Assembly (NCBI GenBank): GCA_965603825.1
Contig: CBFDEM010000018.1
Location: 186,001 to 250,000, forward strand
DNA from: Blepharisma stoltei ATCC 30299
Lineage: Eukaryota > Protista > Ciliophora
DNA: 64,000 nt
Direction: 5' to 3'
The notes beneath the pieces are model-generated. The model was not told the origin of the DNA. It ran no database searches and saw only the letters and a program-made list of their open reading frames with translations. Shown piece by piece: positions 1 through 64,000 of the stretch; positions within the stretch are counted from its first letter, which is position 1; every line of letters begins with the position of its first letter. A program made the translations under genes and the position numbers.

Positions 1-2
1 CA

Positions 3-2639
3 ATTTTAGTTACTGTATGCATCGTAATATTCGTGACTGCCATCAATGACTACAAAAAAGAATCCCAGTTCATCAAGCTGAACCTGCAGACTGATCTTTG
101 TAATATAATTGTTATAAGGGAAGGAATGGAAAAAGAAATCACTTTAAAAGAGCTTTTAGTCGGTGATTTATTATGTGTGACAACTGGTGATATATTACAA
201 GGTGACGGTATCTATATAAGAGGGAGCGGATTAAGTGTTGATGAAAGCTCAATTACAGGGGAAAGCAAATTGGTCAAAAAAGAAGCCTTTCAAGACGGAG
301 ATATAGCTTATGACTCATTTTTGATTTCTGGAGCAAAAATTATTGAAGGAAGCGGATTGGTGCTTGTTTGTGCAGTAGGGCAGCACTCAGTGCTCGGGAG
401 AAATAGAAGAATGATGAACACTTTGGCAGATGAGCCAGAAACTCCACTTCAAGAGAGATTGACTGTTTTGGCTACGTTTTTAGGTAAAATTGGATTTTAT
501 GCTGGCATAATTCTTTCCATCGCATTGCTTCTTCATTTATTTATAGGTGCTTGGATTGATGAAAGATGGGGCAATCAAGAATGAACAGATCTTGTAGACG
601 CAATTATTCTTGGGATCACTATTATGGTGGTAGCCATCCCCGAAGGTCTTCCTTTAGCTTTAACTTTAGCTATGGCTTATTCTATCCTCCGCATGAAAGA
701 TGAACAAATTTTCGTCAGGCACTTAAAAGGCTGCGAAATCATGGGAGCAGCCACCAATATTTTATCAGACAAAACAGGGACTCTTACACAAAATATCATG
801 ACTGTTACCAAAGCAATGATATTTGGGGAATCCTTAGACAAAATTGACTGTTCAAAGTTTCCTTCTGACGACGTTAACTTGTTAGTAGAGTGCATTTCTA
901 GAAACTCGACTGCCTTTATTAACAATAAAAACCAAAAGCATGATTTGGTAGGAAACAGAACTGAATGTGCCTTACTTATGATGCTGACACAATGAGGGTT
1001 TGATTACCATGCTTTTAGAAACCCAGAACACCTTATAGCGCAATTTGCATTTAACCCAAGAACTAAAAGAATGACGACTGTATATGATTCAGAGAATGGA
1101 GAAGCAATTGTATATTCAAAAGGAGCTGGAGAAGTTATCCTGGATTTTTGTGATCAAGAGCTTCTGTGCAACGGACTTGCAGAGAAGCTGACAGATGAAA
1201 GGAAAAAAATTCTTTTGGATATTATTAAAAATTGGGCAGATTTAGGATTGAGAGTAATTACGGTGGCGTATAAGAAAACTTCTTTGGAAGAAATAATTAC
1301 TGAAGGCCCTGAACGAAAAATCAATGAAGAAAAAGGTGAGCAAGGGCTAATTTTAATAGGAATGCTAGGAATTGAAGATCCGCTGAGACCTGAGGCGAAA
1401 CAATCGGTAGAAAAATGCAAAGTTGCTGGAGTTATTGTCAGAATGGTGACTGGAGATAATTCAGAGACTGCAAAACGTATAGCCAAAAACTGCGCAATTT
1501 TACCACCTGGGATTTTAGATGAAGAAATAGACGATTATATAATGGAAGGAGCTGTTTTCAGAGAAAAAGTAGGAGGACTTGTAACAGTGACTAATGAGGA
1601 TGGAAAATTGGAGGGGTTTAAGGTTGGAAATCTTGAGGGTTTTAAAAATATTATAATCAGATTAAGGGTTATTGCAAGATGCTCCCCTGAAGATAAACTT
1701 TTACTTGTTATTGGACTTAGAGCGCTTGGGGAAGTTGTTGGAGTCACAGGAGATGGATCAAATGATGCTCCAGCTTTAAAGCACAGTGATATAGGCCTTG
1801 CTATGATGTCAGGAACTCCGTTAGCTAAAGAAAGTGCTGATATCATACTTCTTGATGATAACTTTGAAAGTGTCGTGAATTCTGTGAAATGGGGGAGAAA
1901 CGTATATGCCTCTATCAGGAAATTTTTGACTTTTCAAATGACATGCAACGCAGTTGCATTAGCCATCAGTATTATTGGTGCTGGAACCACTTCTGACTCC
2001 CCTCTAAATGCTATTCAAATGCTATGGGTTAATCTAATTATGGATGCACTTGCTGCTTTAGCGTTAGCAACTGAACCTCCAACTGACCAGTTGTTTTTTA
2101 CAAAACCTTTTGGAAGAAAGGAAAAAATGATAATAAAAGACATGGTAGTATCGATGATCACACAATCTGCTTACCAAATTGGGATTTTATTAGTCATGCT
2201 ATATGAAGGACCATGCATCTTTGATATTGAAGAAGGATGGGGGCATGATTCATGAGATGAGGAAAATGGAAAGCATTTTACCCTCATTTTCCATACATTT
2301 GTGATGATGCAAATTTTTAATGAAATTTGTTGCAGAAAATTGTCATTGTCTGAGATAAACATATTTAAAGGGTTTTTCAATAATAGTATATTTATTAGTA
2401 TCCTTGTAGTTACTACTGGGGTGCAGTTATTATTGGTTAACTTTGGAGGGAGCTTTGTCAGATGTACAGCTTTAAGTCTAGAGCATCATTTGATTTGTGT
2501 TGGATTGGGAGCAGGTTGTATTCTTGTGTCTTTGTTTGTTAGATGCATTTATAAACTTTCTGGAAAATCGAAAAAGAGCGTAGAAGATGAAAAATATCCT
2601 TTGCTTAGGAGTAACTCTAGTAATCATTCTGATTTATAG
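3..2639 (+). CDS. PMCA: P2B-type (PMCA) Ca2+-transporting ATPase, 5'-truncated by the window edge
   Basis: Four same-frame ORFs joined by in-frame TGA (582, 993, 2253). Motifs: DESSITGES, VVAIPEGLPLA, DKTGTLT, KGAGE, MVTGDN, TGDGSNDAPAL, QMLWVNLIMD, QIFNEI. Ends at TAG. Confidence 0.96.
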
Positions 2640-3418
2640 TCAAGTAACTAATAATTAAAATTAGATACTAAGAATTGTATTAGGAGCACAGTTTTTAACA
2701 AAGAGAATTAAATATTTAGCTTGATGCATAAAATTAATTAGAATGCTTTGTCTAAATTTATTATGGCGTATTATCAATATAGCTTTCTAAATCCCATCTT
2801 TTTATACAAATTATTACGCTAATCTATAATGTGGGGCAATATTTGACTAGCAAAGTATTCTGTATAATTAATTATATATCAGTCAGTTTTTTCCTTTAAT
2901 TTCTTATCGATAAATATTGATAAATAAATTCAGAGAGAAAGCCAAACGAGTGGTGAACAAAAAAGCTTACAAAATGAAAGAAGTTGTTTATTAATTATTC
3001 AAGTTTTAGTAATGATTTACCAATTTAGAGCCTTTGGAAAATAGGAATATTCAGATGAAAAAATATTTAAGGCTGCTTAAGGGAATTTGAATTGAAATTT
3101 ATTAGAAAAATATTTTTTGAAAATTTCGACTAATGTGTTTGTTACAAATTCTAGAATACTTATTGGAGCCTGAATATCCAATTTAAAAAGGCTTATCATC
3201 CAATTTTACATTGATAATTAAATTCTAAGAATATATTTGCCTATGGATAATTAATGATGTCTGAAAAATGCGAGCCTCAAAATATAGATCTGAATTCTTA
3301 CAAAATTTGTTGAATAATTTTATTAATTTCGCTTTCAGGAGACAAAAATTCATTATTTCTCCTGCTATTCTACATTAAAAATTTTATCTTTGAGGTCTGA
3401 TCATGCGATTTATAATAA

Positions 3419-3760
3419 ATGATGGATTACAAAAGATCATTAAGCAACATTTCAGAAGTTTCTGAAAGAAACGAACAAAGTGAGAAAACTACACCGACAA
3501 ATTGCAGTTCTCAATCCTTTTTTCATCAGGCACTTGTTTCTATCTCGGAAGATGAACAGGACTCTGACTTATCGCCAAGATTATTGCCAAGTAAAACTCG
3601 TATAAGCAGAAAAGAAAGCAAAGATACAGCAGATGAAACATTAAGGTCAGTTGTATCAAACAAACGCAAAAGCATATTTGGTTCAAACCAGGATTTGGAT
3701 CAATTGGTGTCCTTGCGAATTAATGGAGATAAATGCTCTTGTACATGCATTATGTTTTAA
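3419..3760 (+). CDS. Hypothetical Ser-rich protein with Cys-rich CaaX-like C-terminus (CSCTCIMF)
   Basis: Clean ATG-TAA ORF between AT-rich spacers; C-terminal CaaX-like motif. Confidence 0.7.
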   Translation: MMDYKRSLSNISEVSERNEQSEKTTPTNCSSQSFFHQALVSISEDEQDSDLSPRLLPSKTRISRKESKDTADETLRSVVSNKRKSIFGSNQDLDQLVSLRINGDKCSCTCIMF

Positions 3761-3938
3761 CTGTATTTAAACAGATTGTGTAATGAATTCTGCCATCTGC
3801 TTTAAATAATTCAAAGATAAAAAAATCCTTAACAGTTTCAGATTAATGAAATATTATTAGTTTTTTATTCTGCCTATTTTAAGCCTAATTATTAAATTTC
3901 ATAAGAAGAATAGGTTAATTTGATTTTTTATTTAGTTA

Positions 3939-4775
3939 ATGGAACAACCATTCTATGTGAAAAGTGACAATTTTGCCCCAGCTCAAAAGAAATCGATAAA
4001 TGTTGCAGAAGCTTATGATTTAGAGGAATCTTCTCCTTTTACTTCAATTTTTGTTAATAAAGATCCAAAGAAAATTAATGATCCTCAAGAGAAAAATAAA
4101 GAAATATTTGCATCACCTGAGAGACCAGAATTAACAATAGCAGATCTAGAGCCTCCTTCAACAGAAAGAAACTTACTTGCACTTGCCAAAAGTTCAAGGG
4201 CGAGCGATACTTTTGCGCTATCAAAAACGACTGATGGGAGTTTATTAAAAAGCAAGCTAAGTGTAAGATTTTCAGACACAGATCAGTCAGGACAGATAAC
4301 TCCTATATCAATAATTGAAGAAAAAAAGTCAGCCAACAGTTTAGATACCATAGAAAATACTTACGATAATTTAAAACAAAAAGAAACAAAGCATCTAGAA
4401 ATCGCACGGCCTCATTGCCCAACTTGTAGATGCGCTTTGGAGTTGCCTGAAAAGCAACATGAAAATGAGAAAGCGTCACTTGGGGTATCTGAAAGGGATA
4501 TTAAATATTTATCAAGCCTTGGGTCTTCGTCTTTGCTAAAATCTAATTATCCTGGATATTTACAATTTGAGTCTCCGGTTATTCAGAAAATTCAAAGACC
4601 TTATTCTTCTCCAATAAAGCTAGATAGCCAGAAAACTCCAAGAATCTATATATCGCCTATATACAACCCTGCCACATCACCTAGTCATATTTTCCGAGAA
4701 AGGCTAAATCGAAGAATTTTATCTTTTGAAAAAAATAGTCCAAATGGTTATAATTTGTATCGTAAAACTTATTAA
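3939..4775 (+). CDS. Hypothetical low-complexity protein (278 aa)
   Basis: ATG-TAA ORF with coding-like composition; no recognised domain. Confidence 0.75.
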   Translation: MEQPFYVKSDNFAPAQKKSINVAEAYDLEESSPFTSIFVNKDPKKINDPQEKNKEIFASPERPELTIADLEPPSTERNLLALAKSSRASDTFALSKTTDGSLLKSKLSVRFSDTDQSGQITPISIIEEKKSANSLDTIENTYDNLKQKETKHLEIARPHCPTCRCALELPEKQHENEKASLGVSERDIKYLSSLGSSSLLKSNYPGYLQFESPVIQKIQRPYSSPIKLDSQKTPRIYISPIYNPATSPSHIFRERLNRRILSFEKNSPNGYNLYRKTY

Positions 4776-5187
4776 AAAACATTTTCCTGGTTATAAGTAA
4801 TAAAATTAACGTCAAGGACATTTTTATATTTCCTTTAGATTCTATAATGGACTAAAGAAGACTTACTTTAGGAGGTTAAAATTATAGAATTCTTTTAAAA
4901 AAATTATTTTAAGCTAAGAGTTGATTTCTTGCTTTGGCCATATAAATCTCTTATGCAAGCCTAAATCTTTGAAAGCCAAACTGGTGTACTAAAATTAGCT
5001 CATTTCAATGCATATTATGGCTTGCTCGAAAAAAAATCAAATAGTCTTTATTTTTTTTAATATTAAAATTTTTTGCTATCACACCAAAATTTAAACCCTT
5101 AATTTATTTCTTTCTATTATAAGCATTTCTAGAATATTCCTCCTGACTTCCATTAAATATTTTAAAGCGATTTTTATTTCATTTTTA

Positions 5188-6777
5188 ATGGAATTAAAAC
5201 ACGTGTTCCTTTTGCCTATCCTATTCGCAGCAGCTCTCTACACCGAAGATGGCGCTGTAGTTCAACTCACTGAAGCTAATTTTGCTACAGAAGTGCTTAA
5301 CTCTGAAGATTTTTGGATAGTCGAATTTTTTGCCCCTTGGTGTGGCCATTGTCAAAAATTAGCTCCAGAATACGAAAAAGCAGCCGAGTCTCTCAAAGGA
5401 ATTGCTAAGCTTGGTGCAGTCGATATGACTAAGCATGGTGTTGTAGGCAACCCATACTCTATCCAAGGCTACCCCACTCTAAAAGTGTTTTACACAGACA
5501 AAAAAAATCCACAAGAGTATTCAGGAGGCAGAACAGCCAAATCAATTGTCAATTATGTCCTAAAGCAGCTTGGAAAAGAAGTTGAAGATGAAGAGCCAGA
5601 ACCTTCCAACGCTCCTCTCTACACAGAAGATGGTTCTATTGTTCACCTCACAGAGGCCAATTTCGCTACAGAAGTGCTTAACTCTGAAGATTTTTGGATT
5701 GTTGAATTTTACGCTCCTTGGTGTGGCCACTGTCAAAAATTAGCTCCAGAATACAAAAAAGCAGCTGAGTCTCTCAAAGGGATCGCTAAGCTTGGTGCAG
5801 TTGATATGACTAAAGATGGCCTAGTAGGCACTCCTTATAATATCCAAGGCTACCCAACCCTAAAAGTATTCCACACAGACAAAAAAAATCCTCTTGATTA
5901 CTCAGGAGGCAGAACAGCTAAATCAATTGTTAACTACGTCTTAAAACAGCTTGGAAAAGAGCCAGAAACCTCCAAATCGGCGCTTGTGGAAGAAGAAGTC
6001 TACGTCCTAACTGATGACAATTTTGAAAATATTGTGAAACAAAGCAAAGATGTGTGGCTTATTGATTTCTATGCACCTTGGTGTGGACACTGTAAAAGCT
6101 TAGCTCCTGAGTTTGCAAAAGCAGCAGCTGAATTAAAAGGACAAGTCAAATTAGGAAAAGTTGATGTCACTGAAAACACTGAATTGGCTGAAAAATTCAA
6201 AGTCTCTGAATACCCGACACTTAAAATTTTCCCACCAGAAAATAAAGAAGAATATGAAGCTTTTATTAATGCGAGAAGCTCTGATGTGATTGTAAAGACT
6301 GCACTGGAAAAACTTGATTCTTATGGGGTATCAATACCGATTTCACAATTCACAAAACTAGAAGTCCTTCAAAAAAATTGCGAGAAAAATGTATGTATTA
6401 TAGGATTTTTACCACATATTTATGACAGTTCTGCTGAAGAGAGAAACAGATATTTAGAAGTTTTCCAAGAATTAGTTAAAAAGAACAGAGGAAAACCTAT
6501 TTCATTTTTGTGGGCACAAGCAGGAGACCATTATAAGTTTGAACAAATGGTCGGAGTAGGGATGGGATACCCAGCTGTTATAGCAATTAGCTTGCCGAAA
6601 TCAAGATTTGCACTCATGAGAGCAGCATTTAGCATGCAAGAAGTAAACTCATTTGTGAACAAAATTTTAATTGGAGGAGTTTCTTTACAGGAATTTAAAG
6701 AGCTTCCAAAAATTGCAGAAGTGGAAGCTTGGGATGGAAAGGACAAACAACCAGAATATAGATCAGAAGACTTATAA
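5188..6777 (+). CDS. PDIA6: Protein disulfide-isomerase, P5/PDIA6-like, with three WCGHC domains
   Basis: Signal peptide, three APWCGHC thioredoxin domains, P5-type C-terminal domain (LPHIYDSSAEERN, GYPA, WDGKD), C-terminal SEDL ER-retention-like motif. Confidence 0.93.
   Translation: MELKHVFLLPILFAAALYTEDGAVVQLTEANFATEVLNSEDFWIVEFFAPWCGHCQKLAPEYEKAAESLKGIAKLGAVDMTKHGVVGNPYSIQGYPTLKVFYTDKKNPQEYSGGRTAKSIVNYVLKQLGKEVEDEEPEPSNAPLYTEDGSIVHLTEANFATEVLNSEDFWIVEFYAPWCGHCQKLAPEYKKAAESLKGIAKLGAVDMTKDGLVGTPYNIQGYPTLKVFHTDKKNPLDYSGGRTAKSIVNYVLKQLGKEPETSKSALVEEEVYVLTDDNFENIVKQSKDVWLIDFYAPWCGHCKSLAPEFAKAAAELKGQVKLGKVDVTENTELAEKFKVSEYPTLKIFPPENKEEYEAFINARSSDVIVKTALEKLDSYGVSIPISQFTKLEVLQKNCEKNVCIIGFLPHIYDSSAEERNRYLEVFQELVKKNRGKPISFLWAQAGDHYKFEQMVGVGMGYPAVIAISLPKSRFALMRAAFSMQEVNSFVNKILIGGVSLQEFKELPKIAEVEAWDGKDKQPEYRSEDL
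5236..5961 (+). repeat. Internal tandem duplication of a thioredoxin domain (copies ~5236-5580 and ~5617-5961, 381-nt offset)
   Basis: Long near-identical DNA and protein stretches, e.g. gctacagaagtgcttaactctgaagatttttggat in both copies. Confidence 0.9.
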
Positions 6778-7823
6778 GTAATGATTAATACTTAAATAGA
6801 ATAAGAAAATTTTAGACTAAAAGACATGACTTCAAATATTTTAAAAATAAAATCATTTTTATTTATGCAACTTTTAGAGCTGCTGATGCAGCATTTCTCT
6901 TAATTTTTCATCAGCGATTCCAAATCATAAAACAAAAACTTCAAATCACACCACATAACTCCCCAACTCAGCTCAACAGACCATAGCATATCATCACACA
7001 TTCCAAACCACTTCACAAATTCTACTGGCAGTAGCAGCAACTCCATATATTTTAGGCATCCTTTTTTTAAACATTACTTCAAACATTTCACAATTTCTTC
7101 GTACACTATCTTTAAATGATTCATAAAAAGAGTTCAGATGTGATTTCTGATACTCAGCATTGTTTTCAACTTCATCTCTTTTTCAGATCCTCCTATTCGA
7201 CTCAAGGGTTGCCCTCATCATTTCTTCTGTAAAAATTCAAATCCACACTTTTCGCAGACATTTCCCCCTAATACGTCTTCGCTTACACCGTTTCTAAGCC
7301 TTCAGCTTCAGCAGCAGTGCCCACATCTGAAGCATCTAAATATTTATCTCCAAAAATTTCATATTTATTTGCAGCGGCACCTTCATAACCCAAGCCTCTT
7401 TAGCGCATCATTGTCAGCATCTACAAATCTTTTAATCCTCTATCTATCAGTAAGCTGAAAGCCAAATCCATTTCTCATCCAAGCTACTCTAGCATTCAAA
7501 AACAATTTCTACATCAAAACCCAAATTTTAGCACCAGCACCTTTCAAAATTTTCCATCATTTGAAAAATATAAAAAATAAATCATATTATCACTAATAGA
7601 GATTAAAACAGACTATAAATGCAAGATGCTTAATTCTTTATTTAAGCACACTTACTTCAATAACAAAAATACAAGCTTAAAATCGTAATATTCACTACAG
7701 ATGGCGAGTTATATAATAATATATAGTTTATAGATCGTCCATTATTGAATCTTATCAGATTTTCTTTCATTATTTAATATATCACGTTTTAATAGGTTGT
7801 CGAAATAAATATTAAAATTAGCC

Positions 7824-8916
7824 ATGCGTTGCTGCTCTCTTAACTGGCTTAAATTTATATTATTCGAATCCTCAATTATCCAAATTGTAAGCTGTTATTT
7901 AGGGAACTGGAGCATTTATCATCTATGTAGGCGTGAGTTGTCTTAGTGCACCATTAGTTATCGCAATAGACAAAGAATGGGTAGGCGCCGTTTTAATTGT
8001 AATTGGAATTTTTATGCTGATTTTTACCGCTTTTGCAGCATATGGGACTTACTATGAAAAGAAATGATGTCTTTGTTCTTATATGTTTGTTGCGTTTTGG
8101 TCAGGCTCTCTCCTACTAACTTTTGGGATTGCTTGTTTATGGGGTCGAGCATATGCTGGACAATATTTAGGAAGTGATGATAACTGTTATAGTTTAAAAG
8201 CCCTTAGAAAAGCTTCAGACACTGTTATTAGAGCAGGAAGTATTATGTGCACTATTTTCTGCCCATGCAATCTAAAGCCAACTACACATGTAAATCTTTA
8301 CGCTAATCAAACTTTTATTCATGGGCCAGCTACCAAGATACAAAATTGTGATACTTGCTGGAATATTGAATATTATCCAGCTACTACACAAGCTTTATTA
8401 GTCGCTTGAATGAAAAAATATTTAAAAATAGATGTGACGCCAAGCAACTGTGTAATACCTGATGATGCTTTTTCAGATACTTATCTAGGGGATTATGCTA
8501 AATATTTGCCTTTGTTAAAATATGTGGAAAACACTTTTAGCTGCTCTGGGATTTGTGTTATGGAGAATGTCTTTCTGTTTACCGATATTAATAGAGGGAC
8601 TCCAAATGGAAATTGTAGGCAAAAAGTATATGAGTGGGTGAATTGGATTACATTAAAATTTGGGGTTACTAATATTGTATTTGGGTGCATTCAAGTAAGA
8701 ATTATTTAGATTTTTGGTATGATAATTGCATTTATGATTAGGCGGAAAATCAAAATCCAAACTGGGATTGAATGTCAAAGCAATGTTGTTGACACTGAAA
8801 ATGGAATTAGTGAAAAGCAAGGACTTGATGAGAATGTCACTTATACTTATACTCAAACTGATAATGATGCCACTAATAGAGAAATCACTACCAAAGATAT
8901 CGTCAATTTTGAATAA
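7824..8916 (+). CDS. Tetraspanin-like 4-TM protein with Cys-rich large loop (paralogue A, ~353 aa, 2 introns)
   Basis: ATG 7824; introns 7887-7902 and 8695-8709; TGA=Trp at 8065 and 8407. Collinear with the paralogue at 61929-63002; three N-terminal TMs, Cys-rich loop, one C-terminal TM. Confidence 0.85.
7887..7902 (+). other. 16-nt spliceosomal intron (gtaagctgttatttag)
   Basis: Removal gives ...IIQI|GTGAF, matching the uninterrupted FLQLGTGAF of the paralogue. Confidence 0.93.
8695..8709 (+). other. 15-nt intron (gtaagaattatttag)
   Basis: Contains an in-frame TAG; removal gives GCIQ|IFGMIIAF; same position as the paralogue's intron. Confidence 0.92.
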
Positions 8917-9031
8917 CTCCAACTTAAATTAATAATTTGAGAATTCACATATTATATATAGTTTTTATTGTTCAAAAATGCATAAAAGAAATAAAATAAT
9001 GCTGAGACAATTAGATTTATTTGGAATTAAC

Positions 9032-11857
9032 TTAAGAAGTATATAAATACTTTGGAATTTTATCTTCCTCTTCATCTTTCATCAAGCTTGCCTCCAGATC
9101 TTCTGTTGGGATGCTTTCAATTTTATTATGAGAAATCTCCTGATCTTCATGTCTTCTTTTTTCCAGTCTTTCTTGTGCAGGATTAATATTCGGCTGGCTT
9201 TTAACTCTTGACATAGCATTGAGGCTAGGTTTTGGAATTTCTACAGATTCCAAGTCCCAAATTTCATCTGCATACTCTTTTATAGTGCGATCACTTGAAA
9301 ATCTCCCCATATTTAACGCTCCCGTAATCGACATCCTAAGCCATTGATCTTGATTTTTATAAGTCGCATCAGCTTCAGCTTGTTTTTCAATATAAGAATA
9401 AAAATCAGACTTGACAAGGTACACATCATTATGCTCAAGTGACTCAATAAGTGATGATAATTCTTTCGGGTTGCCAAAAGTCCCATTTTTGACTGCATCA
9501 AAGAGTTTTTGTAAGCGAGTCCCTGCTGGCTGCCCACTATGCTGTCTAAGTTTATCAACCTCGTGGACTCTTGCACCAAATATAAATGAGTTTTGGATAC
9601 CGACGTCTTCTACAATTTCTACGTTGGCGCCATCCATTGTTCCCATTATGATGGCTCCATTCATCACAAATTTCATGTTGCTGGTTCCTGATGCTTCAGT
9701 TCCTGCAGTAGAAATTTGTTCAGTCAGGTCAGCGGCTGGGATGATAATTTGTGCACTAGAAACGCAGTAGTTTGGAAGGAAGACGACTTTCATCAGGTCA
9801 CCTATATCAGGATCATTGTTAACGACATCTCCAATTGAATTGATAAGTTTGATGATTTTTTTGGCAGCAATATAGCCTGGAGCTGCTTTTCCTCCTACCA
9901 TAAAGACTCTTTTAACTTGTTTTGCTCTATCATCAACACTCATTGCTTTGAGGGTAAAGTATCTATGAATCATATAAAGAGCAAATAAGTTTTGTCTCTT
10001 GTATTCATGGATTCTTTTTACCATAATGTCAAACATTGCGTCAGTAGGCACTCTGATTCCACACTCTTTTTCAATCCAGCGGGCCAATCTTTCTTTATTT
10101 TGCTGCTTTGCGAGTCTGAATTCTTCTTTAAATTCTTCATTATCAATAAATCTCATCAAGGATTTGGTTTCAGTAAGGTCTGATAGCCAGCTATTAGATT
10201 CGAGGTATTTTTGGTAGAGGTCTGAAAGAGGCTTATTTGAACATTTAATCCATCTTCTTGGGGTGACTCCGTTGGTTTTATTTTGGAATTTGTTAGGGAA
10301 GTACTCGTGGAATCTAGCAAATAGCTGAGTTTTTAGAAGGTTGGAATGAAGGGCTGCAACACCATTTACGGCATGAGATCCAACAATGCAGAGATTAGCC
10401 ATACGGACTGTCTTTGGTCTTGATTCTTCAATGAGGGACATGTAGCCCATGATATCAAATTTTTTAGGATCGTTGGCATATCTTTGGCCAACCTGGTTCA
10501 TAAAGTGGAAATTGATCAGATAAATAATCTCCAAATGCCTTGGAAGAAGCCTTTCAAAGAGCTCAATACTCCATTTTTCCAAAGCTTCGGGCATAACTGT
10601 ATGATTGGTATAGCTAAATACCTTATAGCAAATATTCCAAGCTCTTTGCCACTCTAGTCCATACTTATCCACTAAAACTCTAAGCAGCTCTGGTATAGAA
10701 ATCGCAGGATGCGTATCATTTAGCTGAATCGCCACTTTGTCAGGAAATTCTTCCCAATCTCTTGATTTCTTTAAAAATCTTCGAATAACATCTTGTATGG
10801 TTGCACAGCAGAAGAAATATTGTTGTCTAAGTCTCAGTTCTTTCCCACTTGGTGTTGAATCATTAGGATAAAGCACCGAAGTGATATATTCAGCTTTTTG
10901 CCTTGTTTCAATAGCTCTGAAATAATCTCCTTGGTTAAAGCTTTGGAAATCAAATTCATTAGTAGGGATTGATTTCCATAATCTTAAGTTAATAGTATTG
11001 AAAGTGTCATATCCAGGTATTGGGTTATCATAGGCTACAGCTTTAACTGTTTCGCTTGGGATCCAATTTGATTTTTCTACGCCATTTTCCCACCTTTTTT
11101 CAACTCTTCCTCCGAAGTATACATCATATGACACATCAGAGCGTTCAATTTCCCAAGGGTTCATCTGTGCAAGCCAGTAGTCAGGCATTTCGACCTGGTA
11201 GCCTTTGACAATCATCTGTCTGAAAATTCCATAATCATATCTAATCCCATACCCCCAAGCTGGATAGTCTAAAGTGGCTAAAGAGTCTAAGAAGCAAGAT
11301 GCAAGTCTTCCAAGACCTCCATTTCCAAGGCCAGGATCGACTTCTTCGTCATAGAGCTCTTCCAGCTTGTAGCCTACTTCTTCAAGAGCTTCTCTATATT
11401 TATCTTCAAGGCCTAAATTTACCAAAGCGTTTTGCATTGATCTGCCGATAAGAAACTCAATTGACATGTAGTAGACTCGCTTTTTGTCTTCTGCTGTAAA
11501 AAGCTGCTGGGTGTCATTCCAGCTTTCAATTAGTCTGTCTCTAATTGAAAGAGCTGTAGCTTTGAAACAGGAATTTTTATCAAAATTGAAACGAGTGCGA
11601 GCCAAAGTATACTCGACGTGGGCTACAATTGATTTTTGAATTGTGGATTTTTCAGAGTCTATGTATTCTGCCATAAGTTCCCAGAGTTTTTCATTAGCTT
11701 CTTCTCCTCTCATGACGGAATCAAATTCTGGGCGATAAAGTTTTTGGGCTGACAACTCAACTCTCGATGAATGACGACTGCCTTTGCGACGAAAGCCAGA
11801 GCCTTCTTCATCGACAAATACTCCAGAGCTGTAGCGTTTATCTGATCGCTCCACCAT
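9032..11857 (-). CDS. PYG: Glycogen/starch phosphorylase
   Basis: 941-aa ORF with GLGNGGLGRLASCFLDS, QLNDTHP, VNGVAALHS, KRIHEYKRQ and the PLP-Lys motif EASGTSNMKF. Confidence 0.98.
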   Translation of the reverse strand: MVERSDKRYSSGVFVDEEGSGFRRKGSRHSSRVELSAQKLYRPEFDSVMRGEEANEKLWELMAEYIDSEKSTIQKSIVAHVEYTLARTRFNFDKNSCFKATALSIRDRLIESWNDTQQLFTAEDKKRVYYMSIEFLIGRSMQNALVNLGLEDKYREALEEVGYKLEELYDEEVDPGLGNGGLGRLASCFLDSLATLDYPAWGYGIRYDYGIFRQMIVKGYQVEMPDYWLAQMNPWEIERSDVSYDVYFGGRVEKRWENGVEKSNWIPSETVKAVAYDNPIPGYDTFNTINLRLWKSIPTNEFDFQSFNQGDYFRAIETRQKAEYITSVLYPNDSTPSGKELRLRQQYFFCCATIQDVIRRFLKKSRDWEEFPDKVAIQLNDTHPAISIPELLRVLVDKYGLEWQRAWNICYKVFSYTNHTVMPEALEKWSIELFERLLPRHLEIIYLINFHFMNQVGQRYANDPKKFDIMGYMSLIEESRPKTVRMANLCIVGSHAVNGVAALHSNLLKTQLFARFHEYFPNKFQNKTNGVTPRRWIKCSNKPLSDLYQKYLESNSWLSDLTETKSLMRFIDNEEFKEEFRLAKQQNKERLARWIEKECGIRVPTDAMFDIMVKRIHEYKRQNLFALYMIHRYFTLKAMSVDDRAKQVKRVFMVGGKAAPGYIAAKKIIKLINSIGDVVNNDPDIGDLMKVVFLPNYCVSSAQIIIPAADLTEQISTAGTEASGTSNMKFVMNGAIIMGTMDGANVEIVEDVGIQNSFIFGARVHEVDKLRQHSGQPAGTRLQKLFDAVKNGTFGNPKELSSLIESLEHNDVYLVKSDFYSYIEKQAEADATYKNQDQWLRMSITGALNMGRFSSDRTIKEYADEIWDLESVEIPKPSLNAMSRVKSQPNINPAQERLEKRRHEDQEISHNKIESIPTEDLEASLMKDEEEDKIPKYLYTS

Positions 11858-12258
11858 TATTTTCCAATCAATAAATATGATTTTGATAATAAAATATGAT
11901 TTCTGAATATTTTAGAGGATATCAATAAATTTAAACTTTTCATCACAATTTATCTGATATTTCTGAGGCTCCGATATAGATAACCTCTTAGATAGCATTT
12001 TAATAATGCAATTAGTTAATTAAAGAACATATTAGAGCGAAGAGGCACTTTTATGTTGATCACTTCATTAATAAGCATTTAGAGTGAATTTGATTCTAGT
12101 CGTTTAGCACACTGAATAAAAATAAAATACAAACAAAATCATCAATATAAAAATTTACATAATATTTATCAATCGATATAAAATATTATTTTTTGATAAT
12201 TTCTTTTCTTTCTTTCTTTATCTCTAACCTCTATTCATACACCTCTAATTTTATTTTT

Positions 12259-13713
12259 TTAATTTTTAGTCATTAAATTTACGAACTCTTTCACATCTAT
12301 AACTCCATCTCCATTCACATCCACCTCAGCAATAACTTGATTCCAATAGCTATCTGCTACGATTAATTCCTTTCCCAGAACCTCTTTTAGTTCGTCAATC
12401 GTGATATCCCCACTTCCGTCTTTATCAAACATCTTAAAAGCAGCCTCTAAATTTTCCCTTGACACAAGTTTATTATAATCTGAGCAAGCTTTCAAAAACT
12501 CAGAATAATCAATATTCCCGCTTCCATCAGTATCAACTTCTTTCATAATTTTCTCTACAGTCTGTTGGGCTTCATCTTCACTCATGAATTTCCTGTATTC
12601 TGCATGCAGTTCAGCTCTACTGACTTTGCCATCTCCATTTTTGTCAAGGACTGTGAAACTTTCTTTAAGCTTTTTTGTTTCTTCGTGGGAAATCAGCTGA
12701 GTTGCAAGGAAAATGTGGACAGCGGTTTTAAGCTTGGATGAAGATTGGAATTGCTTCAAGTCGTTGAGTGCTGAGCCAAGATGATTATTTTCATTTGAGC
12801 GGAAATTTTGAATCCAAGGGTGGTTTCCTGCGTCTTTTGCAGTAATTCGGGTATTTGGGTCTACTTCTAAAAGTCTTTGCAACAGGTTTATAGCGTCACT
12901 TGAGATTCCTGGGCATCTTTCAGGAGTGATTCTTATTGGGTTATCTCTGACTTGTTTAAGGATAAAAGTTTGGTCTCTTCCTTGATACGGAGGCCTTCCA
13001 GTAAGCAAAATAAACATAATGATCCCACAGCTCCATTCATCACATTTCTCATTATAAGATCCTGTAAGCACCTCTGGAGACACATAATAAGCTGATCCAA
13101 AGCACCCATTAAGTTTTCTGTTTTTATCCAGCATGCACGAGCTCCCAAAATCTGCAATTTTAACATTTAGTGTCCCTTCGCTATCTTCAAGCAGAACATT
13201 TTCAGGCTTCAAGTCTCTATGAATGACTTTTTTTTCATGGCAATAAGAAACGGCTGAAAGGATTTGCTGCATAATACGTGATGCGTCCTGTTCTGAAAAC
13301 TTTTTTAAAGCAACTATTTTGTCAAATAGTTCTCCTCCTGCGCAATATTCAGTTGAGACGTAAAATTTCCATGGGTCTTCGAAAATCTCATAACATCTGA
13401 GGATATTTGGATGATCGAGGGAGCTCAATACTTGGATTTCTTTGAGCATATAAGTAGAGTCCATTTGCTGGGTACTCAGACCAGCTTTATGGATTACTTT
13501 CACAGCACGCTCTTGGTTAGTAGGCTTGAATATACATAGCTTAACGTCTGCGAATGCTCCTGAACCGATTTTTCGAATTTCTTTGTAGTTTTCGGAAAGT
13601 CCTCCCATGTGCCGTTGTAAGAAGGTTCCTGGGTTTACGCTTGAGCCTGCTGGCTCGACTTTTTTAGGCTCGGTTGCTGCCTTATTTGATTTTTTTGATC
13701 CTCCGCAACCCAT
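12259..13713 (-). CDS. CDPK: Calcium-dependent protein kinase
   Basis: MGC acylation start, kinase domain (HRDLKPEN, DFG, DEWSCG), junction and four EF-hands. Confidence 0.97.
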   Translation of the reverse strand: MGCGGSKKSNKAATEPKKVEPAGSSVNPGTFLQRHMGGLSENYKEIRKIGSGAFADVKLCIFKPTNQERAVKVIHKAGLSTQQMDSTYMLKEIQVLSSLDHPNILRCYEIFEDPWKFYVSTEYCAGGELFDKIVALKKFSEQDASRIMQQILSAVSYCHEKKVIHRDLKPENVLLEDSEGTLNVKIADFGSSCMLDKNRKLNGCFGSAYYVSPEVLTGSYNEKCDEWSCGIIMFILLTGRPPYQGRDQTFILKQVRDNPIRITPERCPGISSDAINLLQRLLEVDPNTRITAKDAGNHPWIQNFRSNENNHLGSALNDLKQFQSSSKLKTAVHIFLATQLISHEETKKLKESFTVLDKNGDGKVSRAELHAEYRKFMSEDEAQQTVEKIMKEVDTDGSGNIDYSEFLKACSDYNKLVSRENLEAAFKMFDKDGSGDITIDELKEVLGKELIVADSYWNQVIAEVDVNGDGVIDVKEFVNLMTKN

Positions 13714-14140
13714 TAATTAATATTGAATTTGATTTTTAGCTAGTTTTTATTATCTTTATTGTTAAAAGCTAAAACTATTACTAACAAATTTTGCTGATTG
13801 CTAAATAAACTCAGAACTTGCTCCACTTTAAATTAGGCAAAAAATTCTGTACCAAGCATTTAAAAATATGCGTTTTATAATTTTAAATTGTTACAGTTTT
13901 AACTTATGTGTCAAAATTGAGATATCAGAATAATTAAAAGAGAAAGATAGTATCCTTATTTTTTTACTTTCTGCTTTTAGCTAATTTCTTTATTTGATAC
14001 CTTCCTTCACAATTTTAGAAAATGACTTTATAAAATGGCATAAAATCGTCAGAAAATGAGAAACTTAGTAACAGCACAAATTTAAATAGAGAATAAAGCT
14101 TCAATAAAATCAATCTTATATAGTAATTATTGTATACGAG

Positions 14141-14806
14141 CTATCTCTTTTTATATATGCATGGATTTAATAGCGACTCTGGTTGTGAACTGCATTGGCC
14201 AAATTTTCTGAAAATAAACAATGAAAAAAAACTATTTGGTATAATTTCTTTATTAAGCTTGAACCCTAGAAGTTTCATTTTGTCAATAAATTCATCATGA
14301 ACAAATCGTGAAGCAACTTCAGCTACAATTAGATATCCTTTTTTCTTTAAGCACCTATAAGCTTCTTTTACCATCTCCACATGATTAGTTCCCATAAGAG
14401 AAAGGCAAAACACAGCTATATCTAATGCTCTATCTTGGAGTGGTAGCTTTGTAATATCGCAAGCAGTGATATGATCAGCTTTTGCAATTAAGTCATAAGA
14501 ATATACTTTAATCCTTTCAAGATCAGACAATTTTGTGTATAGAATCCCATCGCCACAGCCTAAATCAGCTAATTTAATAGGGTTTCCTGAGTATAATTTT
14601 CTAACTTCTTCTTCTACCAAAGAAATCGGCTTCACAGGCCATGACTCTATTTGGGATTTAAAGCCTTTGTGATACTCTTCAAACATTTCTGGATTTTCTT
14701 GAAATAACTTAAAACTTCGAGAGCTTTCAGTGGTATAAAGCATTTCGTTTAAAAATCGAAATTTACCACCTTGAAGCCTATCTTCTCTTGATCTTTTTCT
14801 TTTCAT
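14141..14806 (-). CDS. RRP8: rRNA methyltransferase Rrp8/nucleomethylin
   Basis: FRFLNEMLYT, YHKGF..Q..SWP, ADLGCG, VFCLSLMGTN, AEVASRF and C-terminal PCIYKKR followed by TAG. Confidence 0.95.
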   Translation of the reverse strand: MKRKRSREDRLQGGKFRFLNEMLYTTESSRSFKLFQENPEMFEEYHKGFKSQIESWPVKPISLVEEEVRKLYSGNPIKLADLGCGDGILYTKLSDLERIKVYSYDLIAKADHITACDITKLPLQDRALDIAVFCLSLMGTNHVEMVKEAYRCLKKKGYLIVAEVASRFVHDEFIDKMKLLGFKLNKEIIPNSFFSLFIFRKFGQCSSQPESLLNPCIYKKR

Positions 14807-15229
14807 TATCTGAATTTAGCCATCAAGATTATTAAATATGATTTTACAACTGGAGCTGTATTAGAAAATTCAGGGGATTCAAACTCTGTTTGCTATGGAC
14901 TGTTATTGGAGATCCGGATGCGGTTATGATCAGAGTTCGCTATTGTTTGTTTTGAATATTCGAAGTTTCTGTTTATTAGAGGTCTAGGACTTTTACTTTG
15001 CAGAAGATGTAACTATTTGTTATAGAAATGCTAAACAATTAATTGAAAAAAGAGAGAAGTATTGGTACGACCGGCAGTAAGTTTAAGATGAGATTTAATG
15101 AAAATTAATATTGGGTTAGAAATTATAGTAAATAAATTAGTAAACAGGATGGCTCTTATTATGTCCTGAACAGGAACATTTAAACAAATTAATCAAGATA
15201 TTTAAATTTGGAGATATCATAATAATAAA

Positions 15230-15709
15230 ATGGCAAGCAAAGACGAATTTATCCAGAAAATTGTAAAATTCGCAGAAGGCATTCCTGCAGTTCAAGAGAT
15301 GAGCAAAGTAACTGGTTTATCTGTCCAAACACTTACTTTTGGCACTTTAGCAGCGATTATCTTTTTTATTCTTATATCAATTTGCCCTACCACAACTATT
15401 ATTCTAATTGGAGGTTCTTATCCTTTCTATTTCTCAATAAAAGTTCTTGAATCCAATAATATAAATGATGGAAAAGAATGCCTAAAATTTTGGTTCATAT
15501 TCGGAATTTTCAGCTTGATAGATCCAATTCTAGATCTTTTATTATCATTTCTTCCTCTTTATTTCTTACTAAGAGTTGGACTAATGGTGTTTCTATTTTG
15601 GCCTCAGACAAGAGGTGCAGTCATTTTATATGATACAATGAAACCTCATATGGATAAGTACCAAAAGAAATTTGAAGACTTTTTAGAGGGAATTGCAAAG
15701 CAATCTTAA
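15230..15709 (+). CDS. YOP1: TB2/DP1/HVA22 (REEP/Yop1) family ER-shaping protein
   Basis: G..YP.Y.SIK..ES, LKFWFIFG, FLPLYF, PQTRGA..LY motifs. Confidence 0.9.
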   Translation: MASKDEFIQKIVKFAEGIPAVQEMSKVTGLSVQTLTFGTLAAIIFFILISICPTTTIILIGGSYPFYFSIKVLESNNINDGKECLKFWFIFGIFSLIDPILDLLLSFLPLYFLLRVGLMVFLFWPQTRGAVILYDTMKPHMDKYQKKFEDFLEGIAKQS

Positions 15710-15834
15710 TAGAATTATAATGTTATTAATATAAAAAATCTAAGGATTGAATGTTTAGAAAGTTTGTTTAAAAATATTCTTTTGGTGAATATCAAATCTC
15801 TTTGGCTGATACATATGTATTTAAAATGAAATTC

Positions 15835-16054
15835 ATCAATTAAGACAGATTATGATTCTTAACTTATATAGTTTATGAGATATCGTCAATTGTGCTTTTT
15901 TTGAGCACAAGTATGCCGCCCATAATGGTGGGTCAGTTTATAAGTCTGGAATACGTAGCTAGCCCGCCAGTATGGACGGCATAATTGTGCCCCAAAAAGC
16001 CACAAGGGACTATATCCTGATTTCATAGGCATAATGAGTTGCATAATCATTGAT
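15835..16054 (+). other. Long imperfect inverted repeat / predicted rod-like hairpin (~220-230 nt), intergenic; candidate structured ncRNA or palindromic element
   Basis: Nested complementary blocks: atcaat/attgat, gattatg/cataatc, aactta/tgagtt, gtttatgaga/tttcataggc, ttgtg-cttttt/aaaaag-c-cacaa, gcacaa/ttgtgc, tatgccg/cggcata, ccata/tatgg, tggtggg/cccgcca. GC-rich core in an AT-rich spacer. Confidence 0.75.
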
Positions 16055-16260
16055 TTTCGAACTCTAAAGATAGAAATGTCTATAAGCAACTTTTATCTTT
16101 AAGACTATCAACTCTATCCTTTAGATTTTTGTATAAGAATGAATTCCGTTCTTAAATCTAATCTCTAAATTCGCTTATTTTCACATATAAGATTTTATAA
16201 CACGTGATTACTAAGCGTTTTTCATTAAACGAAACAAGCACCTTGAAGCTATAAAAAAAT

Positions 16261-17043
16261 ATGCTGAGAAGAATAATCAACAGGCCTTTCTCTTCATTAT
16301 CAAAACTCCAAACTCTTATATCAGTAAAATCATGGGAAGAGTTAAAAGATTTTACCAATGAAAATACTCAGCTCATAAGAGATTTTGCTTCAGGGACTCC
16401 TTTTACCGCATCATCTGGAATCACATTTTCAAAAATAGCTCGCCATGAGCAAGATGAAGCCTTTGAAGTCTTAAGCAATATCATTCCAGCCAGAGAGCCC
16501 ATGGCAGCTAAACTTCATATGACAAAAGCCGAATTCAAGCAAAATACGTGTTTAAATTTACTAGTAAACTCTAAATATGAAGATCTAACCATTGTAGCGA
16601 AGGACAAGAATAAAATTATTGGAGTATTTACTTGCATTGATTGGGCAAATCAGAAGAAAAAACACCCGAAAACAGAAGAAGAAATAGCTTTTTGGAAAAA
16701 TAAACTAGAACCGATCGCCTTGTTTTTACACAATACGAATCGAGTCGGGCCAAAATCAGGCCGTATAGCGCACGGAATTACATCAGGAATAGAAGAAAAT
16801 TATTTAAATCAAGGAATTGCTAAATCTGCACTAGCTTTAAGATTAGCTATGACTAGAGTCCTAGGCTATGATTTTTTTATCGTTGAATGCGGATTTGGAT
16901 CTTCTAACGCATTTATGGTCTACAATAAACTATTGCAGTTTGGAAGCGAAATGAGATACGAAGATTTCGAGCATAATGATCAGAATCCTTTTGAAAATTT
17001 AGAAGGTGGGTATCTTTTCATGTATAGGGAACTACAGAAGTAA
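16261..17043 (+). CDS. GNAT-fold N-acetyltransferase-like protein, probable mitochondrial presequence
   Basis: Basic amphipathic N-terminus (MLRRIINRPFSS); acetyl-CoA-binding-like GIEENYLNQGIAKSAL; REPM motif. Confidence 0.65.
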   Translation: MLRRIINRPFSSLSKLQTLISVKSWEELKDFTNENTQLIRDFASGTPFTASSGITFSKIARHEQDEAFEVLSNIIPAREPMAAKLHMTKAEFKQNTCLNLLVNSKYEDLTIVAKDKNKIIGVFTCIDWANQKKKHPKTEEEIAFWKNKLEPIALFLHNTNRVGPKSGRIAHGITSGIEENYLNQGIAKSALALRLAMTRVLGYDFFIVECGFGSSNAFMVYNKLLQFGSEMRYEDFEHNDQNPFENLEGGYLFMYRELQK

Positions 17044-17350
17044 AATCTAATAGCTTCATCGTTTAAATATTATTTGACTTGCTGCATAATCATAAGATTG
17101 CTGACTCTTTGAGTTTTTTTATTTTTATTTCTTTTTTGGAAATCGCAAGCATAGCTTAGCCAAAGTAGGGAAATTAAGTATTTTTAGCAGAAAAATCTTC
17201 TTTCCTCTATAAAATATCGTTCTTTGCCCTTTTTGGTTTTATCAAAGTCTCCATTGTATTTTTACCTTATTATAAAACGGTTAATCTTCATCCAAAAACA
17301 TATTGAAAACCTATCTTAAATCTTTTGTTCTTTCAAAAGCAGATTTTATC

Positions 17351-17701
17351 TTATTTAACTTTACTTAAAATAAGCTTTACTAAGTCAGGTACACCCCTAA
17401 CTTCATCAGTATCTTCCCCAGTCAGCGTAATTCCAAATTTTTCTTCCAAAGCGGTGAGAACTTCTATTTCAGCAAGTGAATCCAATCCAATTTCATCAAA
17501 AAAGCAATTACTTGTCACCTTATCCACTTCCACACCTTCTGCGTTTTTAAGTTGCTCGATTACAGCTGACTCGACTGAAGCTAAGCTAGTTGCAAAATAT
17601 CTATTAATATTTATGCTTGAATTACTGCTTGAAATAGGCTGCCACATATAGCGAAGATGATTTTGTACGGGCTTTGAGAGAAATCTTAATCGGCTCCACA
17701 T
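17351..17701 (-). CDS. ACP: Mitochondrial acyl carrier protein
   Basis: GLDSLAEIEVLTALEEKFGI phosphopantetheine motif; presequence-like N-terminus. Confidence 0.92.
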   Translation of the reverse strand: MWSRLRFLSKPVQNHLRYMWQPISSSNSSININRYFATSLASVESAVIEQLKNAEGVEVDKVTSNCFFDEIGLDSLAEIEVLTALEEKFGITLTGEDTDEVRGVPDLVKLILSKVK

Positions 17702-18210
17702 TTTAACTATAAGTTATATGGTGACATATTGACTATTTATTTTTCAAATCATTTATTAGAAGAAATCAATGCTTTTTGATTTCTTGTTTTTTTTTTAACT
17801 AACAGAATCTTTAGTTATTTTGTATTAATTTTAAATAAGATAATATGGAAATATCTTGCGAAACAAATATTTTCGAATGTTTGTCACGAGTGAAAATTTT
17901 TTTGAAAAGGGATATTGTGCTATTGTATACTGCCATAGGAGTTTATGTCCTCCTAGTTGTAAGATTAATATAGATCAGCTTATTTGGGCTTCTTTCTGCT
18001 ATCCTTATGCATTTGCTTCCTTTATTAGGAATTTGCTTTGTCTGTAAAAAGATTTCACATATCCACACAATTGGTATAGTAAATTACTTGTCAAATCCGA
18101 TCCAAGAACTCCTTCTCCATAGGTCAATTTTTGATATTTTATGTGAAATTTGGTTTGTTCCCAAAATCACTTTATATTTAAAGCGATTTGCATTACCATT
18201 CTTCATTAAG

Positions 18211-18996
18211 ATGAATAGAGAAGAAGCTTACGAAATGTTTAATGAATTAAATCCAGATTTCGCAAAGGCATTAGATACAAAGGGTGTTGTTAATATTCTT
18301 CCTCAGCCAATCTACAATATCATTATGCCATATAAATCACCTCTTAAAGCTGAGATTTCACCAATAAATGGGCTAGAAGCTCTCTCTGAGCCTATTCAAG
18401 CCCCAGAATCTGGCTTGATCCATGTAATGAGTTTTGACTCCAATGACCAAGTTGTAAGAATCACAAGCAAACGAACTGAGCTTTTAGGCTCAGGCAGTCG
18501 AGCTGACAGAATCAAGCCAGTCTCACATAATAAAATTGATGAAAAAATCAAAGAAATTACACAAAAAATCCCCACACTTCAGCCTGTGATGGGCAAGATT
18601 TTAGGAAATAAATTTAGGTCTTTAATGGGTCTGGTTAGTCAGAAGTCATTGGTAAGCTGCACAGTGGCTTCAGGACTAGCGATTCTATTGCAGATAATTG
18701 TGTCTAAGCAATCTCGCGCTTTATCTTTAGTTGGGATCAAAATTGCTTTGTTTATCTGTGCTTTTTCAACGTTAGGGTTTTCTATATTAGGATTATTTAT
18801 AAAATATCTTCATAAACAAGTAGAAGAGCCTAAAAAGTCTGAAGAAATAGACAGTCAACAAAGTGAAGAACTGGGGCATCGCAAATACCCAAGTATGAGG
18901 AGGATAATAGAAGAAAGAACCAAAATAAAGTCAAGATTTAACACAAAGGGAGATAAGAGAAGTTTCTTTAGCCCTGATTTAAATATGGCATTATAA
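18211..18996 (+). CDS. Hypothetical protein with two predicted TM helices (likely start 18211, MNREEAY)
   Basis: ORF open from 18007, but protein-like composition begins at ATG 18211; two hydrophobic segments; TAA end. Confidence 0.7.
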   Translation: MNREEAYEMFNELNPDFAKALDTKGVVNILPQPIYNIIMPYKSPLKAEISPINGLEALSEPIQAPESGLIHVMSFDSNDQVVRITSKRTELLGSGSRADRIKPVSHNKIDEKIKEITQKIPTLQPVMGKILGNKFRSLMGLVSQKSLVSCTVASGLAILLQIIVSKQSRALSLVGIKIALFICAFSTLGFSILGLFIKYLHKQVEEPKKSEEIDSQQSEELGHRKYPSMRRIIEERTKIKSRFNTKGDKRSFFSPDLNMAL

Positions 18997-19024
18997 AGTC
19001 TTCTTTATACTAAGGGGTTAACTA

Positions 19025-22000
19025 TTAGTCATCAAATATGTTAGGCTTGCTTCTCAAATTGTCAAATCTTGTCGAATGAATGTCAATGCCTTCTTCTTCA
19101 TCTGGCTGGTTCCTAGTTGCCATTTCTATGTTTTCGTATTTTGGAGCACCTCGTCCTTTTCTATATTTATTGATTAAATATAAAATGCTGAGCCCTAATG
19201 CTAGGTATCCTAAACAGTAAAATATGGTACCCCAAATTGAATTTTCGTTGGTAATAAATAAAGTTTCGTCTGATTTTCTGATTTCAGTCATAATACAGCT
19301 GTTTTGGGAGGTTTTTTCATAGCCGGTGTCGCAGTCATAGCAGCCATCTCCTGTATACCCTTCATTGCATATACAAATGCTGCCATTTATTTTCCCATGC
19401 TGTGAACATTTAATTGTATTTCCTTCTTCTCCTTTTTCTATTACAAATGTAGGTGGCACAATTGTGGGCGCTGAGAAAATTTTTCCTTTATTTGTGTACA
19501 GCACACCTTTAACCTGGACAAATTTATAGGTCGCATCTGCTTCTAAATCAGCCTTGCTAAACAAAAATTCCCACCTTAAGCCTTTTTTGTCTAATGAAGC
19601 TGCACTTTTTGGTCTAATGAATTTTTTGGATTTTAATTTTTGAAGAACAAAGGCTTTGGCGATTATGTCAGAATTTGTAAGTTTGTCTATAATTAAGCCT
19701 TCATTTGTGTAAGCCTGCTGTGATAATTCAATAGCCACACTAAAGCTGTCTTCTGCGATTGTCTGTTTTCCTTCAGGTGTTATACTTATTACAATAGCAT
19801 TAGGGTCAGCTTCAATAGGCTGCCCTGGATTAACAACTTCAGGCGCTTTTATTTTTTCACATTTATTATTTTCATTTCTTTCATAAGAGGAATCACACTT
19901 ATCGCATAAATCTCCGGCATAGCCTTCATCACATTGACATTTTCCTAATATAGCATTTCTTCCATTAGGTCCACAATTCATTGAAGGTGAAATAATGGTA
20001 GGATTGTTAGGCTTCTGCTCTACTTTAAACTGAGGCAAAGAAGTAGCTACTTGGAATTCGTTTCCTTCGTCATCAAATAAAGAACCCTTTGCAATTATAA
20101 CAGAATAAGAAGCTCCGTATGCCAAATCTTCTGAGTCGAATTCAAATTTCCATTTGGTTTCGCCTTTATTTAAAGGAGCAGCAGAGCTTGCTTTTGCAAT
20201 TTTTTGATTTAAATCGTTGATTATATACACAGAGTCAATAATTACTTTGTTGTTTTTCACAGCCGTAATTTTGTTTTTTTGAGAATTATGAGGAGCTGAA
20301 CTAAAGGTAACGAAAATATTAAGCAGCTCATCTTTCTTCATTGGAGATGAAACATTGATAGTGACTTCAGTTATGGTGGAAGGCTCATCAATTTTGTCTT
20401 TGATGCACAATCCTTCCGATGGCGTAAATCCTGCAACACACTCGTGACAGGTAACTCCTGTGTATGGTTCTGGACAAACACATTTGAATGCTTCATTACA
20501 AATTGCGTTGGCTTTAGGATTACATATGCAGCTCATTGTGCAGTAGCTGTGCTTAATCCCATCTGACACTAATTGGAAACCTGATTCTGTTTGAGATTTT
20601 TCATCAATTTTCAATTGGTAACAAGTGCTTTCTTTTAATTTTGATGCATCAAATTTGAATTTAATTTTATTTGGAGCATTTTTTGATATTAATAAACTCC
20701 CAGCAGTAATTTTTTCATATTGGTCGCTTTCTAAAGACACCAACTTACCAACTTCTTTAGCATTAGCAATTGGACTATCAAAAACAATAAGAATTGTAAG
20801 CTCTTCATTTGGGTTATGATGAGTCAAATGCCCAGGATCAGCCAAAGTTACCATATAGCTTGAAGACTTTTTCTCTTCAAATACCGGAATATATTCAATA
20901 TTAAAAGAAAAAGGGAAGCAGGAATCAATATCTTTATATCTCTGTATCAAATGATTCGAAGCTACTGCCTGCTTTAATACAAGCTTATATTGTCCAGGCT
21001 CAAGTTCTTCATTTTCAATTATACTCGCGAAATTCATAAGTTCTCCCGTTTCGTCATCAGTTAAACTTTCCCATTTACTTTTACTAATTTGTTCATCATC
21101 TTTAGATAAAACCATATTTAAATCATTTGTGAGGAAATCATAAGTGGACTCGATCGACACAATAGCTTTGACTGGGATATTTATTGTCATTTCATACATA
21201 AAATTAGAATTTTCTGTACCATCTGATGTAATTCCGGCAGGGAAGGACTTTTTTTCTCCTATCATCCATTTATCGAAAATTACGTAATTATCTGATCCAT
21301 ACATTTCTTTTTCTTTTGTGAAATCTATTGAGGATTTTGGTAAAACTTTGGAAAGGTCGTGGTCTGTTACTTTGCATTTCAAAATGTTTTCGACTTCTTC
21401 TGTGGTTTCTATCACAATTTTTAAGTCATAAGTGACGCAGGAGTCTTCGATTTTGTCTTTTATGTAGGTGAGTAATAAGTAATAAGGAGTTTTTTGAGCT
21501 TTTATGACAAAAATGTAGCTTCCTATGTTTGATTTGTTTCGGGAGTAAGCGACTGGGTCTTTAAAAGAGGAGTCTCTATAGACAGCACTTTCTATGATGA
21601 CTTTTGGGTTGTTTGAAATAGTCATGATTCTTGCGATTCCGCTCTTTGGTGTTGATATTTTTAACACTTCTGAGCTTATTTCATCTTTTATCTTAAAAGT
21701 TCCATGGAAAGAAATGGAGCCATCTCTTGCTTGTGGTCCTCCAAAAACTTTTGAATGTTTTGAAGTCAAAGAAGGTGGCAATTCGCCTCCATTGCATGTA
21801 AGTTCTTCACTAATATCTGATGTCTTTATAGAAACTTGAAGCGGCCAACAAGCATTTGGAATATCAACTCCATGTGATGAAATTATATGTAAAATATAGC
21901 TCCCTTTTTCTAAATCTACTATAAGCTCGCTATAATTTTCAATACCTAACGATCTTGCTACAACTCCATTTTCGTTAGAAAGCTCAAGGGAGATAAACCC

Positions 22001-25000
22001 TGATAAAGCATTTTCAAACGCAACAATGGCTTCAAATTCACTGTCTTTTGCAAATTCAAGAGGTATAGAATGGTCAATTGCTTGAGAATTATGCATGATG
22101 CTGAATTCATTTATACCAGTCTTAGCATCGAAAACAGATGGGAGAGAAGCTGGGCCTGAGCACTGATAAATCGAAGTGATTTTGTTAAACTCTGTCATAG
22201 AAATGATTTGAAGATCCATTTCAAAGCTTGGGCACAGCCTTCTCGAAGGCAGAGCTGCATCACTATAATAGCTGATTTCCAATAAATAGCTTCCAGGCTT
22301 TATTTTCTTATGTAGTCCACTGCTAAATTCTTCAGCTGTCGCCTTTTCAACACTCTCCACAATGCTCTCAGCCGTCATCAAGTTTATTTCAAACGTAATT
22401 TCTTTTTGTGGAACCACAAAAACCCTTATAATTGACTCTTCATCAATTACAAAATCAAAAAGAGTTGCCCCCATCAATACATCTAATTCCAGTTCTTTAT
22501 GCCAATGCAGGTTTCCTGTTTGGATTTGTCCAACTAAATTAAGTGACCCAGGCTGGTCTACATATGAACAAGTCTCGCTTTTCCTTATCATTGATTCAAT
22601 ATCATCCCATAATGATAGGTCTTCAACTATAATGCTTGTTGAGAATTTCACACAAGACTTGTAGAGGGATTTCCCAGACTCTTTGAGAACTAAGGTATAC
22701 TCTCCTTGGGTTAATGGGAATGCTGGCAACTCAAATCTATGGGAGGCTTCAAAGCTGCCGTATTCGAGGATCTCTTTTTCTTTGAGGACTTGGAGAATTA
22801 GGCCACTTTGTAAGAAGTCTGACTGGATGTGGCCAGTGAGCAACGCGCCATCAGTTGTGATTTTGAATGGGATTTCAATGTTTAATGGTTTAGCAGACTG
22901 TAAAAATTCATATTGATTTTCATTCATCAGCTGAGAGTAACCTTCAGGGCTATTAAATCCAAACAGGATAGGTCCTGTATTTTCAAGAAAACGCTCAGTC
23001 ATAATTTCTCCTCCAGGGAGCTTCACATTGCAATTCTGCGAAGACCCAGCAGTTAAAGCTGATATTGGTGCAATTTCAATAAGCAAAGAATAAGTATGAC
23101 AAGCATCCTTAGAATTAGGATAATACGAAATTACAAGCCTATAAGTCTGATGCTGCTTCAAAATTTGGTTAAAGCCATAAATTGCCACATCTCTTTCTCC
23201 AGGCGCTCCATCACTTATAACTGTACTTTTTCCCATCATCAAAGCAACCCTCATTGGTGAGCCTTCACTTTCAGCTGCAACTCTAATAAAGCTTTCACTG
23301 TTCAAATAAAATGCAATATCATTGGTAGCGTTTGTATAGGAATTCGGAGCCATCATATTTGGAATAAACACTTTTGTGACTGGCAAATAATCACTTGGAG
23401 TATCTTTTACACCTAATTTGTCAAGGGTATTTAGAGTAGGAGGGAAAAGCTGAGCGTCTTCTTGGAAGCATGGCCATTTTTTTAGCTTGGTTTCAGTGGT
23501 TCCTACAAGTTTTCCTCTTAGTTGAAATGCTCCACAGTGAGGTAAAACTTTATAATTGTCTGGGGAGTCTATATTTTCATAGTCGTTAGTTGTGTATGAT
23601 ATTTCTTTAGAAGTTGGGCCAGACTTGATGCTAAATATATAAGTGCCTGGGGCTAATGCTCCTTGGAATGACCTACGATCATGTTTTCCAAGCTTCAAAG
23701 AATCTGTGGTATCGCCTTTGACTATTTCTGTGTTTTCTCTTGGAAGTCTTTTTTCTAGAGAAATAGTAAAATCGTTGATAACAAAATCTGAATAAATATC
23801 GAAATAGCAATAGGCATATATTGGTAGATAAAATGTGGATTGAAATACAACTTCTTCCCCTTTGGCAACTGATTTTAATGGAACTCTAAAGAAATCTCCA
23901 GGAGTTGAGCTTAAATCTACTTTTGATTTCGTTGAATTTAAATTTTCGCCGATTTTTGCAAATTTATCAGCTAAATCCGAAGTGTTATCTTCACAAGCAT
24001 TCATCCCCAAAAACTCAGCAAATCCTCTAACTGCTTCATTTGGAGATATCCCTATTTCCAATATAAACGTTTCACAAAACTTATGTCTCGGATCATTTAT
24101 TACACTATTCAAAACTCCAAACTCAATTGAATACTTCCCAGGCTGCAGCTCTTTTAGAATCCCTTCACTTTCCCCAATTGCATTGCTTTTTCCAATCTCT
24201 ATCCCTTGACTATTTTTCAGTGAAATATCAATATCGATTCCTGAAGGCTCTACTGTGATTACTCTTAGCACTGAAGGCTTTGAGATTTCAAACTCAGTAG
24301 CTTGTTTTACATTGAGGAAATCTGCTATAACACGATCTGAGTACCGAAGAAAACCATTATCGTCCATAAGTCCTGGAGTATTCAAAGAATGAGGGATGTG
24401 GGCGGCTTCACAATTAAAGCGGTCTTCTCGCTGGATTATTGGCTCAATATTCACATGAAGAGAAAAAGGGATTTTACCGCCTAGAGAATTCAGCATATCA
24501 TGCTCAGCAAGTGTCATGCCAGCATAAAATACAGTAATCGCAAATTTTCCTGCACCAAAGCCAGAGTAAACAGTGACCGCATTTTTGTCAACTCTTCTGC
24601 CAAATAAGCATGAGCCTCTCTTTACACAGTTTAGCTTTGAAAATTTGGTTAGGTTGGTTTTCGATTTTGAAAATAATAAGCCCATTCCTCCTCCAGTTAA
24701 GAAATCATAGTCTAATATAAAGCTTACGAAGTGAAAAAGTTATCTTTCAAAGACCAGTCAAGCCAATATCTTTGAGCTCTTGTGAGATTTCTGGGTTGGT
24801 AAATTCAAAGGTGTTAAGTACTGAATCACCCATCTCAATTTTTGAGGTGTCGAGAATATAAGTGGAATGAGTCCCTGAATAAGGGGTAAAAGATTGAAGA
24901 GTATCGCTAACATCAGATAAATCAGGAAACCCTTCTGCGTAGTTTTCCAGCGATTTAGGCAAAAGTTCTTTCAGGTTTGCATAAGGATGAACTGCAATAT

Positions 25001-25424
25001 TAAAAAACAGATTGGGGAGGTTGCAATCTTTTTCATTTTTCTGGTCTGTTTCATCACTCATGATAGCATTCATTGCTGTCACTATGATAACATAATTTCC
25101 TTTTCCCAATTTATTCGATATCATTAAGAATTCTTCTTGTACAGCACTAGAAGTCAGCATGGTATTGGATCCTTTCAAAATTGATATTTTTAAGTCATGA
25201 AGCCTAGGTTCTGCTGATAATCTATATAGAATTTACCTAATCCATGAGTCTTCTGCTAAAGCCAAATCCCAAGATAAGCTTTCGTCAGGCGCTAAAAATC
25301 GTCCTGAAGTTTCTAGATGTTTCGTGTTTTCAAATGAAGGCGAAAAATAAGAGAGGAGTGGAGGAAGATCTGGAAGGTCACATGCAAACACTGATAGAAG
25401 CTGAAAAAGAATCCATAGTGCCAT
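19025..25424 (-). CDS. Large type I membrane protein (~2,122 aa) with repeated beta-sandwich-like modules and EGF/laminin-EGF-like motifs
   Basis: Signal peptide MALWILFQLLSVFA; introns 25222-25236 and 24712-24727 plus TGA=Trp at 24747 join three ORFs; CxCxxGY(T/A)GxxCxxC motifs; TM helix near the C-terminus; short tail with YENI. Confidence 0.85.
24712..24727 (-). other. 16-nt intron (gtaagctttatattag)
   Basis: Removal joins ...WKITFSL-H-YDFLTGGG to the 1886-aa ORF in frame. Confidence 0.88.
25222..25236 (-). other. 15-nt intron (gtaaattctatatag)
   Basis: Removes an in-frame TAA and joins the signal-peptide exon to the downstream frame (SWIR-LSAEP). Confidence 0.9.
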
Positions 25425-25456
25425 GTTACCGTTTTATAATTAAGTAAATGGGTTTA

Positions 25457-26521
25457 TTAGATATTAGTGATATTAGCCCAGTCTGGGGTCAGTCTAAGTA
25501 GAAGCTCTGGAGTGGCAGCTTTTCTTTCTTCATCTGTCCAGTCAAATAGTCTGGTTGGCCTTTCACCGTTTGGAAGACGAGTTTCTTCATCTCGAAGCTC
25601 GTCAAAAAAGGGATGGGCAAGGCATTCAAGCGCTGAGGGTCTTAGATGGGGAGAATACACTAAAATAGTGGATAGGAAATCAATGACTTCTTGGGAATTT
25701 TCACATTTAAATACTTGCCGCCATGGTGTAGATTTTACATGTGGGAATTTAAACTGGTTGTAGTCAGGGTTCATGTCATGAAGCTGCTCTCTTGTTGGAG
25801 TTCCTAGAAGCTTAATAATTTCTACAAGCTGGTCTATAGCGCTTTCCCCTGAAAATAAAGCTTTTCCTATTACAAGTTCAGCTACAATGCACCCAGCACT
25901 TCATATATCTACTGTAAAACTGTAATTCACTGCTCCAAATATAAGTTCAGGAGCTCTATAATACCTTGAGCATATATAAGACACATTATTTTCGTGAGGT
26001 TTTAAAATTTTGGCACTCCCAAAATCACATAGTAATAGTCTATATGCATAACTATTGATAAGCAGATTATGAGGCTTCACGTCCCTATGACATATTTTTA
26101 GCTCATGCAAATATGCTAAAGCTCTAAATAACTGATAAGAATATAGTTTGACCAAAATCATAGGCATTTCTTGCTTCATTGCAGTGTAGTGTTTTCTTAC
26201 TTTGTAAATGGTTTCAGGTATGTAATCCATGACTATATTTAAGTAGACTTCACCTTCTTGTTCTCCATTGCTAAAAAAAGAATCTCGATAGCGAATGATA
26301 TTTGTGTGCTTTACTTCTTTCATAAGCTCAAGCTCACGGCTTTTATAACGATTGTCTTGTAGGACCTTTTTAATTGCTACAACCTCTCCTGTCTCGACAA
26401 CTGTGGCTTGAAAAATTTCAGCAAAGCTACCTTTAGCAGTAATTTTTAAAGCGCTATAGGTTAGTTTAGGCTCTTTCTCTTCTTCTGTTTTTTGAGAAGT
26501 GTCGATTTGTGATACGATCAT
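25457..26521 (-). CDS. GSK3: Glycogen synthase kinase-3 family kinase (~354 aa)
   Basis: VAIKKVLQD, HRDVKPHN, DFGSAK, SYICSRYYRAPELIFGA; TGA at 25901 occupies the Trp of DIWSAGC; DQLVEIIKLLGTPT. Confidence 0.95.
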
Positions 26522-26761
26522 TAATTATTATCATTGATAATATGAAGTATGGCAATATAATTAAATAAATAATAAGATTTATATCATGTTTTATTTAAGA
26601 AGTTGATTTTTAGTTTTAATTTTTGTGCACATATATTGATAAATATAAGATTTTGACATCTTAAAATACTGGAATTTATGCTTTTTATAATTAGACAAAG
26701 TTTTTATAAAATTTTTTAAAGCTTTTTTCCTTTTTTGAGTAATTTAAGAAAATCTAATTAT

Positions 26762-27874
26762 TTATTCAATATTGGAATTATCGATAGATCCTTTAATGTT
26801 AGCAGGACTTTCGACGTTTAATTTTTCTATGTCTTTTAATAGCTGAACGTTCATAATATAACCCTCATTAACTCTATACATTGCATCATCTCTTGCAGTG
26901 ACAGTCCTCATTGGTGGTATTTGACGAAGTCTAAATTATAATTACCCTCTAACTGTGCTTTGCTGTAAGAAAGCCTTGTCAAATTTTTCTAAATTTGGCG
27001 ATTCTGGGGTTTTAGGCACAGTTTCAAACAGTATTTCTTTTCTACCAGTTGCTTTCCCAAAATTTGCCAGAGTTTTAAGCAATTTTTTGTTAGATCATTC
27101 ATCGAATTTTAAATAAGGCCCTAATAAAATTTTTGGCTCATGAAGTTCTTGTCTTGGGATCATTTTTTTGAAATTTACGGTCTTTATATGTTTTTTAGGG
27201 ATATCTATATCACTAAAATCGATTTTTCTTTGATTAGGAGAAGTAGATGAGCTTATAAACGGCTTTCTCTCAATTTGTACTTTAAACTTTACAGGAGTTT
27301 TAATTTTTGTGTATTTTTCAGGTATCGGACTATTATTCCTCGAAGATTTTTGTAAAACCTGCTCTTGAAAATCATCGAACAGTGATATAGTTCTTCCTAA
27401 ATTTATGTCAAAATTTTTTAATTCTCCATTAGGATCATTCGTCGATTTTACACTAGGAAACGAGCAGCTCATATCGTTGCTAATGCACCCAGGCAAAAAG
27501 ATTTTTCTTTTTCTTGGCTTCACTATTTTTTTCATAAATTTTGGACCTTGATCTTCTCTTGATTTTATTAAATTATATTTCGGGGTATAACTGCCTACTT
27601 TTGGAGACTCTGTTTTATTGCGAAATGCAAAATTATATTTTTCTCGAGAAACGCTCGAAAATGAGGTTGTAGGTCTTGTGTATGTAGAAGATTTTTCATC
27701 TTCGTCTTTTAGTTTTTCTAGTTCTTCAAGAACATCATTGATGTTTGATACTAGGAATGGCTCGCTATGTTTTAGTCTTGGCCTGCGCTTTGGAGTTAAG
27801 TCGAGAACTGGATGAATGTAAGTTGTGGCTTTTCCTTGTTTAGAAAAAAGTGCTTTGGGTTTTAAAAAATCCAT
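26762..27874 (-). CDS. Hypothetical basic protein (~365 aa, 1 intron)
   Basis: TGA read-through at 27095; 15-nt intron 26931-26945 extends the frame to TAA 26762; a single SPKVGSY motif resembles a PGP/SHIPPO-type repeat. Confidence 0.65.
26931..26945 (-). other. 15-nt intron (gtaattataatttag)
   Basis: Matches the consensus of the other introns, removes an in-frame TAA and opens ~55 further codons. Confidence 0.75.
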
Positions 27875-28261
27875 TTATTCAATTGCAATACATCTTTTAA
27901 AGCTAATTTGATTAATTTTTCACTAATAATATTTTATTTTTAAATTCATTTAAAATGCAAAATATTAATAGATTTTTATTTAGAAAGTATCCACACGATT
28001 TCCGACAATTTTTTATCTTTTTTTCTATCGAATTAGCTACTGTATCCGAGGTTGAATAATAAAATAAACCAATATGGCTCACTAAAAATAGCATTTATCA
28101 TTAAGAAAAAAAATTTAATCCCTCAATATCACCTTATCTAATTTCGCTTCAATCCTCTTTTCATAGAATTCTCTAGAAACTAAAAATTTTCTCTAAAAGT
28201 CAATTATTTTAAATAAAATTATAATTTTAAAGAAAAGATTTTTACACAATGTAAATAGTGC

Positions 28262-28690
28262 TTAAGGCAATGATTTCTTCTTACTTCTGCTTTTACTTGT
28301 GTCAAAAAGCATATTAATGGACGATTCTTTTCTGGGGACATAAAGTCTTTCTATGTCATCAAAAAGGCCGCTTTCGTAGTTCTTCGGCATACTTGGACCG
28401 AACTGGGCATAAATGTATGGAAGATAATTTGAATTTTTACTATACCTTGGGCTCATTAAATAGTCTGAGCATGGTGATGTGGAATTGCTATCTATTGGTG
28501 AATTCGTGACGAGTAACTTACTGCTGCTTTTATTCGACTTAATTGCAGGCAAACTGAGCTTATCTGCAAAGTTTGTAGGAGTCTTAATACGACTTGAATC
28601 TGCGCTTGGCTTTTGATTATTAGAAACTACCACAGGGAAGCTTAAATGAAATGAGCGTAAACGTTCACCTAAACGAGTTTTGATACTCAT
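28262..28690 (-). CDS. Hypothetical Ser-rich protein (142 aa)
   Basis: ATG-TAA ORF flanked by AT-rich spacers. Confidence 0.7.
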   Translation of the reverse strand: MSIKTRLGERLRSFHLSFPVVVSNNQKPSADSSRIKTPTNFADKLSLPAIKSNKSSSKLLVTNSPIDSNSTSPCSDYLMSPRYSKNSNYLPYIYAQFGPSMPKNYESGLFDDIERLYVPRKESSINMLFDTSKSRSKKKSLP

Positions 28691-28821
28691 GTGTTTATTT
28701 TTATAATAATAAAATCCATAGTTAGCTGAATATCATGTCGTCATCAGTGAAAATGGTCGGATAAATGTGAATTTGAAAAGTTACAAAATTTAAAAACCTT
28801 AAATTTTTAAATATAATTGTT

Positions 28822-30946
28822 TTAAATAATTTCTGAAATAAATTCCTTTTGCTCAGCAATTTTTCTACACATATCGTCTACATGTGAAACTCTCACAAAA
28901 TTTTGAATTTTCTGTAAGCATTGTGGGCAGTTTATCTCACTTTCATCTGTGCATTTTGCACAAACAATGTGCCCACATGGGTTGATAGCAACTGCTTGTG
29001 CTGCTGTGTTTGAGCAGACGCCACAAGATAAATAAGCATCAAAAGCAGTGAACATTTCTTTGATTTTATCTAAAATAATGGCAATATTTTCTTCTTTTAG
29101 GCATAATTCATCAAGTTTTAATTGGAGATTCTTGAATTGAGGGTTGCTAATTTCAGCCTTTGCTTCATCTATTTGTATTTCTAATTGAGTTATAAGCTGG
29201 GTTTTATTTGTTAATAAATTTTTGAAATATTCTTGGTCTTTTATATATTTTTCTGATTCTTCTTTGCAGGCAGCTAGCTCTATTTCTAGCTGTTGTATAC
29301 GATTTTGATTTCTTGTCTCATCAATCGTAATGTTCAGCTTTGTGATGTCTTTGTCCTTTAGTACCTGAGAAGATTTCAATCTAAAAATTTCTTGTGCATG
29401 GATTGCGTTGTGGTTTTTCTCATTATTTAGCTCCACTTGCAGTTCTCTTATCTTTGATTCCAAGCGATATTCGTTGTTTCTTACCTTTTCTTTTTCTCTT
29501 TCCATCTTGTTTACAGCTTCGCTGAGGCTTTTTTCAAGTTTTAGACTTTTTTGACGAAGTTCTTTATTTTCTTCAATTAGTGTTTTTGCTCTCCCTTTCC
29601 ATTTAGCTACTTTATTTGCTTTTTTATCTAGTTCGCTATAATGGCCTTCTTTCTCATGAGCCTGCTCTTTTAGTCTGTTAACCTCTAAAGTCAGATCATC
29701 AATTTTGATATGTGCCATTTCGAGCTTTTCATTCAATTGACTATTATTTATCTCAAGGTCTCTAAGCCCTTCAGTTATGAATTTTCTTTGGCTGTCACTT
29801 TTCTTATATAGCTCTTCAAGCTCTTTTATTTCAGCTTCTTTGTATTTGTATTCAGTTGAAATATTCTGGATTAATTTTTCATATTTAAAAGTTTCAACTT
29901 GTTGATTTTTTCTCATTTCTTCTACACTGAATACTATTTCTTTTCTAGCTAGCAGAGCTCTATCTAGTTTTTCTTCAGCATCCTGCCTATATTTAGCCAT
30001 TAGAGACATTTGATCAGTTAATTTATAAATCTGGTCTTGAAGAGATTCTGCTTTTTTCTTTCAATCACATTTAGATGGAACAGCTACAGAATTTAAGTTA
30101 GAAAAAATTTCAATTGTCGGCTTTTCATTGTTATTGAAAAATCCAATTATTTCAGTGATCAAAATTGGCTGAATTTGTTCAGTCTCTGTATAATTTTCTG
30201 TGAATTCGACTTTTTTAATCTCTTCGCTGTTCATTAGAATAATTGAAGGCTTAACTTCTTCTAATTCTTGTATTTTATTATTTGCTTCTGATAAATCAGC
30301 TTTTAAATATTCGCATTTCATCTGCAGCTGGATGATTTCATTCTCATATTTTTCTTTTTCATCTTTTATTTGGTTTTCTAATAAATGGACTCTATCTTCT
30401 AAACCTTCATTTTTGACATATAGAGCATTAAGCTCATTAGTGTACTCTGATTTCCTGCTTGTAATTTACCTTATTTTCAAAATCTTTGCCCATTTCATGG
30501 ACTTCAAGTTTTAGTTTTACTAAGTCATTTGTCCCATCTTCACTTGCAATTCCTTCTATCTGATACTTTGATTTATATTCTTCGAAGTTTTTTCTCATAA
30601 GCAAATTTTCATTCAATAAATCAATATTCTTTTCTTTTAATCCAAGTGTTTTATTTTTTTCATCTTTATAAAGCTTAACTAAGCTTTCAAAGTGCTTTGC
30701 TAAAGAATCTAAAGCAACATTTCTTTCATCTAGATCTTTTCGATGGGCTTCAAGCTTAATTTCAAGCTCTTTTACGTAAATTCGATCAGATGTTGGCGAG
30801 GCTAGATCTGGAGTTGTAGAAGAATGAAAAAAGCAAGCTCCACGGTGACTGCAAGTCGAAAGTCTGCCAGTTAATTTTGGTAATGATGGGGAGTGAGATA
30901 TTTTCTTTGTGGTTTTTAAAGGCTTAGGCCGATATATGATATTCAT
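28822..30946 (-). CDS. Coiled-coil protein with C-terminal C3HC4 RING finger (probable E3 ligase); one unresolved splice near 30454-30469
   Basis: RING CGVC...PCGHIVCAKC...CPQC; TGA=Trp at 30061; coiled-coil continues across a frame change at ~30460 that needs an intron of length 3n+1. Confidence 0.75.
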
Positions 30947-31322
30947 ATTATTAGATGAATTCAAATAATGGCAGATAATTAATAAAATATGCGTGTAAAT
31001 AATACTTAGAATAAACTTGAAAAGTGAGTATTATAATATTTATTACATATATATGCATTAATTTGAAGAATTAAATTGCTTTCTGCATTTTCCTGATCAT
31101 TTTATTACTATATATGCTGAAATAAATTTGAACAGAAAACTATAGGTAAAACTTCTTATTTTTCTAAGCATAAAATGAATAGCTAGCAAGTTTTAGCCTA
31201 GTTCATTATCGGATAAAACTTAAAAGACTATATATCTATGATCGCCTGAAAATATATTTCCATATACATAAATAATAAAATCCGGATTTTAGCGATTATT
31301 AAAATCAAGGCTCATAATTTAA

Positions 31323-32717
31323 ATGGGTTGCTGCAGTTCTCACCCAGTGAGTAATTTTTCTAGCAGAGACAAGCACCTCTCATGTGAAGAACAATATTTA
31401 ATTTCCTACACAAATTCAATTATATTTTCAAGTTTTTATTTTGATGATCTTTATACCAAAGCCATAAAGTTCACCGAAGAAAAAATAAACAAAGAAGACT
31501 TGAAAAACTTTTTTTCAGAAGCAAAAATAAAAATCTCTTTACTAGAGCCTGGGTCATCTACATCTGCAATGCTGCAAAAAATGTGTGAAGATAACTGCTA
31601 TGATGTGAAATCTCTAAAGCTATCTTTAATTTTATTAGGGAAAGGAAAATCGTATGATAAATGCATAAAGGTCTTCGAAGTATATAACTTGAATGAAAAA
31701 TCATTTCTAAATAAAAGGACGCTGCTAACGATTTTGCATGATTTAGTGGAAATAATTGAAATGATTTTTCCTGAAAATGTTGACGATTCCCCTACTGTTG
31801 TGAGGTCATATATTAAAGATTACTGCAATAGATTTCTCAATGAAAAATTGCGAACATTTGACAAAATCATTAAAATTGCTTTTAAAGATTCACATGAAAT
31901 ACTCTGTGAGGATTTTCTTAAAATACTGGAGACAAATTATGCATTAACTTTATTATTTGAGGCTAATGGCTTGCGGTTTCTTCTCACTGATGAGGTTATT
32001 TCTCATGAAACATCCACTTTATTCAATGAAATGTATCCGAAAACAAATAAAAATGCATCTCTACACAATTTATTCACTACTTCTCCTTCAGACCGAAACA
32101 TAGAAGGCAAAACCTATGCGAAAAATGTAAAAAATTACTCGATTCAAGTGGCAACTCCAAATAAGCTGCAAGAAAGCATGTTTGAAAAAAGTCTTGATAA
32201 TTTAAATATTAATGTAGCAAAAGATCCATTAGAAAAGCCATTAATTCACCCTATAAGCTTATCAGATTGTGAAGAAAGAAGCAATTCATCAGTTGAATCA
32301 ATAGATATCAATACAAACTCACTAGGATTGCCACAGCCTAGACTTATGAGATCGTCATCTTCAACCGAAGACCTAAGAAAACAACTCTTATTACCAGAAA
32401 CCAAAGACAAGAAAAAAGGGATTTTAAAAAGAGCATCAACAGAATCAACGCCACTATGTAACCTATCAGTTCCAATACCTCAGAAAACTGTCACTTTTTC
32501 TGTTGAAAGTCCTAGAAGGCCAGATGATAGAAGAAAGTCTTCGCTTGAACCAATTATATTAAAAGTGAATTTAGGGGAAAATAAGCTTGAAAATCTTCAG
32601 CTAAACCATGGAGAAAACCCGTCTTTAGTTGCAACGACTTTTGCTATCAGACACGGGTTGAAAAAGCAAGAAAGAGACGAACTTATCAAAAACTTGAGGT
32701 CATTAATACAAGATTAA
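31323..32717 (+). CDS. Hypothetical N-acylated protein (MGCC) with degenerate EF-hand-like region
   Basis: 464-aa ORF; MGCCSS start; FEVYNLNEKSFLN resembles a degenerate EF-hand; compact helical C-terminal domain. Confidence 0.7.
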   Translation: MGCCSSHPVSNFSSRDKHLSCEEQYLISYTNSIIFSSFYFDDLYTKAIKFTEEKINKEDLKNFFSEAKIKISLLEPGSSTSAMLQKMCEDNCYDVKSLKLSLILLGKGKSYDKCIKVFEVYNLNEKSFLNKRTLLTILHDLVEIIEMIFPENVDDSPTVVRSYIKDYCNRFLNEKLRTFDKIIKIAFKDSHEILCEDFLKILETNYALTLLFEANGLRFLLTDEVISHETSTLFNEMYPKTNKNASLHNLFTTSPSDRNIEGKTYAKNVKNYSIQVATPNKLQESMFEKSLDNLNINVAKDPLEKPLIHPISLSDCEERSNSSVESIDINTNSLGLPQPRLMRSSSSTEDLRKQLLLPETKDKKKGILKRASTESTPLCNLSVPIPQKTVTFSVESPRRPDDRRKSSLEPIILKVNLGENKLENLQLNHGENPSLVATTFAIRHGLKKQERDELIKNLRSLIQD

Positions 32718-32989
32718 TTATTTGGTGTTAATTTAGATATTTAATTATATATATGTTTCTTCTTTCCAGTTTAAATCTAAATTAATATTTAATAAAAATT
32801 CAATTCAGTTATATTAATTTTTTATCTAATACTAAAAATTGAAAAATGGTGCAATGGTCTTAGAAAAATCAAAAAGTTCAACAATTAATATTGATGCCAA
32901 AAAGAAAACTTATTTTCAATTATAACACCCTAGGCTGCATTTATATCAGATTTTCATAACTCTTTTTCAATCTAATAAACCCACATAAA

Positions 32990-33607
32990 ATGGACACGTT
33001 ATACCTCACATATCTCGGGATTTTTTTATCATTTATCCTTTGCGTCTCTCCTTTTCCGAACATGATTAGGAGAGCAAAAGATAACGAAATGCATTATGTT
33101 CCCATACATTTCTTATGGGTAAATCACTCCACAAGGATGACATGGCTGTGCTATGGAATTTTGAAAGAAATAGTTCCTTTTATAACGAATTGTGTTATGA
33201 CGGGACTGGCTTCAATTTTGATGCTCATCCTCTACTATTTTTTTACTAGAAGCTTTGCAAAGTTTATAGCCTTATATGTATTGTTTTTGACAGGACTTTT
33301 TGGATTATCATTTTGAATTCTCCCAGTAGATTGGGTAGGAAATCTTGCTGCTACCCTAGGTACGCTAACTTACATTTCAACAGCAAGAAATTTAAGAACT
33401 GCTTTAGTTACATTAAATCTTAAGTTGATTGATTTGCCAATAACATGCGTAGCTCTTTGCAACTCACTTGCATGGGCAAGCTATGGATTGGTAATCATGG
33501 ATTTTCCTTTAATAATTGGATGCTCAATTGGAGTTATAGTATCCATAACTTTGTTAGTAAGTTATGCATGGATTAGATGTAGCAGACTAAAAAAAAACAA
33601 CGATTAA
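32990..33607 (+). CDS. SWEET: SWEET / MtN3-saliva family sugar transporter (~205 aa)
   Basis: Two ORFs joined by TGA at 33314; about 7 TMs; SP.P, WLCYG and WASYG repeats typical of MtN3 halves. Confidence 0.82.
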
Positions 33608-34056
33608 TAAGCATTTAAATTTTTTTCATAATGAATTATAGTTCTAGAATATTAAATGCTTTCAGCTTTCGATTTAATCATGATGAAAGTTTTTTTTTTC
33701 TTGCAAGATTTGTTATCATAAAAAGTCATTATTTTTAGTGTTAAATTTTAAGTTTATAATAGTAAAATTAAATTATGAAAATGAGGTTATTTATAAAATT
33801 TATTTGATAATAATGTTTTTGTAAGAGATATTAAGAGCTTCATTATTTTTTAGGATTATTGAAGTAATTATAATTTAATTATTTGCAATAAAAATAAAAA
33901 TTTCAATTGAAAGTCTTTGAAGATCTAATAAATCATAATTTATGTATGATTTTATTTAATCTAATATCTTTATTGAACGCTCTACAATTTTATAAATAAA
34001 ACTTAAATAATGGATTTAAATATTATAAATATACATTAAAATCAAGCCACTTGAAA

Positions 34057-35130
34057 ATGAAAAACGATGAAGTATTCAATGAAATTTTTGATTCCCACAA
34101 TAAAAGCCTACTTAAATTTTGCTTAATCCACGGAAAATCAGAATATGGATACAAAGAAGAGTACAAGGAAAATATCTTAACAATTAATCAAGGCACATTT
34201 CTAATCCCAAGGAATAATCGAGAGTTCCTCCAATCTACTCATAAATTACTTAATCTTCAACTATTTATATTCAAACACAAACTATTTTTATTAGAAATAA
34301 CAGTCTCTGATTCTCAATCCACAATAAGGAAACTGATTTTTACACACAGTCGAATAGTCATCAAAAATCCTCTTCAGGCAAAACTTCCACATTCAATTAT
34401 CGAGAGAGGATTATGGCAAGACTTATTTCTTGACATTGAATCTCTCTATAATCTCTGCTTTCCTAATAGCACTCTGCAATATATCCAAATGATCTCAATT
34501 ACAGGGACATTTATGCTCAGAAAAATCATGTCAACTTATGATAAATCAATACCTATCCCAGACCAGCATCATTTTTCTGATTTATTTACTTTTAAACCTC
34601 TAATGATAACTTCATTAACTTATCCTCACACAAGCAAGCAAAATCTTTTTGTCGAAATTTCACCAAGCAGAATCCTGGAGAAACATAAATTAAATTCCCC
34701 AAATATGCTTCAAAAAAGAAGTCTGATTGAGATGGAAATAAGTCAATTAAAAGTTGCGCATATGAAAGGAATTAATTTAGGAACAAAAATATTTTTTAGG
34801 AAAAATAAAGCAAAAGCAGATATTGAAGATAATAGGAAGAAAAATAGGAAAATCACCCATAATTATACACGAGAAAGTGATATTGAAGAAGAAATAGAGG
34901 AAAATATAGAAGTTGACATGCCAGAAGAGAATAGGCCATTTATTGGAATAATTAATTCTGAAAGTTGTACGGCAAAAGAATTTTTTAAGCCTCCTGATTG
35001 ATTTTCAGAAAAATTATCTTCAGTGATGAAAATAAGGCATTTTACTCCTCCATTTGTTAATATAAAGGATCTTCAAGGCCAGCAGCTTATTTATAACCCA
35101 GCCTCTAGATTTTACGACCAAGAATGGTAA
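34057..35130 (+). CDS. CFA20 (DUF667) domain protein, CFAP20DC-like
   Basis: LNLQLFI...FLLEITVSD...RKLIF...AKLP...GLWQDLFLD pattern; TGA at 34999 read through to C-terminal LIYNPASRFYD. Confidence 0.65.
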
Positions 35131-35223
35131 TATGTATACTAATTTAAGCGCTAAAAATTTAAAATAAATAATTTCCACCTTATTTATGCTTTTTAAATCT
35201 GAAAATCTTTTATTACTAATAAA

Positions 35224-37926
35224 ATGAGCTACACAGAGATATGTGACAAGTTCGAAACAGTTTCTTTGCATTTACAAAAAGGATCTGACACTCTTTCATC
35301 CCTTGGTAATTATTTCAAAGCATACAAAAAGAGCTTCGAAACATTTAATTCACATCTCAGCAAGCTCGTTGACACTTTTCAAATCGATTTACCTAAAGAA
35401 GGAAACATGGATACACTATCAATGGCTCTAGTCTCCTTAAACTCTCATACCAAAAAATTCATCCAAAGCAATACAAATTTTCTTAAAAATCTTCAGCTTG
35501 ATTTAATAGAACCATTAGAATTATTTTCCCAAAATTTCAACTCTACAAACCAGTCACAAGTCATGAAAGCAGCATTTCCTTATAAAGAACTTGCAAGATT
35601 CAAAGAACAGCTACTAAAAGTAAGAGAAAAATATTTCACAAGCTCAGAAACAGCAGAAAAAGCAGCCCAAAGATTCGAAAATCTTTCAAAGATTGATTCT
35701 GATAAAGACAAAAGAGAAAAGGCCCAAAGAGATGCAATTTACTATAGAACCCAATCAGTCAATGCTTGTGAAACCTACATGCAAATTGTTCAAGAAGTAA
35801 ACAATAAATGAGACGAATACGACCACATCATCCCTGGCATTATGGAATCTCTCCAACAAAGTGAAGAAAGCAGGATCCATTTTATTAAATCCACCCTTGA
35901 AAAGTATGCGAAACATTTCCAAAGATACCATCACCTATGTGGAGAAAACCTTGAAGAAATGGCAACAATTATTGGAAACGTTAATAGCAGCATTGATATT
36001 TTGGTATTTGTTGACAGCAATAAATCTAAAATCGGAGGACTAATTAGAGAAAAATTCATAAGTTATGAGGAGTGAAAAGGTAGCAAAACTACTGCAGAAA
36101 TTAAAGAAGAAGAGTATGAAGTTTTGGAAAATCATGAAATCAACCTGGACTTAGAACAAATTAATAAAGTGTTGGATTATTTGATACCAACCTTTAATAA
36201 CAATAAAGGACTTAAGCCAACTGATGACTTGTTAAGCTTTGATGAAGATGTAGAGAAAAAATATTTAGAGCCTATGCATTATGCTAGACTATCTTCAATA
36301 CTTGCAAGAAGTGAAGGGAGAAGTTTGTTCTGTGAAATTTTGGAATCAAAAAGAAAACAAAGCTTCTTAAAGCCAGAAAATTTAATAAAATTGTCTCAGT
36401 TTTTGAAAGAAGCTTTAACAGTTATGATACATGATAATGATCATAATCCTGTTGAATTTATTCAAATTTTATTGCTGTCTCATGTTTTTCATACAGAAGA
36501 TGAAGAAAAAAAGAGAATTTACCTTGCTAATTATATACAGCATCATATTTTTTCGGATAAAGGAAGATGGATTCATGCTATAGAGCATACAATTGCTGCT
36601 AAATTAGAAGCTGATAAAGAATTTATTGAGAAAAATAGCAAGCAAAATAAGGAATCAGGAATCTTCGGAGCTTTAAAACAATATGCAGGAAAAAATCCTT
36701 TCCAAAAAGACCCTGAAATGGAAAGAGCTGAGAAATCAGTAGCTTTTACTGTTATAAGCCAATTCAATTATCATATGATTTGTATAGGCGTTCCTATTGA
36801 CATTGCAAATAGTATTGTAATATCTTTGTCAAAAAAATACGGTCTTGACCCTGAAAAAACTACTTTTTTGCTTTCAGAAATTCAAGTTAATCAAAAATCT
36901 GCAATGAAATCAATGTATTCTAGTAGAGATTCAGTTAAAATTAGACAAAGAGACACTAATAAATGGGGAGATTTATTATCAATTGCATTATCATTAAAGT
37001 TTTTAGAGCCCTGTGACTATTTTTCGGTTTTATTGGTTAGCAAAGTATGGCTGAATAAATTTAAAAAATTTATTTTGAAGAAATGGCTACTTGATTGGGA
37101 TGTAGAGCCTGAGAAAAAATCAATAATTAGAACAAAAATTTGGATGCATATATTGCAAGCTGACTCTTGTCCTATTGAATATTCTGCATTTTGCTCAAAA
37201 GTTAACGAAAACCCTGAAATCCTTGGTGAGCATTCAGAAATTATTGATATGGATGTATTTCGCTCTTATCAAAGCAGCAATCAAATTACACAAGACATAT
37301 TAAGAAATCTTTTAAGAACTTATGCCTTTTATAACCCTGATGTAGGATATTGCCAAGGAATGAATTATATAGCAGGAACTCTCTATATCCAGCTACAAAA
37401 TGAAGAATTTGCATTTAAATGCATGGTCGGTTTAATAGAAAAATATGATATGAGTGCTTTATACGAGCACAATCTGCCAAAACTAAAACTATTTTTCTAT
37501 CAGCTTGATCGACTTATAGGCCTGCTTCTTCCTGAAGTCTGACAAATGTTCAAAGAAACTGGAATTACCTCTGCCCATTTCAGCTCGCCCTGGTTTTTAA
37601 CTATTTTTGCCACAATTTTACAAAATAAGCCTGCAATTTTATACCCAATATGAGACTTATTCATTTTAGAAGGATGGAAAGCTATATTTAAAATAGCTAT
37701 AACGATCTTAAATATCGTTTCTAATTCTTTTGATGAAGAAAGCTTTGATACAATCATGACTGACATAAGCAGCGCTCATCTTCCTAGGACTGAGATACAA
37801 GTTTTTGACGAGCATTTTATAGAAAGAGTTAAAAAAGTTAAAATTTCTTCAGAGTTGTTAGAAGATTTAGAAGGGGAGTATGAAAAGCTGAAAGAAAGTG
37901 CAAGATTTAAAAATAAGAAAAAATAA
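35224..37926 (+). CDS. F-BAR domain + Rab-GAP TBC domain protein (~900 aa)
   Basis: Single frame with TGA at 35809, 36073, 37540, 37651; F-BAR-like N-terminus (LQQSEESRIHFIK); TBC fingers IDMDVFRS and GYCQGMNY; PI[TGA]DLFILEG matches the conserved IWD.F..EG. Confidence 0.88.
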
Positions 37927-37966
37927 AAAATTATGATAAAAGGATTTGGTTAAAAATAAATAAAAA

Positions 37967-39466
37967 TTATTTAAATGGAGGTTTTTGGAGAACTTTCCCG
38001 GATTTTCTTAGAGGCTTGCTGGAGTCTTTTAATGGGGTGATAATAGGAGATTTACTTCTATATTGGCTAAGGATAGGAACATTTTGCAAATTTCCTCTTG
38101 ATGATTTTGATCTTTGCATTGGAACTTTGACGTTATCGCAATAAGATTTATTCATATTTTCAAATGATTTATCGCTTATTGTGGAGCTTTCCATCAGGAT
38201 GCTATTAGAATTCATTCTTTTGTGGACAGTTTGGGCAGGACTATTTAGTCCGTTATATATAAGGTTCTGATAAGGCAAATTATACTCTAAAGCATTATTT
38301 TTAATCAAATCTTCTATAGTTGAAATGCTTTCTCCTTCTCGGCAATAAATTCTGTTATTTTGAATTGATAAATAAATTCTTTTGCCTTTAAACGTATAAG
38401 ATAATTCTTGCTGCTTTGAGAAGTAAGACTCAATCCTATGTGCTCTTAAAAACGAAGTAACATTTTCATCAAGAACATCTAAAACGCTTTTTGGCTTAGA
38501 AATTTCACCAAAGCTGTCATTCGGGTTCATATTCTGAAGATTTGCCTGCAATTCACTTTTTTGGGTTTCAGACTTAGCTAATTTTTGTTTTAAAATTTCT
38601 ATTTCTTTTAATAACGACTCGATTTTTTTGGATGAAGTTTTAGATGCTTGCTGGCTATTTCATTGCTTTTTTTCATTTTCCAAATTTAAATTGGTTAGTT
38701 TTAATGAGGTAATTTGAGAGTTCATCTGTGCAATCTCTTTGTCTTTTGTTTCTAAAAGCTGCATTAAAGACACTTCTTTGATTTTACTTTTCTGAAGCTC
38801 ATTTTCTGAGTCCTCATTTTTATTTAAAGTGTAGATGTTTTCTTTGTCGCTTTTTGATAAATCTGATCCTTTGTAAATCTCTTTTATGGGGGTTGTTTTG
38901 AAAACATTTGAGTCTTTTTCAATTGAATTTTCATAGATTTTTCTTTCCTTTAAAATCTTATCATTTGAAAGAGTATTCGTGGATATATCTAAATTACAGT
39001 CATTTTTTTTGCTTAAATAAAGGATCTCTTCGAGCTCATTTTCACCTTCTGAACTTTCAGTTAATTCAATGACTGGGCTAAGCGAGCTTATATGGCAAAT
39101 TGAGGCGTCTTCTTTTTTATTAGAGTTCATAAATAGCAAAATCTTTGGTGAATCAACTTCATCTGGCAGCTCATAAATAGTATCTTTAGCTGTTTTAAAA
39201 AGAGGCAACCATTGCAGCCCTTCTTTAGGAAGAAGCTCAAGCTTAAGGCTCACACTTCCAAGGATTTCATTTGGAAAACTTAACGATTTGACTATTAGTC
39301 TTAAAATTCCAACTGGCAACAATTCAAATGAATTTTCTTCATTTTCTACTGTTAAAGGTGATATTACTTTTTGAATTTGGTCATTAATGGAGATGTAGCA
39401 TCCAACTTTTAAATGGTCAAAGCCTTCAGCTCGAACAATGCTCAAATCGATTGTATCTGTTATCAT
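37967..39466 (-). CDS. Hypothetical protein (~499 aa): C2-like N-terminus, coiled-coil, GAS2-like segment
   Basis: Two ORFs joined in frame by TGA at 38660; LGSVS...QWLPL C2-like pattern; YTFKGKRIYLSIQNNRIYCREG resembles GAS2/GAR. Confidence 0.65.
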
Positions 39467-40019
39467 ATTTAATTTTTAACGACTTTGAAAGAAATTTCAA
39501 GGTTGAATTTTAAAATGTCGGTCGATACTATAAATTGAATTAAGAAAAAGGTCTTATTATGAATAAATAAAGAGTTAATCAGCTATGAAATTGTTGGCAA
39601 TATAAATTTTCAATAATATCATTGATGATCGTATTCCAAAGTATTTTGATGGGGAAATTGTTATATCAACGCTTATAAAGCAAATAATTTATTTAACAAT
39701 ACTTTTATAATGAAAGAGCTAATATGTAAAAATACCTTTAAGGATAAATTAAAAATTTTATTTTAGTTGAAAGATGCATTTGATATTCATATTCTTCTTA
39801 AAAAACCCTAATCTTTAAGGAATTTATGTAGATATTATAATTTAAACTTGTTAAAGCTTATTGTAGTATATAAAATCATTTACAAAGAAATTTACAATTA
39901 ACTATTGTTTAATAATAAATTTCTAACTTGAAAACCTCATTCTGTAAATAACTTACATATTGCACTCGCCATATATATAGCATTAAATATTTGGACAATA
40001 AATATGCCTTATAAAAAAT

Positions 40020-41228
40020 ATGGGCTGTGGTTCAAGCATGAATGACCCAGAGGTCAAGGCTTTATCTGATCAGCTAAAATCTTTCGTTATCGAAAAAGAA
40101 AAGCTTCAGAAAGAAGTCAACGACATCAAAAGCAGCCTATCAAAGAAGTCCACTACCCATGATGAAATCAAAGCATTAGAGCACGAGAACAAGAAGCTAA
40201 AGCATGAAATTAAAGACCTTGAAAAAGACATTAAAGAAGCAGACCAAGACTCCAACACCAAAATTGCAGCCTTAGAAGCCAAAATTAAAGAAGTAGAAGA
40301 GGAATGGGAAAAGAAAAAAGCTGAGAGAAATGACGTAAGCAAAAAGCTTACAGAAGTCAATGGAGAATCAGCCAAACTGAATGATGAAGTAAAAGCGTTG
40401 AATTCTCAAAAGGCAGCTGAAGAGAAGAAAATAGCTGGCTTGAAACAAACTTTGGAAGAAAAATTAAAAATAACCAAAGATTGTGAAAGCTTGACAGAAA
40501 AGATTGCGGGTCTCAAAGAAACAGTTGAGAAAAAGGATTCTTTGATTTCTGGCCTTGAAAAAGAGTTAGCAGAAAACGAAACTGAGGGTACCGTTGAAGG
40601 ATATGAGGCTGAATTAGCTGAAGCTAAAAAAGTTAACTATAAAATAACAGAAGACACTTTAGCTCAAACTAAATTCTTACAAGAATGCAAAGCAGCTAAC
40701 TATGGTAAAGCTCTAGAAAACGCTAAGGACAAGCAAAGTGAGCTACTCAAGCAGCTTGAAATAAAAAAAAGCGAAAGAGCTGCATATGAAAACCAAACTC
40801 GCAGCAAGCAATCCCAAATGGTAACCCTTCAAGAAACATTAGAATCTAGAATTGCTAACTTAAACCCTATCACAGAAGAAGACTTCAACCAGCAAATTGC
40901 AGCTACTGAAAGTGTTAATGCAGAAATCCAGAAAGAAATCCAAACCTTAGAAGCAACCAAAAATGCTAAGAAAGAAGAATTAAAGCATATAATTGCTAAT
41001 GATGACCAAAGCCAAGAAAATGAAGTTGCCAGACAAATTTCTGATAAGGAAGCAGAAGTCCATACCCTTGAAGCTGATTGGAAAAAGAGAATTGCAGATA
41101 TGAAGGAAACGATTCAGAGCTTAAGCAATGAAAGGAGATCACTTAAAGAAGAAATTCACAAACTCCATGAAGAACATCATGAAGTGGAGAAAAAGATTAA
41201 AAAGGCCAAAAAGCATCACCATCATTAA
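40020..41228 (+). CDS. N-acylated (MGC) long coiled-coil protein
   Basis: 402-aa K/E-rich heptad ORF, MGCGSS start. Confidence 0.85.
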   Translation: MGCGSSMNDPEVKALSDQLKSFVIEKEKLQKEVNDIKSSLSKKSTTHDEIKALEHENKKLKHEIKDLEKDIKEADQDSNTKIAALEAKIKEVEEEWEKKKAERNDVSKKLTEVNGESAKLNDEVKALNSQKAAEEKKIAGLKQTLEEKLKITKDCESLTEKIAGLKETVEKKDSLISGLEKELAENETEGTVEGYEAELAEAKKVNYKITEDTLAQTKFLQECKAANYGKALENAKDKQSELLKQLEIKKSERAAYENQTRSKQSQMVTLQETLESRIANLNPITEEDFNQQIAATESVNAEIQKEIQTLEATKNAKKEELKHIIANDDQSQENEVARQISDKEAEVHTLEADWKKRIADMKETIQSLSNERRSLKEEIHKLHEEHHEVEKKIKKAKKHHHH

Positions 41229-41270
41229 TTTAAGAATAAGAAATCATTATTAAAAAATGATGATTACTAC

Positions 41271-42356
41271 TTAACGGTTTGAAGGCTTATAGCCATTTCT
41301 GCTTCTCCAATGTCTTTGAATCGTTATAGCAGCCTTCTCTTCTTCGATTTGTCTTGTATCCCGTCTTCTCAAATCGTTTTCTTGCCTCCTAACACTGCTT
41401 TCTTGTCTTTTAATACTGCTTTCTTGTCTTTTCACACTGCTTTCTTGTCTTTTCACACTGCTTTCTTGTCTTTTAATACTGCTTTCTTGTCTTTTAATAC
41501 TGCTTGTGTTACTTATGTTAAGTCTATTCATTCTGCTTTCAAGCTCAGATAGTGAAATACTTCCGCTTCGATTGATATCAATTAATGCAAAAATCTGTTT
41601 ACATTCTGCTGGAGATAAATCTACATTTAGCTTGCTTAACCCTTTTTTCATCTCATTCAAATTAATGCACCCATCATGGTTGGCATCTAAAAATTTGAAT
41701 ATCTCTTTTATAGATCTTCCACTTTTAGTCAAAGCACAATAGACATCTCGAAGGAAATCTCTTTCTTTTACTTCAATAACCTGTCTATCATATTTCCATA
41801 CTTTTACTAATTCTCCAATATGCAGCTTATTAATCCCAGCTCTAAATCCAGCAATTCTGAGTAATGCTAGCATTTCATGAGGAGTAATATGAAGTTTTTC
41901 AAAGCCATTAATAAGCTCTGTTTTCGTTAAATATTCGCTGCAATTTTCGTCGACTTCAGCTAGTCAGGCCATTAATGATCTTGGGGCAATTTTAATTTGA
42001 AGCTTTTGCAAAAGTGGAAAATCATTGAAATTCGTTTCATTATTGTTTTCTTTTACAGGCTCGTAAAAGTTATCTAGAGATTTTAAAAAAAGTTTGCCTG
42101 CTTTGAATCTTTCCACTTTGTTTTTGTTGTAATCGTTTCTCTCTTTGGTGATTCTGTCTAATAATGATGGGATAAATTGACGGGTTTGTGTTTGCCAATT
42201 TTCACCTGTAGATTTATTGAGATATTCAGATAAATCAGGACTTAATAGGGATAAACAGAGCTCAGAACTTGTTAAGCTTTGGATTCCGGCATTTGATAGT
42301 TTGGACACGATGGATTGCTTTATGTTATTAGCTTGAGTAATGCTGTAATTTTGCAT
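41271..42356 (-). CDS. EF-hand protein with heptapeptide repeats and a C-terminal IQ motif (~361 aa)
   Basis: TGA at 41964 joins two ORFs; EF-hands DENCSEYLTKTE, DANHDGCINLNE, DINRSGSISLSE; IQ motif AAITIQRHWR. Confidence 0.85.
41379..41504 (-). repeat. Coding 21-nt tandem repeat x6 encoding SS(I/V)(K/R)RQE
   Basis: Directly visible units such as tttaatactgctttcttgtct. Confidence 0.95.
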
Positions 42357-42394
42357 TTTAAGTATTTTTAATAAATTAAAGTTAATTATAAAAT

Positions 42395-42982
42395 TTAATC
42401 TTTTGTTGAAGTTGATTTTTTATGTTTTGGAATATAAAGCCATAGAAGTATGCAGCCAATAAGTACAAAGCTAAAAAAGAAAATTGATTTTCAAGAAAGT
42501 GTTTCAATAAAGCTGTTTATCACCTCTCCAAGCAAGGTAGCATAAAGATTAGATTCAAGCATTTTGTGATTTGCCTTCAGCTTTAAGCACTTTTCTTTTT
42601 CCCTGCAATATTCTTCAGCCATAGGAATCCTTAGTTCTGTGTCACATCTATTTCTTTCATAATCTCGCCTGCATTGGTCTATTTCGGTCTCTAAGAGTAA
42701 TTCATTTTGTCTTCTCAGGCTCATTACATCATCATTTCAGAGTTTTAATAGCGATAAAAAAACGATAATCACAATAAGAGCAGAAAGTATTAAAATAGAG
42801 TTCTTTGAATTAATTGTATTTGAGTAATTCACTTGTGGGATGTTTTCCGATGAAAAAATAAGTTCTGTTTTGCACTGAGAAAGATTTATACTCCTCTTAA
42901 GCTTTTCAGTTATTAATTTTTTCACCAGTTTTTGACTTCTTTGATAATGTAATTGATGACGTCTAGATGCTGATAATCTCAT
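42395..42982 (-). CDS. BRR6: Brr6/Brl1 family nuclear envelope protein (~195 aa)
   Basis: TGA at 42737 and 42491 read through; two TMs flanking the four-Cys motif CRRDYERNRC...RIP..EEYC..KEKC; EVINSFIETLS[W]K. Confidence 0.85.
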
Positions 42983-44237
42983 TTATATCATATTTAATTA
43001 CCATATTAGCCTTTCCAAAAATAGAATTAAGCTAAGAAATCTATAGCTGAAATGAACTGACTGGTAATAATTTAGATAGGCATCATTCTAAATCTTTTGA
43101 GTAATTTAAAAAACCATTATACTAAATGAAAAAATTCATCTATACTTTTCTTTTATTTAAAATTGCTAAAGGATTTCAGAGAAAATTCAAGTATAATCAC
43201 CATTTTAATACGTATTAGTTTCTTCTTTATATATGTTTTCATCGATTTTATCAATATAATTCTAATTACAAATTAATAAAAAATTTATCATTTTTAATTA
43301 AGCTTAGTCTTAATAACTTCTTTGTATATTGGATTTTTAGTAAAAAGTGATTATGAGAAAAATTTTTGCTTGAGTCATTTTATTTAGCAACAGGGCTCTA
43401 CAAGTAGTCATATCTGTTTAATAATGAAACAATGCCTTTTAAATTGATTGCAATTATTCTTATTAAAGGTATCAAAAATCAAATCTTTATAATTTTGTTT
43501 AAAACGATAATTTTATTCAATATTGATATTAACTTTTATCATGATTTCATTTCTCTTTAACAATTAAATTGATAGGCGAGCTTATTGGCCTATTTTTAAA
43601 ATAGACATTAAATGTTATGAAATTATAATTAGAACCCTACAGAGAAAGTTTTCTTTAAAAATCTCAATTTTTACAACAATAGACTTGCTTTATGGTAACG
43701 ATAAAGCTTTTCCATTGAGACTGTTTCAGAAAATTTCGACAAACTTCAAATTATAATTTTTTCAACAATTTTAGATAATCAAAGGGCTTTCTCCAAAGAA
43801 ACTTTCTTCTCCAATTTAAAATTCTAAAATAATTTGAACTATATTTTCAATCATAAATCTTAAAAAGATTTTTATTAAGAATAAAAATCCAAAACTCCAT
43901 ACTTAATTTACGCCTTTGAAACATAACCATGGTTTCCAGAAGTTCCATAATTAAAACTTGCAAGGCAATATTGCTAATTCAGCCTTAAGAGCTATTATAT
44001 GATATTAAATTATCATTTTCTGAGTCAATCATATCTAAATAAGCAGCATGGACTTAATTTTTATCAATGGGGCAATGCGTATTTTCTATAAGTAAATGCA
44101 GTTAAATGATAAAAAAAAATTTTCTCGTTTTCAAAAAGACCCTGATCAGGAAATCTTGCATCTACTTTTAAAATATATTTATGGATATTGTATTTCAATT
44201 GGTTGATTTATGTAATTCTTAATTTGGTTATAAAAAT

Positions 44238-44816
44238 ATGACGAAATTCGAGGCCATGAGCCACATGTTGATCAAGAAAATTTCAAACCAAGAATCAGAA
44301 GTTAAGCATTTGGATATCTTTTCAGTTGAGCGACCTCTGCCCATCCATCTGTTTACATATCTTGAATACCTTCAAGATGAGCTAGAATGCTCAGACGCGG
44401 TTTTTGCGCTAGCTTACTTGTACATTGAAAAGTTACTCCAAAAATACCCTAAATTTGTAATAAACGCGTCCAATTTACTTAGGCTTACGTTTACATCAGT
44501 AGTTTCTGCTTTTAAATTTACTGAAGATAAAATCATTTCATATAACGACATTGCTAAACTTGGCCATTTAGACGTAAAAGAGCTGTCAGTGCTAGAAAGG
44601 GTATTTCTCTCCTCTTTAGAATATGAACTTTGGGACGAAGAAATAAGACAAAATTATGAAGATTTATTAATAAGCTGAAACAATTTCAGCATGTATAGTG
44701 ATATAGAGTATGATGAGGACCTAGAAGATATAGGAAACTTAAGTACGAGTACTACTGTGAGCTTAGATGAACTAACAAATTTCTCTGAGCTGAGCGCCTT
44801 TTTCACAGACATATAA
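44238..44816 (+). CDS. Pho80/PCL (cyclin-P/U)-type cyclin (~192 aa)
   Basis: P.I.L..YL....CS..VF.LA..YI, N..RL..TS...A.KF.ED, EL..LE..FL..LEY.L; TGA at 44676 read through into an acidic tail. Confidence 0.85.
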
Positions 44817-45166
44817 TGGTAAAATAACACCTTTTTTATTCTCAGAACTGATGAAATTTAAAATTTGATGTTCATCAAACTATCCTGCTTCCATATAATT
44901 TTATAAATTAATGTAGTGATTAGGATTGAATTTAAAATTTATAATAGGTATGGATAGAATTATTATTTCATTACAAGCAATTTAACATTTTCCTTTTAAT
45001 TAAATTATAATTGACGAATAATTAGACCATTCTATTACTTTCTTAAAAGTGAAACCGATAGAAAAAAATTTTATTATGATGATAAAATTATTTGTTTTAA
45101 ATTATATTAAGACAAATTAAAACATGCAGGATAATTTTGAATTAAAAGATAAATCTTGTAAAGCGA

Positions 45167-45931
45167 TTAGCTATAAAACGTTGACCTACAAGGACTCAAT
45201 TCAGCCCTAAATGATGCAACAAGTCTTGAACTTGGTCTTGTATACAATAGGGTTGGTGTTGGTGGATAATGAGGATAGTTCCTCAGCATCCATGGAGAAT
45301 ATGAAGGCCTTGGATCAGGAGTTCTAGAAAGCCTATTTTTCATAAGAAAAGGTGTGCTTTTATTAAACAATAAAAGTAAAATTTCATTTAATCGGTCAGA
45401 GTAAGCTTTAACGTCTTTGCTAGATATAGCACTGTTTAGCATTTCAAAAAAAGAATCATAAAATTCTTGAAAAACGATTCCTGAATCCTTTCCAAAATCA
45501 ACAGAAAGGTCAATCTGGAGGTTTTTCGCGTTGTAGCGAGAGTATAAGGCATCTGCAAATATTTGCTGCAGTTTGGAATAAGAATTTTTTGAAAGTAACT
45601 TGCCTTGGCTAGGGTTTATGTATGATCAAATCGATTTGAGACCTTGAAAAATGTTATTATTCATTCGTATAACAGATTTTTCAAGGAGGTCTGACACTTT
45701 GTAGGTTTGTGTGGTAAAAGCTGCTATTTCTACAAACATGCAGCCATAATCATCAATAAGCAGCTTAACTTGCTTCCTTTTTATGAATTTTTTGTCTAGT
45801 AAATACCCTCTACAGCCTTCGCACTCCCATTTCAAATTTTTAGATCTCAAGGGAGAATAATTTTTGCATAAAATTTCGATTTCTTTGAGTAAAGCTTCCT
45901 CAAAGATCTGCTTTTTATTATCTCCTTTCAT
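45167..45931 (-). CDS. Hypothetical protein (~254 aa)
   Basis: Two ORFs in the same frame joined by TGA at 45626 with no other stop between them. Confidence 0.65.
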
Positions 45932-46181
45932 TTTTGGTATAAATACTCCATTTTAGGACTCTTTCTCAATAAAGTTATAGACATTCAACTGTAAATCAAA
46001 TTAAATTATTATAAATGACTCCTAAGAATAGATTAATTAGAAAGGAAAGGCTGATAAATTTAAATAAATTTATCAATATATTAATTATAGTATGATTTTT
46101 TTGTATCAGGTGGGTTTTTTTATTTTTTCAAATCTAATAAAAATTATAATTTAAATCCTTTAATACTAATTTGAGTATGAA

Positions 46182-47108
46182 TTATAGATTCGGCGCAAAG
46201 CATGGTTGAACTTTATCTATATATTTGCTGGTAATTTCAAGTTTGATTCCTAAATTTGATATTGGTTCCAAGCCATTTGAAATGGCTTTAATACTAAATT
46301 GATGACATACAGAAATTTCCAAAAAATCATTCAATTTTTGAGATATATTGAGGCCAAATACTCCGTTACCTCCTACTCTTACTTTAATAATCTTATTTTT
46401 GCCAGCATCATATTGAAGAACAAATTTTATATCGGCTGAGTGGTTATGTAATAATTTTAGAGATGCTGCACATGTAAGCGATTGATTTATTTTATGTGAT
46501 ATATATGCAGCAATCCCTTCTTTTAATAATGAATTTTTTGTTTGGTTTAAATATTTTAAAGCGGCATTACTCTTTTTATCAGACCATCATACAGCGATAC
46601 TTTTGTTTTCAAGCTGCTTTAACCCATAGTTATAGCCAATCCTAAATCCAAGTCCATAAATTCCTATTGGCTTTACTGCCCAAAAATCCATTAGCTTGGT
46701 ACTTAAAACAGTCAGTTGGCTGTTTATTTCTGAACTTTTATATTTAATTGACGCAGAGTAATTCCTTTCATGATTTTCTTTATTGGTTTTAAATGAAATT
46801 TTATATGGATTATAATGATAATCAAGTTTCGTTGATGAATTTAAATTTGTGAAATATTTGTGTTGAATAAATCATGATTTATAAGCTGCATTAAGATCCT
46901 GAATCCCTAAAAAAAATACTTGGCCATCATCATTCTTAGAACATATTACAGAACCTTTTACAGAACCTTGTAGAAAAGCTTTTGTGTCAAAACGCGTTTT
47001 AAAGCCTATATTTTGATCGAATTGGAATATCAAATTATTAGAGAATCCTTGCTTTAAGCATTTTTTTTGGTTTTCCTCGATTTTTGAGTAGCCAGGAATA
47101 TCTCCCAT
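46182..47108 (-). CDS. Divergent eukaryotic porin (VDAC-like) beta-barrel protein (~308 aa)
   Basis: Manual translation is open from ATG 47108 to TAA 46182 with TGA at 46872 and 46587; N-terminal PGYSKI...KCLKQGF resembles the VDAC helix; alternating beta-strand pattern; beta-signal-like NLGIKLEI near the end. Confidence 0.65.
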
Positions 47109-47776
47109 TTTTTGAGTTTGATATTTAAATATTAAACCCTTTAGAAAATAATTTCTATTTTTCATTTAAGTATCAAAAAATTATTTATATAGTCTTTCAG
47201 TACGCATACTTTTCCTGGTAAATTTAATCTAGTTAATGTATGCATATTTCACTATAATATATTAGGTGAATTGATTTTTCAATTGCAAATACCTGCTAAT
47301 ATGTTTGATCCTTATAATAAATTTCACAAGAACTAAAATATGTGCAATAAAATTATAATGCACAGTATAATCTTCTCATTATTTTAAAATTTATATCCAT
47401 GATAAATCTTATATGTATCTGTAAATGCACATTAAACTCCTTGAAAGTCAAATTATAATTATGAATTAGGTTTGGCAGTTCACGTCTATTCACTCTGTTA
47501 CTTTGAGCTATCAATGGCAAGGGCTTATATCTATCATCAAGTGAAATGATAAAACTTAAATATCGAGATTGAGGATTTTGCATTAGTTGATTTAATCTGT
47601 CCAGCACTTCTATAAACTCATCATCAGTGTATTATTTTTTGTGAGCATTGACCAAGAATTCATATCTTATTGTATGGCACAGCACTAATTTTTCGTTTAC
47701 TTCTCTCTACATAATTTTAAAATCTCAATTATATGAGTTCATATTAATTTAATATTATTGAAGTTGACTTAGCGAA

Positions 47777-49273
47777 ATGGAAAACGATGAAACCACGAAT
47801 TTTGAGATTTTATCTGCAAACGATAAAAGCTTTGAAGTGCTATCAGGAGAAATTTGTCAAGAAAATCAGAATGAAAAAGAAGTTGAAATAATTTATGCTA
47901 ACCAAATTTTTGATGTCTTAGAAAATGTAATGGCCACTCTAAATTTAGAAGAAAGAAGACTTAGAATGAGTAGCGATGAATTTTACATTGCAACTGAAGG
48001 GAATGAAGAAATAGAAAAAGATAAAGAAGCAGCCAAGCAAGAGGAAGTAAACTATTACCCTGCCTGCAATGATGAAACAAATTGGTTTTCAAAATTCGGC
48101 ACAAATATTCGATATAAATTAGAAGACATTGAAAATATGCCGATTTTTGGATACGATAAAGCAGATTTTGATGAGAATTGTAGCGATATTGTACTTTTGG
48201 CTAGAATTTATAGAATATCTGCAGGGAAGCTTTATAAGAGAAATAGCTTTGTAATTGGAAATCCTAGATGCTTGAAAAAGAAGTTTTTTGATGATTTTAA
48301 AAAATTGATATGAGTTACATATAGATCAGGGTTTAGGCCTCTTCAATCTCGAGAAGGAGGCTCTGTGAAATCTTTTACATCTGATGTAGGCTGGGGCTGC
48401 ACTATTAGGGTTGGACAAATGATGCTTCTAAATACCCTTAAAAGACACTTGAAAGGTAGCACAACAGAAATAGATCTCCTAAAACTAATCCAGGAAAATT
48501 CTTTTTCAGCTGGCTTTTCTCTTCATAAGTTTATGGAAATTAGCCACGAGTTTCTAAAAAAACCTGGGGATTGGCATTCTCCTTCAATGGTAAGCCACTT
48601 TATTGAAAAATTATCAGAAATAAATCAGATACCTAATTTCAAGGTAAAAGTATTTATGGATTCAATGCTGTATAGAGACCAAGTTTATGCAATTGCAACT
48701 GAGAAACCTATAGAAGAAATAAGAAAAATTTGCATATGCCCAGATGATAAAGATGAAGTAATTAAATTTGAAAAGGTGGGAGATATTATATGCTCTATGT
48801 GCAATAAAAAAACAAGTGATTATACATGAAAGAATTCTGTCTTACTTATATTTCCCCTTATGCTTGGCTTTAAGAAGATTCAGCCTGAGTATAGTGAAAC
48901 AATAAAATTTTTCTTATCTCTTCCACAAACTGCAGGAGCCATTGGAGGAAAACCAAGATCAGCTTTGTATCTGGTAGGGTATCAAGGAAATTCTTTGTTG
49001 TTTTTAGACCCTCATTTTGTTCAGCCATCACTTACAGGTATTGAAGAACTGTCTAGTAGCATTGATAGCTATCATTGCGATTCGCCCAAACTTATTCCTA
49101 TAAACTCTGCTGAAAGCTCAATTTCTCTTTGCTTTTATATTAAAGATGAACTTGAGTTCAATAAATTTCTAGATAAAATAGAAGAAAATAGAAGATTAAT
49201 CCATGGAGTTATTTTGGTAAAGAATCAAGAATTAAAGCAGAGTAATGAAGAAATGCTATTTTTTCAAAATTAA
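47777..49273 (+). CDS. ATG4: Cysteine protease Atg4 (peptidase C54, ~498 aa)
   Basis: I[TGA]VTYRSGF, SDVGWGCTIRVGQM (catalytic Cys), GGKPRSALY.VG, LDPH; TGA at 48311 and 48827. Confidence 0.95.
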
Positions 49274-49379
49274 ATGAAAATTTAATTATAGTATGTGCTT
49301 AATTTTAAGTTTATAAATAATCTCAAAAAAGACTTTTTTGTTTAATAAATATTTAGCAAAAATAATATTAAGATAAAAA

Positions 49380-50585
49380 ATGAGACAAGGTGGAAACTCT
49401 TCAACTGAAGTCAGCATTGTCCCAATTGATTCTGAGAAGCCAAAACAGGTAAATTTATATCAAATTTCTGCCAGAAAATCAAGATGGGAAGACGGAGATT
49501 CATTCAGAGTAAGCAAAAGAAATTCTGAGCTCGTTAACACAAGTAAGGGTATTCAATATTCCAGATGAAGTATTGATAAAACATTCACCCCTCCACCATT
49601 AACACATATACCTGAATTTTTAACAAAAGACCAGCTTGAACTTATACTCAGACAAGCAAGAATTGAAGACATTTCACGTAGACTTACAGCAAATGACTAT
49701 GAGATTCAAGATATTGAAATCAGATCACCTTCTCCAGAACCTATTTACGATCCTAAAACAGGCCAAAGAGTAAACACTCGCGAATCAAGAGCTAAAGAAA
49801 AACTTCTTAAAGAAAGAAACTTGTGTATAGAAGAATGCTTAAAAATTGATCCACAATATAAGCCGCCTGCAGATTATAAACCACCTAAAGCTATGAGGAA
49901 ATTATATATTCCTCAATATGGAACCGCTCCTCCACAAAGCTATGTAACTTTAATATTAGGGCCTCGCGGAAAAACGCAAAAAGCACTTGAAAAGAAAACT
50001 AATTGTAAAATTTATATACGTGGCAAAGGTGCTTCAAGAGGAAAAAACTATAATTTTGAAAGCGAAGAAGAGCCAATGCACGTTTTAATTATCTCAGACT
50101 CAGAGCACGATCTAGAAAAATGTGTCTCAATTTTAGAACCGATTTTGAATGGACATCTAGACGATGAAGAAAATAAGAAAAATCGATATGAGCTAATGAA
50201 GCTTGGAGCTGAAAATAGGCTTTCGATTGGCTATAAAACAGACTGGTGTGACCTTTGTGGAGAGCAAGGACATAAGAGATATTGCTGCCCAAGCCGTCCT
50301 TTGGCATTAGGTTGAAATCAGCAGTGTGAAATATGCAATGAGAAAACTCATTTTACTGAAGACTGCCCTACAAAGAAAAGGAAGAAAAAAACAATTGAAG
50401 AACAATTAGAAGAGCTTAATAGAATTTCTGGGACTAATATGCAGCTTTCTCAAAATGATATTATGATGATTAAAGCTTATAAAGTGCAGCAAAAAGCACT
50501 CAAACAAAGCCAAGTTGATGAAATCCCTGAAACTGTTGTAGAGGAAGAAGATCTATTGCCGCCAGGAGTTGACCCAAGATATTAG
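49380..50585 (+). CDS. SF1: Splicing factor 1 / branchpoint-bridging protein (~401 aa)
   Basis: RKSRW, RSPSPEPIYD..G.RVNTRE, KH domain LILGPRGKTQKALE...IRGKGA, two zinc knuckles; TGA at 49566 and 50313; TAG stop. Confidence 0.93.
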
Positions 50586-50587
50586 TT

Positions 50588-51166
50588 TTAAATTAATTTC
50601 TTAGATTTTAAGTATTTCTGGAAATAAACTATTTGGAGGATTGATATCAAAATCAGCATAACTATTGTAAAAGCTGTGTAGTAAATAACCCGAGAATATA
50701 TAGTCTCATTTGTATTTCTCATTTCCTCTTCACGCTCTCTTATATATTGAAGCTCATTATGAAGCTGCTTTATATACTCCTGGACTATTTGAAGCTGGAC
50801 TTTTGAAACATCTAATGATTTTACAGATAATGGATCTGATGGTTTTTTGGCATCTATTCCTATTCTGATATCGAGGGACACTGAAATTTCGGAAGGGCTT
50901 TGATTTTCAATGCATAAATGATATGTACCGTCGTTTGCTGCTGTGTAGTTTAAATTATCATAGTGAGTGCTTGGAGCTTCATGAATTTGATCGACGTCTT
51001 TATAAGAAAATCTTGTCCAAATTGTGCCAGATTTTTGCAGTACCTGTGTTTCATATCAGAATAATGTACCTTTTGTGAGTTCTTCACTGAAGCATCTTAT
51101 AGTTTGTTTGCGAATTGAAAATTCAAAACTATTTACACCGAGAAATAGGGAAATAAATATAAGCAT
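50588..51166 (-). CDS. p24/emp24/gp25L (GOLD domain) cargo receptor (~192 aa)
   Basis: Signal peptide, RCFSEEL, GTYHLCIEN, REEEMRNTNETIYSRV, TM, KSKKLI tail; TGA at 51056. Confidence 0.92.
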
Positions 51167-51284
51167 AATTATTCTTATAAATATCATTACTTAATAGGAT
51201 AATATTAAAGGAAAGCACCAAAGACATATAAAAATTAAAAAATGAGACTCAATTCATTTAATTAGAATTTTAAAATTATCTAAT

Positions 51285-52448
51285 ATGCACAAAGCTCGTC
51301 AAGAAAGAGCTGCTCTTATGGAGCAAGCTAAAAAGAATCAAGAAAAAGCTAAAAAGCCACAGAAAACCACTTCATCTTCATTTAATCCTACAAGTTCTCG
51401 AGGCGAGCCAATCTATTACTCAGCAACAAAAATGGACGGAATGGGACTTTGGTGTCAGCCAGTAGGGACAAATCCTGCTCCCAAGCCTGACCCTCTACCT
51501 CAGCCTGATCTCACCTCTGACATTGACTCCAAAATTCACAAAGAAATGGTCGAAGTCCTCCAAAAAAAATGTTCCTCATTAGGCATTAAACTTGATCAAG
51601 AAAAAATCGCAAAACAGCAAGCAGAATTCAATTTGAATCAAATCCAGTCAAAATTAAACGAAATTTCTGAAGAAAAAACAAGCCTAGAAAATCAAATAAA
51701 AGGCTTAGAAGACAGAATTAAACAATTAGAAACTGAAATGGACGAGCAATGTGTATACCAAAATTACGCACAAACACAAATAGCATCACTTCAAAAAGAA
51801 GCTGAAAATGAAAGGGAAAGAGCTGAGAGCTATAATAAATTATATGAGCAAGAAACTAAATTAAAAGAAGAAGAAACAACTGAGTATCAACAAGAGGTCG
51901 AAGCCTTAAGAGCACAGCTTGAAGGTCTAGTTGAAGAAAATAGTCAAGTGAAAGAATATTTAGCCCATTTGCAAGCAGAAAATGAAAAATTATATGAAGA
52001 AAGAGACAGCTTAGGTCAGAAATTTGTTAAAGAAATGACATCAGGGCAAACTCAGGAAGAAAAAGCTAAAATAAAAGCAACCAAAATGAATTTATTGTCA
52101 GGAGAAAACAGGGCTCTACAAGTGAAAGTAAAGGAGCTGGAAGAAGCAAGAAAGAAAAATCAAGAAATTATGAAGAAAAAAGAGGAGGAAATTAAAGTGT
52201 TAAAAAGTGAAAATGATAGCCTAAAAAATAGGATAAAGACAGAGCAAGAAATGAGGAAGCATCAAATTGATTTGGTTGCACAAAGAGACTCTAAGTTAAA
52301 GATACTTGAAGAAAGATATGCAAAGTTAGACCAGCAATTCCAACAATTATTGAAAGAGCATCAGGATAATAAACTAAATGGACAAAAAGCTGCGCCAAAG
52401 CCAAAGCTTGTATCTGTTCAAGCAAGGCCTGAACTTTTTGAAGATTAA
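51285..52448 (+). CDS. Coiled-coil protein (387 aa)
   Basis: Long E/K/Q-rich heptad ORF, ATG-TAA. Confidence 0.85.
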   Translation: MHKARQERAALMEQAKKNQEKAKKPQKTTSSSFNPTSSRGEPIYYSATKMDGMGLWCQPVGTNPAPKPDPLPQPDLTSDIDSKIHKEMVEVLQKKCSSLGIKLDQEKIAKQQAEFNLNQIQSKLNEISEEKTSLENQIKGLEDRIKQLETEMDEQCVYQNYAQTQIASLQKEAENERERAESYNKLYEQETKLKEEETTEYQQEVEALRAQLEGLVEENSQVKEYLAHLQAENEKLYEERDSLGQKFVKEMTSGQTQEEKAKIKATKMNLLSGENRALQVKVKELEEARKKNQEIMKKKEEEIKVLKSENDSLKNRIKTEQEMRKHQIDLVAQRDSKLKILEERYAKLDQQFQQLLKEHQDNKLNGQKAAPKPKLVSVQARPELFED

Positions 52449-52840
52449 TGCTAAGCTTATTTGATTTTATAAGCTGATTAATAAATCCTTTTATAAATTT
52501 TCGAATAAATATGCGAATTATTGCTATATTTGAAAATCATAATTTCCATTAGCATAATATCCAATTTATCTACAATTTTGTTAATTCAACCTTATAGATT
52601 ATTTCACATTTATATGCTTTTTTCTTGTAAACTCATGTATATTTTCCATAAAATTAAATAAGATGATTGGGCACTTTATAATTGCTATATTTCATTAGAT
52701 AGTATAATAGAAATGCGATTGATTTTCAATACCCTAATAATCAAAAACTCAAAAGAATTTCAATTTTTTCCATAAAAATTCCTAATTGCATCTAAAATTA
52801 ATACCTATACATAATTTGCTTCACATTCATTAGTAAAACA

Positions 52841-54106
52841 ATGGCTGACCAAACTTACTTCGTTGAAAAGAACATAGAGCAACTATTTGAAACTCTAATG
52901 GAAGCAGTTGTGACTGCAAAGCCCGAAAATCCACGTCAATTCCTTGCAGCACAGCTTCAAGATGATCGTTCCATTTCATTCCAAGACTTTCTAGCACTCT
53001 TTAATGCTGTTTCCAAAATTTCAGCTGAAACCAACCCTCGGCTTGCATTCAATAGAATTATTGAAGAGACCTGTAAACTTCTCCATTGCGAAAGGGCAAG
53101 CCTTTTTATTCATGACCCAGGCCAAAAATGTTTAAAGCTCGTTGTAGGAAAAGGTGCTAAAGGTTTAGTTTTGTATGAGAACTCAGGGTTTACTTGGACT
53201 GTATTCAATACAAAGCAATGCGTAAATATCCCTGATGTTTATTCTGATCAAAGATTTGACTGCTCTGTAGACTTAAATACAGGTTTCGTATCAAAATCTA
53301 TGCTTGGAGTACCTATTCTAAACCAAGAAAGACACCCTATTGGAGTTTTACTTGCCTTAAATAAGTCGACTGGAGCTTTTTCTGAAAAAGATGAAGAAAT
53401 AATCCAAATTCTTGCAAGCCAAGCTGGGATTTCTATAAGGAATGCTTATTACTATCAAGAAGCAATTTATAATGAAAATAAAACGAAAATATTGCTCAAT
53501 TTCATCAAGAACTTGAGCAAGGATCAACCAGGGCTGCCTTTAGCTTTAGAATTGGCAAAGCGTGCAGGAGAATTAATCAATGCTGATAGATGCCATATAT
53601 TTTTAGTTGATAAAAGCTCTGAAAAGCTTTTATTAATTGCAGCTGACTCTGAGGTTGATTTCAAGCTTCCATTAAATTCAGGACTTGTTTCATATGCAGC
53701 GACTACTGGAGAAACAGTTAATGTGCTAAACGCTTACGAAGACCCAAGAAATATACCTGATTTTGATCAAATTTTCAGCTACCATACTCAGTCACTTATG
53801 GCTGTACCTATCAAACGTAATGAACAAGTTATAGGAGTTATTCAAGTGACGAATAAACGTTATCATAATGTTTTTGGTGATATTGAAATCTATGATTCTT
53901 TCACCAAAGAGGATGAAAAACTGCTACTTGTCTTTGGAGAAGTTATAGCAAAAAAACTAAAAAATTCGTTTAGGCTACTTTTAGATGTTACCCCTGTGAC
54001 AGAAGATGTGTCGAAGTTTGAAAGCAGCTTTGGAAAGAGAAAGAGCGAGCCTGAAGAAGACAGTCCTGCGATGCAAGTAATCAAAGAGGAGAAAGAGACA
54101 GAATAA
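52841..54106 (+). CDS. RIIa/Dpy-30-like docking domain + tandem GAF domains, no catalytic domain
   Basis: N-terminal YFVEKNIEQLFETLMEAVVTAKPENPRQFLAAQL; two GAF domains with NK...F...DE motifs; TAA followed by an AT-rich spacer. Confidence 0.85.
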   Translation: MADQTYFVEKNIEQLFETLMEAVVTAKPENPRQFLAAQLQDDRSISFQDFLALFNAVSKISAETNPRLAFNRIIEETCKLLHCERASLFIHDPGQKCLKLVVGKGAKGLVLYENSGFTWTVFNTKQCVNIPDVYSDQRFDCSVDLNTGFVSKSMLGVPILNQERHPIGVLLALNKSTGAFSEKDEEIIQILASQAGISIRNAYYYQEAIYNENKTKILLNFIKNLSKDQPGLPLALELAKRAGELINADRCHIFLVDKSSEKLLLIAADSEVDFKLPLNSGLVSYAATTGETVNVLNAYEDPRNIPDFDQIFSYHTQSLMAVPIKRNEQVIGVIQVTNKRYHNVFGDIEIYDSFTKEDEKLLLVFGEVIAKKLKNSFRLLLDVTPVTEDVSKFESSFGKRKSEPEEDSPAMQVIKEEKETE

Positions 54107-54669
54107 TTAAATTCTTGCACAAAATCAATAATTTTATATTAGCTACTAAATATTTAGCAGAGGCTCTAAATAAATTTTTAAGAGATTAATTAATTTTTAT
54201 TGTCTAATGGTATAATTAATTTATAATTTTAAGCTAATAATTTGAATTGGCTTATTAGATACTTAAAAAATCTCTTTACAAATAAAGCAATAAAGTCTAA
54301 GAATTCAATTGGAAGAAAAATCAAGAACAGTCTAGGTCATGAGTCATAAGCATTTCGCATGCATTGATTATTTTATTTAATGTCCAATCTTGTATAATGG
54401 GTAATTATCAAAAAATCTAGCCTAATCAATAAACCTATTTTTTATTGAGAAATATGAAATTCCGAATATTTGGTATTAGATTATTACAAGAAAGAAGGGA
54501 ATATGCAATTTTGAGTCTGCGAAATCAATATATACATTAAATTTAAATTGCGAACTACACTTATAATTAGGCATTAATAACAAGGACGTCAAATATTCCA
54601 ATATTTTTAATGTTTACGTTAAATTTCAAAGCAAGCTTGCTTTGAGATAAGTCTGAGTCCTAAATCTTA

Positions 54670-55113
54670 TTACTCAAGATTATATTTATGCTGTTCAGAA
54701 TTGAGATGATTTTTATATCCTATATCATCAATCCTGACTAAACAGCTCAAGCAAGTCAAAATTTTTCTTTGTGTTACTCCATCTATATTATTCAGCTTAA
54801 ACCTACTTCCATCATCTGCTACAAAAATATCTCCTACACGAACTTCTTCAGGTATTTCAAAACTTCCATAAGAGTCTTCATCTGCGACCTCTTCGTCAGA
54901 ATATTTATAAGAATCATCAGCAATATCTTTTTCTATTTCACTTTCTGAGCTCTTACTACTCAAATCTTCGACTGCTTGCTTTTTCATAGCAATTTTCCTT
55001 TTCCCTTCGTCATGTTTCAACCCTTTCACATATTCTATTAGCATTTTAGCTCGATAAATTTCGATTGTACTGTCTTTGGAACTTTCTCTATCATTGCAAG
55101 CACATGAACCCAT
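54670..55113 (-). CDS. Small N-acylated protein with C-terminal C2H2-type zinc finger
   Basis: MGSCAC start; CLSC...HLNSEQH (U1/matrin-like spacing). Confidence 0.7.
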   Translation of the reverse strand: MGSCACNDRESSKDSTIEIYRAKMLIEYVKGLKHDEGKRKIAMKKQAVEDLSSKSSESEIEKDIADDSYKYSDEEVADEDSYGSFEIPEEVRVGDIFVADDGSRFKLNNIDGVTQRKILTCLSCLVRIDDIGYKNHLNSEQHKYNLE

Positions 55114-55493
55114 ACTATTTTTTTTGAAAAATTTTATATATTTTGCGATGCTGGTGATATATTACTCGAGGATTCTAATGCGTTTTATTAAGCTTCAAGA
55201 GATACTAGCATTTACTTTAGAAGGTACAAGAATAAAAGGAAAAGCTGGCTCTAAGCGAAGCGGATAATATTAATATAGACTAATTTTAACGGAAATCACT
55301 AAAAATATTATATATAAAGTTAGAATATTAATAAGAAAAACTTTATAGAAGATTGCTACTATATTAATTGCATGTGATTTTTGAAACTTATAATTTTATA
55401 AAAAGGCTTTGGAGAATTTTTTTGTATCTAAAATTACTCAACGATCAATCAAGCAATTATTTATATATGTAAATAAATGCATTATATAATCAC

Positions 55494-56178
55494 TTAACTT
55501 GCTTTCATATATACCAAAAACATCAGGCAAGCAGAGAGCAAAATCATAATTCCATATACAATAAGTTTATTTTGTATAGCCCTACTTTGCATCAGTGATA
55601 TCAAGCGGTTACCTTTGGTAAGATTTTCATTCACCTCCCTATTCCTTTGAATTGACCTTTGAATGGTCTCACGCTGATTTTTCAGCTCTGAAAGTGCTTC
55701 GATAGAAGAATTCTCAGCTTCAAGAGCATATTTTTTAGCTTCAAAAATCAATCCTTCTTGCTGTATAAACAAGCTATTTGCTCCCAAAAGTCTTTCTTTT
55801 TGCTCATTATTGTTTTTCTACATAAATCTTTACTTTATTCAAGCTTGTTCCCATCAGCATTTCTTTTGATTTCTGATCACTGATAAGGGCTTGCTCTTGT
55901 CTTATTTGTCTTTTTGCTATTTCCAAATCATTTCTAAATTTTCTAATTTCTTGCTGTAAAGACTGTCTTGAGTTTGCAGGCATCATAGAGGTTTCGATTT
56001 CCATTTGCCTTAGCTATATGATTCTTACGCATTTTTCAGCTTCTATTATATCTTTTTCTATTTTGCTCATTATTGATCCATTAGTTTCTTGACTCTGGAA
56101 TTGTGATTGCAATTCTGATTTGATTAGATTCATGTAATCACAGAAATCCTTTTCAAAACTCAAAAATAACTCAGACAT
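55494..56178 (-). CDS. VTI1: Qb-SNARE Vti1 (~217 aa, 2 introns)
   Basis: MSELFLSFEKDF start; introns 56014-56028 and 55818-55833 join three ORFs; QMEIE, EL..QRETI SNARE motif, C-terminal TM. Confidence 0.92.
55818..55833 (-). other. 16-nt intron (gtaaagatttatgtag)
   Basis: Removal corrects the frame to give EQKERLL of Vti1. Confidence 0.92.
56014..56028 (-). other. 15-nt intron (gtaagaatcatatag)
   Basis: In-frame TAG; removal gives EAEKC|LRQMEIE. Confidence 0.93.
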
Positions 56179-56363
56179 TTTATTTTTTTGAGACTTTAAA
56201 TCACTACAATAAATCTCAAGCAAAAAAGCGTTTTATATTAAGCTCTCTCTATTTTGATTAGAGATATATGAGGTAGGAAGAAATAAAAGGAAACATTATT
56301 GCAATTATTATAGAAAGAATTAAAATAAAAGTTTTCCAATTTTTAGGCATTATAAAATAAATC

Positions 56364-56894
56364 ATGGGATGTTCTGGAAGTTCTAGTGTAAAAGTTTCTG
56401 CTTCAACTAGCGCAATTAATAGCAAAACAGAAAATAAGCCATCAATAGAGCCTACAATACAGCCAAACAGCTCTAAAAATGCAACTTCTACGTCAACTAA
56501 AAAGCAAAATGATCCGAATTCAGGGAAAATAGTTCAAGTTGAAAATCATTGGGCGATAATGCCAGTTTTAAATTTAAGAGCCAAACTAAAAACTTTATTT
56601 GCTGAAGTAAAGAAGAAAAAGCTCAATCCTGAAGATTCAATGGAAACACTTAGAACAATTTTAAAAAATATTTCAAATAATTTTGAAGAAGAAAAATACA
56701 AGTCAATTAGAAAAGCCAATAAAAGATTCAACGAAACAATAGGGCAATTTCCATCAGGAATTTCACTAATGCAGTCTTTAGGGTTTCGAGATGAAGAAGA
56801 AAATGTTATCTTCGCTCCAGGATTGCCACGAAGCCATGTAATGAATAAAATGCATGACTTAGAAATAGCTTATAGAAAGCTAAATGAAACATAA
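56364..56894 (+). CDS. N-acylated PUB-domain protein
   Basis: MGCSGS start; TL..ILKNI.NN..EEKYKSIRKAN..F...G..LM..LGF. Confidence 0.82.
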   Translation: MGCSGSSSVKVSASTSAINSKTENKPSIEPTIQPNSSKNATSTSTKKQNDPNSGKIVQVENHWAIMPVLNLRAKLKTLFAEVKKKKLNPEDSMETLRTILKNISNNFEEEKYKSIRKANKRFNETIGQFPSGISLMQSLGFRDEEENVIFAPGLPRSHVMNKMHDLEIAYRKLNET

Positions 56895-56954
56895 CTATAC
56901 ACAAGCATTTTATGTATTTAAATTCATACCCCAATAAATAGATTTTAGCAAAAA

Positions 56955-59015
56955 ATGGGCACACTAGCATCACACTCTCTTTTTGACGAAGATTTTGATG
57001 AACTAGGAACTGAGCAAAATCGCCAAGAATTAGAAGTTTATGCAGATAAATTCGAGGCAATGTTTGATGACATCCAAAACTATGAGCTACCTGATGAATT
57101 AATAGATGAAATTGAAGCTGCATTCAATGAGTTGTTGTGTTTAAAACAAGAAAATATTTTACTCAAAAAGCAAGCTCAACGACAGAGGGAAATTCAAGAA
57201 ATCTTGAGATTTAAAAAAGCAAATGAAGAAATCACACAGAGGAAATCTAGAGGAAGCAAAGAAAACAAAATTTTGAAAAATACTGGAAATCTGGGAAATA
57301 AAGAAAAATGGCAAAAAGTGAAGGATGAAAATAAAGAGGAAAATAAGGAAAATTTTATACAGCAGGTAAATTTTATATAGAAAAATAAAGGAAAGAGTTC
57401 TTCTACTCCAAGAAAACCAAACTGCATTAATACTTCACCACAAATAATCTCTATTTTGGGAGCTCAAAATCAATCAAAAGCTAAAGAAGAGAATCTAGCT
57501 CAAGGCATTAAAGTAATTGAAAAAGAGATAAAGCAGCCACTAAATGAAAATATAGCTCCTGACACTATTAATTCAAGCCTATGCCAAAATGAAAATATTC
57601 AAAATAAAAGTGTTTTAATTTCAACCGTCCCTGCATTACTAGAAAATAATTCAAACAGTACTCCTTTTCAATCTAATGTCGGAAAACCAATCCTCCAGCC
57701 TTGCAAAATTATTGCTTCTCCACCACCGCCACCACCAAATATTAAAACAGCTGTTCAGCCTCCACCCCCTCCACCTTTGCCTTCAAATACTCAGCCTATT
57801 CTTAACACAAATAAGAGCATCCCCCCTCCACCTCCTCCCTGCCAAGCCTTTGCTCCCCGTTTCAAAACTTTATTTTGGCCCAAAATTAACGAAAATACCA
57901 CAGGAACTGTTTTTGATTTTCCAAAGCCCCTATCTGCCAATTATGACATATTAAATAAATTTCCTTATGTTTTACCCAAAAAGATTCCTACTCCCAGCTC
58001 TGCAAAATCTAAGTCTCTTATTTCCCACAAGAGAGAAATCGCAATCTCCTCTGCTTTAAGAGCATTGAGCTTAGCTCCTGATCAAATAATCAGAAAGTTA
58101 ATAACCTGCTCTGCTGATTTGTGTGAAGACTATGAGAAGTTATCAATTCTTTATAGAGTTTTTCCTGAGGATGCTGAACTTCTGCCTTTGAAACATATCA
58201 AAATTAATGATGAATCTCAATACACTTCTTCAGAACTTTTTATGATCAAGCTTGCTGAAATCCCAAATTTAAAGCTTTTAGTAAACTCCATTTATTTCAA
58301 GTCCACATTCTATATAACTATAGAAGATTTAAAACTTTGCTTGCAAAACTGAAGCAGTCTATGCATAAGACTACTTAACAATTCTCGGCTAAAACATTTT
58401 GTAAACTTAGTGCTAACACTTGGTAACGAAATGAATAAAAATCATCCAAAGTTTGGCTCAGCCAAAGGCTTTAAAATTGAATATCTTAATGAGCTTTTCT
58501 CTATCAAAAGTGTAGATTCTTTATCGTTACTTGAGCTATTATCAGAACAGTTTAAATCTGAAAATAATGGAAATCCACAAATTTTTTCTTCAGCAGAGCT
58601 TGCACTTTTGCAGGAAATTTCTAATGCAAGCTTCACAGCTCTCCAATCAGCTCATATTGATTTTTATAAGCAATTTAGATCATTATCAAATATAAAATTC
58701 AATAAAGAATTTGATGAAAATATGGAAAATTTTGTTAGTGAAGTCATTGAAGACGTTGAAAACGAAATGAATATATATGAAAATTGTATGGAAAATGTGA
58801 AAAAATGTCATGAATATTTTTTAGAAAAGGAGGAAAAAGACGAAGAAGGCAGATTGATGATGTTTATAAATTTGAAAAAATTCAGTGAAAGCCATATTGA
58901 AATTTGTAAGCAAAAGTGGAATTATGTAAGTAGAGAAAGCAAGAGACTTACAGTGCTGCCAAGTGGGAAATTGTCGTTAAGAAGGGTAAGCAAAGTTAAT
59001 GGTATGAATAATTAA
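56955..59015 (+). CDS. Formin (FH1-FH2), ~681 aa, 1 intron
   Basis: Intron 57366-57380; polyproline FH1; KTLFWPKI, E.FM..L..IP, VLTLGNEMN, AKGFK; TGA at 58350. Confidence 0.88.
57366..57380 (+). other. 15-nt intron (gtaaattttatatag)
   Basis: In-frame TAG; removal joins the 56955 ORF to the FH1/FH2 frame. Confidence 0.85.
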
Positions 59016-59246
59016 TGAAATTAATTCAAATTTTGCATTATAATAAATTTTAAAATATTTTCCGTTGCAACGTATTAAATTTAAAATAGAATATGATATG
59101 ATAAGCTTCTATTTCAATTTTCTTTTAATTTAATATTAAGCTGATTTTATATTAAAATTTAACTATCAAATTTATCAAAGAATATTCAAGAACTAAAAAA
59201 GATGATTTTCAGAAACATTAATTAAACTTAATTATTCAACCCACAA

Positions 59247-60080
59247 ATGGATGTAAGGTGCATTATTCCAGTGAATACTCTTCAAGAAATCAATTTTCAG
59301 AAATATCGGCTATTCAAAATTAATCTCAGGAACCAACTTGCTGCAAATTCATCAAAACGTTTAAAGCATCGAAGTATTCATACCTCAGTAAGCTTTGGAG
59401 AGCAAACTAGTTTTGAAAAAAGTGAAGAAAAACCTCCACAAAAGCATGTGGAAATCAAAACCCATAACATAGAAAAAAGAGATAGTATTGATATCAATGG
59501 AACTTCTTCACAAGACACTGATAGAATTAATTTATCTCAATTATTAAGTAAGGAATACGATTTATTTACAAAGGAATATGAAAAACCTGACAGGAAAAAA
59601 ATATCGCCAAAATATAGAGAAATAGTTGAAAAAATCACTCCAGTGAAATATATGAGGAGAAAATGTGCATTTAATGGAAGCAGGCTTAGAGGACAAAATA
59701 GTCCAATTGATACAAATATTTCGATAGTTGGAAGACCTCTATCTTGTGCGTTGGGAAAAAGAAATAAAAATCAAAAAAGACCAAAATCATCTCTAGATTT
59801 TACTCCGGGGTTAAAGAAAAGTAAAAATGAAAATATTGGAGAATTAAGCTCAAAATCTTTTATAGGCTGAGAATGCTTAGGAAGTCGTCCAGGAACTTGT
59901 TCGCCTGATATTCAGATCCCATTTAAAATTTCTACTGATAAATCTAATAGAAATGCTTCAAAAGACTTATTCAATTTTAAACCGAAGTCAAAAAGGGAAA
60001 ATCATAACAGTTCCTATAGTTTTAGCCAAGTTGCTCACAATATTTCCAAATATGGATCTTCTAGAAAAACCCTGATTTAA
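59247..60080 (+). CDS. Hypothetical basic low-complexity protein (~277 aa)
   Basis: TGA at 59868 read through to TAA 60078-60080. Confidence 0.7.
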
Positions 60081-60203
60081 CGTAAATTAATTGTTTTATT
60101 AACTAAAGCTTGCCAAACAGCAAGATGCACGATAATAAAAATTGATATATAGATGATGAAAAATGTATATATGTATTTTGATAGCAAGTTATAATAAATT
60201 AAT

Positions 60204-61343
60204 ATGGCAAGAAGGGATTCTAATATCATCGAAATAAAGCTTGAAAGAATTGGCAAAAAACGTTTTGATTCTGAGCTTAATGGTGAATTAAAATCACTTC
60301 CTGGTCACCCAGTCTCTATAAGTTCTCAATGGCCGATCCCAAATGAGCTTTCCACACCTGATTACCAGATTTCACCATCATTTGGGAAAATGTATGTCGG
60401 CGAAAGTTTTACTTGCTGCCTCAGAATTTCTAATATTTCACAAGGAGTTACTTTAGAAAGGGTGATTATTGCTTGCCAATTAAAATACACAAACGTAAAA
60501 AATATCCCTATGCTTTTTCAGACTGAAATCCAAAAGCTTCAAGCTGACCAAACCAAAAGATTTGCATTTTCTTTACAAGTTGACCGTCCTGATACATATT
60601 ATCTTAGCTTTGCAATCACTTTTAACTTGAAAGACCTTCCAGAGCCAATAAATGTTGGAAAATTATTCAAATTTGAAGCAAAAAACCCACTAGAGATGTC
60701 AAATACAATTTTTAAAGCAGAAAATGGGTTTATTGTGCAATGCAGGGTTTCCAATACGACTATTTATCCAATGCATTTAAACTCAGTGGAATTACTATCT
60801 AATAAGCAATTGTTTACTGTAATTCCTCTCCATGAGCAACCTAAAGCAGACATGTTTAATTGTGGGGAAATCAGAAGCTATCTGTATCATTTAGTTGAAT
60901 CTGTTCAATTATCATCATTTGTAGACTTAGGAGTTTTATCAATTACATGGCACAACACAACAGGTGATTTTGGGCATCTTGAATCTCAGCCTCTAACATA
61001 CACATTCAAAATGGATAAAATTTTAAAGCTGGCGATTGATAATAAGCCAAAAAATTTTGAATTGGAAATGCCTGTGCAAGTGAATTTAATCATTTCTAAC
61101 ATATCATCAACTTTTATGCTAGATAATGCCAGAATTGAACTGCAAGATTCTTTAATGAAAAATGTTGACTTATATTCAATGTCGTCCACGGCACTTGGCA
61201 AAATTTTGCCGCTTGAATCCAAAAGTGTAACTATGGCTTTATTCCCAAAAGTGCCAGGTATACAAATATTAGAAGGAATTAAAATTTACAGTGGCACAAA
61301 TACGTGTGAATTTGAACCGTGCCAAATTTATGTCAAACCTTAA
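60204..61343 (+). CDS. TRAPPC13: Trafficking protein particle complex subunit 13 (DUF974)
   Basis: PSFGKMYVGESFTCCL.ISN, KLFKF...NPL, LG.L.ITW....GD.G.L patterns. Confidence 0.85.
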   Translation: MARRDSNIIEIKLERIGKKRFDSELNGELKSLPGHPVSISSQWPIPNELSTPDYQISPSFGKMYVGESFTCCLRISNISQGVTLERVIIACQLKYTNVKNIPMLFQTEIQKLQADQTKRFAFSLQVDRPDTYYLSFAITFNLKDLPEPINVGKLFKFEAKNPLEMSNTIFKAENGFIVQCRVSNTTIYPMHLNSVELLSNKQLFTVIPLHEQPKADMFNCGEIRSYLYHLVESVQLSSFVDLGVLSITWHNTTGDFGHLESQPLTYTFKMDKILKLAIDNKPKNFELEMPVQVNLIISNISSTFMLDNARIELQDSLMKNVDLYSMSSTALGKILPLESKSVTMALFPKVPGIQILEGIKIYSGTNTCEFEPCQIYVKP

Positions 61344-61928
61344 TAATTTAGTATAATTATTTATTTAAACAAATTTAACTCCATCTATTCGGTAAATTTT
61401 TTTAAGTTTAATTGAAAAACGAAGATAATATTCTTAATAGCTTTAAGCATTCGTTGCTAAATCAATTAATTCGTTTAATTAATATTATGAATTTCAATAG
61501 TAAATTAAATTCTCATCAGTTCATTTTTTGTGGTGAAATAATAATTTTCAGAAAATTTGTAACGAAAATTTTTAATATCAACAATTGAAGCAAAAATTAC
61601 TAAAACAGCAGCGAGGCTACAATTTTTGATAATCAGTGATTAGCTTTTATTACAGCTTACCCTAAAAAGCACGTATTGAGAATTTTAAAAATGACTTACT
61701 ACTAGATATAGAGATTTGCAATAAATAATGATTAATTGAGTCACCATAACTTTTATCTAATATAGAGCTCTATTTAACACTCAAATCAAGCTCGCTTCTC
61801 ATTATTCTTGAACCAATTTTAGCATAAAGAGGAATTTTGACACGTCACAAAAATTAGTGACATCATATTTTATTAATAAATCGGAAGGTTTCTGGTATCA
61901 GTAAAAATTATGAAATAAAATACGAGCT

Positions 61929-63002
61929 TTAAACATCGTTTTTACTGTCATTATTATTAGACTCAGACTCTGCTTGAGGATAGCTACCATCCACATCAAC
62001 TACTTTAGGCTCAAGCCTTTGCTTTTCCTCAGTCCCGTTCTCATCACCTCCAAGTCCCGTTGTCGGGCTCTCAATTCCTGCAAACTTTTTCAGCTTCATC
62101 TTGATCATGAAAGCAATTACTAGACCAAAAATCTATATAACTTTTACCTGGAAGCATCCAAAAACAATATTGGTTATTCCAAATTTCAATGATATATACC
62201 CAATTCAATCATAAATTTTTTCTCTGCAATTACCTATAGGTGTCCCTCTATTGATATCAGTGAAGAGAAAAACGTTTTCTTTAATGCAAACTCCTGAACA
62301 GTCAAACCTTTTTTCGACATATTTCAGCAAATTAAGGTACTTAGCATACTCTTGCATATAAGTATCAGAAAATGCATCATCAGGAATGACACAATTATCA
62401 ACAGTGACGTCTATTTCCAAGGCCTTTTTCATAAATGCAATTAGAATTGCTTGAACTTCTGGAGGATAATATTGAATGTGCCAGCAAGTATTGCAATTTT
62501 GAAGTTTGGTAGCCGTTCCATACGTAAAAGTCTGGTTGGCATAAAGGTGGACTTGGGTAGTAGGCTCAAGGTTGCATGGGCAAAAGATCGTGCACATTAT
62601 ACTCCCTGCTTTAATAACTGCATTTGAGGCATCTCGAAGACCTTTCAAGTCGTAGCACTTTTCGTCGCTACCTAAATATTCTTCAGCATAAGCTGCTCCC
62701 CATAGGCAAGCTATGCCAAAGACACATAAAAGGACTCCTGACCATCCAGCCACAAACATATAAGAGTAGAGTCCCCACTTATTTTCCTTATAGGTGCCAA
62801 AAGCAGCTACAAAAGCAAAAATGATCATTAAAATGCCTATAACGATCATGCATACTCCTACCCATTGTTTTTCAATTGCCTCTACCAGAGGAGAGTCAAT
62901 AACAGTTGCTCCAACATATATAGTAAAAGCTCCAGTTCCAAGCTGGAGAAATGAAGTCTCAAATAAAATAAATTTGAGCCAATTTAAATGACAACAACGC
63001 AT
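61929..63002 (-). CDS. Tetraspanin-like 4-TM protein (paralogue B, ~352 aa, 1 intron)
   Basis: Collinear with 7824-8916; TGA=Trp at 62205; intron 62133-62147; TAA at 61929. Confidence 0.85.
62133..62147 (-). other. 15-nt intron (gtaaaagttatatag)
   Basis: In-frame TAG; GCFQ|IFGLVIAF; position shared with paralogue A. Confidence 0.92.
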
Positions 63003-63181
63003 TGGCGATTTTATTATGCAGTTAAATTTTACCTATTAGATGATGTCTCATTCATTCGTTTATTATCCGTTTTTCCTTAGAATTATGGTGTGAGCTCAAT
63101 AAATATGGAACGATTTTATGTGATATTTAATAGTGTTATTTGCGATAATTCAGTAGAGAATCTTAAAAAGGTTAATAAAAA

Positions 63182-64000
<819 letters not shown>

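Follow-up and report, generated by a model that had tools for sequence, protein, structure and literature searches.

A strain-polymorphic 231-nt palindrome in the macronuclear genome of Blepharisma stoltei, a candidate relic of a palindromic MITE/IES-like element

The spacer between a Yop1-like gene and a gene labelled GNAT in Blepharisma stoltei ATCC 30299 contains a 231-nt imperfect palindrome, at positions 15828-16058 of the window, the whole 64,000-nt stretch of DNA analysed. On balance, we read this hairpin as a strain-polymorphic, MAC-retained and decaying relic of a palindromic MITE/IES-like element. A foldback element of roughly 231 bp would have arisen in, or entered, the Yop1-GNAT spacer before the split of two strains, and either it would never have been removed from the somatic nucleus or its excisability would have been lost; neutral decay would since have produced 20% arm substitutions, six indels and a faster AT drift in the 5′ arm, and the sister strain would have lost one arm through a 111-bp deletion. 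If this is correct, the locus provides a small but concrete case for the descent of ciliate IESs from mobile palindromic or MITE-like DNA, implies that genome editing can miss insertions of this class where they are intergenic and harmless, and illustrates the erosion of a palindrome. Of the two readings offered by the first-pass annotation of this DNA, a decayed palindromic or MITE-like element is therefore the one favoured here, whereas a novel structured RNA is weakened; the hairpin adds no new RNA class, and a tempting 'novel ncRNA' candidate is removed.

Extent, fold and rarity of the palindrome

The MFE structure of the + strand of 15820-16070 is a single rod that runs from the pair 15828/16058 inward to 15938/15957, comprising 83 predicted pairs around a symmetry centre at 15947.5. 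This agrees closely with the first-pass annotation, which had described a rod of ~220-230 nt centred on ~15947, with a possible extension to 15828/16058, now seen to be the outermost MFE pair; every nested complementary block that it had quoted is found at its position in the Yop1-GNAT spacer. The palindrome length is 231 bp when counted from the outermost MFE pair and 220 bp when counted from the annotated blocks, the boundary being uncertain by about ±10 bp after decay. The features of the locus, including those drawn from the X6 and X8 contigs and from the germline locus L003 described below, are as follows:

15230..15709, + strand: upstream TB2/DP1/HVA22 (Yop1-like) gene, 159 aa, PF03134; transcript contigs stop near 15715
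15741..15742: TA junction of an 81-bp TA-bound IES (L003:9400-9480) of the germline assembly, 86 nt left of the hairpin; an X6 loose end lies before 15741
15811..15921: 111-nt segment absent from X8, made up of 17 nt of flank and nearly the whole left arm, and bracketed in the reference by ATA at 15809-15811 and 15922-15924
15828..15938: 5′ (left) arm, GC 0.33, from the MFE pairs 15828-16058 to 15938-15957
15939..15956: apical loop of the MFE structure, with the symmetry centre (about 15947.5)
15957..16058: 3′ (right) arm, GC 0.43, from the MFE pairs; present in the sister strain (X8 contig over 15922-17300)
16212..16214: BogoMITE-type junction, TAA, 154 nt right of the hairpin, where X6 contigs run into a poly-C end CTCCCCCCC..., compared with the BogoMITE-like IES L003:19771-20155
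16261..17043, + strand: downstream 260-aa ORF, labelled GNAT by the first-pass annotation, without a Pfam hit; transcript contigs begin near 16220

The folding energy of the + strand RNA is -83.7 kcal/mol, compared to -51.3 ± 4.5 kcal/mol for 200 dinucleotide shuffles, none of which folds as well (z -7.2). The - strand RNA reaches -76.5 kcal/mol (z -6.75), 7 kcal/mol short of the + strand, and the single-stranded DNA reaches -42.9 kcal/mol (z -6.1). The comparison with shuffled controls, which the first-pass annotation had proposed for both strands, thus separates the locus from its controls on each of them. Since each RNA strand and the DNA give stable folds, the rod belongs to the DNA palindrome as such and is not tied to one RNA strand.

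The core displays a GC content of 0.44-0.48 compared to 0.19-0.27 in the surrounding spacer, as previously claimed, and its ungapped portion (15879-15932) shows 80% complementarity to 15963-16016. Over the complete arm-to-arm alignment, 76 of 95 positions are Watson-Crick (80%) and the remaining 19 are not, with six indels totalling 23 nt.

The rarity of the structure was assessed by a palindrome scan in 15-nt steps, in which the 140 nt to the left of each position were locally aligned to the reverse-complemented 140 nt to its right. The hairpin locus scores 26.5, the runner-up in the 64-kb window 16.5 (99th percentile, 13.5), and the best position in 200 kb scanned elsewhere on this contig 22.5, making the hairpin the strongest long palindrome among the 264 kb of MAC sequence scanned; on the strength of this top score, the observation is both real and rare.

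Pairing bias, RNA families and transcripts

A strain-specific hairpin RNA gene would be a different explanation of the locus, and one that we regard as improbable: a + strand transcript would fold into the rod and be diced into endo-siRNA or miRNA-like products, or act as another kind of structured ncRNA. The + strand fold is very stable and better than that of the - strand by the margin given above, a T4 run at 16054-16057 follows the hairpin, and the GC-rich core together with the 7:2 excess of U·G pairs would be compatible with selection acting on a + strand RNA. The arm differences on the + strand comprise seven U·G pairs and two to three C·A mismatches, two of them clear, which bears out the earlier count of about seven G-U pairs and about three C-A mismatches. 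The excess is nevertheless non-significant (binomial p 0.18 for 7:2 and p 0.34 for 7:3) and one-sided, since in all seven U·G pairs the U is contributed by the 5′ arm and the G by the 3′ arm. Given that the U always lies in the 5′ arm, which is also the AT-richer of the two (GC 0.33 versus 0.43), uneven decay explains the bias no less well than selection for RNA pairing does.

The Rfam 15 scan, performed at E ≤ 10 over 15000-17000, returned no family at its gathering threshold within that interval, the best matches being MIR860 (23.7 bits; threshold, 89) and MIR869 (20.6 bits; threshold, 330). Such sub-threshold matches to plant miRNA precursors are a generic signature of any long hairpin. The first-pass annotation had recognised no tRNA, snRNA, SRP, RNase P/MRP or telomerase motif, and the scan concurs with the absence of a known RNA family.

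In animals and plants, hpRNA and young MIRNA loci are formed by inverted duplication, and the hairpin resembles them as a long imperfect intergenic fold-back with a stem of ~80 bp. It differs from these loci in that (i) neither arm shows homology to any potential target gene in a BLAST of each arm against the MAC genome, (ii) a conspecific strain lacks one arm, and (iii) the scores against MIRNA families lie far under their gathering thresholds (23.7 versus 89 for MIR860; 20.6 versus 330 for MIR869).

The transcript evidence comes from X9 and X10, which are probable RNA runs available as 31-mer contigs and as such blind to RNAs of 22-24 nt. In their contigs, coverage of Yop1 ends at about 15715 and that of GNAT starts at about 16220, and no reference-allele transcript contig crosses the hairpin in either run, although the absence of a contig is no proof. 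The lone contig that touches the outer right arm (15993-16155; depth, 2.5) carries nine differences, which assigns it to the arm-less allele of the other strain. Within these runs, GNAT is represented by contigs of both strain alleles, in agreement with the published time course having been made from an ATCC 30299 × HT-IV cross. The lack of a reference-allele contig on the hairpin therefore speaks against an abundant mRNA-like transcript, but not against small RNAs; hairpin-derived small RNAs are unreported for Blepharisma in the literature searched. Taken together with the absence of an Rfam match, the non-significant G-U excess, the folding of both strands and of DNA, and the sister-strain allele without a 5′ arm, these observations weaken the reading as a novel structured ncRNA.

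The sister-strain allele and the age of the palindrome

Run X8 shares its organism label with the reference and its study with the source samples, displays about 95% identity at the locus, and most likely represents strain HT-IV. In its contig (3,463 nt; depth, 104), the sequence equivalent to 15004-15810 is joined straight to 15922-17300 with zero letters between, the overlap at the junction being 1 nt. When this junction is imposed on the window letters, the remainder folds with z -2.6, compared to -7.1 for the intact locus. As the X8 allele is devoid of 15811-15921, the rod is not conserved even within the species, and as 15810 is joined directly to 15922, the 5′ arm is dispensable.

Searches for further relatives with the GNAT and Yop1 proteins recovered two sequences, a transcript from MMETSP at 95% identity and a contig of a distant relative from Logan at 60% identity, whereas scanning metagenomes for the GNAT protein gave no match. 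The distant contig (L002; SRR24908292; 30.8 kb) encodes a GNAT 60% identical to that of the window and keeps the order Yop1 ... GNAT - acyl carrier protein, but with two AAA-ATPase genes and another ORF inserted between Yop1 and GNAT. Upstream of GNAT, where the gene order thus differs, L002 carries no hairpin. The conservation in relatives expected of a small-RNA precursor is accordingly seen neither in X8, which has no 5′ arm, nor in L002.

The divergence between the arms bears on the age of the palindrome. In the flanking spacers (15004-15229 and 15710-15810), the two strains differ at 33 of 327 positions (about 10%), fewer than the 19 of 95 that separate the two arms (Fisher p 0.013). In the 101 nt adjoining the hairpin, the strains differ at 14 positions, and the comparison of this value with the arm divergence is non-significant (p 0.26). 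Because an inverted duplication that postdated the split could not exceed the divergence between the strains, the palindrome is probably older than the split and an arm was lost in the relative. From these sequence comparisons, a deletion in the relative is the likely polarity of the 111-nt difference, although this direction is only moderately secure. Palindromes are unstable, and their usual fate is the deletion of one arm with minimal microhomology.

The same observations bear on a local inverted duplication that involves no mobile element. In this scenario, which we consider unlikely though it deserves serious weight, a replication template switch or a fold-back repair event would have copied about 110 bp of the spacer in inverted orientation; decay would have followed, as would the deletion of one arm in the sister strain, unless, as is less likely, that strain never acquired the arm. 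The segment missing from X8 ends exactly at the start of a short inner stem, ccataatggtggg / cccgccagtatgg, which could have primed such a fold-back. Conversely, an arm divergence twice that of the strain spacers, in addition to six indels, makes a recent gain in the reference lineage unlikely.

The 111-nt difference may also reflect DNA editing, and not a germline deletion. The left arm (111-113 bp) would then be an IES-like segment that is excised during MAC development of the sister strain and retained in ATCC 30299, which we judge very unlikely. Periodic IES length peaks have been described in B. stoltei, with the uppermost at ~110 bp and ATA among the commonest terminal direct repeats, and about 10,000 cryptic IESs have been reported in the MAC (PMC9942856). 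The 111-nt segment (113 nt from ATA to ATA) falls in that uppermost peak, and the bracketing ATA is one of those repeats. However, the X8 junction retains two bases more than a precise ATA-to-ATA excision of the reference would leave, the ends are unlike the weak TAT-rrr-tttt consensus, and a 3-nt repeat at both ends is fairly often expected by chance in AT-rich DNA. Inspection of the sequence of the 111-nt segment for strict consensus ends (TAT-rrr-tttt) found none. A switchable palindrome, whose left arm the mating-type strain HT-IV would process as an IES and ATCC 30299 would keep as somatic DNA, has a very slim chance of being correct; if it were, alternative DNA editing, passed on by inheritance, would make or abolish a hairpin of 230 nt upstream of GNAT, along with any small RNAs derived from it.

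Germline context, sequence relatives and known palindromic elements

The preferred reading as a MAC-retained relic rests also on the germline context of the locus. The GNAT protein of the window is also encoded on contig CAJZBQ010000018.1 of assembly GCA_914767885.1 (locus L003), which is colinear with window 8481-24145 except for 16 extra segments that break it and carry TA/TAT/TTA-type terminal repeats. The presence of these segments identifies GCA_914767885.1 as a MAC+IES (germline-inclusive) assembly. L003:9481-10868 corresponds to window 15741-17127 as one colinear MDS, placing the hairpin within MAC-destined sequence, and the X6 contigs, which are 100% identical to the window, run continuously over 15741-16214. 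The hairpin is therefore not germline-limited, since it is present in the MAC assembly and lies in an MDS of the MAC+IES assembly. Partial excision had been considered from the X6 depth (55.7 for the hairpin contig, about 90 beside it) and was rejected, given that depth is one figure per contig.

The host of the hairpin is a gene-free MDS of 474 bp between germline insertions. With the 81-bp IES on one side and the BogoMITE-type junction on the other, this spacer has repeatedly received mobile DNA. The X6 contigs leave the window at 16212-16214 and 16474 into CTCCCCCCCCCCCTCCGTGA / CCCCCCCTCCGTGAGTGAACAAGACCATTA, the start of the 385-bp BogoMITE-like IES (L003:19771-20155). The MAC+IES assembly shows no IES at either position, so these are BogoMITE insertions that are unassembled, heterozygous or polymorphic, and one of the two falls within the GNAT ORF. 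Farther upstream, 23 foreign letters, GCGCCATCATCGGGCAATCAGTA, precede 15129 in an X6 contig, and X8 carries a TA insertion after 15128; 15129-15130 may represent a further IES junction, one that the MAC+IES assembly does not show here.

The BLAST for further copies proposed in the first-pass annotation, run against the MAC genome (41,464,486 bases; 64 contigs), recovered only the locus itself, with no second copy of the whole hairpin or of either arm at E ≤ 10; in L003, the germline locus of 20 kb, none of the 16 IESs is similar to the hairpin either, with all z values ≤ 1.5. The foreign loose ends of X6 bear no likeness to the hairpin arms (p 0.37-1.0). As regards the hallmarks of MITEs, terminal inverted repeats are present, the whole element being an inverted repeat, and multiple dispersed copies are absent from the MAC genome. 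Neither end of the palindrome is directly flanked by a clean target-site duplication; TAAA occurs at 15822-15825 and 16065-16068, 3-6 nt beyond the last pair, a coincidence possible by chance in AT-rich DNA. Because the hairpin has no sequence relative in the MAC genome or among the 16 L003 IESs, a mobile origin is unproven and the local inverted duplication is a serious rival, to which the single copy, the lack of relatives and the absence of a clear target-site duplication all lend support.

The closest known system is provided by the palindromic IESs of the same organism. B. stoltei contains 376 completely palindromic IESs, of which 153 (41%) fall in a peak at 225-231 bp (PMC9942856, Seah et al. 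2023, SI), which bears out the mention of germline-limited palindromes of similar length in the first-pass annotation. Those of 225-231 bp belong to several unrelated sequence families, and palindromic IESs have been suggested to be MITE derivatives, so-called 'MITIES'; the class is delimited by ≥90% identity in self-alignment, with clusters and the repeat family rnd-1_family-160 (PMC9942856). The hairpin shares with the ~228-bp palindromic IESs (i) the host organism and a fully palindromic architecture, (ii) a span of 231 bp, within the 225-231 bp peak, and (iii) a location among germline insertions, in a spacer that also carries the 81-bp IES and the BogoMITE junction. In contrast to them, (i) it sits in the MAC and in an MDS, and is thus no IES in ATCC 30299, (ii) its self-complementarity is about 80% with six indels, below the ≥90% of the class, and (iii) no TA-containing repeat adjoins its ends. 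The match in size and architecture makes a MAC-retained relic of such a MITE-like element the simplest reading, one in which the mobile palindromic ancestry and the neutrality of the subsequent decay are both presumed. Under a local inverted duplication, the agreement with the length of the 225-231 bp class would be a coincidence, and the GC-rich core would be unlike the 19-27% GC spacer from which it would have been copied.

A second palindromic system is retained in the MAC itself. A 55-nt, near-perfect, GC-rich palindrome with TA-rich flanks lies on the same contig (C18:267929-267983; L007:7929-7983) and belongs to a family of at least four MAC copies, with others at C35:599259, C43:325856 and C20:818956. 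Like this family, the hairpin is a palindromic element kept in the B. stoltei MAC and GC-richer than its surroundings; unlike the multi-copy, near-perfect 55-nt elements, it is single-copy, four times longer and decayed. The two show no sequence similarity (p 0.5-0.9), and the hairpin is thus a different, much more decayed element that is at most of the same general kind.

Further germline-limited or inverted-repeat segments were observed in the neighbourhood. Two IESs of L003 are strongly palindromic, in keeping with the preferred reading of the hairpin: L003:18032-18374 (343 bp; TTA-bound; 17% GC), whose central hairpin of about 115 nt is near-perfect, and L003:4930-5640 (711 bp). A germline-limited segment of about 664 bp (window 17127-17145 / L003:10869-11532) separates GNAT from the acyl-carrier-protein gene; no clean direct repeat bounds this segment, and a low-complexity stretch leaves 17 bases of the window unaligned. 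Just past the end of the window, a 215-bp segment of 20% GC (C18:250608-250822; L006:608-822) is bounded by inverted repeats of about 46 nt that are 83% identical, and looks MITE-like.
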